From an uncultured Clostridia bacterium (lineage in GTDB: Bacteria > Bacillota > Clostridia > TANB77 > CAG-508), in NCBI GenBank assembly GCA_904381285.1, contig CAJFII010000011.1, forward strand, positions 275-64,274: a stretch of DNA of 64,000 bases, read 5' to 3'. Shown one piece after another: positions 1 through 64,000 of this stretch. Position 1 is the first letter of the stretch, and every line of letters begins with the position of its first letter. The notes beneath the pieces were generated by a model that saw only the letters and a list, made by a program, of their open reading frames with translations, ran no database searches and was not told the DNA's origin. A program made the position numbers and the translations under genes.

Positions 1-1005
<1,005 letters not shown>

Positions 1006-1220
1006 AAAATTAGAGGAAAAATTCAAAGTAAGAATAATTTTTGTACTCCCATTTATTTCCTAACAAGCACTGAATTTTTCCTCCCTAGTCAAAATTTGAA
1101 TTTTGGGATAAATCCCAAGCCCTTTTAAAAATAATAAAATCTATTTATGTTTTTTATTTGAAAGAAGCATAGATATATAAAAATATATCAATAAAAATAG
1201 GAAAGAAAATAATATCAAAA

Positions 1221-1259
1221 AAATAGGATAAAGCACTAATAAAATGCTTATTCCTATTT
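1221..1259. terminator. hairpin terminator downstream of the 78-aa XRE gene (possibly bidirectional)
   Basis: AAATAGGATAAAGCA / TGCTTATTCCTATTT arms with A/T runs on both sides. Confidence 0.5.
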
Positions 1260-1264
1260 TTATT

Positions 1265-1501
1265 TTATTCAGCTATAACTTCGTCAAAAAGTGGGTCATC
1301 AAAAAAATCTTTTAAAGTTATATTAAAACCTTCACATATATGTAACATTGTATCCATTCTTAAATTTTTTGTATCATTTTTTAGAAAATCAGATATAGTG
1401 GGTAGAGATATTCCTGCAGCTTTAGATAAATCAAAAAGTTTCATATTATTTTGCTTTAATAATTGTTTTATTCTTTTTCTTGTAGCTTCTGAAAGTTGCA
1501 T
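1265..1501 (-). CDS. XRE-family helix-turn-helix transcriptional regulator (78 aa)
   Basis: HTH signature NMKLFDLSKAAGISLPTISDFLKN. RBS GAGGTGGG lies before the ATG. Confidence 0.8.
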   Translation of the reverse strand: MQLSEATRKRIKQLLKQNNMKLFDLSKAAGISLPTISDFLKNDTKNLRMDTMLHICEGFNITLKDFFDDPLFDEVIAE

Positions 1502-1549
1502 AATCCCACCTCTTTTCTAAAAAATTATATCAAAGTGGAATAGTCTACA

Positions 1550-1651
1550 ACTAAGGAACTCCTTAATATAAAATAAAAAATTAAGAAATTCCTTAATAAA
1601 GTATTGTATTTTATAAAAAACAATGATACACTATTAAGGAATTCCTTAATA
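1550..1651. promoter_or_regulatory. three copies of a palindromic operator (consensus ATTAAGGAATTCCTTAAT) upstream of the 78-aa XRE gene
   Basis: 1632-1651 is a perfect 20-bp palindrome TATTAAGGAATTCCTTAATA. 1580-1597 has 1 mismatch and 1550-1567 has 2. Centre spacing is 30 and 53 bp. The proximal site abuts a TTGTAG..TATAAT promoter on the minus strand. Confidence 0.65.
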
Positions 1652-1705
1652 ATGTAAAAAATAAAACTACTATTGAAGTTTGATAGTAGCTTTATACATA
1701 TAATT

Positions 1706-1957
1706 TTATACTGTAATAGTTTCTTTAGAATTTGATTTTGTGTTTTTTGGATAAGGAGACATTTCATCAGTCCTATATAACAAATAATCAATGCTAGTAT
1801 TATAAAAATCTGCTAATTTACACAATAATTCTAAAGGAATATTTCTTTTATTAAGTTCATAATAAGAATATGCAACTTGAGAAATATTAAGAAATTTGCT
1901 TAATTGTTTTTGAGTAAGGTCGTTATCTTCTCTAAGATTTTTAATGCGAGTTTCCAT
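1706..1957 (-). CDS. XRE-family helix-turn-helix transcriptional regulator (83 aa)
   Basis: Classic Cro/C1 HTH: LTQKQLSKFLNISQVAYSYYELNKRNIPLELLCKLADFYNTSIDYLL. Confidence 0.85.
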   Translation of the reverse strand: METRIKNLREDNDLTQKQLSKFLNISQVAYSYYELNKRNIPLELLCKLADFYNTSIDYLLYRTDEMSPYPKNTKSNSKETITV

Positions 1958-2112
1958 ATTTTTTAGTTCCTTTCTTAAATAAAAATATCAAAAGCTGTAC
2001 AAATTATAAGAAAAACTAAAAAAATTATAAAATAAAACAAAATGTTATATTGAGATTTAAAACATATTGTTATATAATGAATTTATAACAAGGGAAAAAG
2101 GAGAAAAAGTTT

Positions 2113-4224
2113 ATGAAAAAAGTTAGAAAAAATCATGGAATCACATTAATTAGTTTAGTGGTTACAATTATTGTGTTGCTAATTTTAGCAGGAATTACTA
2201 TCAATATGTTGTTGGGGGATAACGGAATAATTACTATGGCTCAAAAAGCAAAAAACGAGTATGAAGAAGCTGTAAAAAAAGAGGAACAACAATTAGCAGG
2301 AATATTCGGAAAAAATTTTGCGGACTATAATGGGCAATTAAATGTTTTGGATGGACAACTTGTTAATCAATACAATGAAATAATAACATTAAAAGGATTA
2401 GTTGGAGATAATGTTTCACAATATTCAATTCATTACCAAGATAGCAAATCATTTAGCTACTATTTGAATCAAGAATCAATAAATAATTTAAAAAATTGGA
2501 ATGTAAATGTAATAAGGATAGGATTAGAAGTAGACGAGGTATCAGATGAAGAAAAAATGCAAGACTATTTAAATACTATTGATTTACTTGTAGATAATGA
2601 TATTTATGTAATAGCTCTTTTGTGGAACAGTGAAAACATAAATGATAACATAGAAATTGCACAACAATATTTCTCAACATTATCCGAAAAATATAATGAG
2701 ACAAATAATATTATCTATGAAATAGCTAATGAACCAAATATAGAGTGGAGTGAAATTATAAATTATTGTAATACAATAATTCAAACAATCAGGACTTATG
2801 ATAATGAGAATATTATTATTGTGCCAAATCCAAGTGCTGATTCTAGACCAGATTTAGTTGATATGAACGACTTAAATAATTCTTTTAATGTAATGACATC
2901 ATATCATATGTATGTAGGAAATCAGATTACAAGTGAAAGAATAAATTATTTAAATCAAGCAATAGAAAATAAAACACCAATATTTGTTACTGAATGGGGT
3001 ACAACTTTAAGCAACGGAAATGATGGATTCTATGAAGCAAGCTCTAATACTTTTATAACAATAATGAATAATTATAATTTAAGTTGGTGTAATTTTGCTT
3101 TAGTGGATTACAATTTTAGAGTCGGACAAGGTTATGGGCAAGATGAATATTCAGGAATAGTTCAACATAATAAATGGGATAATTCTTTAACAGATAATAT
3201 TTTAACTGCGAGTGGAAAATATATTAAAAGTATATTAACAGGAACATACAAAGAAAATAGAGAATACAGTGAAATGATTTCTAGAGATGATAATATAGCT
3301 TTTTGGCAGGAAGAATATAGAGATAATATTATGAGTATTGAATTTATAAAGGGAAATGAAGTCCCTGAAAATGCAATAATAAAGTGGGATATGTCAATTT
3401 TAAAAGATAATTCTATTCAAGCTTATATTATTAATGATAATGGTTATAGATTATGTATTATTAGTGATTATATTATTAAATTGCCACTTGATAGTGGAAC
3501 GATATTAAATTCAAATGGAGGTTTATTTCAAGATTTTACTAAAGCAACGGCAATTAAATTTTCTAATATAGATACAAGTCAGTGTAGAGATATTTCAGGC
3601 ATGTATAGAAATTGTAGTGAAGTGACTAATATTGAAGGATTAACGAAATTCGATACTAATAAAGTAGAATGGATGAGTGATATTTTTCTTGGGTGTAGAA
3701 ATTTACAAAATATAGATTTAACTGGTTGGGATACAAGTAATGTTAAACAGATAACAAATTTGTTTAGTGGATGTGAAAATCTAATTGAAATTAAAGGTAT
3801 AAATGAGTGGAACATAGATAATATAGAAACAGTCAATGCAGCATTTCAACAAACTCTTAGTATAAATTCAATTGATTTGTCAAATTGGAATACACCAAAT
3901 TTAATTAATTGTTATTATATGTTTAGTAACAATAAATCTAGTGTAATTGACATAAGAAACTTCGATATGAGTAATGTTACAAAAATGGATTATATGTTTA
4001 ACTTGACGTCAAATCTAGAAAATTTGTATATGAATAATGTAAATATAAATATAGATAATATAACTAGTTATGAAGGAATGTTTTATGGTATAAAAAATGG
4101 AGTTAATATATATGTAAAAAATGAGGAAATTGCTAAGTGGATATATGACAGAATAACTGAAGTAAATAAAACTGCTAATATATATTATGGTGAAGATAAT
4201 ATGATATTGTATGTGAGTGATTAG
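2113..4224 (+). CDS. surface protein: prepilin-like leader/anchor + GH5 glycoside hydrolase + BspA-type (DUF285-like) leucine-rich repeats
   Basis: N-terminus is MKKVRKNHG-ITLISLVVTIIVLLILAG. GH5 hallmarks are IIYEIANEPN (acid/base Glu) and PIFVTEWGT (nucleophile Glu). The C-terminal repeats carry WDTSNV, WNTPNL, FDMSNVTKMDYMF and FSGCENL motifs. Confidence 0.75.
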   Translation: MKKVRKNHGITLISLVVTIIVLLILAGITINMLLGDNGIITMAQKAKNEYEEAVKKEEQQLAGIFGKNFADYNGQLNVLDGQLVNQYNEIITLKGLVGDNVSQYSIHYQDSKSFSYYLNQESINNLKNWNVNVIRIGLEVDEVSDEEKMQDYLNTIDLLVDNDIYVIALLWNSENINDNIEIAQQYFSTLSEKYNETNNIIYEIANEPNIEWSEIINYCNTIIQTIRTYDNENIIIVPNPSADSRPDLVDMNDLNNSFNVMTSYHMYVGNQITSERINYLNQAIENKTPIFVTEWGTTLSNGNDGFYEASSNTFITIMNNYNLSWCNFALVDYNFRVGQGYGQDEYSGIVQHNKWDNSLTDNILTASGKYIKSILTGTYKENREYSEMISRDDNIAFWQEEYRDNIMSIEFIKGNEVPENAIIKWDMSILKDNSIQAYIINDNGYRLCIISDYIIKLPLDSGTILNSNGGLFQDFTKATAIKFSNIDTSQCRDISGMYRNCSEVTNIEGLTKFDTNKVEWMSDIFLGCRNLQNIDLTGWDTSNVKQITNLFSGCENLIEIKGINEWNIDNIETVNAAFQQTLSINSIDLSNWNTPNLINCYYMFSNNKSSVIDIRNFDMSNVTKMDYMFNLTSNLENLYMNNVNINIDNITSYEGMFYGIKNGVNIYVKNEEIAKWIYDRITEVNKTANIYYGEDNMILYVSD

Positions 4225-4618
4225 CTAAAAATAGTTTTGTGATATGTCTTATATTTTTATATTATAAAAGGTAACTGTTAAGAACAATTAGTTAATAGTA
4301 TATATTACAACAGTTGATTAATCAAATATTTTTTGAGCAAAATATGGGAGGAACACTTTGAGAATTAAGCAATTTTTTCGCAAATACCCTCCCTAAACGC
4401 TCCAAATAAAAACGACTTACGAACTATAAGATTTGTAGGTTGTAATAAAAAATTTAATATATACCATAAGAGGAAAACAAGTAATGCTAGGTGGTCACAA
4501 ATTGTGACCACCTCAAAAATAGAAGATAAAGCGATTATAGGAAAAATAATTAATTTGTAAATATATAAAAAGACAATGCTTTCTCTAAATTAAATTCAGA
4601 CATTGTCTTTAACTTTTA

Positions 4619-4960
4619 TTATAATTCATAAATACTTATAATTTCTTCTTTGAGTTTATTATAAATAGATACGCTATTCTCATTGTCTGTATTTCCAAGT
4701 ATATTATATATTTTATTATTAGCAAATATGGTCATTTGTTTTTGTCTTCCACCTTTGTAATTAGATATACGTAAATTTTGTAGGTTTTCTAATATTTCTA
4801 TATTACTATTTATGATATTTCTAATTCTATCTTTAAATTCAAATGAATTAGAGATATTTTTTAAACTTCCATTAAAATAAATAATATTTGAGGTGGCTTC
4901 AATTTCTAAAACATTTTTCTTGTCTTTATTTACATCATATTCGTAAATCCTTATATACAT
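4619..4960 (-). CDS. hypothetical protein
   Basis: ORF track 4619..5011. The internal ATG at 4960 is preceded by GGAG, so the short form MYIRIYEYDV... is preferred. No motif recognised. Confidence 0.4.
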   Translation of the reverse strand: MYIRIYEYDVNKDKKNVLEIEATSNIIYFNGSLKNISNSFEFKDRIRNIINSNIEILENLQNLRISNYKGGRQKQMTIFANNKIYNILGNTDNENSVSIYNKLKEEIISIYEL

Positions 4961-5140
4961 ATTAACATCTCCTATAATAATCAATATACAAGAAAAATTA
5001 TAAAAATGCAATAAAAATGGTAATATAATTTTTCTTATCTGTAATTATTTTTATATATTTTCGTTGAATTTTAATTAGAATTTGTATATAATAACTTTGA
5101 CAACACAGCTTAACCAATCTAATAATAAAGTGAGGATTTT

Positions 5141-6442
5141 ATGATAGAAGAAATAAAAGATGTTGTAGAAGAAGTATGTAAAAAGTATGGTTATGATGAG
5201 GAGGATAAAGAAAGTAATGATAGTTTAAAAACAGTGCTACTAAAAGCTGTTACAGCAATCCTAAAAGATGCAAATCAAGAAGAAAGAAATTTGTTTTATC
5301 AGATGTTAAGACACACTCCTATTGTTATAACTGAAAATCTTACAAAAGAAGACTATGAGAAACTTGTAGAACAATATATTGGAAATATTAATCCACATAT
5401 AATAAAAGAAGATATAGATCTAGGAGAATATGGTAAAAACGTAGGTGCGGGAGCATATGTTTCAGAGGCAATATTAGATGAAAATTTGCAACTTGTAGGA
5501 AAAAAATCTTTTGTATATGTACAGAAGGTGGATGGAAAAGCAAAGGAATTCTTTGGAAGTGATATTAATGTATCACATTTAATTCATGAGCTTGGACATG
5601 CTTGGGCTGCAGAAAAGGATCAATATATAATGTCAGACAATAAACTTCTAAAAGAAAGAGTTGGAACTTCGGAATATACATATTCTTTCTCAAAAAGAGA
5701 AGATAATAAATATATACAAAAATGTGAAAAAGTTACAGGTTTGATGATAGAAGAAGGCATGAATACTGTAAGAGAAGAACAAGCAATGGCTGATTATATG
5801 AATATACCATTAGAAGAAATGAAAAAAGCATATAATTCCGTATTAGTACCTAGTAATTATCAAGGATACATATCCGATTTTATACAATATATGTTACAAG
5901 AATTAAATATAGAAGATTTTGAAAACTGGCGATTACATGGAAGCTCAGAAAGTAAAGCGAAGATTGAAGAATTAATGGCAAGGACAAAGTATTGGGATGA
6001 TAGAGAAACAGATATTTTACCATCAAGTGATAGTCCAAGAAACTATGATAATAAAAGACAAATTATAGCTAGAATACAATCAAGTGAAGTACAGGACTTT
6101 TTTAACAGTTATGAAGATGTTTATTTTCCAGACATATCAAAAATGACACCATTAGATAAAATTGAAAATGTATTGGAGCAGATTTACAATATGAATATGG
6201 TAAAATATAATATGGGAATTGAAAATTATAAAGATTTTTTAAATTCTCTAGGGTATGAAGGTTATTCATTAATTAATCAAGCAGCTGATATAAGAAAAAA
6301 AGATGAGTTACTTAGTGTGGTAAATGATGTAAAATTATCTGACTTGAATAGTATAACAGAAGAAACTAAAAGTGCATTTTTAGATTCTATGAATAGAGAA
6401 ACGAAAGAAGAAATGGAAGAAGGAGAAACAGAAAAAGAATGA
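5141..6442 (+). CDS. hypothetical protein with HELGH zinc-metallopeptidase motif
   Basis: The single HExxH (VSHLIHELGHAWAAE) resembles the ImmA/IrrE (M78) type motif. The rest is unrecognised. RBS GAGGA precedes the start. Confidence 0.4.
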   Translation: MIEEIKDVVEEVCKKYGYDEEDKESNDSLKTVLLKAVTAILKDANQEERNLFYQMLRHTPIVITENLTKEDYEKLVEQYIGNINPHIIKEDIDLGEYGKNVGAGAYVSEAILDENLQLVGKKSFVYVQKVDGKAKEFFGSDINVSHLIHELGHAWAAEKDQYIMSDNKLLKERVGTSEYTYSFSKREDNKYIQKCEKVTGLMIEEGMNTVREEQAMADYMNIPLEEMKKAYNSVLVPSNYQGYISDFIQYMLQELNIEDFENWRLHGSSESKAKIEELMARTKYWDDRETDILPSSDSPRNYDNKRQIIARIQSSEVQDFFNSYEDVYFPDISKMTPLDKIENVLEQIYNMNMVKYNMGIENYKDFLNSLGYEGYSLINQAADIRKKDELLSVVNDVKLSDLNSITEETKSAFLDSMNRETKEEMEEGETEKE

Positions 6443-6903
6443 AAAATAATGTTGAAATGAGTGAATATAGAGTAGCTGCAAATGAAGTTGCATGTATATT
6501 AGATTATTTTTCAGAAGAATTTAAAGCAAATATTCCAACCAACTTTTTAAAATTCTTAAATGAACAAGCAATACCTGACTATAATCCAAATTTTGATTTT
6601 TCTCATGGGTTAGATAGACTTAAATTAAGGAATAAAACAAAAACATTACTTGCAATGATATATAGAAATTATATTTGCTCTGAAAAAGAAAAAATAGAGT
6701 ATGACAAAATTTTAAAACAAAATGAAAACACATATCAAATTGAATTAAGAGAAAAATATAATCCAGATAATATTTTTCAAAAAGATAAAAAAGAATATAA
6801 TACATTAAATAATGAAAGAGATAATGTACAGCTTGTGAAATATAAAGAATCAAAGCTTATTAAATTTATAAAATGGTTTAAAAAATTATTTAATAGAAAA
6901 TAA
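6439..6903 (+). CDS. hypothetical protein, translationally coupled to the previous gene
   Basis: ATGA start/stop overlap with 5141..6442. No motif recognised. Confidence 0.45.
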
Positions 6904-6946
6904 ATATGATAAAATATATTTGTATTATGGAAAGGAGAAAAAAATT

Positions 6947-7207
6947 ATGCAAGAATTAAAAATTAATGGAATATACAGGCATTTTAAAGGAGATTATTAT
7001 TTGGTTATAGATATAGCTAATCATTCAGAAACAAAAGAAAAATATGTTGTTTATAGAAGACTTTATGGTGATGGAAGTTTATGGATTAGGCCAATTGATA
7101 TGTTCTTAAGCGAAGTAGACCATGAAAAATATCCAAATGTTAAGCAAAAATATAGATTTGAACTACAAAATATAGAAAGTGTAGCTCATAATTTTAAAGG
7201 GGAATAA
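6947..7207 (+). CDS. DUF1653-family protein
   Basis: [46 protein letters not shown] matches the DUF1653 pattern. The ATG at 6947 follows GGAAAGGAG. Confidence 0.65.
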
Positions 7208-7214
7208 ATAGTAT

Positions 7215-7258
7215 AATAAAGGAATCGTATATTGTTGTATGATTCCTTTATTATTTAT
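7215..7258 (+). terminator. rho-independent terminator after the DUF1653 gene
   Basis: AATAAAGGAATC / GATTCCTTTATT stem followed by a T-rich tract. Confidence 0.5.
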
Positions 7259-7274
7259 TCTTAGGGAGGAAAAT

Positions 7275-8240
7275 ATGATTGACTGTCATTACGATTTATT
7301 AACACATATACTTATGAAGAAAAATGAAAAAGAAGTACTTAAAAATTATTGTAATAGAGTATATAAAAAGGATAATATTACAGGAGGAATATTTAATCTT
7401 TTTTATATGACGGAACAAGAAATGAAGGAAGAAATAGGAATACAAAAAAGTCAAATTAATTTAATAGAGAATTTAAAAGAAGTAAAAAAATATATAGAAT
7501 CAAATCAACTTATATCAAATGATATAAAATATATATTTGGAATAGAAGGATTAGATTATTTAGAAAAAATAGAAGATATAGATGTACTATATAATTTAGG
7601 CTTAAGATCTACAAATCCAGTATGGAATAATCAAAATAAATTTGGCGGAGGAACTAGAGCGGATAATAAAGTTGGTTTAACTAGACTAGGAGAAAAATTA
7701 ATTGAAAAATTAGTAAAAAAGAAGATAGCAATAGATTTATCGCATGCAAATGAAAGGACTTTTTTTGATATTATAAATTTATGTAAAGAAATGAAAAAGC
7801 AAGGTGAAGAACCAATTGTTTTTGCATCACATTCAAACTCTAGAACATTATGTGATGTACCAAGAAATTTAACAGATGAACAAATAATAGCTATAAAGGA
7901 ATTAAATGGCGTAATAGGTGTTGTATCAATTAAAACTTTTTGTGTAAATACAAACGATATATGTAATCCCAATATAGATTATGAGCAAAAATATGTAGAA
8001 CATATAAACTATATAAAAAATTTGCTTGGTGGAGTGGATAATATATCTGTAGCAACAGATGATATGAAATACTATTATATTGAGCCTGAATATTATCAAA
8101 ATATTAATGTGTTTCCTCATTATAGTGTAAAAGAGAAACTTACTAAAGTATTAATAAAAAACAATTATGCAGAAAAAGAAATAAAAAAAATATTAGAAGA
8201 CAATTTTAAAGAAAAAATACTTTTTTTATTAATGTATTGA
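7275..8240 (+). CDS. membrane-dipeptidase (peptidase M19) family protein
   Basis: MIDCHYDLL start after GGGAGG. Contains GIEGLDYL, LGLRSTNPVWNNQNKFGGG, IDLSHANERTFFD and ASHSNSRTLCDVPRNLTDEQI. Confidence 0.7.
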   Translation: MIDCHYDLLTHILMKKNEKEVLKNYCNRVYKKDNITGGIFNLFYMTEQEMKEEIGIQKSQINLIENLKEVKKYIESNQLISNDIKYIFGIEGLDYLEKIEDIDVLYNLGLRSTNPVWNNQNKFGGGTRADNKVGLTRLGEKLIEKLVKKKIAIDLSHANERTFFDIINLCKEMKKQGEEPIVFASHSNSRTLCDVPRNLTDEQIIAIKELNGVIGVVSIKTFCVNTNDICNPNIDYEQKYVEHINYIKNLLGGVDNISVATDDMKYYYIEPEYYQNINVFPHYSVKEKLTKVLIKNNYAEKEIKKILEDNFKEKILFLLMY

Positions 8241-8317
8241 ATATAATTTTTTTTTAATATATAATCAGTCCAGAAATGTAATTAATATAATTAATGAACA
8301 AAAGATAGCTGTAAAAT

Positions 8318-8971
8318 ATGGGGGACAAAAAAATGCAAAAACAACTTAATGTAGATCAATTTATAAAATATTTTTTTTATGGATTAGAAAATAAAGATGA
8401 AATTGTAAAAGCAGTTATCGTAAATGTTGCAAGACAACGAGTTGGCACACATAATTCATTAGACGAATATACAGAAAAGATGAATTATGAAATTGATGCT
8501 GAATGTATGTTAAATTTAATTGTTCAATTAGAAAGATTTACTACATTACATGATGATCCTAATAATAGACATTATTTTTATCAAGATTTAGATATTAATT
8601 CACTATCTGTAAATCAAATGTTTAATAAAAATTTAAAGCAATTAAGCGAAAGAGGAGCTATAGTACCTTGTAGATATAGGCCTTTATCAGGAATTTATTA
8701 TGCGGACAGAAAATCACATTGGGAAGGTCAATTTACAGGAGAAGAAATGTACAATTTCTTAAAAAACAATTCTGCATGGGCTCAAGAAGAAGTTTATGGA
8801 ATATTAGTATATTTGGAAGAATTAGAACAAATTAATAAATTTCAATACTATTCTTTATTTATGGATTCAAAATATGCAAGGGCAATCGACCGTTATCAAA
8901 GAGGGATAACAAAAGATGAAAATGAAAAACGTGAAATTATAAAGGTATATAAAGAATTTTTAAAACGGTAG
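8318..8971 (+). CDS. hypothetical protein
   Basis: Long ORF with coding-like composition. An alternative ATG at 8333 follows a GGGGG RBS. No motif recognised. Confidence 0.45.
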   Translation: MGDKKMQKQLNVDQFIKYFFYGLENKDEIVKAVIVNVARQRVGTHNSLDEYTEKMNYEIDAECMLNLIVQLERFTTLHDDPNNRHYFYQDLDINSLSVNQMFNKNLKQLSERGAIVPCRYRPLSGIYYADRKSHWEGQFTGEEMYNFLKNNSAWAQEEVYGILVYLEELEQINKFQYYSLFMDSKYARAIDRYQRGITKDENEKREIIKVYKEFLKR

Positions 8972-9175
8972 ACAAGTATCAGCTGTAGATATAAAACTTG
9001 GTATAAAAGGGAAAATAGATGGTGAATTGTTACAGTATATAGATCAGCATTATCCAGAATATGATACGATTACAAGTTTGAAATCGGATGCAATGGATGA
9101 AAATTATTTAAAAAGAGTACAAAATGAATTAAACAATATAAAACAAAAATTTATGGAAGAAAAGGGGATAGAACT

Positions 9176-9802
9176 ATGAAAGTAATTGAAGTAAAACATC
9201 CGCTAGTACAACACAAAGTAGCAATATTAAGAGATAAGAAAACTGGAACAAAAGAATTTAGAGAATTAGCAGAAGAAATAGCAATGTTATTATGCTATGA
9301 AGCAATGCAAGATGCTGAACTTGACGAAGTAGAAGTAGAAACACCAATAGAAAAAACAAAAGCAAAAAAAATAAATGAAGATAGATATGCTTTTGTACCA
9401 ATATTAAGAGCAGGTTTAGGAATGTCAAACGGAATAACAAAAATTATTCCAAATGCCAAAATAGGAGTAATAGGTTTATATAGAAATGAAGAAACATTAG
9501 AACCAGTTAGATATTATTATAAAGTACCAAAAGATATAAAAGATAGAGAAGTAATTCTAGTAGATCCTATGCTTGCAACAGGAGGATCTGCAACAGATGC
9601 AATAAAAATGCTTAAAGAAGATGGGGTAAAGAAAATAAAATTCTTATGCCTTATTGCAGCACCAGAAGGAATAAAAAAAGTAGAAGAAATGTATCCAGAC
9701 GTACAAATATATTGCGCAAGCATAGATGACCATCTAAATGAAATAGGATATATAGTACCAGGACTAGGAGATGCAGGAGACAGAATCTTCGGAATTAAAT
9801 AA
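9176..9802 (+). CDS. upp: uracil phosphoribosyltransferase
   Basis: Full-length match to the Upp pattern (KHPLVQHK..., [37 protein letters not shown]). Confidence 0.95.
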
Positions 9803-9861
9803 GTTGTCAGTGAGGAAGGAGTTTTTGACAACTAGTTTTCACAAAAAATTCACAAAAAAAA

Positions 9862-9888
9862 TTAGCAATTGGGGTTGACAATTGCTAA
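9862..9888. promoter_or_regulatory. CIRCE-like inverted repeat overlapping the hrcA promoter -35
   Basis: TTAGCAATT-N9-AATTGCTAA. TTGACA lies inside the spacer and TATAAT motifs follow at ~9896-9906. Confidence 0.5.
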
Positions 9889-9914
9889 TTTTGGTTATAA
9901 TATAATACATGAAA

Positions 9915-9941
9915 TTAGCAGTCCGACACTTTAAGTGCTAA
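9915..9941. promoter_or_regulatory. CIRCE operator (HrcA binding site)
   Basis: TTAGCAGTC-N9-AAGTGCTAA versus consensus TTAGCACTC-N9-GAGTGCTAA, directly upstream of hrcA. Confidence 0.8.
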
Positions 9942-9955
9942 AAGAGGTGAAATGA

Positions 9956-10966
9956 ATGCTAGATAAAAGAAAAAAGAAAATATTACAAGCTGTAATTGAT
10001 GAATATATAAATACAGCAGAGCCTGTTAGTTCAGGAACCTTAGTTAAAAAATATGGCTTAGATTATAGTAGTGCTACTGTAAGAAATGAACTTGCAGAAC
10101 TAGAGAATTTCGGTTATTTAGATAAACCACACACATCAGCTGGACGTGTTCCTTCTGAAAAAGGATATAGATTTTATGTGGATGAATTACTAAACGACCA
10201 AGATATTTCAATAGAAGAAATAAAATATATTCAATCAAAACTATCTACTAAAGTAAATGAAATTGAAGAATTAACAAAAATTACTTCATCAACAATATCA
10301 GAAATTACACATTATACTACAGTTGCAATTGGTCCAAAAGCAAATATGCAAATTATAGAAGAGATAAAATTCGTTCTTCTTGGTAGCAGAATGTTAATGG
10401 TAGTAATAGTTACTGATAATGGATTAGTAAAAGAAACAATAATTAAATACGATAAAGATATTACTGCTAGTCAAGTAGAAACATTAAATAATTTATTTAA
10501 TAGCAAACTAAAAGGAAAACCATTAAATAAAATTGATAAACCTATGGAAGAATATATATTATCAGAAATAACCTATAGTGTTGATGTAATAAAACCAATT
10601 ATAGAGCAAATAAATAAGGTAATTGATGAAGAAAATAAAATATACTTAGAAGGTGCTAATAAAGCGTTTGATTTACCAGAATTTAAGAGTCTAGAAATAG
10701 CAAAGAACTTTGTAAATATTCTAGATACAAAAGACTTAGTATTAGATATGCTAAATTCTGGAATTGCAAAAGACATAAATGTATATATTGGAGAAGAAAA
10801 CGATAATGAACAATTAAAAGATTTTAGTGTAGTAACTTTTAAACATTCAGTAGGTGATAAGGATTTAGGCACAATAGGAATTATAGGACCTAAAAGAATG
10901 GATTACTCTAAAGTAATTTCAGTCATGAAATATATTAGTAAAAAAATGAATGAAAAGGATATATAG
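9956..10966 (+). CDS. hrcA: heat-inducible transcription repressor HrcA
   Basis: N-terminal winged HTH (RKKKILQAVIDEYINTAEPVSSGTL), correct length, and position first in the hrcA-grpE-dnaK-dnaJ operon. Confidence 0.9.
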   Translation: MLDKRKKKILQAVIDEYINTAEPVSSGTLVKKYGLDYSSATVRNELAELENFGYLDKPHTSAGRVPSEKGYRFYVDELLNDQDISIEEIKYIQSKLSTKVNEIEELTKITSSTISEITHYTTVAIGPKANMQIIEEIKFVLLGSRMLMVVIVTDNGLVKETIIKYDKDITASQVETLNNLFNSKLKGKPLNKIDKPMEEYILSEITYSVDVIKPIIEQINKVIDEENKIYLEGANKAFDLPEFKSLEIAKNFVNILDTKDLVLDMLNSGIAKDINVYIGEENDNEQLKDFSVVTFKHSVGDKDLGTIGIIGPKRMDYSKVISVMKYISKKMNEKDI

Positions 10967-11023
10967 ATATAAATTAACTAAGTATTTAAAATTAATAATA
11001 TATTATAGAAAGGATGAAATTAA

Positions 11024-11530
11024 ATGGAGGAAAAGAATGAAAAAGACTTAAATGAAAATGTTGAAACCACAGCGGAAAAGACATCTGAAAATGCAGATAT
11101 AGAAGCATTAAAACAAGAACTAGAAGAAACTACAGACAGATATAAAAGATTAATGGCTGAATTTGATAATTACAAAAAAAGAAGTGCAAAAGAAAGAGAA
11201 GGATTATATAATTCTTTAATAGCAGATATTATTACATCACTTTTGCCAACATTAGATAATTTAGAAAAAGCAGCAAATGCAAAAACAGAGGATGAAAACT
11301 ATAAACAAGGCGTTGAACTTGTATTAAAACAATTTACAGATACATTAAGCTCTTTAGGAGTAAAAGAAATAGAAACAGTTGGAACTACATTTAATCCTGA
11401 ACTTCATGAAGCTGTAAGTAGTGTGCAAGATGACGAATTAGGAGAAAAAGAAATAAAAGAAGAATTTAGAAAAGGATATAAAATTGGTGACAAAGTAATA
11501 CGTCATTCTATGGTAGTTGTAGCCAACTAA
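11024..11530 (+). CDS. grpE: nucleotide exchange factor GrpE
   Basis: RLMAEFDNYKKR, LLPTLDNLEKA and FNPELHEA motifs, plus operon position. Confidence 0.9.
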   Translation: MEEKNEKDLNENVETTAEKTSENADIEALKQELEETTDRYKRLMAEFDNYKKRSAKEREGLYNSLIADIITSLLPTLDNLEKAANAKTEDENYKQGVELVLKQFTDTLSSLGVKEIETVGTTFNPELHEAVSSVQDDELGEKEIKEEFRKGYKIGDKVIRHSMVVVAN

Positions 11531-11614
11531 AATTTAATATGTTTTTAACTTTAAAGTTTATATATAATACAAAAGAAATAAAATATAAAATTAATAAAAT
11601 TTATAATTGAATAA

Positions 11615-13501
<1,887 letters not shown>

Positions 13502-13613
13502 TTAAAAAGAAGTTAGAAAATAGAAATTAGAAGTTAGAAAGAAGAATTCTTTAAGGGATTACAAAAATCTAGCTTCTAATCTCTAATATCTAATCTTCCA
13601 ATGGGAGGATAGA

Positions 13614-14765
13614 ATGGCAGAACAAAAAAGAGATTATTATGAAGTCTTAGGTGTAAATAAAGATGCAAGTGATGATGAAATAAAAAAAGCATATAGAAAA
13701 CTTGCAAAAAAATACCATCCAGATGCAAACCCAGATAATAAGAAAGAGGCAGAAGCTAAATTTAAAGAAGTAAATGAAGCATATGAAAATTTATCTGACC
13801 CTCAAAAAAGAAGAATGTATGACCAATTTGGACACAATGGACCACAAGGATTTGGCGGTGGAGGCCAAGGCGGATATTATTCTTATTCTACTTCTGGTTT
13901 TGATGGATTTGACATGGGAGATTTAGGAGACATATTTTCATCTTTCTTTGGAGGAGGATTTGGTGGCAGAACATCTAGCAGGCAAAATAATGGACCAGTA
14001 AAGGGTGCAGATTTAAGATATAATATGGAAATTACATTTGAAGAATCCTTCTTAGGTACTGAAAAAGAAATAACAATCAATAGAGACGATACATGTGATA
14101 CATGTAAAGGAACTGGTGCAAGACCAGGAAGTAAAGTAGAAACTTGTAGCATGTGTGGTGGTAGTGGTCAAATAAAACAAGTACAGACTACAATATTAGG
14201 ACAAATGCAAACAACAAGAACATGTCCTACATGTCATGGAGAAGGAAAAGTAATTAAAGAACCATGTGATACTTGTAGAGGAAAAGGAACAGTAAGAAAA
14301 CAAGCTAGAATTAGAGTAAAAATACCAGCAGGAATTGATGAAAACCAAACTGTAGTATTAAGAGGAGAAGGAGCACCAGGAACTAGAGGTGGACCAAAAG
14401 GCGATTTGTATATAACAGTACATATAAAAAGACACAATGTATTTACAAGACAAGATTATAATGTCTTATGTGATATACCAATTACGTTTACACAAGCAAC
14501 ACTTGGTGCAGAATTAAAAATACCAATGGTAGATGGAAGTACTGTAATGTTTAAAATCCCAGAAGGAACACAAACAGGAACAAGATTTAGAATAAAAGGA
14601 AAAGGATTTAAAGCAGTAAATAGAAATTATGAGGGAGACCTAATATTTACTGTAGAAATACAAACTCCAAAAAGATTATCAAAAGAACAAAGAGAATTGC
14701 TTGTTCAACTTGCAAAAACAATGAATGAGCAACCTCCTGTAAAGAAAAGAGGAATATTTGGATAA
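13614..14765 (+). CDS. dnaJ: molecular chaperone DnaJ
   Basis: J domain ([13 protein letters not shown]), G/F-rich linker, four CxxCxGxG zinc-finger motifs. Confidence 0.97.
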
Positions 14766-14838
14766 GTCAAAGGCAATGCATAACGCATTGCTTATTGCAT
14801 AAAATAACAAATGAATCAAGTAAACAGAAAAGTTAACA

Positions 14839-14883
14839 CTAGTCACATTTTTAGGATACTCCTAAAAATGTGACTAGTTTTTT
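14839..14883 (+). terminator. strong rho-independent terminator distal to dnaJ
   Basis: 18-bp perfect stem CTAGTCACATTTTTAGGA / TCCTAAAAATGTGACTAG, 3-nt loop, T6 tail. Confidence 0.85.
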
Positions 14884-15940
14884 GTGGTAAATTTATGTAA
14901 AAAAGTGATAATCAAAAAACGGGTAAAATATTGTAAATAAATGTATAAAAATATAGAATGTCAAAAGATAAAAAAAGGAGGAGAACAAAAGAATGAAAAA
15001 GAAAATATGTAAAGAAAAGAAAAAGCAAAAAACAACAAAAAACATGAATTTAACAATTAACAACAAGGGTATAACGTTGATAGCTTTAGTAATAACAATC
15101 ATAGTACTATTAATATTAGCAGGAGTAACAATAAGCCTAACACTAGGAGAAAATGGAATATTTAGAACAGCAGAAATGGCAGGAAGAAACTACACGCAAG
15201 CACAAGAGCAAGAAATAGCAGGGCTAGCAGAATTTCCTGAAAATTATGGAAAAAAAGTAGTAGGCTATAGTTCAAAAAGTGAATCAGGATACACCGGAGA
15301 TTGGAGATTATTTTATCAAGACGCAGAGTATACCTATATAATAATGGATGGAGTAACAGGAAGTTATAAACCAAGCGATTATTATACAACAGTACAAAAA
15401 GAAGATGGAACACTAAAATATCAAACAGGAGCAGATGTTTCTGAAGTGGGACAAAACTTAAGTAGTATGTTAAAAACAAATGGAACATTTTTTGTAGAAG
15501 ATAATGATAATGAAAATATAAGAACAACAGCATGGTTAACAGATACAGAATATTGGGAAGATTATACAGATGAAGAAGGAAATGCACTATTTGCAATAGC
15601 AAGTCCGACAGTAGAGTTATATGTAGCATCATTTAATGCAACAGCACCATCGAATGGAGTAGAAGAGTTTAAACTAGAAGTGTTTTCCTTGGGATATGAT
15701 ACAACGCCAAGTAAATTAAGTATAAGTTATAATAATGGAATATATAACTATAGCGAATCAAGCAATTGGTGGATTTCTTCGCCTAGTAGCGATCTCTATT
15801 CTACAGATGAGCTTTATATAGACGGTCAGTATTCTAGCAACTATATATTATACAATAGCGTTACGGGATATTATTGTGCGGTTCGCCCAATAGTTTGTAT
15901 TCCAACATCTACATTCCAAGAAACATACTCTTTGCAATAA
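14853..15940. repeat. left copy of a ~1.1-kb direct repeat (promoter region + pilin-leader gene)
   Basis: Aligns by hand with 20833-21931 (offset ~5980 nt), mostly ~90% identical. Identity starts inside the 3' arm of the terminator hairpin. Confidence 0.85.
14993..15940 (+). CDS. pilin-leader protein with WWxSP...VRPIVCIP C-terminal module (intact paralogue)
   Basis: AGGAGG RBS. Lys-rich leader, then KG-ITLIALVITIIVLLILAGVTI and GENGIFRTAEMAG. The C-terminal NWWISSP...CAVRPIVCIPTS resembles the DUF1566-like WWxSP / VRP signature. Confidence 0.7.
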   Translation: MKKKICKEKKKQKTTKNMNLTINNKGITLIALVITIIVLLILAGVTISLTLGENGIFRTAEMAGRNYTQAQEQEIAGLAEFPENYGKKVVGYSSKSESGYTGDWRLFYQDAEYTYIIMDGVTGSYKPSDYYTTVQKEDGTLKYQTGADVSEVGQNLSSMLKTNGTFFVEDNDNENIRTTAWLTDTEYWEDYTDEEGNALFAIASPTVELYVASFNATAPSNGVEEFKLEVFSLGYDTTPSKLSISYNNGIYNYSESSNWWISSPSSDLYSTDELYIDGQYSSNYILYNSVTGYYCAVRPIVCIPTSTFQETYSLQ

Positions 15941-16162
15941 GATAAAAATTATGTAAATATGTAAACTATACTAATTTCTATAAGTAAAATTATAGATAAT
16001 TTGTATAGTTTTTTCTTTGCTAAAAATTAGCTTGAATAAATAGCTACAAAAAGATTTTTTCCTACAAACAATTTAGTGAAAATTATAAATTTTCAAATAT
16101 CTAGTTATAGAAAAATATAAAATGATGTATAGAAGAATAAAAACGATAGACGACATAAAAAG

Positions 16163-16191
16163 TTGCGCAGAAAGGAAAATTATGTTATAAT
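16163..16191 (+). promoter_or_regulatory. sigma-A-type promoter of the vWA/AAA+ cassette
   Basis: TTGCGC, 17-nt spacer, then TGtTATAAT (extended -10), ~55 nt upstream of the first ATG. Confidence 0.6.
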
Positions 16192-16246
16192 ATTTGAGGT
16201 TTAATATAAAAATGAAATTATCATAAAATCATAAAAAGGAATTTGT

Positions 16247-17137
16247 ATGAAAAAGAAGAGAGTATTTTATGTTCTAGAAAGTTTTTTGAAATCTAATGAG
16301 AGTAGTAATAATCAACAAACAGAAACATCTATATTTAGTGATAGTTTATCAATAGATAGTGAGAGTACAAGAAAAAATATAGATACAAGTGATGAACTAC
16401 AAATTACTGATGCGCAAAAAAAACGAAGACAAAAATGGATAGATGAATTGCAGGGAAAGAAAAATAAAGATGACAAAAAAATAAAAGAGATTGAACCTAT
16501 AGGGAATTTATATAATAGAAGTGAAGATAAAGAAGTTTCAAACATAACACCTTTTAATATTGATCAAGGTAATTTAAAAGGTAAATTTGATTTTTCTTTT
16601 TCTGTGAGAGGAAAGAAAATATCAATTCAACAATCAGACGATTTAAATGCTAATGAAAGTGATATGCAAACATCTTCACAAGGTCAATCAGGATTACAAC
16701 AAGAGGGCAGAAATAATGGAAGCAATATGCAAGGACAACAAAGAACCGAACAAGATTCAAATAATCCGAGTAATGGAGAGCCACAAAATAATCCTGTTAA
16801 ACAACTATTTAGCGAATTAGATAAGATAAGTGAAAGTATAGACAAAGGACACGGCTTTGCATTAAGTCCATTTAAAATAGAAGATGGACAAGTACCAGAT
16901 AGTATTATAAATATGTTAATAGATAAATTTTTAAATCAAAGGTTTTTACCAACAACCACTGATTTAAACACCAGAAGAAATAGTTTTAACCCAGATTATG
17001 GAGATTTAGAATGGAATATTCCAGATTTGGTAAGGCATAAAGTTACAAAGGATTTAAACAAAATGCTATATGATAAATACGGATTTAATGACGAAGATGG
17101 GAAACGGAGAAGATATACCATTTTCATTCTATTTTGA
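16247..17137 (+). CDS. hypothetical protein with Q/N/S-rich low-complexity centre, possibly the N-terminal part of the following vWA protein
   Basis: No TM or recognisable motif. SSQGQSGLQQEGRNNGSNMQGQQRTEQDSNNPSNGEPQNNP tract. The last ~14 codons (KRRRYTIFILF) look like out-of-frame read-through into the next ORF. Confidence 0.5.
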   Translation: MKKKRVFYVLESFLKSNESSNNQQTETSIFSDSLSIDSESTRKNIDTSDELQITDAQKKRRQKWIDELQGKKNKDDKKIKEIEPIGNLYNRSEDKEVSNITPFNIDQGNLKGKFDFSFSVRGKKISIQQSDDLNANESDMQTSSQGQSGLQQEGRNNGSNMQGQQRTEQDSNNPSNGEPQNNPVKQLFSELDKISESIDKGHGFALSPFKIEDGQVPDSIINMLIDKFLNQRFLPTTTDLNTRRNSFNPDYGDLEWNIPDLVRHKVTKDLNKMLYDKYGFNDEDGKRRRYTIFILF

Positions 17138-17660
17138 TTTATCTGGAAGTATGGAACAATATTCTAGATTACTTTCACTCATAGCTATTAAGTTAATTAG
17201 AAAGGATGTAAAGGTATTATTTGGTTATAATGAGGAAATTTATTACCAAATAGATAGTGTGCCTAAAACTTTTACAGCAAAAGATTTTAAGAGAATAATA
17301 TCAGAAAGTTTATCATATCAGAAAATAATATCTGATGTACGATATAGAAACATCAAGATAAAACAAGTAAATGAAAATATAAATACATATTTAAGAGAGA
17401 AAAAAGCAAAAAAGTTAACTGTATTCTCTGATTTTGACGCAAAAAAAGAAATTGAAGACTTATCAAAAGATTGCGAAATATGGTGGTTTTGCTTTGAACA
17501 AAGAAGTCATTATAGGTCTACATCTATGGAAAATTTTAAAGGACATTTCTATAATACTGCAAAATTAGAAGATTTTATAAAGCATTTAAAAAATGTGAGT
17601 AGTAGAGTATACGAGAAAAAGCAGAGAAATATGAGAAGTGGAGGATTGGAACGTGAATAA
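17070..17660 (+). CDS. von Willebrand factor type A (vWA) domain protein
   Basis: MIDAS DxSxS in IPFSFYFDLSGSM, followed by alternating helix/strand segments and KLTVFSDFD. Overlaps the previous ORF by 68 nt (alternative ATGs at 17088 and 17097). Confidence 0.65.
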   Translation: MINTDLMTKMGNGEDIPFSFYFDLSGSMEQYSRLLSLIAIKLIRKDVKVLFGYNEEIYYQIDSVPKTFTAKDFKRIISESLSYQKIISDVRYRNIKIKQVNENINTYLREKKAKKLTVFSDFDAKKEIEDLSKDCEIWWFCFEQRSHYRSTSMENFKGHFYNTAKLEDFIKHLKNVSSRVYEKKQRNMRSGGLERE

Positions 17661-17967
17661 ACCAACAGGAAATTTAAGAGATTTAATTATATTATGTAAT
17701 AATAATATAAAAGGATTAACTAAAAGGGAAGAAATAAAAAAATATATACCTATTGAATGTGAAAAAATTAGTATAGAAGAAGATAATAACAAATTAGTAT
17801 TTAAACAAGATAATGTAATTATAAAAAATGTGTGGATTGATACAAATTGTTATTCAAATTTAGAAATACTTAAAGTTATTGCACAAATATATAATATAGA
17901 GTTTAAAAGTGAGGAAATTTTAGAACTAATTAAATTTAAAAATAAGATAGTATTAATGTTATTATAA
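17653..17967 (+). CDS. small hypothetical protein (~105 aa), translationally coupled
   Basis: GTG at 17653 lies 8 nt after GGAGG and overlaps the vWA stop (GTGAATAA). The ORF track lists 17638. No motif recognised. Confidence 0.5.
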   Translation: MNKPTGNLRDLIILCNNNIKGLTKREEIKKYIPIECEKISIEEDNNKLVFKQDNVIIKNVWIDTNCYSNLEILKVIAQIYNIEFKSEEILELIKFKNKIVLMLL

Positions 17968-17982
17968 AGGAGAAGAGAATTA

Positions 17983-20070
17983 ATGGATATATCATATCAA
18001 AGTATTAAAGAAAAGATGGAACAATATGGTTACTTTGCAGAAGATGAATTAATTTGGCAAACTTATATTAATATACAAAATCTTATAAATGATGGGCAAG
18101 TTGGACAAGACATTCATGCAATATGTCTAGAAGGACCTCCTGGAGCAGGTAAAACAGAATATGCTAAAATATATAGAAAAGTATTAAAAGATTTTGTACA
18201 AGATGATGTAGAATTAATAGATTATCAATGCGATTCAACAACAGGAAAATCGGATTTATATGAAGAAATAAGAGTTGCTGCAGCCATTGCAGGTAATCCA
18301 GACGAGGTAATAATTGCAGGTAAATTAGTAGAAGCAATAGATTCAGTAAATGCAGGAAAAAAAGTAATATTATTCCTTGATGAATATGATAAGGCTAGAG
18401 AAGAAACAGATGCATTTTTATTAAAATTCTTACAAGAAGGAAGGATTAATACAACCCAAAGAGGTGATGTGGAAATAAAACCAGAGAACATGCAAAATCT
18501 GCAGGTTATATTATGCAAAAACCAAATGAGAGAAGAATTATCTGGACCACTTGAAAGAAGAGTGAAAATATTAAGATTAAAAGAAATGAGACCAGAAGTA
18601 TTCTTTAAAGTTGCTAGTAATCAATTACCTAATGCAGATAAAGATGTAATTAATGCAGTATCTATTTTATATGGTGCTATCTATGATAATAAAGAAGATT
18701 TTGCAAGAATACCTGCTTGTTCAGAAGGATTATTAGCTATAAGAGATGCGTGTACCTTATTAAAAGCAAATGCACCAGAAGAATTTGTATATAGTGCTAT
18801 TATTTCAAACATGCTAAAAAATCCAGATGATATAGAAACTTTTAGAAGCCTACTAGGGCAAGATGAAAGATTGTCAGCATTTTTTAAAGCATCTTGTAAT
18901 TTAAGCAAAATTTCAGACATTTCTGAGGCTGAAATTGCTAGAAGGGAAATATTATCACAATTTTTCTCTGATGATATAAAAAGAGTTTCCGAAGATATTG
19001 AGAGAGCAAATAGACTATTAACTGAATCAGACCACGAAAGAAGCTATCTAGAAAAAAGAATAGATGAACAAAGTGCTACGATTAGTGATAAAGATAAAAC
19101 AATAGAAAAGCAAAGAAGATATATTGAACAATTATTAGCTGAAAGTAAGACTGATAAAAGAGATATATCACTTTTTGAAAGAAGAGATAGTGTAGAAGAT
19201 ATTTCAGATATGCTTAAAGAAGAAACAAGCAGTGGTGATAATAATGGAGTAGAAATGCCTGTATTTATACAAGTTGGAGAAGAGCATAAATTTGTTCAAC
19301 AGGATGAAATAGGAGGCCAAATATTATCTGTACCTGGAACTAAAGATGAAAGGGTACATTTATCAGAAAGTATATTTGACCAAGAATATGATATATTACA
19401 AAAATTTGGTTATATTACTATACAATCTTATAATGGTGGAACAAAATTAGAAGATATGACTGATTGGAACCTAAATCATGTTGGATTAGGATTAAAAGTT
19501 ATGAAGGACAATCCTACTGCTAAACTTTATAGCGATGGAATTATATTATATGATAAAGATGACGTGATAATTGGAGCGACAAGAGTATTTGAAGAAACCG
19601 AAAGAATAGGAGAAACAGGAAGTGAAGAAAAAGGTTCAAGATGTAGATATAAGCTATTTACTAATAGATTAGTTTTACCGATTTATGCATTAGATTCGGT
19701 TGCAGGATTTATGAAACAATGTTATAAACAAGGAAGTACAAATAATTATGGAGGAACATATATTAATTGTATTGTATCAGCAGATAAGCAAAAGGATGTA
19801 AAAGAAGAAGATGATTATGGCAGATATTTCTATTGTACTCCATTAAAGGATAATATTTATCACATTACATATGAAAATTATAGAAATGATTTAGAAGATA
19901 CAGGTATAGAGCTTCAAAAAAGAATAGCAACGAGTGAATATGACGATTATATGAGAGCAGAACTATTAAGAATAGCTAACTCTAGAGAAAGACAAATGCT
20001 TCAAACAGGCCAACTTACTCCAAAATCATCACAATATATAAAGCCATTGGAAAGTCAAGAAGAGAGATAA
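17983..20070 (+). CDS. MoxR-like (AAA_5-type) AAA+ ATPase with coiled coil and an unknown ~300-aa C-terminal region
   Basis: Walker A is LEGPPGAGKTEYA and Walker B is VILFLDEYDKA. LLKFLQEGRI corresponds to the MoxR LLEAMxE helix. PLERRV also present. Heptad-rich ERANRLLTESDHERSYLEKRIDEQSATISDKDKTIEKQRRYIEQLL. RBS is AAGGAG. Confidence 0.75.
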   Translation: MDISYQSIKEKMEQYGYFAEDELIWQTYINIQNLINDGQVGQDIHAICLEGPPGAGKTEYAKIYRKVLKDFVQDDVELIDYQCDSTTGKSDLYEEIRVAAAIAGNPDEVIIAGKLVEAIDSVNAGKKVILFLDEYDKAREETDAFLLKFLQEGRINTTQRGDVEIKPENMQNLQVILCKNQMREELSGPLERRVKILRLKEMRPEVFFKVASNQLPNADKDVINAVSILYGAIYDNKEDFARIPACSEGLLAIRDACTLLKANAPEEFVYSAIISNMLKNPDDIETFRSLLGQDERLSAFFKASCNLSKISDISEAEIARREILSQFFSDDIKRVSEDIERANRLLTESDHERSYLEKRIDEQSATISDKDKTIEKQRRYIEQLLAESKTDKRDISLFERRDSVEDISDMLKEETSSGDNNGVEMPVFIQVGEEHKFVQQDEIGGQILSVPGTKDERVHLSESIFDQEYDILQKFGYITIQSYNGGTKLEDMTDWNLNHVGLGLKVMKDNPTAKLYSDGIILYDKDDVIIGATRVFEETERIGETGSEEKGSRCRYKLFTNRLVLPIYALDSVAGFMKQCYKQGSTNNYGGTYINCIVSADKQKDVKEEDDYGRYFYCTPLKDNIYHITYENYRNDLEDTGIELQKRIATSEYDDYMRAELLRIANSRERQMLQTGQLTPKSSQYIKPLESQEER

Positions 20071-20082
20071 ATAAGTATAAAG

Positions 20083-20112
20083 AACCACCGCCCTTAATTC
20101 AGAGCGGTGGTT
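20083..20112. terminator. GC-rich bidirectional terminator between convergent genes
   Basis: AACCACCGC / GCGGTGGTT stem with a 12-nt loop, between the stops at 20070 (+) and 20134 (-). Confidence 0.65.
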
Positions 20113-20133
20113 AGTTGTGTTTTGAAAAGCTTT

Positions 20134-20748
20134 TTATTCTTCGTGAGGAACAATGGTAGTATTTCCATCACCGATGAAATGACTGCCAATGATATATGCT
20201 CCCATAAAGTTACCGAAGGTAAGCAATGCAGTATCGATTTCTTTTGCCTGTTCTTCATCAAGCGTGCCGTCCATACGAGCTTTTTCGAGAGCATCGAATC
20301 CGGGAAACAGACCAGTTTCATGTTCAAACCATCCACCATTGTTCTCAATATACTCCACTGCAGGACTGATTTTCTTCATAATGTCCTGAAACTGCAAGAA
20401 AAGGAATTTAATATTGAGTTTAATCTCAAACGTTTCTTCCTCGCCTTCAATAGGGTTAATAGAGATAGGTTTCTGGTTTTCCAGAACTGTTTCAATTACT
20501 TTCTCGATTTCTTCGCAACATTTTTCCCGTCCATCGTTGCTTTGAAATGTGATTGGCGTCAAGAGTATTGAACCATCCATGCCGAAAGCAGGATTGTGCC
20601 AAATCTTGCCACCATTCTTCATTACAGTTTGAATTACAAACAGAAGAAGCCGTTCTCCACAACTAGGTGGAATAGTGATATCGGTGACGATAGTGCCATC
20701 ACTGAATCCGCCTCCGATAGTCTGATGATGTTTACAGTAGTTGCTCAT
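20134..20748 (-). CDS. hypothetical protein (204 aa), compositionally foreign
   Basis: The ATG at 20748 follows AAGGAGG. The ORF track's longer form starts at an upstream TTG. Clearly higher G+C and many G/C-ending codons compared with all neighbours. No motif recognised. Confidence 0.6.
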   Translation of the reverse strand: MSNYCKHHQTIGGGFSDGTIVTDITIPPSCGERLLLFVIQTVMKNGGKIWHNPAFGMDGSILLTPITFQSNDGREKCCEEIEKVIETVLENQKPISINPIEGEEETFEIKLNIKFLFLQFQDIMKKISPAVEYIENNGGWFEHETGLFPGFDALEKARMDGTLDEEQAKEIDTALLTFGNFMGAYIIGSHFIGDGNTTIVPHEE

Positions 20749-20797
20749 ATGCAAATTCCTCCTTTTATCTTGGACAATGCCAATAATTACAATATGT

Positions 20798-20826
20798 ATT
20801 ATAGCATTAAATTGAAGCAATTGCAA
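20798..20826 (-). promoter_or_regulatory. near-consensus promoter for the foreign gene
   Basis: Minus strand reads TTGCAA, 17-nt spacer, then TGcTATAAT. Confidence 0.6.
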
Positions 20827-20832
20827 ACATTA

Positions 20833-21931
20833 TGGTAACTTATAAAAATGTGACTAGTGTTTTGTGTTAAATTTATGTAAAAAAGTGATAATTAAAAAAC
20901 AGGTAAAACATTGTAAATAAATGTATAAAAATATAAAATATCAAAAGATAAAAAAGAGGAGGACCACAAAAGAATGGAAAAGAAAATAAGTAAAGAAAAG
21001 AAAAAGCAAAAAAACAAGAAAAATATGAATTTATCCAATAACAACAAGGGTATAACATTGATAGCTCTAGTTATAACTATCATCGTATTATTAATATTAG
21101 CAGGAGTAACAATAAACCTAACACTAGGAGAAAATGGAATATTTAGAACAGCAGAAATGGCAGGAAGAAACTACACGCAAGCACAAGAGCAAGAAATAGC
21201 AGGGCTAGCAGAATTGAGAAGCAATAAATCCTGGAGATTATGGAAAAAAAGTAGTAGGCTATAGTTCAAAGAGTGAATCAGGATATACAGGAGAATGGAG
21301 ATTATTTTATCAAGATGCAGAGTATACTTATATAATAATGGATGGAGTAACAGAAGATTATAAACCAAGTGATTATTATACAACAGTGCAAAAAGAAGAT
21401 GGAACACTAAAATACCAAACAGGGGCAGATGTTTGTGAGGTAGGACAAAATTTAAATAATATGTTAAAAACAAATGGAACATTTTTTGTAGAAGATAATG
21501 CTAATACTAACATACGAGCAACAGCATGGTTAACAGATACAGAATATTGGGAAGATTATACAGATGAAGCAGAAAATGCAATATTTGCAATAGCAAGTCC
21601 AACAGTGGAATTATATGTAGCATCATTTAATGCAACAGCACAAACAAATGGAGCAGAAGAGATAACATTAGGAGTAGGAACAAATGGATATACACAGAAT
21701 ACAACAACTAATCAATTAAGTACAAGTTATAATAATGGAATATATAACTATAGTAGTAGCAGTTATTGGTGGCTTGCTTCGCCTCGCCACAACAATGCTA
21801 GCAGTGAACTTGGTGTGGGCGTCTATTGCGGCTATTTCTACGACCGCAATGTTGCGAACAATTCTAATGCGATTCGTCCAATAGTTTGTATTCCAACATC
21901 TAAATTCCAAACAGCATATACACTGGAATAG
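20833..21931. repeat. right copy of the ~1.1-kb direct repeat
   Basis: See 14853-15940. Only the 3' arm (AAAAATGTGACTAG) of the hairpin is present here. Confidence 0.85.
20974..21931 (+). pseudogene. frameshifted paralogue of the pilin-leader gene 14993..15940
   Basis: The N-terminal 80 aa are near-identical to the left copy. The frame breaks around 21210-21225, giving two ORFs (20974..21264 and 21338..21931). The downstream frame (EAINPGDYGKKVVGYSSKSESGYTGEWRLFYQDAEY...) matches the intact copy. Confidence 0.8.
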
Positions 21932-21963
21932 ACTAATACTATATAAAAAACATACAAAAACTT

Positions 21964-21993
21964 AAAAAGAATACTTGAAAAGTATTCTTTTTT
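21964..21993 (+). terminator. rho-independent terminator upstream of gap (copy 1 of a repeated module)
   Basis: AAAAAGAATACTT-GAAA-AGTATTCTTTTTT. Confidence 0.75.
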
Positions 21994-22028
21994 GATATAG
22001 AATGAATATGTTCTTTAAGAAAGGATAA

Positions 22029-23072
<1,044 letters not shown>

Positions 23073-23085
23073 AAAAATATTTATT

Positions 23086-23116
23086 AAAAAAGAATACTTG
23101 AAAAGTATTCTTTTTT
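23086..23116 (+). terminator. rho-independent terminator after gap (copy 2 of the repeated module)
   Basis: Identical hairpin AAAAAGAATACTT-GAAA-AGTATTCTTTTTT. Confidence 0.8.
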
Positions 23117-23201
23117 GTTATACAATGGTATCGCTTAAGAAAAAAAGGATATAATATACAATATGGAAGAATTTACATAGTATGAAAATGGAGGGATTTT
23201 T

Positions 23202-24386
23202 ATGAACAAAAAGACAGTTAGAGATATTGATGTAAAGGGGAAAAGAGTATTGGTAAGATGCGATTTCAATGTTCCACAAGATGAAGAAGGAAATATAACA
23301 GATAATAGAAGAATAGTATCATCTTTACCAACAATAAAATACTTAATAGAAAATGGAGCAAAAGTAATACTTTGTTCTCATTTAGGAAGACCAAAAGGAG
23401 AAGTAAAAAAAGAATTTTCTTTAGCACCTGTGGCAAAAGAACTTTCAAAACAATTAAATATAGAAGTAAAATTAGCTGATGACATAATTGGAGAAAGTGC
23501 TAAAAAATTAGTATCAGAAATGAAAGATGGAGAGGTTGTACTTCTAGAAAATGTAAGATTTGATGCAAGAGAAGAAAAAAATGATCCAGAATTTGCAAAA
23601 CAATTAGCAAGTCTTGCTGAAATCTATGTAAATGATGCATTTGGAACATCTCATAGAGCACATGCATCAACAGCAGGTGTAGCAGATTATTTACCAGCTG
23701 TTAGTGGATTTTTAATTGAAAAAGAATTAGACTTTATGGGAAATGCTTTAGAAAATCCTGCAAGACCATTTGTTGCAATACTTGGAGGAAAAAAGGTTTC
23801 AGATAAAATAGGTGTAATTAATGCTTTATTAGAAAAAGTAGATACATTAATAATTGGTGGAGCAATGGCATATACTTTCTTTAAAGCACAAGGTTATGGA
23901 GTAGGAGATTCAATTTGTGAATTAGACAAATTAGACTTAGCATTAGAATTACTAGAAAAAGCGAAACAAAAAGGTGTTAAACTAATGTTGCCAGTAGATA
24001 CAAAAGTAGGAAAGGCTCCAGAAAAAGACACAGAAAGTAAAATTGTAAAATGTACAGAAATTCCAGATGGTTGGGAAGGATTTGATATTGGTCCAGAAAC
24101 AATAGAAATATACAAAAAAGAATTAAAAGATGCAAAAACAATAGTATGGAATGGACCATTAGGATTATTTGAAATAGACCAATTTGCTATAGGAACAAAT
24201 GAAATAGCAAAAGCTTTAGCTGAAAGTGATGCAGTTACAATTATAGGAGGGGGAGACTCCGCAGCAGCAATTGAAAAAGCAGGATTATCAGATAAAATGA
24301 CACATATTTCAACAGGAGGAGGAGCAAGCTTAGAATTTTTAGAAGGCAAGAAACTACCTGGAATCGAATGCTTAGAAAATAAATAA
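23202..24386 (+). CDS. pgk: phosphoglycerate kinase
   Basis: [23 protein letters not shown] and [15 protein letters not shown]. Confidence 0.97.
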
Positions 24387-24407
24387 AAGATTTAGGAGGT
24401 TACAAAT

Positions 24408-25154
24408 ATGAGAAAAAAAGTAATTGCAGGAAATTGGAAAATGAATAAAAATCCTGAAGAAGCAAAGGCGTATTTAGAAGAACTAAAGCCGCTAGTAGAA
24501 AACACACAAAATGAAGTAATTATATGTGCTCCATTTATAGATTTAAAATGTTTAGTAAAACATGCTAAGGATACTAATATTAAAATAGGTGCACAAAATA
24601 TGCATTTCGAAGATACTGGAGCATATACAGGAGAAATTTCAGGAAGTATGCTAAAATCAATAGGTGTAGAATATGTTATAATTGGTCATTCAGAAAGAAG
24701 ACAATACTTTGCAGAAACAGATGAGACAGTTAATAAGAAAATAAAAGCTGCTTTTAGAAATGAATTAAAACCAATAGTATGTGTTGGTGAAACTTTAGAA
24801 CAAAGAGAACAAGGGCTAACAACAGATATTATAACTAAACAAACAAAACTTGCTTTAGAAGGACTAACTAATGAACAAGTAGAAAATACAATTATAGCAT
24901 ATGAACCAATTTGGGCAATAGGAACAGGAAAAACAGCTACATCTGAAGATGCAAATAATAGTATAAAGTCGATTCGTGAAGAAATTTGTAAAATATATGG
25001 ACAAAATGTAGCAGATAGAGTTATAATTCAATATGGTGGAAGTGTAAAATCTTCCAATGCAAAAGAACTATTTACTACATCAGATATAGATGGAGGGCTA
25101 GTTGGAGGAGCAAGCTTAAAACCAGATGAATTTGCTAAAATAGTAAATTACTAA
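24408..25154 (+). CDS. tpiA: triose-phosphate isomerase
   Basis: [27 protein letters not shown] and GGASLK. Confidence 0.97.
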
Positions 25155-25270
25155 AATATGTACATTACCAAAGATTATAAAAATACAAAAGAAATTATAT
25201 TACTATAAAAACAAACTAAATAAAGCAGAAATAAAGATACAAAGAAAAATAAAAGGAAGGTAATGAATTT

Positions 25271-26803
25271 ATGAAAAATAATTTAACAATGCTAATGATA
25301 TTAGATGGATTTGGTGAAAACGAAAATGAAAAAGGTAATGCAGTAAAAATAGCAAATACACCTAATATCGACAAATTAATGAAAATGTGTCCTACAACAG
25401 ACATATATACAAGTGGACTAAATGTTGGACTACCAGAAGGACAAATGGGAAATTCAGAAGTTGGACATACAAATATTGGTGCAGGAAGAATAGTATATCA
25501 AGAACTAACAAGAATTACAAAATCAATAGAAGATGGAGACTTCTTCAGTATACCTGAATTTAATGAAGCAGCAGAAAATTGTAAGAAAAATAATTCAAAT
25601 TTACATGTAATGGGATTATTATCAGATGGTGGAGTTCATAGCCATATACGTCATTTATATGCTATATTAGAACTTGCAAAAAGAAAAGGAATAGAAAATG
25701 TATATGTACATTGTTTCTTAGATGGTAGAGATACACCACCAGCATCAGCAGAGGGATATATTGCAAAACTAGAAGAAAAAATGAAAGAAAAAGAAATTGG
25801 TAAAATTGCAAGTATTGCAGGTAGATTTTATGCAATGGATAGAGATAAAAGATGGGAAAGAGTTAAAAAAGCATATGATGCAATGGTTAATGGTGTAGGA
25901 CAAAAAGCACAAACAGCAATAGCAGCAATTGAAGCATCTTATCAAAAAGAAATTTTTGATGAATTTGTAGAGCCAACACTTATTTGCAATGGAGAAACAC
26001 CAATAGCAACAATTAAAGAAAACGACTCTGTAATTTTCTTCAACTTTAGACCAGACAGAGCAAGAGAAATTACAAGAGCTTTAGTAGATGATAAATTTGA
26101 TGGATTTGAAACTAAAAAATTAAATCTATATTTCGTATGTATGACAAATTATGATGAAACAATGCCTAATGTAAAAGTAGCATTTAAACCTACAAGCCTA
26201 AAAAATACATTTGGTGAATATATAAGCAAATTAGGATTAACACAACTTCGTATTGCAGAAACTGAAAAATATGCGCATGTTACATTCTTCTTTAATGGAG
26301 GAGAAGAAAAACAATATCCTGGAGAGGATAGAATTTTAGTACCTTCACCAAAAGTAGAAACATATGATTTAAAACCAGAAATGAGTGCATATGAAGTTAC
26401 TGATAAAGTATTAGAAGCAATAAAGTCTGAAAAATATAATGCTATTATATTAAACTATGCAAATCCAGATATGGTTGGTCATACAGGAAACTTGGAAGCG
26501 GCAGTAAAAGCAATAGAAACAATAGATGAATGTGTTGGAAAAGTAGTAGAAGAAATTGAAAACAAAAAAGGTGTTCTACTAATAACTGCAGATCATGGAA
26601 ATGCAGAACAAATGATAGATTATAAAACAGGAGAACCACATACAGCACATACTACAAATCCAGTTCCATTAATATTAGTTGGTATGGGAGATGTAAAATT
26701 AAAACCAGGAAAATTGGCAGATCTTGCACCAACAATGCTAGATATTATGGGATTAGAAAAACCAGAAGAAATGACTGGCGAAAGTATAATTGTAAAAAAG
26801 TAG
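25271..26803 (+). CDS. gpmI: 2,3-bisphosphoglycerate-independent phosphoglycerate mutase
   Basis: [33 protein letters not shown] and ITADHGNAE. Confidence 0.96.
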
Positions 26804-26815
26804 TGGAGGAAGCAT

Positions 26816-27541
26816 ATGCTAACAACACCTGAAATAAGAAATGTATATGAGAAAATACAGAAGCAGTTATTTTATATGATACCAGAAAAATGGGATAAAG
26901 TATATTTATATGCTTCTGTATTAGACCACTATAATAATATACAAACAGGCGAGATGTTCTTTTATTATTATCCTAAAAGTGTATTAAAAAAGAATCCTGT
27001 AAATGTTTATGAAGTTCCAGAAAGGTTTAATATAGACGAAGCGGCTTATTTAAAACTTGCAGAAAAATTATACGACGAAATAAAAACGCTAAGAAATATA
27101 TTAATACAAAAAGGTGAAAAGCCATGGACTAATATAACAATTTCGATAGAGGATTTTAAATTTAAAGTAGAATATAGTTATGAAGATTTAGTTAATTCTA
27201 AATATACAAGCTACGATAGACATATTATTTGGAGATACAAATATTTAGATATTCCTTTAACGAGCTTATTAAAAAAAGACAGAAAAATGGTTGAAGAATA
27301 TTTAAGTAAAGAAAAATATTATAACAAAAATATAACTACATATAATGAAGGAATATATAAAAAGCCTGTAAGTAATATAATGAAATATGATAAAGAAGAA
27401 ACAGACAATAAGGTAGAGGTAAAAACAACTAACGAACTAGAAAATAAACAAGAAAATAATATAGAAAATAAAATAGAAGAAAAACAAGTAAAAGATGAAA
27501 CAACAATAAAAAGTCAAATACTTAATTTTAAATCTGAGTAA
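26816..27541 (+). CDS. YezG/DUF600-family immunity-type protein with K/E/N-rich C-terminal extension
   Basis: MIPEKWDKVYLYASV, GEMFFYYYP, EKPWTNITISI, FKVEYSYEDL and IIWRYKYL follow the DUF600 (TIGR01741) pattern IPExWEKVY...EPWT...W.YK.LG. Confidence 0.7.
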   Translation: MLTTPEIRNVYEKIQKQLFYMIPEKWDKVYLYASVLDHYNNIQTGEMFFYYYPKSVLKKNPVNVYEVPERFNIDEAAYLKLAEKLYDEIKTLRNILIQKGEKPWTNITISIEDFKFKVEYSYEDLVNSKYTSYDRHIIWRYKYLDIPLTSLLKKDRKMVEEYLSKEKYYNKNITTYNEGIYKKPVSNIMKYDKEETDNKVEVKTTNELENKQENNIENKIEEKQVKDETTIKSQILNFKSE

Positions 27542-27624
27542 ATAGAGAAAAGAAAATCTTTTCTTATATAATAATGTTTTCAAAATTTATTAATATATAT
27601 CTAATATTGAAAGGAGCAAATAAA

Positions 27625-28317
27625 ATGATTTATTCAAAAGAAGTAGAAGAAATGTGTCCAGTGGCAAAAGGAGTAAACCATGGACCAGCACCAATTCCAG
27701 AAGAAGGAAAATGGGTAAAATCAAAAGAAATTAAAGATATATCAGGATTAACACATGGTATTGGTTGGTGTGCACCTCAACAAGGAGCATGTAAACTAAC
27801 ACTAAATGTTAAAGAAGGAATTATTCAAGAAGCATTAGTTGAAACAATTGGATGTTCAGGAATGACACATTCAGCAGCAATGGCAGGAGAAATTTTAGTT
27901 GGAAAAACAATATTAGAAGCATTAAATACAGACCTTGTATGTGATGCAATTAATACTGCTATGAGAGAATTGTTCTTACAAATAGTATATGGAAGAACAC
28001 AATCTGCTTTTTCAGAAGGAGGACTTCCAGTAGGAGCAGGACTTGAAGATTTAGGAAAAGGACATAGAAGTCAAGTTGGAACAATTTATTCTACACTTGC
28101 AAAGGGACCAAGATACTTAGAACTTGCAGAAGGATACATAGTTGAAATTGGTTTAGACAAAGATAACCAAATTATAGGTTACAAATATGTAAATCTAGGA
28201 AAAATGATGGAAAACATCAAAAAAGGAATTGAACCAATGGAAGCAATTGAAAAAGCAAGTGGAACATATGGAAGATTTGATGAAGCTGTAAAGAAAATAG
28301 ATCCTAGAAAGGAATAA
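27625..28317 (+). CDS. NifU-N/IscU-like scaffold-domain protein (partner of the GGGtGRT protein)
   Basis: The ATG at 27625 follows AAAGGAG. Cys-containing motifs GWCAPQQGACKL and IGCSGMTHSAAMA. Conserved pairing with the downstream family. Confidence 0.5.
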   Translation: MIYSKEVEEMCPVAKGVNHGPAPIPEEGKWVKSKEIKDISGLTHGIGWCAPQQGACKLTLNVKEGIIQEALVETIGCSGMTHSAAMAGEILVGKTILEALNTDLVCDAINTAMRELFLQIVYGRTQSAFSEGGLPVGAGLEDLGKGHRSQVGTIYSTLAKGPRYLELAEGYIVEIGLDKDNQIIGYKYVNLGKMMENIKKGIEPMEAIEKASGTYGRFDEAVKKIDPRKE

Positions 28318-28372
28318 TAAAAACCATATAAGAATAAAAAAGAATATAGAAATATAGGAGGTAAGAATAATT

Positions 28373-29374
28373 ATGGCAGTTACATTTGAAAGTTATGAAA
28401 GAAGAATAGACCAAATTAAGCCAGTAATGGAAAAATACGGAATTAAAGATTTTGAAGATGCATTAAATATATGTAAAGAAAAAGGATTTAATCCTTATGA
28501 TATCACAAAAGGTGTTCAACCAATATGTTTTGAAAATGCATGTTGGGCATACACATTAGGAGCTGCAATAGCAATAAAAAAAGGTTGTACAAAAGCAGCA
28601 GATGCGGCAAAAGCAATAGGTGAAGGTTTACAAGCATTTTGTATTCCAGGATCAGTTGCAGATGATAGAAAAGTAGGATTAGGACATGGAAATTTAGCAT
28701 CTATGTTATTATCTGAAGAAACAAAATGTTTTGCATTTTTAGCAGGACATGAAAGCTTTGCAGCAGCAGAAGGAGCAATAGGTATTGCTAAATCTGCTAA
28801 TAAAGTAAGAAAAGAACCATTAAGAGTAATATTAAATGGACTTGGAAAAGATGCAGCACAAATAATCTCAAGAGTTAATGGATTTACATATGTAAAAACA
28901 GATTTTGACTTCTTTACAGGAAAAGTAAATGTAGTAGAAGAAATAGCTTATTCTGATGGAGAAAGAAGTAAAGTTAGATGTTATGGAGCAAATGATGTTA
29001 GAGAAGGTGTAGCTATTATGCACCTAGAAGGAGTAGATGTATCAATAACAGGTAACTCTACAAACCCAACAAGATTCCAACATCCAGTTGCAGGTACATA
29101 TAAAAAAGAATGTATCGAACAAGGTAAAAAATATTTCTCAGTAGCATCTGGTGGAGGAACAGGAAGAACGCTTCATCCAGATAATATGGCAGCTGGACCA
29201 GCATCATATGGTATGACAGATACAATGGGAAGAATGCATTCAGATGCACAATTCGCAGGTTCATCATCAGTTCCAGCACATGTTGAAATGATGGGATTAA
29301 TTGGAATGGGAAATAACCCAATGGTTGGATGTACTGTTTCAGTTGCAGTTGCTGTAGAAGAAGCTATGAAATAG
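28373..29374 (+). CDS. GGGtGRT-family protein
   Basis: Contains the eponymous motif VASGGGTGRTLHPDN. 333 aa. Confidence 0.75.
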   Translation: MAVTFESYERRIDQIKPVMEKYGIKDFEDALNICKEKGFNPYDITKGVQPICFENACWAYTLGAAIAIKKGCTKAADAAKAIGEGLQAFCIPGSVADDRKVGLGHGNLASMLLSEETKCFAFLAGHESFAAAEGAIGIAKSANKVRKEPLRVILNGLGKDAAQIISRVNGFTYVKTDFDFFTGKVNVVEEIAYSDGERSKVRCYGANDVREGVAIMHLEGVDVSITGNSTNPTRFQHPVAGTYKKECIEQGKKYFSVASGGGTGRTLHPDNMAAGPASYGMTDTMGRMHSDAQFAGSSSVPAHVEMMGLIGMGNNPMVGCTVSVAVAVEEAMK

Positions 29375-29430
29375 AAATAAAGAATAGAAAAATTCACAAA
29401 AAATTCTTGACAAATAAAATTTAAAAGTTT

Positions 29431-29471
29431 AAAATAGATGATTGTTAGCAACCTAACAATCATCTATTTTT
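29431..29471 (+). terminator. rho-independent terminator
   Basis: AAAATAGATGATTGTTAG-CAAC-CTAACAATCATCTATTTT plus T tail. Confidence 0.8.
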
Positions 29472-29547
29472 ATGTCATATTTAAACATAATTTTTTATGA
29501 AAGGAGAAATAATTTGATTATGAGGATAATTAAATTATATAAAAACT

Positions 29548-29979
29548 ATGCAAATTGACGATATAGGAAGGAGCGTACATATATTATCAAGACAACTAAA
29601 ACGAGGATTAGATATAAAAGTTGCAAAATATGGTGTGACTGGTGTTCAATGCGATATGATACGATATATTTATAAAAAATCTAAAGAAAAAAATGTATTT
29701 GCTAGAGATATTGAGAAAAAATTTGATATAAGAAGGGCATCTATGGCTGGAATATTACAGAACATGGAAAAAAACGAATTAATAAAAAGAGAAGATATAG
29801 ATTCTGATGGAAGATTAAAAAGAATAGTATTAACACAGAAGGCTTTAAAATTAAGAAAAATTATTGAAAAAGAAATTGCAAAATTAGAAGATAAAGCAAT
29901 GCAAAACATTGAAGAAGAAGAAATTAGAAAGTTTATTGAAATAGCAGAAAAAATGTCTAAAAATTTAGAAGACAAATAA
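29548..29979 (+). CDS. MarR-family transcriptional regulator
   Basis: 143 aa. Winged-HTH pattern (VTGVQCDMIRYI, DIEKKFDIRRASMAGILQNMEKNELIKRE, DGRLKRIVLT). Precedes the ABC exporter genes. Confidence 0.8.
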   Translation: MQIDDIGRSVHILSRQLKRGLDIKVAKYGVTGVQCDMIRYIYKKSKEKNVFARDIEKKFDIRRASMAGILQNMEKNELIKREDIDSDGRLKRIVLTQKALKLRKIIEKEIAKLEDKAMQNIEEEEIRKFIEIAEKMSKNLEDK

Positions 29980-29998
29980 GAAAGAGGGAGGAAAAACA

Positions 29999-31747
29999 AT
30001 GATAAAAAAATTAGCAAAATATATTAAGCAATATAAAAAAGATTCTATATTAACACCATTTTTTGTTATATTAGAAGTTATAATGGAAGTAGTAATACCA
30101 TACTTAATGGCTAAAATAATAGACGTGGGAATAGAAAACAGCGACTTAAATTACATAATAAAAATGGGAATATTTTTAGTTGTTTCTGCACTTTTATCAT
30201 TAGTATTTGGTATGCTATCTGGAAGATTTGCAGCAAAAGCGTCATCAGGATTTGCTAAGAATTTAAGACAAGGTATGTTCTATAATATACAAAACTTTTC
30301 TTTTACAAATATAGATAAATTCTCAACATCAAGTCTAGTAACAAGATTAACAACAGATGTAACTAATGTACAAATGGCCTTTCAAATGATTATTAGAATA
30401 CTAGTTAGAGCACCAATTATGCTTATTTTTGCACTTGCAATGTCATTTAGTATTAATGCAAATTTAGCATGGATATTTTTAGCAACAATGCCACCTTTAG
30501 CAATTGTGTTATATATAATAGCAACAAAAGCTCATCCAAATTTTGAAAAAGTATTTAAAAAATATGATAATTTAAATAGAGTTGTTGGGGAAAATTTAAA
30601 TGCAATTAGAGTTGTTAAAGCATATAACAGAGAAGAACATGAACAAGAAAAATTTAGTAAAGTAAATGATGAAGTATACAACTATTTTATGAAAGCAGAA
30701 AAAATAGTAGCTTTTAATAGCCCTGCAATGCAACTTGCAATTTATGCATCAGTACTTTTACTTTCTTGGTTAGGAGCAAAGAACATTGTTGGTGGAAGTA
30801 TGCAAACAGGTGAGCTATCAAGTTTAATTACTTATGCATGGCAAATTTTATCTAGCTTGATGATGTTATCATTTGTATTTGTTATGGTAATTATAGCCCA
30901 GTCATCTGCTGAAAGAATTATTGAAGTACTAGAAGAAAAAAGTACAATTACTAATAAAGAAAATCCTATAAAAGAGGTGAAAGATGGTTCGATTTCATTT
31001 GAAAATGTAAGTTTTAAATATGATGATGGAAAAAATGAAGACGAATTACCTTTGGAAAATATAAATATAGATATTAAATCAGGTGAAACAATAGGAATTA
31101 TAGGAGGAACAGGAAGTTCAAAATCTACATTTGTTAATTTAATTCCAAGACTATATGATGTAACAAATGGCTCTATTAAAGTAGGAGGAGTAGATGTTAG
31201 AGATTATGACCTAGAAAGCTTACGTAATGAAGTAGCGGTCGTATTACAAAAAAATGTATTATTCTCAGGAACAATAAGCGAAAACTTAAGATGGGGAAAT
31301 AAAAATGCATCAGATGAAGAACTTGTAAGAGTATGTAAACTAGCACAAGCAGATCAATTTATTCAAGAATTTCCAGATAAATATGAAACAGTTTTAGACC
31401 AAGGTGGAACAAACGTGTCTGGTGGTCAAAAACAAAGAATTTGTATAGCAAGAGCATTGCTTAAAAAGCCAAAAATATTGGTATTAGATGATTCAACAAG
31501 TGCAGTTGATACAAAAACAGATGCATTAATTAGAAAAGCATTTAGAGAAGAAATTCCAAATACAACAAAAATTATAATTGCACAACGTATAACATCAGTT
31601 GAAGATGCTGACAGAATTATAGTTTTAGAAGATGGAAAAATAAATGGAGTAGGAACTTCAGAAGAACTATTAAAAACAAACAAAATTTATAGAGAAGTAT
31701 ATGAATCACAGAAGAAAGGAGAAGAAGATGAAGCAGTTAAACAATAA
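29999..31747 (+). CDS. ABC transporter ATP-binding/permease protein (exporter half, subunit 1)
   Basis: Six-TM domain followed by Walker A GGTGSSKST, signature VSGGQKQR and Walker B ILVLDDSTSAVD. Confidence 0.9.
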   Translation: MIKKLAKYIKQYKKDSILTPFFVILEVIMEVVIPYLMAKIIDVGIENSDLNYIIKMGIFLVVSALLSLVFGMLSGRFAAKASSGFAKNLRQGMFYNIQNFSFTNIDKFSTSSLVTRLTTDVTNVQMAFQMIIRILVRAPIMLIFALAMSFSINANLAWIFLATMPPLAIVLYIIATKAHPNFEKVFKKYDNLNRVVGENLNAIRVVKAYNREEHEQEKFSKVNDEVYNYFMKAEKIVAFNSPAMQLAIYASVLLLSWLGAKNIVGGSMQTGELSSLITYAWQILSSLMMLSFVFVMVIIAQSSAERIIEVLEEKSTITNKENPIKEVKDGSISFENVSFKYDDGKNEDELPLENINIDIKSGETIGIIGGTGSSKSTFVNLIPRLYDVTNGSIKVGGVDVRDYDLESLRNEVAVVLQKNVLFSGTISENLRWGNKNASDEELVRVCKLAQADQFIQEFPDKYETVLDQGGTNVSGGQKQRICIARALLKKPKILVLDDSTSAVDTKTDALIRKAFREEIPNTTKIIIAQRITSVEDADRIIVLEDGKINGVGTSEELLKTNKIYREVYESQKKGEEDEAVKQ

Positions 31748-33608
31748 AAAAGATAATAACCAAAAAGCTGGTAAGACATTAAAAAGACTTTTAAAATATG
31801 TAACTAGTACATATAAACTTCAATTTGTAATTGTATTAATAAGCATAGTTATTAGTTCTTTAGTTGGAGTGGCAGGAATTCAATTTCTTAAAATATTAAT
31901 TGACGATTATATAACACCATTAATTGGAAATGTAAATCCAGATTATTCTTCTCTTCTTACAGCAGTTATTGTAATGGGAGTTATATATGTTGTTGGAATA
32001 ATAGCTACATATATTTACAATAGATTAATGATTAATATATCTCAAGGAATTTTAAATAAAATAAGACTTCAAATGTTCGAACATATGCAAACATTACCAA
32101 TAGGATATTTTGATAGTCATCCACATGGAGAAACAATGAGTACATATACAAATGATGTTGATACACTAAGACAATGTATTAGCCAAAGTATTCCACAAGT
32201 TTTCTCTTGTGCGATTTCTATGATAAGCATATTAATATCCATGATAGCTACTAACATATATTTAACTTTAGTTGTACTTGCAATGGTAGTTATAATGGTA
32301 TTTGTAGCAAAATTCTTTGGAAAGAAAAGTTCAGAATATTTTATAAAACAACAAAAAGATATAGGAACAGTAAATGGATATATAGAAGAAATGATGTCAG
32401 GACAAAAAGTTGTAAAAGTATTTTGTCATGAAGAAGAAACTAAAAAACAATTTGATAAACTAAATGAAGAATTATGTGATAGTAGTACTAAGGCAAATTC
32501 ATATGCAAATACATTAATGCCATGTATTTTAAATATAGGTAATTTAGGATATGTTTTAGTTGCAGTAGTAGGAGGAATACTTGCTGTAAATGGTATTTTA
32601 ACAATAGGTAGTATTGCAGCCTTTTTACAATTCATAAAAGCATTTACAAACCCATTAGGTCAAGTATCACAACAAATGAATTCTATTATTATGGCACTTG
32701 CAGGAGCTGAAAGAATTTTTGACTTAATAGATGAAAAATCAGAAGAAGATAATGGATATGTAACATTAGTAAATGCAAAAATAGAGGATGGTAAAATAAT
32801 TGAAGTAAAAGAAAGAACAGGAATATGGGCTTGGAAACATCCACACCATGATGGAACACTAACATATACTAGATTACGTGGACATGTAGAATTTGAAAAC
32901 GTAAAATTTGGATATGAAAAAAATAAGATAGTATTACATGATATAACACTAGAGGCAAAAGAAGGAGAAAAGGTTTCATTTGTTGGTGCAACAGGAGCTG
33001 GAAAAACAACAATTACAAACTTGATAAATCGTTTTTATGATATACAAGGTGGAAAAATTAGGTATGATGGAATTAACATCAAAAAGATAAAAAAACAGGA
33101 TTTAAGAAGATCGCTAGGTATGGTTTTACAAGATACTAACTTATTTACAGGAACAATTAGAGAAAACATTCGATATGGAAAATTGGATGCAACAGATGAA
33201 GAAGTATATCAAGCAGCAAAACTTTCTAATGCAGATAAATTTATTAAACATTTATCAAAAGGCTATGATACTATGATAGATGGAAGTGGAGAAGGTTTAT
33301 CACAAGGTCAAAGACAATTATTATCTATTGCAAGAGCAGCTCTAAATAATCCACCAGTATTAATACTAGATGAAGCAACATCAAGCATAGATACAAGAAC
33401 AGAAAAAATTGTTCAAGAAGGTATGGACCAATTAATGAAAGGAAGAACAGTTTTCGTTATAGCTCATAGATTATCAACAATAAAGAATTCAGATTTAATA
33501 ATGGTATTAGATCATGGACGTATAATTGAAAGAGGAAAACATGATGAATTAATACAAAATAAAGGAATGTATTATGGACTATATACAGGTGCTATAGAAA
33601 TAGATTAA
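31728..33608 (+). CDS. ABC transporter ATP-binding/permease protein (exporter half, subunit 2)
   Basis: The ATG at 31728 follows AAAGGAG (track start 31701). GATGAGKTT, LSQGQRQLL and VLILDEATSSID. Confidence 0.9.
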   Translation: MKQLNNKKDNNQKAGKTLKRLLKYVTSTYKLQFVIVLISIVISSLVGVAGIQFLKILIDDYITPLIGNVNPDYSSLLTAVIVMGVIYVVGIIATYIYNRLMINISQGILNKIRLQMFEHMQTLPIGYFDSHPHGETMSTYTNDVDTLRQCISQSIPQVFSCAISMISILISMIATNIYLTLVVLAMVVIMVFVAKFFGKKSSEYFIKQQKDIGTVNGYIEEMMSGQKVVKVFCHEEETKKQFDKLNEELCDSSTKANSYANTLMPCILNIGNLGYVLVAVVGGILAVNGILTIGSIAAFLQFIKAFTNPLGQVSQQMNSIIMALAGAERIFDLIDEKSEEDNGYVTLVNAKIEDGKIIEVKERTGIWAWKHPHHDGTLTYTRLRGHVEFENVKFGYEKNKIVLHDITLEAKEGEKVSFVGATGAGKTTITNLINRFYDIQGGKIRYDGINIKKIKKQDLRRSLGMVLQDTNLFTGTIRENIRYGKLDATDEEVYQAAKLSNADKFIKHLSKGYDTMIDGSGEGLSQGQRQLLSIARAALNNPPVLILDEATSSIDTRTEKIVQEGMDQLMKGRTVFVIAHRLSTIKNSDLIMVLDHGRIIERGKHDELIQNKGMYYGLYTGAIEID

Positions 33609-33676
33609 TAAAATGATAAATTAAGTCAAATTTTGATAAAAAATGTTGTTCATTTTTTATTTATGTGATAATATAT

Positions 33677-33716
33677 AAACCGTACAATGCATATATTGGT
33701 AGTACGGTTTATTTTT
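33677..33716 (+). terminator. rho-independent terminator after the ABC operon
   Basis: AAACCGTAC / GTACGGTTT stem followed by ATTTTTAT. Confidence 0.6.
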
Positions 33717-33735
33717 ATGTTTAGGGGAGTATAAA

Positions 33736-35547
33736 TTGGATAAGTTAGAGGAAGTAGAAGAACTAGAATTATCTAGTAATAAAAGCGATGAAATAACAGA
33801 AAATAGTGAAGAGAAAAAGGAAGATGGAGTAACTTTAAATCAGGATAATGCAACAGAAGAAATAAAAGATGTAGAAAAAGTAGATAGTAAACTTTCAGAA
33901 AAAGAGAATACGACTGAAGAAGAACACACTGCTACGGTTCTAGAAGTAGATACACCTTTAGAAGATAGTACAAGGAGTGAGATAGAAGAACCAAAAACTA
34001 AAAAAGATAGTTTGCATAAGTATACAATAGCTATAACGATAATATCTATTATTTTATTTATAGGGTTAGCAATTTTTTCTACAGCTTTTGCTTTAGCTAA
34101 TAAGTTTAGTAATAAAATTGTATCAGGAATATCAATTAGTGGGATAGATGTTTCTGGATTAACTTATGATGAGGCAAAAGAAAAAGTAAGTAAAATATAT
34201 GATGAAAAAATAAAGCAAGATATTATCCTAAAACATAACGATTATGAAACTTCACTAATACCAGAACAAATAGAAGCAAACTTTAATTTACAAGAAGCAT
34301 TAGATACAGCTTATAGCATTGGCAGAAGCGGAAAAGTTTTAAAGGACAATTATACTATTATTAATGCTAGATTAAACAAAGTTGATATTAAGCCAGCTTT
34401 TAGTTATAACGAAAATGCGTTAACAGAATTTATAAATTCAACATCAACAAATTTACCTGATGCAGTAAAACAAAGTAGTTATTCTGTAGAAAATAATAAT
34501 GTAATTATTACAAAAGGTCAAAAGGGTGTAGTAATTAATTTAGACGAATTAAAAACTTCTATTGTCAATAATATTGTAAATTTAAAACAAGAAACAGAAA
34601 CTATTGAAATACCTGTAATAGAGAAAGAACCAGAGGCAATAAATTTACAAAAGATTCATGATGAAATATATAAAGAAGCAAAAGATGCATATTATACAAA
34701 AGATCCATTTGTAGTATATTCTCATGTAGAAGGTGTGGATTTTGGAATTAGCATGGAGGAAGCTCAAAACCTGCTAAATAATGAAGAGGCACAAATAACA
34801 ATACCACTTAAAAAAAGTATGCCTAATGTAACTACAAATGAAATTGGAACAGAAGCATTTCCAGATTTACTTGCAAGTTATTCAACTACTTTTGCAACAA
34901 GTAATAAAAATAGAACAACAAATATAAAGCTTGCATCAAATAAAATTAATGGAGTAGTATTAATGCCAGGAGAACAATTTTCATTTAACGAGGTGGTAGG
35001 ACAAAGAACAGCAGCAGCAGGTTACAAGACAGCGGCAGTATATGTTGCAGGAAAAGTAGAAAATGGAATAGGAGGAGGAATTTGTCAAGTATCATCAACA
35101 TTGTATAATACAGCATTACGTGCAAATTTGGAAATTGTAAAAAGGTCTAATCATAGATTTGCAACAGGATATGTTCCACTAAGTACAGATGCAACTGTAT
35201 CATGGGGTGGACCAGAATTTATATTTAAAAATTCTAGGAAATATCCAATAAAGATTATATCTACAGTAAATGGCGGAAAAATAACTGTTAATATATATGG
35301 ATGCAAAGAAGATGTGGAATATGAAGTTGTTATTAAATCAGAAACATTACAAACGATTCCAATGAAAACAGAATATAGAACAAATACATCTCTTCCAAAA
35401 GGAACACAAAAAGTTGTACAAAAAGGTCATGGAGGATATAAATCTAGAGCATATAGAATTTTGAAATTAGATGGAAAAGAAGTATCAAGACAATTATTAT
35501 CAACAGATACATACGCACAATTATCTACAATTATAGAGAAAAATTAA
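33736..35547 (+). CDS. VanW-family protein with C-terminal G5 domain
   Basis: TTG start after GGGGAG. One TM. VanW core is PGEQFSFNEVVGQRTAAAGY...GGGICQVSSTLYN. G5-like KGTQKVVQKGHGGYKSRAYRILKLDGKEV. Confidence 0.85.
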   Translation: MDKLEEVEELELSSNKSDEITENSEEKKEDGVTLNQDNATEEIKDVEKVDSKLSEKENTTEEEHTATVLEVDTPLEDSTRSEIEEPKTKKDSLHKYTIAITIISIILFIGLAIFSTAFALANKFSNKIVSGISISGIDVSGLTYDEAKEKVSKIYDEKIKQDIILKHNDYETSLIPEQIEANFNLQEALDTAYSIGRSGKVLKDNYTIINARLNKVDIKPAFSYNENALTEFINSTSTNLPDAVKQSSYSVENNNVIITKGQKGVVINLDELKTSIVNNIVNLKQETETIEIPVIEKEPEAINLQKIHDEIYKEAKDAYYTKDPFVVYSHVEGVDFGISMEEAQNLLNNEEAQITIPLKKSMPNVTTNEIGTEAFPDLLASYSTTFATSNKNRTTNIKLASNKINGVVLMPGEQFSFNEVVGQRTAAAGYKTAAVYVAGKVENGIGGGICQVSSTLYNTALRANLEIVKRSNHRFATGYVPLSTDATVSWGGPEFIFKNSRKYPIKIISTVNGGKITVNIYGCKEDVEYEVVIKSETLQTIPMKTEYRTNTSLPKGTQKVVQKGHGGYKSRAYRILKLDGKEVSRQLLSTDTYAQLSTIIEKN

Positions 35548-35574
35548 TAATATAGTATAAAAGGAGATATATGT

Positions 35575-36270
35575 ATGAACTGGAATAAAGAAATAATACA
35601 AAAAATAGAATGGAATGGAGAAATTTCTAATTTAGAGCAAAAATTACAAATTGCGAAAAAAATTGCAAAAAGAGTAAAAGATGGAGATGTAATTGGAATT
35701 GGTTCAGGTTCTACTTCATTTGTAGCAACAAAAGAGATAGCAAAAAGAATGAAAGAGGAAAACTTGAACATTATAGGAATTCCAACATCTCATGAAATTA
35801 ATTTATTATGTAATGAATTAGGAATACCAACAGCTAATTTAATGGATAAAAAACCAGACTGGAGTTATGATGGAGCAGATGAAGTAAATGATAAAAACTG
35901 GCTAGTAAAAGGAAGAGGAGGAGCAATGTTTAGAGAAAAACTAAACATTGCAAGTTCGGAAGTAACATATATATTAGTAGATGAATCAAAATTTGTAGAA
36001 AATATTTGTGACAAATTCCCAATACCAGTAGAAGTTACACCACAAGCAATAAATTATGTAAGACAAAAAATGTTTGAGATGGGTGCAGAAAGTATTACTT
36101 TAAGATTAGCAAAAGGAAAAGATGGTCCAGTCATCACTGAAAATGGTAATGTTATATTAGATACAGTATTTAGAAATGTAGATGAAAATTTAGAAAAAGA
36201 TTTAAAAAGTATAGTTGGTGTAATAGAGACAGGATTATTTATAGGATATAATGTTATTATTGAAAAATAA
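35575..36270 (+). CDS. rpiA: ribose-5-phosphate isomerase A
   Basis: GIGSGSTSF, YDGADEV and KGRGGAMFREK. Confidence 0.9.
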   Translation: MNWNKEIIQKIEWNGEISNLEQKLQIAKKIAKRVKDGDVIGIGSGSTSFVATKEIAKRMKEENLNIIGIPTSHEINLLCNELGIPTANLMDKKPDWSYDGADEVNDKNWLVKGRGGAMFREKLNIASSEVTYILVDESKFVENICDKFPIPVEVTPQAINYVRQKMFEMGAESITLRLAKGKDGPVITENGNVILDTVFRNVDENLEKDLKSIVGVIETGLFIGYNVIIEK

Positions 36271-36281
36271 AAAGAGGGTAA

Positions 36282-37298
36282 ATGCTAATGGATATAGATA
36301 ATGAAAATATAATTAGTCCAGAACTTGAAAGTGTAGAAGAAGAAAGGTTAGAAAATTCATTAAGACCAAAAGTATTAAGTGAATACATTGGACAAGACAA
36401 AGTAAAAGAAAATATGAAAATATACATTGAGGCTGCCAAAAAAAGAGGAGAGCCTCTTGACCATGTTTTGCTATATGGTCCACCAGGGCTTGGAAAAACA
36501 ACATTGTCTAATATAATTTCTAATGAAATGAATTCAAATATTAAAATAACATCTGGTCCAGCAATAGAAAAACCAGGAGATTTAGCTGCACTTCTTACTA
36601 ATTTATCAGAATTTGATGTTTTATTCATAGATGAAATACATAGATTAAATAAGAGTGTGGAAGAAATTTTGTATCCAGCACTAGAGGATTATACGTTAGA
36701 TATTATTATAGGAAAAGGACCAAGTGCAAGGTCAATAAGATTAGATTTGCCTAAGTTCACTTTAATAGGTGCTACAACAAAGGCAGGGTCATTAACAACA
36801 CCATTAAGAGATAGATTTGGCATTGTTGCAAGACTAGAATTATATACACCAGATCAATTAGAGTTAATAGTAAAAAGATCTGCAAATATATTAGGTGTTG
36901 ATATAGATGAAAAAGCAGCTAATGAAATAGCAAGACGTTCAAGAGGAACGCCAAGAATTGCAAATAGAATATTAAAAAGAGTAAGAGACTATGCATCAGT
37001 TTTAGGTAATGGGGAAATTACACTAAAAATAGCAAAGATAGCTTTAAATAAGTTAGAAATAGATGAACTAGGATTAGATGAAATAGATAGAAAAATATTA
37101 GAAACAATTATATTAAAATATAAAGGTGGACCAGTAGGTTTGGAAACACTTGCAGCGACAATAGGTGAAGAAGTAGAAACAATAGAAGATGTGTATGAAC
37201 CATATTTAATGCAAATTGGCTTTTTATCACGTACACCAAGAGGAAGAATTGCAATGCCAGAAGCATATAGGCATTTAGGTATACCATTAGAAGAATAG
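36282..37298 (+). CDS. ruvB: Holliday junction branch migration DNA helicase RuvB
   Basis: [35 protein letters not shown] and RGTPRIANR. No ruvA lies upstream. Confidence 0.97.
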
Positions 37299-37329
37299 AT
37301 ACAAATAAAAGAATTGAAAGGATAAAAAC

Positions 37330-39180
37330 ATGGGGATAGTCTATATTATATCATCAATAGCATTAATGATAAGCTTTATATTAATAAAGAAAACTTCAAA
37401 AAAATTAAATATACTAAGTTTTATAGCTATAACAATAGGATTAATGTTTTGCTATAATACATTGGTATGTTATATATTAACATTTTTTACAATACCTATA
37501 ACTTTATTAGGATTATCAATAATAAATTTCATTATTACAATAATTTTATTATTTTTTATAATTAGAAAAAAACAAATACAAAGTTACGAAATAAAAAAAA
37601 TAGATTTATTATACATATCTTTATTAGGAATTGCAGTATTAATAGTGGCATATTTAAATTTTGGATTTCCATTTAATATAAAATATGAAACAGGAGATCC
37701 ATCAGTACATTATTTAACAGCTGAAATGTTTGCTGAAAGTGATTCACTATTAATAACACAAGATGATGAAGTATATGGAGATTTTTCAACAAGAAAAACA
37801 GTTTCATATGTTAATTCTGGCTTATTAATGAAATGTTTTGATGGTATAATAGATAGTTATTATAATTATTACATATTTATTATATTTGGAATATTTGTAT
37901 TATTTATGACGGCATGGGCTATGTTTACAACAATTTCATCATTTGCAATAGATAAAAAAACAAGATTTTTAGCGTTTGTAGTTAGCCTTATTTATACAAT
38001 GGGATATCCGTTAAATAGCTTTTTATTTGGGTTTGAATATCTAAGTATGGGAATATTCCTTATTTGCTTAATCTTTGATATGGTTTATTATTTTAAAAAT
38101 AATGAATTAAAAACTGGGTATATAGTGTTAATGTTCCTATTATTAAACTTTGGATTATTTAGTGCATATTACATGTTTGTTCCATTTGTTTATTCAGCTT
38201 TATGGATATATTTTTGCATACATAGTTATGAGAAAGATAAAACAATATTTAGTAAAAAGAACATATTATTATTGGTATCAACGCTATTAGTACCATTTTT
38301 CTTGGGATTTATATATCATATAGCGCCACAAATATATGGGGTTATAATAAATAGTAATTTAAATACTGATACAATGTTTAACTATTCATCACATTTAATT
38401 GATGAAGGACTTTCAACATATGGATACATATATGTAAATCTATATTCTAACTTAATATTGTTATTACCTATACCAATATACTTAATAATTAAAAAATGGA
38501 AAGAAAATAAATTCGCTATAATGAATATGATTTTCTGCATAGGATTTATAGAAATTTTATTATTTGGATTTTTTATTGATAAAGTATCTATATATTATTT
38601 AAGCAAAAACTATTTTGCTTTATGGTTTATACTATTTTATCTAAATTATAAAGGATTAGTAGAAATATATAAAAAGAATAAAAAATTACCATTTGCTTTT
38701 GTATCTTTTTATGTGATTTTAATAATATTAAACTTACTATTTGTATATACACCTTTAGAAAATAGAGAACTAAATGAGAATGAAAGACCAACAACTGTAG
38801 TAGAAGTATTTGGAGCGAATAAAACAATAATAAAAAATAAAGTAACAGACTTATATGATGGAGAATTAGAAATATTAAAATATTTTAAAGACAATATAAG
38901 TTATGAAAACAAAGTAGAAGTAATAGGAGATATGGAGCAAGGGTATTGGGCTTATACATTAACAAGATATGTAAATAACAAAGATGACAAAATAACAGGA
39001 AGAGGACAATATGGGCTTACAATAAAAATGGTAAGAACATTAAAAGATATAGATGATGCAGATTATATAATATATTTTAATAGAACTAGCCTATATAAAG
39101 CTTTACAACAAAGAATACACAAATTAGGAAATGTAATATTTGAAAATGAATATGGAGGAATAGTCAAGTGCGAACATTAG
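37330..39180 (+). CDS. large polytopic membrane protein of unknown function
   Basis: More than 12 predicted hydrophobic helices, F/I/L/Y-rich, with a soluble ~130-aa C-terminus. No catalytic motif recognised. Confidence 0.5.
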   Translation: MGIVYIISSIALMISFILIKKTSKKLNILSFIAITIGLMFCYNTLVCYILTFFTIPITLLGLSIINFIITIILLFFIIRKKQIQSYEIKKIDLLYISLLGIAVLIVAYLNFGFPFNIKYETGDPSVHYLTAEMFAESDSLLITQDDEVYGDFSTRKTVSYVNSGLLMKCFDGIIDSYYNYYIFIIFGIFVLFMTAWAMFTTISSFAIDKKTRFLAFVVSLIYTMGYPLNSFLFGFEYLSMGIFLICLIFDMVYYFKNNELKTGYIVLMFLLLNFGLFSAYYMFVPFVYSALWIYFCIHSYEKDKTIFSKKNILLLVSTLLVPFFLGFIYHIAPQIYGVIINSNLNTDTMFNYSSHLIDEGLSTYGYIYVNLYSNLILLLPIPIYLIIKKWKENKFAIMNMIFCIGFIEILLFGFFIDKVSIYYLSKNYFALWFILFYLNYKGLVEIYKKNKKLPFAFVSFYVILIILNLLFVYTPLENRELNENERPTTVVEVFGANKTIIKNKVTDLYDGELEILKYFKDNISYENKVEVIGDMEQGYWAYTLTRYVNNKDDKITGRGQYGLTIKMVRTLKDIDDADYIIYFNRTSLYKALQQRIHKLGNVIFENEYGGIVKCEH

Positions 39181-39220
39181 GGACGGTTCCCTGATGTTCA
39201 AGTTAAGGAGTTGAGAAAAA

Positions 39221-39787
39221 ATGAAGTTATTAATGCATACATGCTGTGCACCTTGTAGTGTATATTGTATAGAAGAATTGCGTAATGAAGAGATAGAACC
39301 AACTGTATATTGGTATAATCCCAACATACATCCATATACTGAATATCGTGCAAGAAGAGACTGCTTAAAAGAATATACAAAAAGTATTAATGTAAATGCT
39401 ATATTTGAAGAAGATTATGGTTTGAGAGAATTTACTAAAAATGTAATTAATGATTTAGATGGAAGATGTAAGAACTATTGTTACAGAGTAAGATTAGAAA
39501 AGACAGTACAATATGCAAAAGAAAATGGATATGATACATTTACTACTACATTATTAGTTAGTCCATATCAAAACCATGAAGCTATAAAAGAAATAGGAGA
39601 AGAACTAGCAAATAAATATGGCTTGAAATTTTTATATAGGGATTTTAGACCAGGATTTAGACAAGGACAAGCAAAAGCAAGAGAACTTGGATTATATATG
39701 CAAAAATACTGTGGATGCATTTTTTCTGAGGAAGATAGATATGAAAAGCAGATTCAAAAAGATAAAGAAAAAAATTATTCTATGTAA
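39221..39787 (+). CDS. queH: epoxyqueuosine reductase QueH (DUF208)
   Basis: LLMHTCCAPCS, CYRVRLEKT, TTTLLVSPYQ and YCGCIFSE. Confidence 0.85.
   Translation: MKLLMHTCCAPCSVYCIEELRNEEIEPTVYWYNPNIHPYTEYRARRDCLKEYTKSINVNAIFEEDYGLREFTKNVINDLDGRCKNYCYRVRLEKTVQYAKENGYDTFTTTLLVSPYQNHEAIKEIGEELANKYGLKFLYRDFRPGFRQGQAKARELGLYMQKYCGCIFSEEDRYEKQIQKDKEKNYSM
39725..39753. repeat. queH 3'-end segment duplicated at 40971-40999
   Basis: TCTGAGGAAGATAGATATGAAAAGCAGAT versus TCAGAGGAAGATAGATATGAAAAGCAAAT (27/29 identical). Confidence 0.7.
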
Positions 39788-39874
39788 AACAAGGATATAA
39801 AGAGATATATGTACATTTAGGAACAGACTATTTAGAAAGTCATATATTTAGATTTTTTTGTTTGGAGGATAACA

Positions 39875-40291
39875 ATGTTAAATATTGAATATAAGGAAAA
39901 TTTGAATGAAGAATTTTATAAAATAATAGATGAAGAATTTAATAAGTTCGCTACAAAAAATGAAGTTATTTGCAACTATAAGCCATTTTCTTTTATTGCT
40001 AAAGAAAATGATAAATTTGCTGGAATAATAACAGGAAAATCATATTATAAAGAAATTCATATAAGTGATTTAATTGTATTAGAAGAGTATAGAAACAAAC
40101 ATATCGGAAGTAAACTAATAGAAGCAGTTGAAGATTTCTATAAAAGTAAAGGATTTGAAAATATAAATTTAAGTACGTATGGTTTTCAAGCACCAGATTT
40201 TTATAAGAAATGTGGGTTTGAGGTTGAATTTATTAGAAAAAACAAGAAAAATTCAAAACTTGATAAATATTATTTAGTAAAATATTTTTAG
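39875..40291 (+). CDS. GNAT-family N-acetyltransferase
   Basis: Motif A is LIVLEEYRNKHIGSKLIE. 138 aa. Confidence 0.8.
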   Translation: MLNIEYKENLNEEFYKIIDEEFNKFATKNEVICNYKPFSFIAKENDKFAGIITGKSYYKEIHISDLIVLEEYRNKHIGSKLIEAVEDFYKSKGFENINLSTYGFQAPDFYKKCGFEVEFIRKNKKNSKLDKYYLVKYF

Positions 40292-40320
40292 TAGAAGAAA
40301 ATAATAAAAAGGAGTAAAAA

Positions 40321-40911
40321 ATGTCTTTAAAAGAAAGTAATGAAATAACAGTAAAAATTACATGCCCATTGCAAGAGTTACATAGAATTTTAGAATTTAA
40401 AGGATTTAAAATAATAGATAAATTCACAATGGATGATAAATTTATGATATTAAAAACTACTAATTTAAAAGAAGAAAATAGTAGAGACATTTTAGCAAAA
40501 GCAATTTTGATAAGAGATATTATTGGAAATATGGAAAAAAGAAAAACAAAAAAGATAACATTCAAGAATAAACAATTTGATAGTCAGGGTAATATAGTAT
40601 TCCAAAACTCTATAAATTGTGATATAACCAATATAGAAGATGCAATTAGTATATTTCAAGCAATAGGATATTTTCAGGTTATGGAAATAGTAGAAAATGA
40701 CATTGTTTATGAAAAAGATGGATTTCAATTAGCCATAAAAGATATAAAAAATGGAGCTAAATTGATAGAAATAGAAACTGACGAGAAATATGATACAATT
40801 GATAAACTAAAAATGAAATTAAAAGAAATCAAAATACCAGTGGATGAAAATGATTATTTTGTAAAAAAGGCAGAATTAGAATTAGATAAAGTTAAAAAAA
40901 GATTAGCCTAG
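40321..40911 (+). CDS. CYTH-domain (class IV adenylate cyclase/triphosphatase-like) protein
   Basis: EITVKI start strand. IFQAIGYFQVMEIVENDIVYEKDGFQLAIKDIKNGAKLIEIE mirrors the CYTH C-terminal pattern (LGy..v..v.K.R..y....f.i.lD.v.glG.f.EiE). Confidence 0.55.
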   Translation: MSLKESNEITVKITCPLQELHRILEFKGFKIIDKFTMDDKFMILKTTNLKEENSRDILAKAILIRDIIGNMEKRKTKKITFKNKQFDSQGNIVFQNSINCDITNIEDAISIFQAIGYFQVMEIVENDIVYEKDGFQLAIKDIKNGAKLIEIETDEKYDTIDKLKMKLKEIKIPVDENDYFVKKAELELDKVKKRLA

Positions 40912-40970
40912 AAAGAAGAAATAATGCATAAAAAGTAGAAATATGAAAAAATTAAAATAATAAGAAGAGT

Positions 40971-40999
40971 TCAGAGGAAGATAGATATGAAAAGCAAAT
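40971..40999. repeat. orphan copy of the queH 3' end
   Basis: Would read SEEDRYEKQIKNKF*, compared with queH ...SEEDRYEKQIQKDKEKNYSM*. Confidence 0.7.
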
Positions 41000-41026
41000 A
41001 AAAAATAAATTTTAGGAGGAATTGTT

Positions 41027-41566
41027 ATGTTTAGTGAATTTTTAAAAAAATATAAAAAGAATTCTATTTGGATTTCTGTTTTAATGTTAATTTTATCTAT
41101 ATTTATAATATTTGCACCAGTTAAATCAATATTGACGATAATTTATATGTTTAGTATATTTGTTCTAATAGAGGGAATTATGCATATTGTTTCTTATTTT
41201 AAAACAGATAAAGAAAATAGGTTAATGAATTTTGAATTTTCAGAAGGTATTTTAGACATTTTATTTAGTGTACTAATATTTTTTAGTGCTAGTTATTTAG
41301 TACCGTTTTTGTCAATTTTATTGGGCGTATGGATTATAATTAAAAGTATAGCTGAAATGCAAATAGCACTCAATATTAGAAATCATATACAAAAAAATTG
41401 GGCATGGGTTTTAGTATTTTCTATTATATCTCTAATATTAGGTATATTCATATTATGCAATCCAATGCTTGGATATCTAACAATATCTATAATGGGAGTA
41501 TTTATAGCTATTTATGAAATATTAAACATTGTAGAATCAATTTATGTTTTAAATAAATTAAAATAG
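41027..41566 (+). CDS. DUF308/HdeD-like membrane protein
   Basis: Six hydrophobic helices in a repeated pattern. 179 aa. Confidence 0.5.
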   Translation: MFSEFLKKYKKNSIWISVLMLILSIFIIFAPVKSILTIIYMFSIFVLIEGIMHIVSYFKTDKENRLMNFEFSEGILDILFSVLIFFSASYLVPFLSILLGVWIIIKSIAEMQIALNIRNHIQKNWAWVLVFSIISLILGIFILCNPMLGYLTISIMGVFIAIYEILNIVESIYVLNKLK

Positions 41567-41624
41567 TAGCTTGATGAGAAATATTTAGATAGAATAATTG
41601 AACTTCGTAATAATAGGGGGAAAA

Positions 41625-42245
41625 ATGAAAAAAATATATGAACTATTATACATCTTTATAATAACTAGTATCTGTGGATATTTTATTGAATTAGTATGGT
41701 CATTTATAACTAAAGGCATATTTATCAATCACTCGGCCGTAGTAATCGGACCATTCAATTTTGCATATGGTATTTGTGGAGTTGCTCTCACATTGCTATT
41801 ATATAAATTTAAAGATGAATCTTATTCGAAAATATTTTTATTAAGCTTTATTGGTGGTTCTATATTGGAATATATTATGAGCTTTGGAATGGAGATTGTT
41901 TTAGGTTTTACAGCATGGGACTACTCTAATAATTTTTTAAATATAAATGGACGTATTTGCTTACTATTTTCTATATTTTGGGGATTTTTAGGAATTTTTT
42001 GGATAAAAATTCTATATCCGCAAATTGGTAAAATACTTAATAAATTTAATCCACAAGCATATAAAATCATTATAATTTGTTTGACTGTATTTTTATTGTT
42101 AGATATACTTCTAACTATAAGTAGTGTGAATAGAGCACATAAAGCTGATAATGGAATTCCTCCAAACAATAGTTATGAGAAATTTTTAGACAATACATTT
42201 AATAGTAAATATTTGAAAAATATGTTTAATAATAATTGGAAGTGA
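41625..42245 (+). CDS. putative 'ABC-transporter type IV' (PF06541-like) membrane protein
   Basis: The ATG at 41625 follows AGGGGG. FIITSICGYFIELVWSFITKGIFINHSAVVIGPFNFAYG pattern. Paralogous to 55407..56234. Confidence 0.55.
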   Translation: MKKIYELLYIFIITSICGYFIELVWSFITKGIFINHSAVVIGPFNFAYGICGVALTLLLYKFKDESYSKIFLLSFIGGSILEYIMSFGMEIVLGFTAWDYSNNFLNINGRICLLFSIFWGFLGIFWIKILYPQIGKILNKFNPQAYKIIIICLTVFLLLDILLTISSVNRAHKADNGIPPNNSYEKFLDNTFNSKYLKNMFNNNWK

Positions 42246-42249
42246 AAAT

Positions 42250-43329
42250 ATGAAGATATTAGTATTATCATGCAGTACAGGTGGAGGACACAATGCCTGT
42301 GGACATTATATTGAAAAAGAATTTAAAGAGAATAATATTGTATGTGATTTTGTTGATTATTTTGATATTTTTAGTCCTAAAGCAAAAGAAAGATCTGAAA
42401 AAATATACCTAGGAACAACCAAATATAATGGTAGTATATTTAAGTTAGTTTATAAATTGGGAGAAGTATATAGTAAAACAGGAATTACTAGTCCTGTTTA
42501 TGGTTTGAATAAACTAAGCAAAAATAAGCTTTATTCATATATTAAAGATAATAATTACGATTTAATTATTTCTCCTCATTTATTTCCAGCAATGGCAGTA
42601 ACTATGTTAAAAAAAGAAAATATAGATATAAAACTTATCAATGTGGCTACAGATTATCATGTTATCCCATTTTGGGAAGAGACAGAACCAGATTATTTTG
42701 TTATTCCTCATAGTAGTTTAAAAGAAGAGTTTATAAAAAAAGGTTTTAAAGAGGAAATATTATTAGACTTTGGGATACCTGTTGCTAGTTCATTCCATAA
42801 AGTAAGAAGTGATCTTAATCTACCAACAAATAAAGATATTGTTTTAATTACATCTGGCAGTATGGGATTTGGAAAAATGAAAAATATTGTTAAAGCTTTA
42901 TTGGAATATATACCAAATATATTTGTTGTTGCAATTTGTGGAAATAATAAAGAACTATATACTGAATTAAAAGAAATAGATAACCCAAACCTTTTAGTTA
43001 AAGGATATGTAAATAATATAAATGAGTATATTGCAGCTAGTACAATTGTTTTAACAAAACCTGGAGGACTTACAAGTACAGAAGTTGGAGTAATAAGAAA
43101 ACCAATGATTCATATAATGCCAATACCAGGTGTTGAAAATTATAATGCTGAGTTCTTTTATAAAAATGGTCTTAGTTTAGTATCAAATAATGTTGAAGAG
43201 GTAAAAATGAATACTGCTAAGCTATTAAAAGATAAAAATATGCAAAATATGATGATTGAAAATCAATCTAAAATTATAAATAGAAATTCAGCAAAAGCTT
43301 TAGTAGACTTTGTGTTAAATAACTTTTAG
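42250..43329 (+). CDS. GT28-family diacylglycerol glycosyltransferase (MGDG synthase/UgtP-like)
   Basis: MKILVLSCSTGGGHNACG N-terminus and LTKPGGLTSTEVGVIRKPMIHIMPIPGVENYNAEFF C-terminal motif. Confidence 0.7.
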   Translation: MKILVLSCSTGGGHNACGHYIEKEFKENNIVCDFVDYFDIFSPKAKERSEKIYLGTTKYNGSIFKLVYKLGEVYSKTGITSPVYGLNKLSKNKLYSYIKDNNYDLIISPHLFPAMAVTMLKKENIDIKLINVATDYHVIPFWEETEPDYFVIPHSSLKEEFIKKGFKEEILLDFGIPVASSFHKVRSDLNLPTNKDIVLITSGSMGFGKMKNIVKALLEYIPNIFVVAICGNNKELYTELKEIDNPNLLVKGYVNNINEYIAASTIVLTKPGGLTSTEVGVIRKPMIHIMPIPGVENYNAEFFYKNGLSLVSNNVEEVKMNTAKLLKDKNMQNMMIENQSKIINRNSAKALVDFVLNNF

Positions 43330-43354
43330 GGCATCCATAAAGTTTAAAAGAATA

Positions 43355-43380
43355 AGCGGACCCATTACAACAGGTCCGCT
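43355..43380. terminator. GC-rich hairpin terminator (serves the minus-strand gene, possibly both)
   Basis: AGCGGACC / GGTCCGCT stem. A T-rich tract follows on the minus strand. Confidence 0.55.
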
Positions 43381-43389
43381 ATTAAAGAA

Positions 43390-44153
43390 TTAATTCAATG
43401 ACCGAAGAATATCAGCTAAAATATAAAAAGCTATTTCATCTTTTAATATAAGCACTAATGCTCTACCGTCATCAGAGAAGATAAGTCCACAATTATATCT
43501 TTTACGTATTTTTAATAATGTTTTTTCTAATGTATTGTCATAAAATTTTTCGTAAAAAACTATTTCTATTATTTCGTCATGTAGTATAAAAGATAATTTT
43601 TCAATGTATGAAATTTTGTTTTCAGAATCTGCTATTTCATGTACTTTTTTTAATACTTTTTTATACAATCTTGAAATATAGCTTTGAGATAACTTCAAGA
43701 TTGCTGCAATTTCTTTTTGTGTTTTTTTAGATAAACTAAGTAGAAAAATCATATTTTCTCTTAAGGAAAAAGTATTTAAACAAATTGTAATTATGTGGGA
43801 AATTAAATTTTTATCAAAATATAATTCCTCAAAATTATTAGAGTCTGTAATAATATCCGTGAGAGTTAATTCGTTTCCTTCAATATTTGTGGATAAAACA
43901 GTTTCTAATGATAATACACAATTTTGTTTTTTTAATTTTCTTAAGTACATTAATATTTCATTTTCTATACAATGTGAAGCATAAGATATAAATTTTACTC
44001 CTTTCTCAGGGTTAAAAGTACTGGAAGCCTTTAATAAGCCAATACAACCTACTGAAAAAAATTCTTCATAAGCTCTTTTTCTTCTTCTTTTGTTAGAGGG
44101 GGCGGCAAAGTCATACTATTGTATAATCCATGTGTATGATTTTCGCTTGTCAT
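43390..44153 (-). pseudogene. decayed sporulation-type (SigE/SigK/SigG-like) sigma-70 factor gene
   Basis: The ATG at 44153 follows AAGGAGG and gives MTSENHTHGLYNSMTLPPPLTKEEEKELMKNFFQ*. The next frame continues SVGCIGLLKASSTFNPEKGVKFISYASHCIENEILMYLRK (regions 2.3/2.4), then GNELTLTD and TQKEIAAILKLSQSYISRLYKK (region 4). Regions 2.1-2.2 are absent, there is a frameshift at a T7 run, and an extra ~80-aa C-terminal tail. Confidence 0.6.
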
Positions 44154-44327
44154 TTGAAAACCTCCTTACTTAAATTGTTAAATAAAACCAATTTTTTTAT
44201 AAAGCTGGATATACCATTAATAAATATTTTATCAATATCTAAATTATTTTTCAAGAAAAATCAAACTATCAAAAGACACAAATAAATAGATAAAATAAGG
44301 AAAAAAGCTGTACAAAACTTACAATTA

Positions 44328-44357
44328 TTGACATTATGTTAATATCTGTGATATAAT
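44328..44357 (+). promoter_or_regulatory. promoter of the Spo0A-C gene
   Basis: TTGACA, 18-nt spacer, then TGaTATAAT (extended -10). Confidence 0.6.
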
Positions 44358-44390
44358 TATATTGTCAAAAAATGAAAGGAGTAAGACAAA

Positions 44391-44894
44391 ATGACACAAG
44401 AAGAACGGCAGGAGCTCATATTTGAGCTAAAAACTATTACTAACAGTATGAACCGAATCATACAATTGTTGGATGAAAAAATTGAGGAGGATGATAAAGA
44501 ATTTCTAGAAGAGAGTAATGAAAATTCCAGTGGACATGAAGACTCTAATTTGGAAATAAAAGTAACTAAGCTAATACGCGAGTTTGGAATTCCAGCTAAT
44601 ATTAAGGGATACTACTATATTAGAGAAGCACTCATTACCTCTTATGAAAATCCAAGTATGATGGAGATGATTACAAAGAAACTCTACCCAAGTATAGCAA
44701 GAACCTATGAGACTACTCCATCAAGAGTAGAACGTGCTATACGGCATGCAATAGAAATTTCGGCGACTAGAGGAAATAGGGAAACTTGGGCTAACTTGTT
44801 CGGTTATATTCCTGACTCGAAAAAGAAAATTCCTAGCAATAGCGAATTTATTGCGATATTGCTTGATTATTTAAGAGTTTATAAATGTGTCTAG
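44391..44894 (+). CDS. stand-alone Spo0A C-terminal (DNA-binding) domain protein, no receiver domain
   Basis: GIPANIKGYYYIREAL, ITKKLYPSIARTYETTPSRVERAIRHAIE, LFGY and PSNSEFIAILLDYL match the Spo0A_C signature. The N-terminal 55 aa are a short helical/acidic region instead of a CheY-like receiver. Confidence 0.85.
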   Translation: MTQEERQELIFELKTITNSMNRIIQLLDEKIEEDDKEFLEESNENSSGHEDSNLEIKVTKLIREFGIPANIKGYYYIREALITSYENPSMMEMITKKLYPSIARTYETTPSRVERAIRHAIEISATRGNRETWANLFGYIPDSKKKIPSNSEFIAILLDYLRVYKCV

Positions 44895-44898
44895 GAAC

Positions 44899-44927
44899 AG
44901 GCACCACCGGTTATTGGTGGTGCTTTT
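44899..44927 (+). terminator. GC-rich rho-independent terminator
   Basis: GCACCACC-GGTTATT-GGTGGTGC followed by TTTT. Confidence 0.8.
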
Positions 44928-45028
44928 CCTATTATGGATAATTTAAAAAATATTGAAAAACAATAAAAAAATATTGACAAACAAAAAATATAAGTATATA
45001 CTTGTTCACAAATAGGAGGATAGAATAA

Positions 45029-45565
45029 ATGAAAATTTTAGGAGAAAAAAGTTTGTCATCAAAAGTAAAAGTAGGTCTAGAAGTACTATTTGTTATCATA
45101 GCATTATTGGATATTGTAATATTTGCTACTATAGGAAATATAGTATTATCAGAGAGTAAAGACATTGTATTTAAAAATTATCTGTCAGAAATAGTACTAA
45201 TAACAATAATATCTGTAGTTTTGTGTTTGACTGGCCTAGTAGCACTTTATATTATTTATCAATTTATTAAAATATTTAAAAACCTAAAACAAAACAAGTT
45301 ATTTGAAAATGAAAATACAAAATACTTAAATAAAATAGCACTATTTTCTATTATTATTAGTGTTTTATATTTAATAATTTTGATAGGAATAAGTATTACT
45401 TTAAATAAATCTTTACAATTTAGCCAATTAGATGCAATTTTAATTAAAGTAATAATAGGTGTATTTTTTATGGGATTTTTAGTATTTGGAATCGGAATTA
45501 AAATTTTAAATGAGATTTATAAAAAAGCAATTGAGTACAAAGAAGAAAATGAATTAACAGTTTAA
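45029..45565 (+). CDS. DUF2975-like membrane protein
   Basis: Four to five TM helices. Typical pairing with a downstream 67-aa HTH gene. Promoter TTGACA-17-TATACT at 44974-45002. Confidence 0.5.
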   Translation: MKILGEKSLSSKVKVGLEVLFVIIALLDIVIFATIGNIVLSESKDIVFKNYLSEIVLITIISVVLCLTGLVALYIIYQFIKIFKNLKQNKLFENENTKYLNKIALFSIIISVLYLIILIGISITLNKSLQFSQLDAILIKVIIGVFFMGFLVFGIGIKILNEIYKKAIEYKEENELTV

Positions 45566-45585
45566 ATTAGGAGGAAGATGTATAA

Positions 45586-45789
45586 ATGGCAATAATAGTG
45601 AATGTAGATGTAATGCTAGCAAAAAGAAAAATGTCTTCACAAGAGCTAGCCCAAAAAGTTGGAATTACTCCTGCAAATCTTTCAATATTAAAAACGAATA
45701 AAGCAAAAGCAATAAGATTTTCTACTTTAGACAAAATATGTGAAGTTCTAGATTGTAAACCAGGAGATATTTTAGATTATAAAAAATAA
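45586..45789 (+). CDS. small XRE/YozG-like HTH transcriptional regulator
   Basis: MLAKRKMSSQELAQKVGITPANLSILKTNKAKAIRFSTLDKICEVLDCKPGDIL. Confidence 0.85.
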   Translation: MAIIVNVDVMLAKRKMSSQELAQKVGITPANLSILKTNKAKAIRFSTLDKICEVLDCKPGDILDYKK

Positions 45790-45810
45790 AGTATAAGGAG
45801 AATATGTTGT

Positions 45811-47274
45811 ATGGAAATTATAGGAAGTTTAATAATATCAATATCTCAGTCCATATTATTTTATGGAAAAGAAATTGGAATTTCAATGATAATATTTATT
45901 CTAATTGCAAATGGAATAATAGGATATATATTAAATAGAAAAAATAAGATAAAAAACAAGAAGGCTTTTTTATTAATGATACCAATAATGCTATTGAGTA
46001 GTACATATTTCATTTTTTCAAATACAATATTTCATATTGCTAATTTTGGTATAATAATTTTATTAAATTTGTTAATGTATTTAATTGTTACAGATAAAAA
46101 GAAATATTTCATGGATTATATATATAGTATATTTGAAATAGTAGCAAATACGGTTTTTGAAGTTAAAGATAGTTTGGAATTTACAAAAAATAAAGCAAAA
46201 AAGAATATTAATACAAATCATAAAATAGATATAAATAGTATTAAAAAAATTGGGATTTCTTTTTTAATTGTATTTGCTATAGTGGGTGTAGTTATCATTT
46301 TACTTGCTTCTGCTGATAGTTTGTTTGCAGAAATATTTTCAGGAATTGGCGATATGCTAAAAAATATAAATGTTGGAAATGTATTTAGTTTGATATTAAG
46401 ACTTGTAATTATAGTACTAATATATTTTCTATGTTTAAATTTTATATTAAAAATACAAGAAATGAAATATAAAGAAAAACAGCAGATAAAAGAAAAAAGT
46501 GATAAATATAATTTTACAATTAAATTATTATTAATAGCTTTAAATATTGTATATTTGGTATTTTGCTATATTCAAGTTAAATCTTTATTTGCGAAAATAA
46601 ACTTAGATAGTACATTTAATTATGCTGAATATGCAAGAAGTGGATTTTTTCAACTAATGTTCGTATCACTTATAAACTTTGTGGTTATTTTAATATCAAC
46701 TCAATGGAATGTAAAAAAAGAAAAAATTATAAAAATATTAGACTTACTTTTAATAATATTTACAATAATTATAGTATTATCTTCTATGTTTAGAATGTAT
46801 ATGTATGAAGCGGAATTTGGATTGACTTATTTAAGGATTTTTGTTTATATTATCTTATTAACAGAATTAATTATATTTATTCCAACCACAATTTATATAT
46901 TTAATACAAAATTAGATTTATTAAAATGGTATGCGACAATACTAATGTGTGTATATGTAGTGGCTAATTTTGCTAATATAGAAAGAATAATTATATACAA
47001 AAATCTTAACAAGAATACAAGTGAAGTACCAATCGATTATGAATATATATCTAAAATTGCAACTGAAGGTAGTTATGATATTTTAAAAGAACAATCACAG
47101 AAAGAGGATGTAGATACAAAAGAAAAATTAAAATTAACAAGAATATTATTAAAAATTGTAAACAATGAAGAAAAAATGAAATGGCAAGAATTTAATATAT
47201 CAAAATATAAATTGCAAAATGAAAAAGACAATATTCGGAGATTTAGAAAATCAAATACTACAATTAGAAAATAA
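45811..47274 (+). CDS. DUF4153/DUF4173-like polytopic membrane protein
   Basis: More than 10 TM helices. EAEFGLTYLRIFVYIIL motif. Confidence 0.5.
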   Translation: MEIIGSLIISISQSILFYGKEIGISMIIFILIANGIIGYILNRKNKIKNKKAFLLMIPIMLLSSTYFIFSNTIFHIANFGIIILLNLLMYLIVTDKKKYFMDYIYSIFEIVANTVFEVKDSLEFTKNKAKKNINTNHKIDINSIKKIGISFLIVFAIVGVVIILLASADSLFAEIFSGIGDMLKNINVGNVFSLILRLVIIVLIYFLCLNFILKIQEMKYKEKQQIKEKSDKYNFTIKLLLIALNIVYLVFCYIQVKSLFAKINLDSTFNYAEYARSGFFQLMFVSLINFVVILISTQWNVKKEKIIKILDLLLIIFTIIIVLSSMFRMYMYEAEFGLTYLRIFVYIILLTELIIFIPTTIYIFNTKLDLLKWYATILMCVYVVANFANIERIIIYKNLNKNTSEVPIDYEYISKIATEGSYDILKEQSQKEDVDTKEKLKLTRILLKIVNNEEKMKWQEFNISKYKLQNEKDNIRRFRKSNTTIRK

Positions 47275-47821
47275 GCGTACAGAAGAAAGAAGAATTGAAA
47301 GAATAAAAAACGAAATCGAAACTAAAAACTATATTTATAATGAAAAAATAAATGAAAATGAACAATATGCAGTAGAACAAATAGATAGCACCATGGGAGA
47401 TGCGGTATGGTCAATTGAAAAAATAACTGATAATGGAACGAAATATACCAAAATAAATACAATAAATGTAACAACTCCAAGTAAAATAAAATTCTTTGAA
47501 AATGGATTAGGATTTTTAGAAAGACCAACTAGTATATATTGTGGAAAAGCAGATTTATTAGTAACTCATGATTCAGGAAAAACATTTCATAAAATAGATT
47601 TTCCAACTGGTACTTTTACTTTATCTGACTCAGAAGGAAAAGATTGGGAAGAATGTTATGATTATTTTTATCTACCAACATTAGAAGATGATGGAACTTT
47701 AACTGTACTAGCATCTGGAGGATATGAAGGTGGATACAACCAAGGAAAAACAAGAGCCAAATATATTTCAAAAGATAATGGATATACTTGGCAATTTATA
47801 TCAGAAATTTATACGAAATAA
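47219..47821 (+). CDS. BNR/Asp-box repeat protein
   Basis: Asp-box-like THDSGKTF and SKDNGYTWQ. Overlaps the previous gene by 56 nt, so the true start is uncertain. Confidence 0.45.
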   Translation: MKKTIFGDLENQILQLENKRTEERRIERIKNEIETKNYIYNEKINENEQYAVEQIDSTMGDAVWSIEKITDNGTKYTKINTINVTTPSKIKFFENGLGFLERPTSIYCGKADLLVTHDSGKTFHKIDFPTGTFTLSDSEGKDWEECYDYFYLPTLEDDGTLTVLASGGYEGGYNQGKTRAKYISKDNGYTWQFISEIYTK

Positions 47822-47861
47822 ATATCTTACAATATTTATTTGAAAAAAGATACAAAAATCG

Positions 47862-47896
47862 GAGAAAAGGTCACAATTTGTGACCTTTTCTCTTTT
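47862..47896 (+). terminator. rho-independent terminator
   Basis: GAGAAAAGGTCACAA / TTGTGACCTTTTCTC stem plus TTTT. Confidence 0.8.
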
Positions 47897-48037
47897 ATAT
47901 AAGAACTTATTAGAGTGAATTTAAATAAACCAAAGCTGTTTTTTAGCTCAAAAAATATGTATAACATATAGATAATTTTTGGAAAGTATGATATAGTTTG
48001 TTTTAAATAAGAATGTTAAAAAGAAAAAGAGGTACAA

Positions 48038-49480
48038 ATGGAAAAAATAGAAAAAGAATTGAATTTAAAAACAGTATTTATAATACTTTGTATATGTTTT
48101 ATTAGTCCATCTATAGTATATTTGATTTCTGGGAAAAAGATTTTTGATTTAATTTCTACGTTTACGTTTTTTTATACATATCCAACAGGAAAGTTAACTC
48201 CAGCAAAGCTATTAGGAACAATATTTTTTGTTGGTATATTTTTAGGAATTGCATTTGTTTATTTTAAAATATTAAAAAATCATAAAACAATTTTTAAGAA
48301 AAAAGAAGATATAGCTAAATTTGTTTTAATAGTAAGTATAATCTTTTTTATAATGTTACCATTAACAAGTACAGATGTATTTTATTATATAGGGACAGGT
48401 TGGAGTGAAGCTCACTATGGTATAAACCCATATTATACTACAGTAAGTGAAGTGCTACAGCAAAACGAAGAAGCAAAAACAGATGAAATACTCTTAAAAA
48501 TGCAAAATACGTGGAGTGATCAAACAATAGTATATGGACCAATATGGCCATTCATTTGTAAAATTTTAAGTGGATTATCTATGGGTAATTTAACTTTGGC
48601 CTTATTTATTTATAAATTGTTTAATCTAATTTTACATTTAGTAAATACATATTTAGTTCATAAAATAACTAAAGGTAAGAACATATTTACATTAATGTAT
48701 GCATTAAATCCATTATTACTATTTGATGGAATTACAAATGTACACAATGAAATGTTAGTTATATTCTTTATTTTAACTGCATTATATTTCTTTATTAGAA
48801 AAAAGAATATTTTCTTAACAGTAATATTTTTTGCACTAGCAACAGCAGTAAAATATTTTGCTATATTATTAATACCATTTATCATTTTATACCATTATAG
48901 AAAAGAGAAACCATTAAAAAAGATAGCATATTCTGCTTTATGGGCACTACTATTCATTGTGGTATTAGTAGGATGTTATTTATTATATATGAGAGATGCA
49001 GAAGTATTAAAAGGAATAATGACACAGCAAGGAAAGTTTTCTAATTCTATATTTATATATTTAGCTATACGTAATATAGATTTAGCACTAACTGTATCAA
49101 GAGGCTTTATGTTAGCATTTGTTATAATTTATATAGCAAATATAGTAAAATTAATATTTACAAAACAAAATTATTCCTTCCAAGAATATATTAGAAAATA
49201 TAATTGGCTATTAGCTTTATTTATATTTGCAACAATAACAAATTTTCAAAGCTGGTATACATTGTGGTTATTACCAACAATTTTCTGGCAAAGTTCAAAA
49301 AATATAAAGAGAATATTAAATTTAACAATTATAGTGGAAGTTTCAAATGTAGTATTTTTCTTGCTTTATGAGAGATTTACGTATTGCCAACTCTATGTAG
49401 CTTTAGTGATAATACTATATTTATTATCAATTGAATTAGAAAAAATTAACGAAAATAGGAGATTAGTTTTAGAAAAATGA
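48038..49480 (+). CDS. polytopic membrane protein, GT-C-like (DUF2029-type) putative glycosyltransferase
   Basis: An early loop (SKDVFYYIGTGWSEAHYGINPYY ... VYGPIWPF) resembles the DUF2029/GT87 pattern. More than 10 TM helices. Confidence 0.45.
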   Translation: MEKIEKELNLKTVFIILCICFISPSIVYLISGKKIFDLISTFTFFYTYPTGKLTPAKLLGTIFFVGIFLGIAFVYFKILKNHKTIFKKKEDIAKFVLIVSIIFFIMLPLTSTDVFYYIGTGWSEAHYGINPYYTTVSEVLQQNEEAKTDEILLKMQNTWSDQTIVYGPIWPFICKILSGLSMGNLTLALFIYKLFNLILHLVNTYLVHKITKGKNIFTLMYALNPLLLFDGITNVHNEMLVIFFILTALYFFIRKKNIFLTVIFFALATAVKYFAILLIPFIILYHYRKEKPLKKIAYSALWALLFIVVLVGCYLLYMRDAEVLKGIMTQQGKFSNSIFIYLAIRNIDLALTVSRGFMLAFVIIYIANIVKLIFTKQNYSFQEYIRKYNWLLALFIFATITNFQSWYTLWLLPTIFWQSSKNIKRILNLTIIVEVSNVVFFLLYERFTYCQLYVALVIILYLLSIELEKINENRRLVLEK

Positions 49481-50790
49481 AAAGCATATTAAAACATATT
49501 GGAGTAATGATTACACTCTTAATAATATATATGTCCAGCTTATTTTTAACATCATTAATTCCAAGAGATTCTATAAAAGAAAATGTAAAAGAAACTGCAC
49601 AAATATTAAATGAACAGACTAATCAAGTATTTATAAAATCAATATTAAAAAACAAAGATATCAAATATGACAATTATACTGATGCCTTGCTGATAAATAC
49701 AGCATATTCAATTGATGAAAACAGTCCTTTAGAATCAAGCCTTCTCTGCCGAAAGAATTATATACCAGGAATTACAAAAATAGTATTTCCAGATACAGCA
49801 TCAGAGCTAAAATCCGCATCTAAATATAAAGAATTAGACCAAGTTGGAGAATTGAATGATACAGTTAATAATGATATAGAGGAATCATTTGAATATGCAA
49901 GATATTGGCATGGATATCTAGTTATACTTAGAATTTTACTATGTTTCTTTAATATTAATACTATAAGAATTATATTTATAACTTTATTCATAATGTTATT
50001 AGCATGGCTTTTATATTTAATATATAAGAAACTAGATATATATACAGCACTAATATTTTTAGTGGCATTCATAGGTATAGAATATTTAAAAATAGGATTT
50101 GCCTTACAAAGTAGCAGTGTATTTTTTATAATGATTATATCTAGCATATATTTGGTGTATAGATATGATAAAATAAAAAATTTTACAATTCTATTTCTAG
50201 TTATAGGTTCACTTGCTAGCTTTTTTGACCTTCTAACAGTACCATTAATAACACTTGGAATACCATTTACTCTATTCTTTTTACTAAAGCAAAAAGAAAA
50301 AGAATTATCATTTAAAGAAACTATAATATGGATATTTAAACTAGCATTAAGTTGGGGAATTGGATATGTAGTAACATGGATTTCTAAATGGATTATTGTA
50401 GATATTATTTGTGATAGAAATGTTTTTGAAATATCAATAGAACAATTTTTATATAGAAGTACAGGAAACAATGTAAAATTTATAGATACATTTTTTACAA
50501 ACTATTACTATATTAGAGGCTTTATAATAGTTGCATCAATAATTTCATTAATATATATAATTAAAAATGCTAAAAAGTTTACAAATAAGGTAGAGTTTGT
50601 AAGAACAATTCCTTATATAACTGTAACTATTATGCCTATAGTATGGTATTTCATATTAAAACAACATTCATTCCAACATTTCTTTTTTACATATAGAAAT
50701 ACAGTATTGTTAGTAATAGGAATATCACTAATTATAAAAAATTTATTTAAAGAAGATAGTAATATAAAAAGACTAGTAGAGAAGACTTAA
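49477..50790 (+). CDS. polytopic membrane protein, translationally coupled to the previous gene
   Basis: ATGA overlap at 49477-49480. More than 8 TM helices. No motif recognised. Confidence 0.45.
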   Translation: MKSILKHIGVMITLLIIYMSSLFLTSLIPRDSIKENVKETAQILNEQTNQVFIKSILKNKDIKYDNYTDALLINTAYSIDENSPLESSLLCRKNYIPGITKIVFPDTASELKSASKYKELDQVGELNDTVNNDIEESFEYARYWHGYLVILRILLCFFNINTIRIIFITLFIMLLAWLLYLIYKKLDIYTALIFLVAFIGIEYLKIGFALQSSSVFFIMIISSIYLVYRYDKIKNFTILFLVIGSLASFFDLLTVPLITLGIPFTLFFLLKQKEKELSFKETIIWIFKLALSWGIGYVVTWISKWIIVDIICDRNVFEISIEQFLYRSTGNNVKFIDTFFTNYYYIRGFIIVASIISLIYIIKNAKKFTNKVEFVRTIPYITVTIMPIVWYFILKQHSFQHFFFTYRNTVLLVIGISLIIKNLFKEDSNIKRLVEKT

Positions 50791-50827
50791 AAAACAAATA
50801 GAACAATAAAAAGGAGTTGTATAATTA

Positions 50828-53554
50828 ATGGAAAGACTTTTATTAATAGATGGAAATAGCATTTTAAATAGAGCTTTCTACGGTATAATGGGAAATAAAA
50901 TGTTAATGACACAAGACGGTACATATACAAATGCTGTATATGGTTTCTTAAGCATATTATTTAAAACATTAGAAGACTTAAAACCAGAATATCTAGTAGT
51001 AGCATTTGACAAAAAAGGACCAACTAAAAGGCATGAATTGTATAAAGAATATAAAGCAAATAGAAAAGGAATGCCAGAAGAATTAGCAATGCAAATGCCA
51101 ATAATAAAAGAGATTCTTAAAGCTATGAATATTAAAATTATAGAAAAAGAAGGTTATGAAGGAGACGATATTATCGGTACTTTGTCACGTTTTGGAGAGA
51201 AAAACGGTTTAAATGTTACAATTCTTTCTGGAGATAGAGACAATTTTCAACTTGCAACAGACAAAATAACAATACAAATACCACGAACAAAACAAGGAAA
51301 AACAGAAACAGATAATTATGATAGAGAAAAAATAAAAGAAGAATATGGAATTGAACCTTATCAACTAATTCAGGTAAAAGGATTAATGGGAGATGCTTCA
51401 GACAATATTCCTGGAGTTCCTGGAGTTGGAGAAAAAACAGCTCTTAATTTAATAAAGGAATATACAGATATAGATAACTTATATAAGAAAATTGAAGAAG
51501 GAACAGACAATATAAAGGGTAAGCTAAGAGAAAAATTAGTAGAAAATAAAGAACTTGCTTTACTTTCAAGAGAGCTTGGAAGGATTAATGTGGATTCACC
51601 AATTGAAGAAAATATTGAAGAAATGAAACTAGAGGAATGGGACAAACCAAAAGTATTAGAATTATTTAAAAAATATAGATTCAACAGATTTATAGATCGT
51701 TTCGGACTACAAGGAGAAAAGATAGAGGAAAAATCTTTAGAAAATTTATTTGAAATTCAATTAATAACTGATGAAAAAGATATAGAAAATTTAGTTAAGA
51801 TGATAAAAACTAAAAAAGAATTATTTTATTACTTTAGTACAATAAGTAAAGAAGAACCAAGTTATATTATAAAAAAGATAATAAATAGTATAAGTGTAGT
51901 AAATTTAGAGAAAAATATAATATATTACTATAATTTTGAAAATAATATAAATACATTTATTAAATATTTTAAAGACATATTTGAAGACAAAGAAACAAAA
52001 ATTGGCGGATTTGAATTAGCAAGAGATTATATACTACTAAAGCAAATTGGAATAGAACCTAATAATCTTACTTTTGATGCAAAAATTGCAGCATATCTTT
52101 TAAGCCCAACTACATCAAAGTATACATTAGAAGGAATAGCAACACAATATTTAAATATCGATATTTCTTCATATTTAGAAGAAAATGGAATAACACCAAA
52201 AAAAGATCAAATAAATTTATTTGATGAAATGAATGAGAATACAGATAAAATAGAACAATATACAAACTCAATATATGCATATGTTATTTATAAACTATAT
52301 GATGTATTAACTAATAAATTAAAAGAATATAATAGTTTAGAACTATTTAATAACATAGAAATGCCACTTGTAAAAGTTTTAGCTGATATGCAATATATAG
52401 GTATGTATGTGGATAAAGAAGAATTAATTGCATATGGAGAGGTATTAAAAGAACAAATATCTGATTTAACAAAAGAGATTTATAATATAGCGGGAGAAGA
52501 GTTCAATATTAATTCACCAAAGCAATTGGGAGAAATACTTTTTGAAAAATTAAAATTACCTTTTGCTAAGAAGAATAAAAATGGCTATTCAACAGATGTA
52601 GATGTTTTAGAAAAATTAAGAAACGAACATCCTATTATTGAAAAAATTTTAGATTATAGAGGCATTATGAAATTAAATTCTACATATGTAGAAGGGTTAT
52701 TACCATATATAAATGAGGTAGATAATAGAATACATTCATATTTCCACCAAACTGTTACTGCTACAGGCAGAATTAGCAGTACAGAACCAAACTTACAAAA
52801 TATTCCTACAAGAGTAGAAGCTGGAAAGAAAATTAGGAAAGCATTTAAACCAGGAGATGGAAGTATATTTTTAGATGCAGATTATTCTCAAATAGAATTA
52901 AGAGTACTTGCTCATATAAGTGAAGATAAGCATATGATAGAGGCTTTCCAAAATGATGAAGATATTCATAAACAAGCTGCTTCAAAAGTATTTAATGTAC
53001 CAATAGAAGAAGTAACACCAGAAGAAAGGTCAAAAGCAAAAGCGGTAAATTTTGGGATAGTATATGGAATTAGTGATTTTGGTTTAGCAGAGCAAATAGG
53101 GGTATCAAGGAAAGAAGCTAAAGTGTATATTGAGCAATATCTAGAAAAATATAGTGGAATAAAAAAATTTATGGAAGATATTGTAGAGAGTGCAAAGCAA
53201 AATGGATATGTAGAAACATTATTCCATAGAAGAAGATATATACCAGAATTAAAATCAAATAGTTATGTAGTAAGACAATTTGGTTCAAGAGCAGCTATGA
53301 ATACTCCTATACAAGGAACAGCAGCAGATATTATGAAAATAGCAATGATAGATGTTTTCAATAAATTAAAAGCAGCTAAATTAAAATCAAAGATTGTTTT
53401 ACAAGTTCATGATGAACTTATAATAGAAACAAAATTAGAAGAAAAAGAACAAGTTGAAATTATATTAAAAGAATCAATGGAAAATGCAACTAAGTTGAAA
53501 ATACCATTAAAAGTAGAATTATCAGTTGCGAATAATTGGTATGAAGCAAAATAA
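50828..53554 (+). CDS. polA: DNA polymerase I
   Basis: 5'-nuclease domain (LLLIDGNSILNRAFY, GDASDNIPGVPGVGEKTA) and pol domain motifs DYSQIELR, RSKAKAVNFGIVYG and VLQVHDEL. Confidence 0.97.
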   Translation: MERLLLIDGNSILNRAFYGIMGNKMLMTQDGTYTNAVYGFLSILFKTLEDLKPEYLVVAFDKKGPTKRHELYKEYKANRKGMPEELAMQMPIIKEILKAMNIKIIEKEGYEGDDIIGTLSRFGEKNGLNVTILSGDRDNFQLATDKITIQIPRTKQGKTETDNYDREKIKEEYGIEPYQLIQVKGLMGDASDNIPGVPGVGEKTALNLIKEYTDIDNLYKKIEEGTDNIKGKLREKLVENKELALLSRELGRINVDSPIEENIEEMKLEEWDKPKVLELFKKYRFNRFIDRFGLQGEKIEEKSLENLFEIQLITDEKDIENLVKMIKTKKELFYYFSTISKEEPSYIIKKIINSISVVNLEKNIIYYYNFENNINTFIKYFKDIFEDKETKIGGFELARDYILLKQIGIEPNNLTFDAKIAAYLLSPTTSKYTLEGIATQYLNIDISSYLEENGITPKKDQINLFDEMNENTDKIEQYTNSIYAYVIYKLYDVLTNKLKEYNSLELFNNIEMPLVKVLADMQYIGMYVDKEELIAYGEVLKEQISDLTKEIYNIAGEEFNINSPKQLGEILFEKLKLPFAKKNKNGYSTDVDVLEKLRNEHPIIEKILDYRGIMKLNSTYVEGLLPYINEVDNRIHSYFHQTVTATGRISSTEPNLQNIPTRVEAGKKIRKAFKPGDGSIFLDADYSQIELRVLAHISEDKHMIEAFQNDEDIHKQAASKVFNVPIEEVTPEERSKAKAVNFGIVYGISDFGLAEQIGVSRKEAKVYIEQYLEKYSGIKKFMEDIVESAKQNGYVETLFHRRRYIPELKSNSYVVRQFGSRAAMNTPIQGTAADIMKIAMIDVFNKLKAAKLKSKIVLQVHDELIIETKLEEKEQVEIILKESMENATKLKIPLKVELSVANNWYEAK

Positions 53555-53598
53555 AATAAAAGGGGACAAAAGAAAATTTTGTTAAGGAGCGATGAAAT

Positions 53599-54171
53599 TT
53601 GCATAAAAAAGGTATAAAAATATTAATAGTATTAGTAGTAATAGTACTTATAATGGTATTATTATTTGGCGTATTAAAGGTACAGAATATTATATTAAAA
53701 AAGATTTATCCAATGGACTATTCTGAATATGTATATAAATATGCGGAAGAATATGATGTAGATCCAATATTAGTTTTTGCAATAATAAAAGCAGAAAGCA
53801 ATTTTAATCCCAATGTAGTATCCAAAAGTAATGCAATAGGTCTAATGCAATTAATGGATACAACAGCAGAAGAAATTGCATTAAGTCTTGGAATAGATTT
53901 TGTGCAAAAAACGTCATTATATAATCCCGAACTGAACATACAACTTGGGACAAAATACTTTTCGAACCTAATGAAAGAATATAAAAATAATTATATTTTA
54001 GCACTAACTGCATATAATGCAGGAATTGGAAATGTAACAAGATGGATTGAACAAGGAATTATTAAAGAAGATGGAAGCGATATTGAAAATATACCATATA
54101 CTGAAACAAATAATTATGTAAGAAAAATTATAAGAGATTATAAAATATACCAAGATTTATATGAAGTTTAG
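53599..54171 (+). CDS. lytic transglycosylase (SLT domain) with N-terminal membrane anchor
   Basis: AIIKAESNFNPNVVSKSNAIGLMQLM and AYNAGIGNV. TTG start. Confidence 0.85.
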   Translation: MHKKGIKILIVLVVIVLIMVLLFGVLKVQNIILKKIYPMDYSEYVYKYAEEYDVDPILVFAIIKAESNFNPNVVSKSNAIGLMQLMDTTAEEIALSLGIDFVQKTSLYNPELNIQLGTKYFSNLMKEYKNNYILALTAYNAGIGNVTRWIEQGIIKEDGSDIENIPYTETNNYVRKIIRDYKIYQDLYEV

Positions 54172-54239
54172 TTTAATAGTATTTACAACTAAAATCTGTT
54201 GATATATAATAAGTAAAATTGTAATAGGAGGTAAAATTT

Positions 54240-55250
54240 ATGTCAGTTTTAGTTACAGGAGGAGCAGGATATATAGGAAGTCATACAGTAGTTGAGCTAT
54301 TAAATAGTGGAAAAGAAGTTGTCATTGTAGATAATTTTTCAAATAGTAAACCACAAGTATTAGAGCAAATAAGAAAAATAACAGGTAAAGATTTTAAATT
54401 TTATGAATTAGATTATTTAAATAAAGAAGAATTAGAAAAAGTATTTCAAGAAAATGATATAGAGGCTGTAATGAATTTTGCAGGATATAAAGCAGTTGGT
54501 GAATCTGTACAAAAACCAATAGAATATTATACAAATAATATTTCAGGTGCATTAGTATTATTAGATACAATGAGAAAATATAATGTAAAGAAATTTATAT
54601 TTAGTTCTTCGGCAACAGTATATGGAGACCCAGAAACAATTCCAATAACAGAAGAATGTAGAACTGGTGGAACAACTAATCCATATGGAACATCAAAATT
54701 ATTTATAGAACAAATTTTAAAAGATATATATAATTCAGATAATTCATGGGATATATGTATTTTAAGATATTTTAATCCTGTAGGAGCACATGAAAGTGGA
54801 TTAATTGGAGAAGAACCTCAAGGTATACCTAATAACTTAATGCCATATATAGTACGTGTAGCTGCTGGAATTCTAAAGGAACTATCAGTATTTGGAAATG
54901 ACTATCCTACACCAGATGGTACTGGAGTAAGAGACTATATACATGTAGTGGATTTAGCAATAGGACATATTAAAGCACTAGAAAAATTAGAAAAAGAAAA
55001 ACAAGGATTATATATATATAATTTAGGAACTGGAACGGGCTATAGTGTATTAGATATGGTAAAAGCATTTGAAAAAGCAACGAACAAAAAAGTAGCATAC
55101 AAAATTGCACCACGTAGACCAGGAGATATTGCAACATGTTATGCGGATCCAACTAAAGCCAAAGAAGAATTAGGTTGGGTTGCAACAAGAGGAATAGAAG
55201 AAATGTGTAAAGACTCATGGAATTACATACAACTTGTTAGTGGAAACTAA
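54240..55250 (+). CDS. galE: UDP-glucose 4-epimerase
   Basis: [28 protein letters not shown] and [10 protein letters not shown]. Confidence 0.95.
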
Positions 55251-55286
55251 GAAAATTGATGATTTTGATAAAATAAAAGGAATAAT

Positions 55287-55324
55287 AAAAAGATATGATG
55301 ATAAAATAAAGTCATATCTTTTTT
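55287..55324 (+). terminator. rho-independent terminator after galE
   Basis: AAAAAGATATGA / TCATATCTTTTT stem with T tail. Confidence 0.7.
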
Positions 55325-55406
55325 GCTTATTTATAAAAAAGATTTACAGTTCTTACAAAATTTGATATAATTTGACAAATTATATTATTAAAGGGTGAAA
55401 TGAGCT

Positions 55407-56234
55407 ATGGAACAAGAAAAAATAAAAGAAAATAAAAAAAGAAAGTGTACAATATTAGGAATCAGCATTTGGAGACTACTTGCATATTTTATAATTTATA
55501 GCTTTATTGGGTTTGTTTTAGAAACACTATTTGGATTAGTAACAAAAGGTGTAATAGAAAGTAGAAGAAGTTCTTTATACACACCTGTTTGTTGCATATA
55601 TGGTGTTGGTGCAGTAATAATGATTCTAGGATTACAATATTTTAAGAAAAACAATTACAGTTTGTTTTTTGGTGGATTTATAATTGGTTCTATAGTGGAA
55701 TATGTAATTAGTTTAGTAGGTGAGTTCATATTCCATATAAAATGGTGGGATTATTCAAATATGCCATTTAATATAAATGGTAGAATATGTATAGCTTTTT
55801 CATTCTTTTGGGGAATACTTGCAATATATTTAATGTCATACTTGAATCCTAAAATAGATGAATTGATTGATAAAGTTAAAACAAAAATTCCAATTAAATT
55901 ATTAAAAACAATTGTAATAGTAGGCATATTAATAATATTTATAGATTTTTTAATTACAAGTTTTGCATTAAAAATGTTTTTTACTAGACTAGTTATAAAA
56001 TATGATTTAGAATTACAAACATATGAAGAATATATATTTGAATGTACAGAATTATATAAAAACGACGCAATAAGAGAATTTACTCTTAAACATTTTTCAG
56101 ATGAAAAAATGTTAAAAACATTTCCAAATATAAAATTAACAGGGAAAGATGGAAATATAATTTTTGTTAAAGATATATTAAAAGATATACAACCATATTA
56201 TATAAAAGTTTTTACACCTTTACATGCGAAATAG
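55407..56234 (+). CDS. putative 'ABC-transporter type IV' (PF06541-like) membrane protein, paralogue of 41625..42245
   Basis: FIIYSFIGFVLETLFGLVTKG and WWDYSNMPFNINGRICIAFSFFWG parallel the equivalent segments of the 41625 gene. Confidence 0.55.
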   Translation: MEQEKIKENKKRKCTILGISIWRLLAYFIIYSFIGFVLETLFGLVTKGVIESRRSSLYTPVCCIYGVGAVIMILGLQYFKKNNYSLFFGGFIIGSIVEYVISLVGEFIFHIKWWDYSNMPFNINGRICIAFSFFWGILAIYLMSYLNPKIDELIDKVKTKIPIKLLKTIVIVGILIIFIDFLITSFALKMFFTRLVIKYDLELQTYEEYIFECTELYKNDAIREFTLKHFSDEKMLKTFPNIKLTGKDGNIIFVKDILKDIQPYYIKVFTPLHAK

Positions 56235-56316
56235 TAAAAAATATATTAAAATTACTTTAAAAATATATAAAAGTATTATACAATAGTTATAAATTGTGTA
56301 TACGAGGAGAAAAAAT

Positions 56317-58005
56317 ATGAATAAGAAATGGGAATATTATATATGTGATCAAGATAAAGTAAATGAAATAAGTAAAAAATTTAATATAGACAGACTACTT
56401 GCTACTATTTTAGTAAATAGAGGAATATGTAAAGAAGATGAGATAAGAAAATTTTTAGAGCCTACAAGAGAAGATTTTCATGATCCATTTTTGTTACCAG
56501 ATATGGATATAGCAGTTAATACAATTATAAAAGCTATAGAAGAAAAAGAAAAGATTTTGATATATGGTGATTATGATGTTGATGGTATAACAAGTATATC
56601 GGTTTTACAAAAATTTTTAGAAGAAAGAGGAATGAATGTAGCAAACCATATTCCAAATAGATTAGAAGAGGGATATGGATTAAATAAAGAAGCTATAAAG
56701 CAAATTGCTGATGATGGATATAAATTAATAATAACTGTAGATTGTGGAATTTCAGGAATAGAAGAAATTGAATATGCAAACAGCTTAGGCATTAGAACAA
56801 TTATTACTGACCATCATGAACCATTAGACGAATTGCCAAAAGCAATAGCTGTTGTTGATGCAAAAAGAAAAGACAATAAATATCCATTTAACCAATTAGC
56901 AGGTGTTGGAGTTGTTTTTAAACTTATTCAAGCAATTGGAATTAAGTTAGGATTAGATGAAAAGGAATATTTAAAATATTTAGATTTAGTATGTGTTGGA
57001 ACAATATCAGACATAGTTCCATTAGTAGATGAAAATAGAGTTATTGCAAAACTAGGTTTAAAGCTTGTGAATGTGACAAGAAATTTAGGACTTAAATATT
57101 TGTTACAAGCAACAGGATATAAGCAAATAGATTCAAATGCAATATCTTTTGGTATAGCACCAAGAATAAATGCTTGTGGCAGAATGGGACATGAGACAGA
57201 AGCATTAGATATATTTTTATCAAATGATATTGATGAAGTAAAAGAACTAACAGAAAAATTAAATAATTATAATAAAACAAGACAAGAAACAGAAAAGAAA
57301 ATTGTAGAAGAAGCCTTAGAATTAATAGAAAAAAATAAAGAAAATGAAAAAAGTGCAATAGTACTAGGGAGTCCAGGATGGCATCATGGTGTAATTGGAA
57401 TAGTGTCATCTAAGATAACAGAAACATATTTTAAACCAAGTATATTAGTATCTTTTGAAAACGGAATTGCAAAAGGTTCCGGAAGAAGCATTCCTGGTTT
57501 TGACTTACATGAGGCTTTATGCAAATCTAGCAAGTATTTAGAAAAATATGGTGGCCATTCAATGGCTGTAGGACTTAGTTTAAAGGAAGAAAATTTTGAG
57601 GCTTTTAAAAATGAATTTGAAAAAATAGCAAAAGAAAGTAAAGTAGAAGAAATTTTACCAATAATTTATATAGATGGAGTGGTTAAGCAAGAAGATATAA
57701 AACCAGAACATATTAAAGAATTAGAAAAATTAGAACCTTTCGGTGAAGGAAATAAAATGCCACTATTTGCATATAAAGGTTTAAAGATAAATTCTATTCG
57801 TGCATTAACAGAAGGAAAACATTTAAAATTGACACTAAAGGATGATAATATTATAATAGATGCTATAGGATTTAATATGGGGCATCTAGTAAATGACTAT
57901 TTGATTGGTGATAAAGTAGATGTTGTTGGAGTACTAGAAATAAATAGTTTTAATGGCATAGAGAGTGTCCAAATAAATTTAAAAGATATTATGAAATCCA
58001 TATAA
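56317..58005 (+). CDS. recJ: single-stranded-DNA-specific exonuclease RecJ
   Basis: The ATG at 56317 follows AGGAGA. DHH motifs IYGDYDVDGITS, ITVDCGI and ITDHH. DHHA1 GGHSMAVG. Confidence 0.93.
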   Translation: MNKKWEYYICDQDKVNEISKKFNIDRLLATILVNRGICKEDEIRKFLEPTREDFHDPFLLPDMDIAVNTIIKAIEEKEKILIYGDYDVDGITSISVLQKFLEERGMNVANHIPNRLEEGYGLNKEAIKQIADDGYKLIITVDCGISGIEEIEYANSLGIRTIITDHHEPLDELPKAIAVVDAKRKDNKYPFNQLAGVGVVFKLIQAIGIKLGLDEKEYLKYLDLVCVGTISDIVPLVDENRVIAKLGLKLVNVTRNLGLKYLLQATGYKQIDSNAISFGIAPRINACGRMGHETEALDIFLSNDIDEVKELTEKLNNYNKTRQETEKKIVEEALELIEKNKENEKSAIVLGSPGWHHGVIGIVSSKITETYFKPSILVSFENGIAKGSGRSIPGFDLHEALCKSSKYLEKYGGHSMAVGLSLKEENFEAFKNEFEKIAKESKVEEILPIIYIDGVVKQEDIKPEHIKELEKLEPFGEGNKMPLFAYKGLKINSIRALTEGKHLKLTLKDDNIIIDAIGFNMGHLVNDYLIGDKVDVVGVLEINSFNGIESVQINLKDIMKSI

Positions 58006-58024
58006 TAATTAGAAAAATAAAGGT

Positions 58025-60232
58025 GTGATGAAAATGCAAGAAGAACCAAATGCAACAATTAACGATATTATATCAAAAATGAAAAAAAACAATTGGCGTT
58101 CAAATACTAAAATGATAACAAAAGCGTATAATTATGCGCTTTCAAACCATGGAGATCAAAAAAGAAAATCAGGAGAACCATATATTATTCATCCCTTACA
58201 AGTAGCGTATATACTTGCAAATATGGAATTAGATGATGCTACTATTTGTGCTGCTATATTACATGATGTAGTTGAAGATACAGATGTGACATATGAAGAT
58301 ATAGTCAGAGAATTTAATGAAGAAATTGCAGAAATGGTAGATGGGGTTACTAAACTTGGAAAATTAAATTATACTACCTTAAAAGAACAACAAGTAGAAG
58401 ACTACAGAAAAATGTTTCTTGCTATGGGAAAGGACATAAGAGTTATTCTTATAAAACTAGCTGATAGACTTCATAATATGAGAACACTGAAATACTTAAC
58501 AAGAGATAGACAAATTGCAAATGCACAAGAGACAATGGACTTATATGCACCACTTGCAAATAGGCTGGGTATGTATTCATTAAAATGGGAATTGGAAGAT
58601 CTATCTTTTAAATATTTATATCCAGAAGAATATAGAGAAATAGTAGAGGGATTAGACAGAAAAAGAGAAGAAAGATTAGCTTTTATTGAAAAGATAATGG
58701 AACATATAAAAAAAGAGTTAAAGGCACAACATATAGAAGCGGAAATAAAAGGAAGAGCAAAACACCTATATAGTATATATAGAAAAATGAAGAGAGATAA
58801 TTGTACTTTAGATCAAATTTATGATTTGTTTGCACTAAGAATTATAGTTAATTCTGTTAAAGATTGTTATGCAGCATTAGGAGTTGTACATGAGTTATAT
58901 AACCCAATGCCAGGCAGATTTAAAGACTATATAGCTGTTCCAAAACCTAATATGTATCAATCATTGCATACAACTTTAATTGGAGAAAAAGGAACACCAT
59001 TTGAGGTACAAATTCGTACTTGGGATATGCATAGAATTGCAGAATATGGTATTGCTGCACATTGGGCATACAAGGAAGCTAGTTTTGCAAAAGGGAAAAA
59101 AGCCAATGTAAAAGTAGAAGAAGATAAGTTAGCATGGCTTCGTGAAACTTTGGAATGGCAAAAAGAAATGCAAGATCCAGAAGAATTTTTAAATACTTTA
59201 AAAACAGAACTATTTGAAGATGAAGTATATGTTTTTACTCCTAAAGGAGATATTAAAGTATTGCCAAGAGGAGCAACTCCAATAGATTTTGCTTATAGTA
59301 TACATGCTCAAGTTGGTCATAAGATGGTAGGATGTAAAATTAATTCAAAAATGATGCCAATTATAACAAAATTAAAAAGTGGTGATATTGTAGAAATTAT
59401 TACATCTGATAATGCAAAAGGACCAAGTAGAGACTGGTTAAAATTTATTAAAAGTTCGTCTGCAAGAAATAAGATTCAAGCCTGGTTTAAGAAAGAGCAA
59501 AGAGCAGATAATATTATTAAAGGAAAAGAATTAATAGAAAAGGAAATTAAAAGAATAGGAATGGCATCATCTGAGCTTCATAAACAAGAATATATGCAAG
59601 CAGCTTTAGATAGATATAAATATAATTCTGTTGATGATATGTATGCATCTGTAGGGTTTGGAGCAATATCTGCAGGAAAAATTATTGCCAAAATACTTGA
59701 AGAATATAAAAAAGTAAATAAAGATGAACAAATAGAGAAAAAAATAGAAGAGCTTGCTCAAAGTAAAAAAGTCAGAAATAATATTCCTAAGAGTGGAGTT
59801 ATTGTAAAAGGAATAGATAATTGCTTAGTTAAATTATCTAAGTGTTGCAATCCTGTTCCAGGAGATAATATAATAGGGTATATTACTAAAGGAAGAGGAG
59901 TATCAATTCATACTACAGAATGTGCTAATATAAAAGATTTATTATCTGATGAAGATAGAATAATTGATGTAGAATGGTATAATGAAAACACATCAAGCTA
60001 TAATGTAGATATTGAAGTATATTCTAATGATAGAACTGGACTACTTGCAGATATTCTTAAAGCTATTTATGATGTTAAAACAAAATTAGTAGCTGTTAAT
60101 AGCAAGGTAAATAAAGAAAGAATTGCTATAACAGAAATCACAGTGGAAGTAGAAAACTTAGAAGAACTTAACAAGACACTTAAAGCATTACGAAAAGTAG
60201 ATAGTGTATTTGAAGTTAAAAGAAAAAAATAA
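58025..60232 (+). CDS. relA: bifunctional (p)ppGpp synthetase/hydrolase (RelA/SpoT family)
   Basis: HD domain HPLQVAYILA...LHDVVEDT, synthetase core YRSLHTT-like (YQSLHTTL), TGS and ACT regions. Start is ambiguous (58025, 58028 or 58034). Confidence 0.95.
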   Translation: MMKMQEEPNATINDIISKMKKNNWRSNTKMITKAYNYALSNHGDQKRKSGEPYIIHPLQVAYILANMELDDATICAAILHDVVEDTDVTYEDIVREFNEEIAEMVDGVTKLGKLNYTTLKEQQVEDYRKMFLAMGKDIRVILIKLADRLHNMRTLKYLTRDRQIANAQETMDLYAPLANRLGMYSLKWELEDLSFKYLYPEEYREIVEGLDRKREERLAFIEKIMEHIKKELKAQHIEAEIKGRAKHLYSIYRKMKRDNCTLDQIYDLFALRIIVNSVKDCYAALGVVHELYNPMPGRFKDYIAVPKPNMYQSLHTTLIGEKGTPFEVQIRTWDMHRIAEYGIAAHWAYKEASFAKGKKANVKVEEDKLAWLRETLEWQKEMQDPEEFLNTLKTELFEDEVYVFTPKGDIKVLPRGATPIDFAYSIHAQVGHKMVGCKINSKMMPIITKLKSGDIVEIITSDNAKGPSRDWLKFIKSSSARNKIQAWFKKEQRADNIIKGKELIEKEIKRIGMASSELHKQEYMQAALDRYKYNSVDDMYASVGFGAISAGKIIAKILEEYKKVNKDEQIEKKIEELAQSKKVRNNIPKSGVIVKGIDNCLVKLSKCCNPVPGDNIIGYITKGRGVSIHTTECANIKDLLSDEDRIIDVEWYNENTSSYNVDIEVYSNDRTGLLADILKAIYDVKTKLVAVNSKVNKERIAITEITVEVENLEELNKTLKALRKVDSVFEVKRKK

Positions 60233-60248
60233 TAAGAGAGGAATTTTA

Positions 60249-60896
60249 ATGATATTAAAAAGATTAAAAATAAATACTATGCTTGGAGAACCAACAAATT
60301 GTTATATTATTGTAGATGATGTAACAAAAGAAACAATGGTAATAGATCCAGCGGGCGAAGCAGATAAAATAACAGAAATGTTAGACATTTTACAAGCAAA
60401 ATTAAAGTATATTTATTTAACACATTGTCATGGAGACCATACAGGAGCAGTAAATCAATTAAAAAATAAATATGGTGGTAAAGTACTGATTCATAGAATT
60501 GAAAGTGAGAATTTAAATAATCCGGAGGTTACACTAAATTACTATATTGGTATGGAAGATATCAACCTAGAAACAGATTCTAGAATAGATGATGAAGATA
60601 TAATTCATATTGGAGATTTAGAATTTAAAGTGATTTATACTCCAGGGCATACGAATGGTAGTACGTCACTATATAGTAAAGAAGAAAAAATGGTGTTTAC
60701 AGGTGATTGCCTATTTAGAGGAACATGGGGAAGGACAGATTTACCAACAGGAAGTTTGAGTGAAATAATGGATTCCATAATAAATCGCTTATTAGTTTTA
60801 CCAGATGATACAATTGTATATCCTGGTCATGGAAAATCTACAATGATTAAAGAAGAAAAACCAATATATCTAGAATTAAAACAAAGAGATATATAG
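60249..60896 (+). CDS. MBL-fold metallo-hydrolase
   Basis: THCHGDHTG (HxHxDH), TPGHTNGS and PGHG. The ATG at 60249 follows GAGAGG. Confidence 0.85.
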   Translation: MILKRLKINTMLGEPTNCYIIVDDVTKETMVIDPAGEADKITEMLDILQAKLKYIYLTHCHGDHTGAVNQLKNKYGGKVLIHRIESENLNNPEVTLNYYIGMEDINLETDSRIDDEDIIHIGDLEFKVIYTPGHTNGSTSLYSKEEKMVFTGDCLFRGTWGRTDLPTGSLSEIMDSIINRLLVLPDDTIVYPGHGKSTMIKEEKPIYLELKQRDI

Positions 60897-60976
60897 TGTA
60901 TAAATAGTTAAATAATTATCATATTTTTCATTCTTTAGAATATAATTATATAGATTATAGGACAAAGGAGAAAAGA

Positions 60977-62104
60977 ATGATAAATGTAACAGTAATTAAT
61001 TTAAAGAGTATAATGAAATATCTAGTAGGGGTATCAATTTTAGTTATTGGTATAGCTTGTACTAGATTTTTCTATAATAAAAGTAACCAAGATTTAACAA
61101 AACAAATAGCTAGCATGAATTTTACACAATGTTTAGATGAAACACTACCTGATATAAATGGAAATAGTAATATTAGAAAATTTGAAAGCAGTGTATCAAC
61201 AAGAAGCTCAAATTTAAAAAGAATGTTAAATGTAGAATTACAAATGATGGAGAATTTAGTTGAAGAAGATAAAGAGAAAGAAAATGTAGAAGAAATACAA
61301 GAAGCTCCACAAGTAGAAGAAAATTTAGAAGTGGCACAAACTAATGTAACTACACAAGAAATACAAGAAAATAATATAACTCCTAAATATAATGGAGAAT
61401 TTGGAACAGTTAAAATAAAAAATGAATCAGATAAAGAAATAACTCAAGAAATGTTAACTCCTAACATATCTCTAGAAGATAATAAAGATATAATTATATT
61501 CCATACACATACTTGTGAAAGTTATACTCCAAGTGAAAAGTTTAATTATGAAATGACTGGAAATTATAGAACAACAGATTTAAATTTTACTGTTGCAAGA
61601 GTAGGGACAGAACTAGAAAAATGTTTAACTGGTTATGGATATAATGTAATTCATGACCAAACATATCATGATTACCCTGCATATAGTGGTTCTTACGGCA
61701 GATCACTTACAACAGTAAAAAATATATTAAACAATAATCCAAATGCTCAAATGGTAATAGATTTACATAGAGATGCTGTTGGAAGTAGTTCAGATTATGC
61801 ACCAAGTGTAAAAATTGGAGATGAAGTAGCAGCCCAAATGATGTTTGTTATTGGAACAGATGGAGGAGGGCTTCAACATCTTAATTGGCAACAGAATTTA
61901 AAATATGCAGTAAAACTTCAAGAAAAAGCAAATGAATTATATCCTGGACTATTTAGACCAATTATTGTACGAAATTCAAGATATAATCAACATTTAACTA
62001 AAGCTGCTGTAATAATAGAAGTAGGTGCGACTGGAAATACACTAGATCAGTGCCTAGTTAGTATGAAATATTTAGCTAAAGTTATTAGTGAAGTTATGAA
62101 ATAA
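60977..62104 (+). CDS. spoIIP: stage II sporulation protein P
   Basis: N-terminal TM. IIIFHTHTCESY, VIDLHRDAV, MFVIG and AAVIIEVGATGNTLDQ. Confidence 0.85.
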   Translation: MINVTVINLKSIMKYLVGVSILVIGIACTRFFYNKSNQDLTKQIASMNFTQCLDETLPDINGNSNIRKFESSVSTRSSNLKRMLNVELQMMENLVEEDKEKENVEEIQEAPQVEENLEVAQTNVTTQEIQENNITPKYNGEFGTVKIKNESDKEITQEMLTPNISLEDNKDIIIFHTHTCESYTPSEKFNYEMTGNYRTTDLNFTVARVGTELEKCLTGYGYNVIHDQTYHDYPAYSGSYGRSLTTVKNILNNNPNAQMVIDLHRDAVGSSSDYAPSVKIGDEVAAQMMFVIGTDGGGLQHLNWQQNLKYAVKLQEKANELYPGLFRPIIVRNSRYNQHLTKAAVIIEVGATGNTLDQCLVSMKYLAKVISEVMK

Positions 62105-62176
62105 AAGATATGGAATCTTGACCTTGACAATCAAAAAAGAATTATATACAATAAGAACTATATTAAGAGGTGTAAT

Positions 62177-63238
62177 ATGATAAAAAGAACTGATACAAAA
62201 CCAATATATGTAGGAAATGTACAAATAGGTGGACAAAATAAAGTTGTAATTCAATCTATGTGTAATACAAAAACTAAAGATGTACAAAATACAGTAAAAC
62301 AAATACTAGATTTAGAAAAAGCTGGTTGTGAAATTATTAGAGTAGCTTGTCTAGATTTAGATGATGCTAAAGCAATAAAAGAAATAAAGAAAAATATTCA
62401 TATACCAATTGTGGCTGATATTCACTTTGACTATAAAATTGCATTACAAGCTATTGAAAGTGGAGTAGATAAAGTACGAATAAATCCTGGAAATATTGGT
62501 GATGAAAATAGAATAAAACAAGTTGTAAATGCTTGTAAAGAAAAAAATATACCTATAAGAATAGGGGTAAATTCAGGATCACTTGAAAAAGACTTATTAG
62601 AAAAATATGGTGGAAAACCAACTGCAAAAGCAATGGTTGAAAGTGCAAAAAGACATGTAGACATACTGGAAAAGTTGAATTTCTTTGATATAGCAATATC
62701 TTTAAAAGCATCAGATTTAGATTTATGTATAGAAGCATATGAGGAGGCTGCAAAAGTCTTTAACTATCCTTTACATTTAGGAATTACAGAAGCAGGTACA
62801 GTTTTTAGTGGAACAATTTCATCAAGTATTGGTTTAGGAATTATGCTAAAAGAAGGAATTGGCGATACTATTAGAGTGTCTTTAAGTGGTGATCCAGTAG
62901 AAGAAATAAAAGTTGCAAAAGAGATATTAAAAAATTGTAAATTGTATAATAAATCACCAAAATTGATTGCTTGTCCAACTTGTGGTAGAACACAAATAAA
63001 TATAATAGAAATTGCAAAAGAGGTTGAAGAATTCTTACAAAATATAGAAAGCAATATTACAGTGGCGGTAATGGGATGTGCAGTAAATGGACCAGGGGAA
63101 GCATCACAAGCTGATATAGGAATAGCAGGAGGAATAGAAGAAGGATTATTATTTAAAAAGGGAAAGATAATAAAAAAAGTCCCACAAAATCAAATTGTGG
63201 AAGTGTTAAAAAAAGAAATATTAGAAATGATTAAATAG
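62177..63238 (+). CDS. ispG: 4-hydroxy-3-methylbut-2-en-1-yl diphosphate synthase (flavodoxin)
   Basis: [43 protein letters not shown] and GCAVNGPGE. Confidence 0.96.
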
Positions 63239-63240
63239 AT

Positions 63241-63268
63241 AAAAGGTTACAGATGCTTGTAACCTTTT
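63241..63268 (+). terminator. rho-independent terminator after ispG
   Basis: AAAAGGTTAC / GTAACCTTTT stem with an 8-nt loop. Confidence 0.75.
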
Positions 63269-63319
63269 ATCTATTTTTGTCATATCATGTAGTATATCAA
63301 AAATTAAGGAGGAATAGTA

Positions 63320-63685
63320 ATGCGTAGAAGATGTAATTGTCATAAATGTTGTTTAAGTAATTATTCTAATTATAAAGACGACCTTATGGAAAAAGCATGC
63401 AATAATGTAATGCCGATTTCTGAATGTTGTAATGATAATGATGATAATTGTGGCTGTGGTTGTGGATTTGATGAAGAAGAATCAGTTTTTCCAGAAAATC
63501 CTATGCTTGCACAAAGTTATGTGCCATGGCAAACAATGGACAAAACTTTTAAACCTTGTATTGGATTAAAAATGGGTACAATTTTTCCTGAACTTGTGAG
63601 CCAATATGTACCATGCCAATCAATGGAAGAAATAGAGTATATTAGAAAAACAAATGAAATAGGAGAGGGGTGTAACAAATGTTAG
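63320..63685 (+). CDS. cotJA: spore coat-associated protein CotJA
   Basis: NPMLAQSYVPWQTMDKTFKPCIGLKMGTIFPEL matches the CotJA core. Cys-rich N-terminus. Confidence 0.8.
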   Translation: MRRRCNCHKCCLSNYSNYKDDLMEKACNNVMPISECCNDNDDNCGCGCGFDEEESVFPENPMLAQSYVPWQTMDKTFKPCIGLKMGTIFPELVSQYVPCQSMEEIEYIRKTNEIGEGCNKC

Positions 63686-64000
63686 ATAATAATATGAATA
63701 TAGAAAATAGAAATTGCATGTGCAATTGTAATTGTAATTGTGAATGCATGGATAATAATGAAGAAATGAGTTGTGAATGCAAAAACGAATTAAGAGAAGA
63801 AATGATGATGCAATTAAGAGCATATAAATTTTCTATAGTAGAATTAGGACTATATTTGGACACTCACCCAGATGATGAAAAAGCTCTTTGTTTGCATAGA
63901 GAATATTGTAAAAAGGCAAAAGACTTAGCAGATAAATATCAAAAAATGTTTGGTCCACTTACAATATATTATCCATGCAAAAAATGGAGATGGCTTGAAG
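63679..64000 (+). CDS. cotJB: spore coat protein CotJB (3' end outside the window)
   Basis: The ATG overlaps the cotJA stop (ATGTTAG). QLRAYKFSIVELGLYLDTHPDDEKAL...YQKMFGPLT is the CotJB signature. The frame is open to the window end and the ORF is not in the track. Confidence 0.8.
   Translation, partial: MLDNNMNIENRNCMCNCNCNCECMDNNEEMSCECKNELREEMMMQLRAYKFSIVELGLYLDTHPDDEKALCLHREYCKKAKDLADKYQKMFGPLTIYYPCKKWRWLE

What the first reader, a model, noticed from the sequence alone, without database searches (positions are those of the whole stretch)
16163..20112. Self-contained vWA / small protein / MoxR-like AAA+ cassette between dnaJ and gap: candidate undescribed conflict (defence-type) system
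A tightly packed, co-directional cassette sits between the heat-shock operon (dnaJ stop 14765) and the glycolytic operon (gap start 22071). It has its own near-consensus promoter (TTGCGC-17-TGtTATAAT) and a GC-rich terminator. Its four parts are as follows. (i) 16247-17137, 296 aa, with a Q/N/S-rich low-complexity centre and no TM. (ii) 17070-17660, a vWA fold with MIDAS DxSxS (FYFDLSGSM). (iii) A ~105-aa protein with no recognisable motif, whose GTG start overlaps the vWA stop. (iv) 17983-20070, 695 aa: MoxR/AAA_5-like ATPase (GPPGAGKT, LFLDEYD, LLKFLQEGRI), a heptad-rich coiled coil (roughly aa 320-395) and about 300 C-terminal residues I cannot assign. MoxR+vWA pairs are known as chaperone/activase pairs (RavA-ViaA, CbbQ-CbbO, NorQ-NorD, BchI-BchD). 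They also occur in computationally predicted NTP-dependent vWA-MoxR-VMAP ternary conflict systems. This cassette differs from those pairs in four ways: vWA comes first, the third partner is tiny, the ATPase carries a long coiled-coil/C-terminal extension, and no client enzyme is adjacent. It does not resemble PrkA-YhbH-SpoVR either. It sits in a visibly plastic spot, bracketed by 1.1-kb direct repeats and next to a compositionally foreign gene.
Basis: partly seen in the sequence, partly recalled or inferred. Interest (0 to 1): 0.8.

Follow-up and report, generated by a model that had tools for sequence, protein, structure and literature searches.

The report
Mobile MoxR-type ATPase / vWA gene cassette
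A 4.7-kb gene cassette, present in only some strains of an uncultured gut Clostridia species, encodes an unannotated family of MoxR-type protein-remodelling ATPase with its vWA partner and a small helper protein; it is a new variant of a known machine, its client is unknown, and a role in phage defence is possible but not shown.

Summary
The cassette is real, but its anatomy differs from the description. Parts (i) and (ii) are one gene. Relatives encode a single 405-470-aa protein with a low-complexity N-terminus, a conserved linker and a C-terminal minimal vWA/MIDAS domain. Here it is split by a 1-nt insertion (C at 17105). That insertion is shared by at least 7 protein clusters, and both halves remain under purifying selection. 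The core is therefore three genes: vWA-like, a ~104-aa protein and a 695-aa ATPase.

The ATPase N-domain is a MoxR-class AAA+ (Pfam AAA_5; best Foldseek hits NorQ and CbbQ). A coiled coil and an unassignable C-terminal domain follow. In every family locus except one unresolved (L067), the vWA-like gene lies directly upstream of the ATPase. The third partner varies: a small protein, or Ank/LRR_5 repeat proteins.

The conserved DNA unit spans 16153-20840 and includes the reverse 204-aa gene. It has identical sharp ends in four different genomic contexts. Strains with an identical DnaJ lack it. No recombinase, terminal inverted repeat or target duplication was found.

No component matches PADLOC, VMAP-type or phage families. 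Defence neighbours are occasional. Verdict: a new variant of MoxR-vWA remodelling systems, accessory and mobile. The defence role is unproven.

The parts
16153..20840 (.). Conserved 4.69-kb unit with sharp ends (ACATAAAAAGTTGC ... ATTATGGTAACT)
   Evidence: blastn finds the same start and end nucleotides in L010, L007 and L015 at 84-93% identity, with unrelated flanks. No TIR or TSD was found.
16163..16191 (+). Promoter-like site TTGCGC-17-(TGt)TATAAT at the left end of the unit
   Evidence: Read from the sequence. TTGCnn-17-TGnTATAAT is conserved in all four contexts. It falls below the generic scan threshold.
16247..17137 (+). N-terminal part of the vWA-like gene: low-complexity region plus conserved linker (IPDSxINxLIxKFLNQRF...KWNIxDLxxHKVTK...DKYG). 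It ends in a 10-aa out-of-frame tail.
   Evidence: It aligns to the N-terminal 60% of intact 405-470-aa homologues. dN/dS is 0.28 against L010.
17096..17108 (+). Frameshift site GAT GGG AAA C GGA. The extra C is at 17105, and an ATG in frame with the vWA domain is at 17097.
   Evidence: Intact relatives read GGA AAA GGA (DGKGED). The insertion is shared by L010-L014 and by clusters P0140-P0144, P0151 and P0152. CGG accounts for 2 of 13,426 codons.
17097..17660 (+). Minimal vWA/MIDAS domain part of the same gene (FYFDLSGSM; FSDFDA; WWFCFE)
   Evidence: S, G, S and M of the DxSGSM motif are invariant in 28 homologues and the D is conserved in at least 90%. In the AF2 model of the intact homologue P0121, residues 247-421 are confident. 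The best Foldseek hits are vWA folds, but weak. dN/dS is 0.16.
17653..17967 (+). Small 104-aa protein. Its GTG start overlaps the vWA stop, and GGAGG lies 8 nt upstream.
   Evidence: It is conserved in type-A loci. There are 22 representative clusters, all about 100-120 aa. No Pfam or PDB match was found.
17983..18882 (+). ATPase aa 1-300: MoxR-class AAA+ module with lid
   Evidence: Pfam AAA_5 at 3.9e-11. Foldseek matches NorQ at E 1e-10 with TM 0.75, and CbbQ. tblastn matches plasmid-borne genes annotated 'MoxR family ATPase' at 24-27% identity. Catalytic residues are invariant.
18925..19155 (+). ATPase aa 315-391: coiled-coil stalk
   Evidence: AF2 predicts helices at 315-327 and 329-391. 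phmmer gives weak matches to the Sec2 coiled coil.
19318..20022 (+). ATPase aa 446-680: family-specific alpha/beta C-terminal domain, fold not assigned
   Evidence: pLDDT is mostly 70-90. The domain is shared by type-A and type-B ATPases. No Pfam or PDB sequence match was found.
20083..20112 (.). GC-rich hairpin between the convergent genes (terminator-like)
20134..20748 (-). 204-aa protein of unknown function with higher GC. It is a passenger within the unit, not a core partner.
   Evidence: It travels with the unit in L007, L010 and L015. Homologues at 50-56% identity stand alone beside housekeeping genes.
20798..20826 (-). Promoter-like site TTGCAA-17-TATAAT for the 204-aa gene, at the right end of the unit
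   Evidence: conserved in four contexts
14863..15957 (+). Flanking repeat copy 1: prepilin-leader/DUF6273 gene
20843..21947 (+). Flanking repeat copy 2: a paralogous gene, disrupted in this window. It starts 3 nt after the end of the unit.

Best explanation
The locus is a discrete, strain-variable, horizontally moving 4.7-kb cassette. It encodes a previously unannotated family of MoxR-class AAA+/vWA protein-remodelling machines.

Shown:
- The 695-aa protein has a catalytically intact MoxR-type AAA+ module.
- Its obligate neighbour is a protein with a disordered, mostly acidic/polar N-terminus, a highly conserved linker and a C-terminal minimal vWA domain with an intact DxSxS MIDAS motif.
- A lineage-specific third protein completes the set: the ~104-aa protein here, and Ank or LRR_5 repeat proteins in the sister architecture.

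Inferred, by analogy with NorQ-NorD and CbbQ-CbbO:
- The ATPase forms a hexamer.
- The vWA protein docks on it through the vWA domain and its conserved C-terminal tail.
- The MIDAS site holds an acidic residue of a client.
- ATP hydrolysis pulls on the conserved linker of the vWA protein and so remodels or releases the client.
- The C-terminal domain of the ATPase, held on a coiled-coil stalk, together with the small, Ank or LRR partner, supplies client specificity.

In this lineage the vWA gene carries an old 1-nt insertion. It is probably still expressed, either as two polypeptides or by +1 frameshifting.

The biological role is accessory. I rate a conflict or defence-type role as the single most likely one (about 0.35-0.4), but it is not demonstrated.
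For: Molecular identity:
- Pfam AAA_5 matches at 43.6 bits against a cutoff of 22.
- The AF2 model best matches NorQ and CbbQ, at E 1e-10 and TM 0.75.
- Walker A and B, the sensor-1 Asn and the RR pair are invariant.
- DSSP of the model shows short strands (94-96, 110-112) within the helix-2 region and a strand pair (154-157, 161-164) before the sensor-1 strand. I read these as the helix-2 insert and pre-sensor-1 hairpin of the MoxR/dynein clade (my interpretation).
- The MIDAS motif is near-invariant and the confident part of the partner model gives vWA-fold hits.

Gene linkage:
- The vWA-like gene is immediately upstream of the ATPase in every family locus examined except L067, where none was detected in the 980 nt available. 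This holds across uncultured Bacilli and Clostridia.
- Start and stop codons overlap between the genes.
- A distant phage-borne pair has the same two proteins.

Accessory and mobile nature:
- The unit ends are identical in four different contexts.
- The unit is absent from strains with an identical DnaJ.
- Other family members lie next to TnpV/Mob_Pre, a serine recombinase, Rpn/IS200 genes, or a variable PP2C/giant-kinase block.

Still functional:
- dN/dS is 0.16-0.28 for both halves of the frameshifted gene between two lineages that both carry the frameshift.

Mechanistic template:
- The NorQD structures show a vWA finger in the AAA+ pore, a C-terminal tail contact and linker remodelling (PMC13036017).
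Against: - No client is identified.
- Hexamer formation, vWA docking and MIDAS function are all inferred.
- vWA assignment is weak at both sequence and fold level (Foldseek E no better than 1e-3).
- The folds of the ATPase C-terminal domain and of the small protein could not be assigned.
- No recombinase or recombination site explains the mobility.
- The frameshift could mean that the vWA partner is impaired in this strain.
Confidence: 0.65

Rival explanations
1. It is a dedicated anti-phage or anti-plasmid defence system. The MoxR-vWA pair licenses or releases an effector after sensing an invader, and the small, Ank or LRR proteins act as sensors.
For: - The cassette is strain-variable and mobile.
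- The N-terminus of the vWA protein and the C-terminus of the ATPase diversify quickly.
- The sister architecture is linked to repeat proteins of a sensor-like kind: Ank, and giant LRR_5 proteins in which I saw no obvious N-terminal signal sequence.
- Some neighbours hit PADLOC models: PDC-S73, PDC-S01 with SoFic, HerA, an AriA/PtuA-like ATPase, and a PP2C/vWA-like/giant-kinase block inserted right beside a type-A cassette.
- There is a computational precedent for MoxR-vWA conflict systems (PMC7159879).
Against: - No component matches any PADLOC v2 model beyond generic AAA or Ank similarity.
- No nuclease, protease, TIR, pore-forming or nucleotide-signalling domain was found.
- No VMAP, iSTAND, FtsH or beta-propeller component was found.
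- Defence-like neighbours occur in only about 5 of 20 loci, which without a control is not clearly above background.
- The window, L007 and L010 contexts are housekeeping.
- No phenotype data exist.
Confidence: 0.35
2. It is a client-specific chaperone or assembly factor, like CbbQO or NorQD. Its clients would be repeat proteins (giant LRR_5/BspA-type or Ank proteins) or other lineage-specific proteins, so it would be an accessory proteostasis module rather than immunity.
For: - All characterised MoxR-vWA pairs are maturation or activase chaperones encoded beside their client.
- In type-B loci, giant LRR_5 genes, a conserved 'GEHYGF' repeat protein and an Ank protein form a conserved neighbourhood with the pair (L004, L021, L055, L064, L068).
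- In this species the cassette lies in a hotspot that in other strains holds LRR_5/DUF285 genes.
Against: - Type-A cassettes, including the window, have no conserved neighbour beyond the three genes.
- LRR_5/DUF285 genes appear to be numerous in these genomes, so adjacency could be chance. This was not quantified.
- An accessory cassette that changes genomic context is unusual for a client-linked chaperone.
Confidence: 0.25
3. It is cargo of a mobile element and serves the element itself, for example in maintenance or addiction, anti-defence, or transfer-related remodelling.
For: - The unit has sharp ends and lies in several different contexts.
- Family members lie beside TnpV/Mob_Pre and a Tn916-like integrase module, a serine recombinase and Rpn/IS200 genes.
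- A distant homologous pair is present in a 79.6-kb viral contig.
Against: - The unit itself carries no recombinase, relaxase, TIR or att-like repeat.
- No close family member was found in 50,697 phage records, 72,556 plasmid records or IMG/VR.
- Several loci are flanked only by housekeeping genes.
Confidence: 0.15
4. In this strain the cassette is a decaying remnant, because the vWA gene is a frameshifted pseudogene.
For: A 1-nt insertion splits the gene. The adjacent pilin-like paralogue is also disrupted.
Against: - The same insertion is shared by at least 7 protein clusters whose low-complexity regions have diverged.
- Both ORFs stay open.
- dN/dS is 0.16-0.28 between two lineages that both carry the frameshift, like the ATPase at 0.21.
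- An in-frame ATG (17097) and a rare-codon +1 shift site both offer routes to expression.
Confidence: 0.07

Closest known systems
NorQ-NorD and CbbQ-CbbO (MoxR AAA+ of the CbbQ/GvpN/NorQ group with vWA partners)
   Same: The AAA+ module is the best structural match (Foldseek E 1e-10, TM 0.75). An adjacent partner protein carries a linker and a C-terminal vWA/MIDAS domain. The likely mechanism is the same: the hexamer remodels the partner's linker or the client.
   Different: - Sequence identity is only 12-17%.
- Gene order is vWA first.
- The ATPase carries a coiled coil and a roughly 235-aa extra domain.
- The vWA domain is minimal (about 175 aa) and invisible to Pfam.
- A third small, Ank or LRR partner is present.
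- No NOR or Rubisco client is adjacent.
- The cassette is accessory and mobile.
MoxR-vWA-centric ternary conflict systems (VMAP, iSTAND, FtsH and beta-propeller types; Kaur et al. 2020, PMC7159879)
   Same: A MoxR plus vWA core with a third conserved component, variable parts and a patchy, accessory distribution.
   Different: - No VMAP-C, iSTAND, FtsH or propeller component is present.
- The vWA domain is C-terminal with no effector domains after it.
- The hosts are reduced-genome gut Firmicutes, not the multicellular Actinobacteria or Cyanobacteria where those systems predominate.
- No Pfam bpMoxR, VMAP or TCAD hits were found for the cassette proteins.
RavA-ViaA
   Same: A MoxR ATPase with a C-terminal extension plus a vWA partner encoded in one operon.
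   Different: In my recollection of the family, RavA is named for its LARA domain; nothing with that name was reported among the Pfam matches. Gene order is opposite. No link to LdcI or Frd is seen.
Midasin/Rea1 and BchD/ChlD
   Same: AAA_5-type motor chemistry is combined with an acidic disordered region followed by a MIDAS domain.
   Different: Those are single giant or fused polypeptides with known clients (pre-60S particles, protoporphyrin). Here the parts are separate small proteins and the client is unknown.
PrkA-YhbH-SpoVR
   Same: A three-gene AAA-like/vWA-like cassette in Firmicutes.
   Different: No families matching PrkA, DUF444 or SpoVR by name were reported. Order and sizes differ. 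The cassette is not restricted to spore formers.

Membership tests
MoxR-class AAA+ ATPases | AAA+ core with intact Walker A, Walker B, sensor 1 and arginine finger | tested here: met
   GPPGAGKT, LDEYD, the CKN Asn and the RR pair are invariant in 24 homologues.
MoxR-class AAA+ ATPases | Sequence-profile match to the AAA_5/MoxR group above threshold | tested here: met
   Pfam AAA_5 at 43.6 bits against a cutoff of 22. tblastn hits to annotated 'MoxR family ATPase' genes cover 92% of the module at 24-27% identity. Only 42 bits against a 475-bit cutoff for NCBIfam MadB, so it is not that family.
MoxR-class AAA+ ATPases | Fold closest to solved MoxR members, with the helix-2 insert and pre-sensor-1 hairpin | tested here: met
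   The top Foldseek hits are NorQ and CbbQ. DSSP shows strand pairs at 94-96/110-112 and at 154-157/161-164, which I read as the two inserts.
MoxR-class AAA+ ATPases | Adjacent vWA-domain partner gene | tested here: met
   The partner is directly upstream in every family locus except L067, where none was detected in the 980 nt available.
MoxR-class AAA+ ATPases | Placement in a named MoxR subfamily (MRP, RavA, CGN, TM0930, and so on) by phylogeny | not tested
   No tree was built. No Pfam AAA_3 or RavA-specific hit was seen.
vWA / MIDAS domain | Profile match to a vWA family (VWA, VWA_2, VWA_3, VWA_CoxE) | tested here: not met
   No Pfam, NCBIfam or PDB-sequence hit was found, even with a 28-sequence profile.
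vWA / MIDAS domain | DxSxS MIDAS motif after the first strand, plus a downstream acidic residue after a hydrophobic strand | tested here: met
   S256, G257, S258 and M259 are invariant. D254, D352 and D354 are conserved in at least 90% of sequences.
vWA / MIDAS domain | Rossmann-like alpha/beta vWA fold | tested here: inconclusive
   The confident model covers 247-421. Foldseek hits are mostly vWA folds (TFIIH p44 and p34, 4fx5, INTS13/14, NorD), but only at E 1e-3 to 3e-2 and with high rmsd, because the whole model including disordered parts was searched.
vWA-MoxR ternary conflict systems (Kaur 2020) | Third conserved component: VMAP (VMAP-C), iSTAND, FtsH-type ATPase, or a beta-propeller fused to vWA | tested here: not met
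   The Pfam scan of all products gives no such family. The third protein is 104 aa and belongs to its own 22-cluster family.
vWA-MoxR ternary conflict systems (Kaur 2020) | Variable effector domains C-terminal to the vWA domain | tested here: not met
   The vWA domain is at the C-terminus. Only a roughly 20-aa tail follows it.
Known anti-phage defence systems (PADLOC-DB v2) | Component proteins match a system's HMMs | tested here: not met
   Only weak generic hits were found: PDC-M37B at 5e-5 on the P-loop region, and PDC-M72A at 2.7e-15 for the Ank partner of the type-B architecture, over Ank repeats.
Known anti-phage defence systems | Statistical enrichment in defence islands | tested here: inconclusive
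   Strong PADLOC hits occur among neighbours in about 5 of 20 loci. No matched control was possible.
Known anti-phage defence systems | Protection phenotype | not testable with these tools
   This needs an experiment.
Transposon / integron cassette / integrative element | Own recombinase, terminal inverted repeats, target-site duplication or attC-like site | tested here: not met
   No such gene is in the unit. No TIR was found. No shared flank or duplication appears at four junction pairs.
PrkA-YhbH-SpoVR | PrkA AAA, DUF444 and SpoVR domains | tested here: not met
   No families matching these names were reported.

The most novel reading that the evidence does not exclude
This is the founding member of an undescribed family of MoxR-vWA-based conflict systems of gut Firmicutes. 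Interchangeable specificity modules (a small protein, a GNAT-small fusion, Ank, and giant LRR_5 proteins that appear cytoplasmic) direct an ATP-driven MIDAS machine against invaders. The cassette moves as a recombinase-free unit. In one clade the vWA subunit is produced through a conserved +1 frameshift at AAA-CGG, next to the rarest codon of the genome.
Probability: 0.25. Interest if true: 0.8.

Novelty: new variant of a known kind. Interest (0 to 1): 0.5.

Why it matters
MoxR-vWA pairs are widespread, yet only a handful have a known client. This family has more than 300 ATPase clusters at 90% identity in public data, almost all from uncultured gut Bacilli and Clostridia. Neither the vWA-like nor the small protein has any Pfam family or informative name.

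It adds a compact architecture to the known range: a minimal vWA domain, an ATPase carrying a stalk and an extra domain, and swappable small, Ank or LRR partners. The pair behaves as accessory, mobile DNA.

If it proves to be an immune or conflict system, it would extend MoxR-vWA immunity from multicellular bacteria to reduced-genome gut Firmicutes. If it is a chaperone, the conserved giant LRR_5 neighbours would be the first candidate clients of that kind.

The conserved frameshift offers a simple test case for either a split vWA adaptor or +1 recoding in a low-GC Firmicute.

Tried and rejected
- **Profile scans.** Pfam, NCBIfam, PHROGs and PADLOC were run on all products. Only generic AAA hits came back.
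- **MadB lead.** The NCBIfam MadB hit (42 bits against a cutoff of 475) was followed in the literature. Nothing relevant was found.
- **PDB sequence searches.** The ATPase was searched as a single sequence; profile searches covered the vWA-like family, the ATPase C-terminal domain and the small protein. There were no significant hits.
- **Foldseek on the ATPase model.** Both the PDB and viral libraries returned lists filled by the AAA+ module, so the C-terminal domain stayed unassigned.
- **Pfam on C-terminal domains.** Fourteen divergent C-terminal domains were scanned for a recurrent weak family. None recurred.
- **Small protein versus Ank partner.** hhalign gave no relation, with probability 0.1%.
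- **The 204-aa reverse gene as a core partner.** Rejected, because 50-56% homologues stand alone elsewhere.
- **TerY-P identity of the PP2C/vWA-like/kinase block beside a sister cassette.** No PADLOC match beyond the kinase domain.
- **Phage or plasmid origin.** No close relatives were found in the phage, plasmid or IMG/VR collections. Only a distant phage pair turned up.
- **Terminal inverted repeats and target duplications at the unit ends.** None found.
- **Exact empty site.** None was recovered. Instead, the dnaJ-gap interval holds alternative cargo in other strains.
- **Programmed +1 frameshifting.** Considered but not adopted. Cluster P0144 has R instead of K before the shift (AGA rather than AAA is my inference), which weakens a specific slippery site.

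Full report
**1. What is in the sequence**

The four co-directional ORFs exist as described: 16247-17137, 17070-17660, 17638-17967 and 17983-20070. They lie between dnaK-dnaJ and gap-pgk, in DNA of about 30% GC.

The promoter-like site TTGCGC-17-TGtTATAAT is at 16163-16191. The generic scan does not list it, because its -35 hexamer matches only 3 of 6 positions. In this AT-rich DNA such scans find no more sites than chance would give (26 found against 30 expected). However, TTGCnn-17-TGnTATAAT is conserved at the same position in four otherwise unrelated contexts.

A hairpin with a 12-bp stem and 7 GC pairs lies at 20083-20112, between the ATPase gene and a convergent 204-aa gene. The small gene most likely starts at GTG 17653, with GGAGG 8 nt upstream. 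That start overlaps the stop codon of the preceding gene.

**2. Parts (i) and (ii) are one gene**

Relatives encode a single protein of 405-470 aa whose sequence runs ...HKVTKDLxKMxYDKYGxxxxDGKGEDIPLSFYFDLSGSM.... The window reads GAT GGG AAA C GGA GAA GAT, whereas intact genes read GGA AAA GGA GAA GAT. The extra base is the C at 17105.

The insertion is not a sequencing error. It appears in independent assemblies (L010-L014). N-terminal fragments ending ...DEDGKRRRYTI(F/L)ILF occur in at least seven 90%-identity clusters whose low-complexity regions differ by substitutions and indels. L007, whose ATPase is 86% identical, reads GGA AAC GGA. This looks like a secondary 1-nt deletion that restored the frame with a K-to-N change.

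Between two lineages that both carry the frameshift (window and L010), dN/dS values are:

| Gene or part | dN/dS |
|---|---|
| vWA-like gene, N-terminal part | 0.28 |
| vWA-like gene, vWA part | 0.16 |
| small protein | 0.26 |
| ATPase | 0.21 |

The split gene is therefore still under purifying selection. Two routes to expression are visible:

- An ATG at 17097 is in frame with the vWA part.
- The shift site is AAA followed by CGG. CGG is among the rarest codons of the window (2 of 13,426 codons; CGC is rarer still at 1), and one of the two CGG codons is this site. A +1 slip there would reproduce the ancestral DGKGED sequence exactly.

I treat recoding as a lead only, because cluster P0144 has R in place of K before the shift.

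**3. The ATPase**

- Pfam gives AAA_5 at 3.9e-11. No other domain is found.
- More than 300 homologous clusters exist. The first ~300 residues are 50-57% identical across the family, while the rest varies.
- Walker A, Walker B, the sensor-1 Asn and an RR pair are invariant.
- The AlphaFold model has mean pLDDT 70.6. It is higher over residues 1-300 and 470-675. It shows an AAA+ module with lid. Short strands interrupt the helix-2 region and a strand pair precedes the sensor-1 strand; I read these as the inserts typical of the MoxR/dynein clade. Then come a long helix (329-391), a disordered stretch (391-445) and an alpha/beta domain.
- Foldseek ranks NorQ (E 1e-10, TM 0.75 on the target) and CbbQ first.
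- The nearest annotated sequences in the plasmid collection are 'MoxR family ATPase' genes at 24-27% identity.

The 'MoxR-like' call is therefore supported. The C-terminal domain is shared by both architectures of the family. It has no Pfam or PDB-sequence match. Its fold could not be isolated, because whole-model Foldseek lists are filled by AAA+ hits.

**4. The vWA-like partner**

No profile library or PDB sequence search recognises it. The family alignment shows three regions:

- a hypervariable low-complexity N-terminus rich in acidic and polar residues, which makes total protein lengths range from about 360 to 750 aa;
- a strongly conserved segment of about 75 residues that AlphaFold leaves mostly unstructured;
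- a C-terminal domain of about 175 residues with S256, G257, S258 and M259 invariant, D254 conserved in at least 90% of sequences, and near-invariant FSDFD and WFCFE motifs.

The model of the intact homologue P0121 is confident only for residues 247-421. Foldseek hits are weak (E 1e-3 to 3e-2). Most of them are nevertheless vWA folds: TFIIH p44 and p34, a bacterial vWA protein (4fx5), INTS13/14 and NorD itself. I accept a minimal vWA/MIDAS domain as the best reading and mark the fold test as inconclusive.

**5. Linkage and architectures**

In all 26 loci scanned first, the vWA-like gene lies immediately upstream of the ATPase, often overlapping it. The enlarged scan of 39 loci (about 24 distinct) agreed, except for L067, where no vWA-like gene was detected in the 980 nt upstream of the ATPase and I did not resolve why. 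The loci come from uncultured Clostridia, Bacilli and Erysipelotrichaceae MAGs. Two architectures exist.

- **Type A** (the window, L001, L007, L010, L015, L016, L017, L023, L057): vWA-like, then a ~100-118-aa protein, then an ATPase of 670-790 aa.
- **Type B** (L004, L018, L020, L021, L055, L066, L068): vWA-like, then an ATPase of ~590 aa, then an Ank-repeat protein of about 240 aa. Variants carry short LRR_5 or LRR_5-Ank proteins (L022, L025), or ten LRR-like paralogues (L053).

L064 carries all the parts. Its small-protein domain is fused to a GNAT acetyltransferase, and an Ank gene is also present.

Type-B loci repeatedly include two more neighbours. One is a divergent set of one or two giant LRR_5 proteins (1000-1270 aa); I saw no obvious signal sequence at their N-termini, but no predictor was run. 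The other is a small repeat protein with a GEHYGF motif.

The small protein of type A belongs to a narrow family of 22 representative clusters, all about 100-120 aa. It has no detectable relatives of known function.

**6. The cassette is a discrete, accessory unit**

blastn of the window against L010, L007 and L015 gives homology that begins at 16153 and ends at 20840 in every case, at 84-93% identity. The flanks are completely unrelated:

| Locus | Flanking genes |
|---|---|
| window | dnaJ / gap |
| L010 | accD-accA-recJ-relA |
| L007 | a cell-wall hydrolase / trxB |
| L015 | an XRE regulator / membrane protein |

The unit contains two convergent transcription units. Each starts about 10-14 nt inside an end with a promoter-like site. 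The second unit is the 204-aa, higher-GC gene. That gene is a passenger, because homologues at 50-56% identity stand alone next to housekeeping genes in other Clostridia.

The unit has no recombinase, terminal inverted repeat or target duplication.

Within the species, strains encoding an identical DnaJ carry different genes between dnaJ and gap. L137 and L138 have an LRR_5/DUF285 protein, a GH5 cellulase and a DUF285 protein. All variants share a conserved 5' module of about 370 bp that encodes a prepilin-type leader. This module is also the core of the 1.1-kb direct repeats that bracket the cassette here. The interval is thus a recombination hotspot, and the cassette is strain-variable.

Other family members lie in similarly variable settings:

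- beside TnpV/Mob_Pre, downstream of a Tn916-like integrase module (L144);
- next to an 8.7-kb indel carrying PP2C, a DxSxS protein and a 1565-aa kinase (L145);
- near a serine recombinase (L055);
- near Rpn/IS200-type genes (L021, L024).

**7. Defence?**

No cassette protein of either architecture matches a PADLOC model beyond generic P-loop or Ank similarity. No VMAP, iSTAND, FtsH or propeller component of the published MoxR-vWA ternary systems is present, and the vWA protein lacks C-terminal effector domains. No close homologue occurs in phage, IMG/VR or plasmid collections.

A distant pair does occur in a 79.6-kb viral contig. It consists of a 460-aa ATPase followed by a 320-aa protein with an N/Q-rich N-terminus and a DTSGS motif.

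Among 117 neighbouring ORFs from 17 loci, strong PADLOC hits are singletons: HerA, SoFic with PDC-S01, PDC-S73, and mad3/mad8-like ATPases. Together with the kinase block, this amounts to about 5 of 20 loci. Without a matched control this does not demonstrate enrichment. Three of the four contexts of the window's own unit are purely housekeeping. No effector-type domain was recognised anywhere in type A.

**8. How it most likely works**

*Shown:* an intact MoxR-type motor, an obligate MIDAS partner with a conserved linker and tail, translational coupling of the genes, purifying selection, and accessory, mobile behaviour.

*Inferred from NorQ-NorD* (a vWA finger in the pore, a C-terminal tail on the post-sensor-1 loop, and ATP-driven remodelling of the partner's linker; PMC13036017): the hexameric ATPase engages the vWA protein. 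The MIDAS site holds an acidic residue of a client. ATP hydrolysis remodels or releases that client. The stalk-borne C-terminal domain, together with the small, Ank or LRR partner, selects the client.

My estimates for the biological role are:

| Role | Estimate |
|---|---|
| conflict or defence-type | about 0.35-0.4 |
| chaperone for repeat proteins | about 0.25 |
| function serving a mobile element | about 0.15 |
| decay | under 0.1 |

**9. Comparison and novelty**

By AAA+ fold and gene pairing, this is a MoxR-vWA system. It is not a member of the NorQD/CbbQO, RavA-ViaA, BchID or PrkA-YhbH-SpoVR families, nor of the VMAP-type ternary systems. The defining third components, clients or domains of those families were tested and are absent.

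No paper in the searched library describes it. Public names are only 'AAA family ATPase' or 'hypothetical protein'.

I classify it as a new variant of a known kind. It is of moderate interest: a large, unannotated, mobile family in gut Firmicutes with an unknown client. The added curiosity is a conserved frameshift that is still under purifying selection.

Noticed in passing
window 17096-17108 (extra C at 17105): A 1-nt insertion splits the vWA-like gene. It is shared by at least 7 protein clusters, yet both halves keep dN/dS of 0.16-0.28. The shift site is AAA followed by CGG, one of only 2 CGG codons among 13,426. A +1 slip would restore the ancestral DGKGED sequence. An in-frame ATG lies at 17097. 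L007 appears to have reverted by deleting one A, giving a K-to-N change.
   Followed up: partly
window 14863-15957 and 20843-21947; L137 11381-15011: The dnaJ-gap interval is a strain-variable hotspot. It is built from genes that share a 5' module of about 370 bp encoding a prepilin-type leader (N_methyl) with different C-terminal cargo: DUF6273 here, and LRR_5/DUF285 plus a GH5 cellulase in strains with an identical DnaJ.
   Followed up: partly
window 20974-21264 plus 21338-21931, and 14993-15940: The downstream pilin-like paralogue is disrupted in the window (96-aa and 197-aa ORFs) but intact (342 aa) in the near-identical contig L011. The upstream copy is 28 aa shorter than in L011 (315 against 343 aa). 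This suggests indels in a repetitive stretch.
   Followed up: no
window 20134-20748 (- strand): A 204-aa protein with 38-41% GC in a 30% GC genome, Cys/His-rich (CKHH, PPSCGE, KCCEE), and with no family assignment. It travels inside the unit, but distant homologues are solitary genes in other Clostridia.
   Followed up: yes
L004 1179-10519; L021 1540-10452; L055 1798-12571; L064 186-9677; L068 1-12659: Type-B relatives sit in a conserved larger neighbourhood: one or two giant LRR_5 proteins with no obvious N-terminal signal sequence (divergent), a small repeat protein with a GGEHYGF motif, the vWA-like gene, the ATPase and an Ank-repeat protein. L053 instead has ten tandem LRR-like paralogues downstream.
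   Followed up: partly
L064 6392-7093: The small-protein domain occurs fused to a GNAT acetyltransferase (Acetyltransf_1, 4.7e-11) in a locus that also keeps the Ank partner. It is the only enzymatic domain seen attached to a cassette component.
   Followed up: partly
L049 9998-12339 (IMG/VR UViG_3300023440_000003): A 79.6-kb viral contig encodes a distant homologous pair in the opposite order: a 460-aa ATPase, then a 320-aa protein with an N/Q-rich N-terminus, a DTSGS MIDAS motif, and FTDFDA and YWFSSE motifs.
   Followed up: partly
L145 1151-9862 versus L144 9857/9863: An 8.7-kb block (weak PP2C hit, two unknown proteins, a 236-aa DxSxS protein and a 1565-aa protein kinase) is inserted directly upstream of an otherwise identical type-A cassette. 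A SpoIIID-like gene and TnpV lie downstream in both loci; Mob_Pre is visible only in L144, because the L145 contig ends first. It resembles TerY-P in composition, but PADLOC matches only the kinase domain.
   Followed up: partly
L026, L030, L082 (Acidobacteriota/Terriglobia MAGs), ATPase at about 7950-8880 or 9953-10867: The most distant hits are MoxR-like ATPases of about 305 aa (24-27% identity), embedded in conserved operons of membrane proteins and unknown proteins.
   Followed up: no
window 2113-4221: A 703-aa protein combines a prepilin-type leader with a GH5 cellulase and DUF285 repeats. This suggests that surface enzymes in this organism are displayed or secreted through a pseudopilin-type signal.
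   Followed up: no
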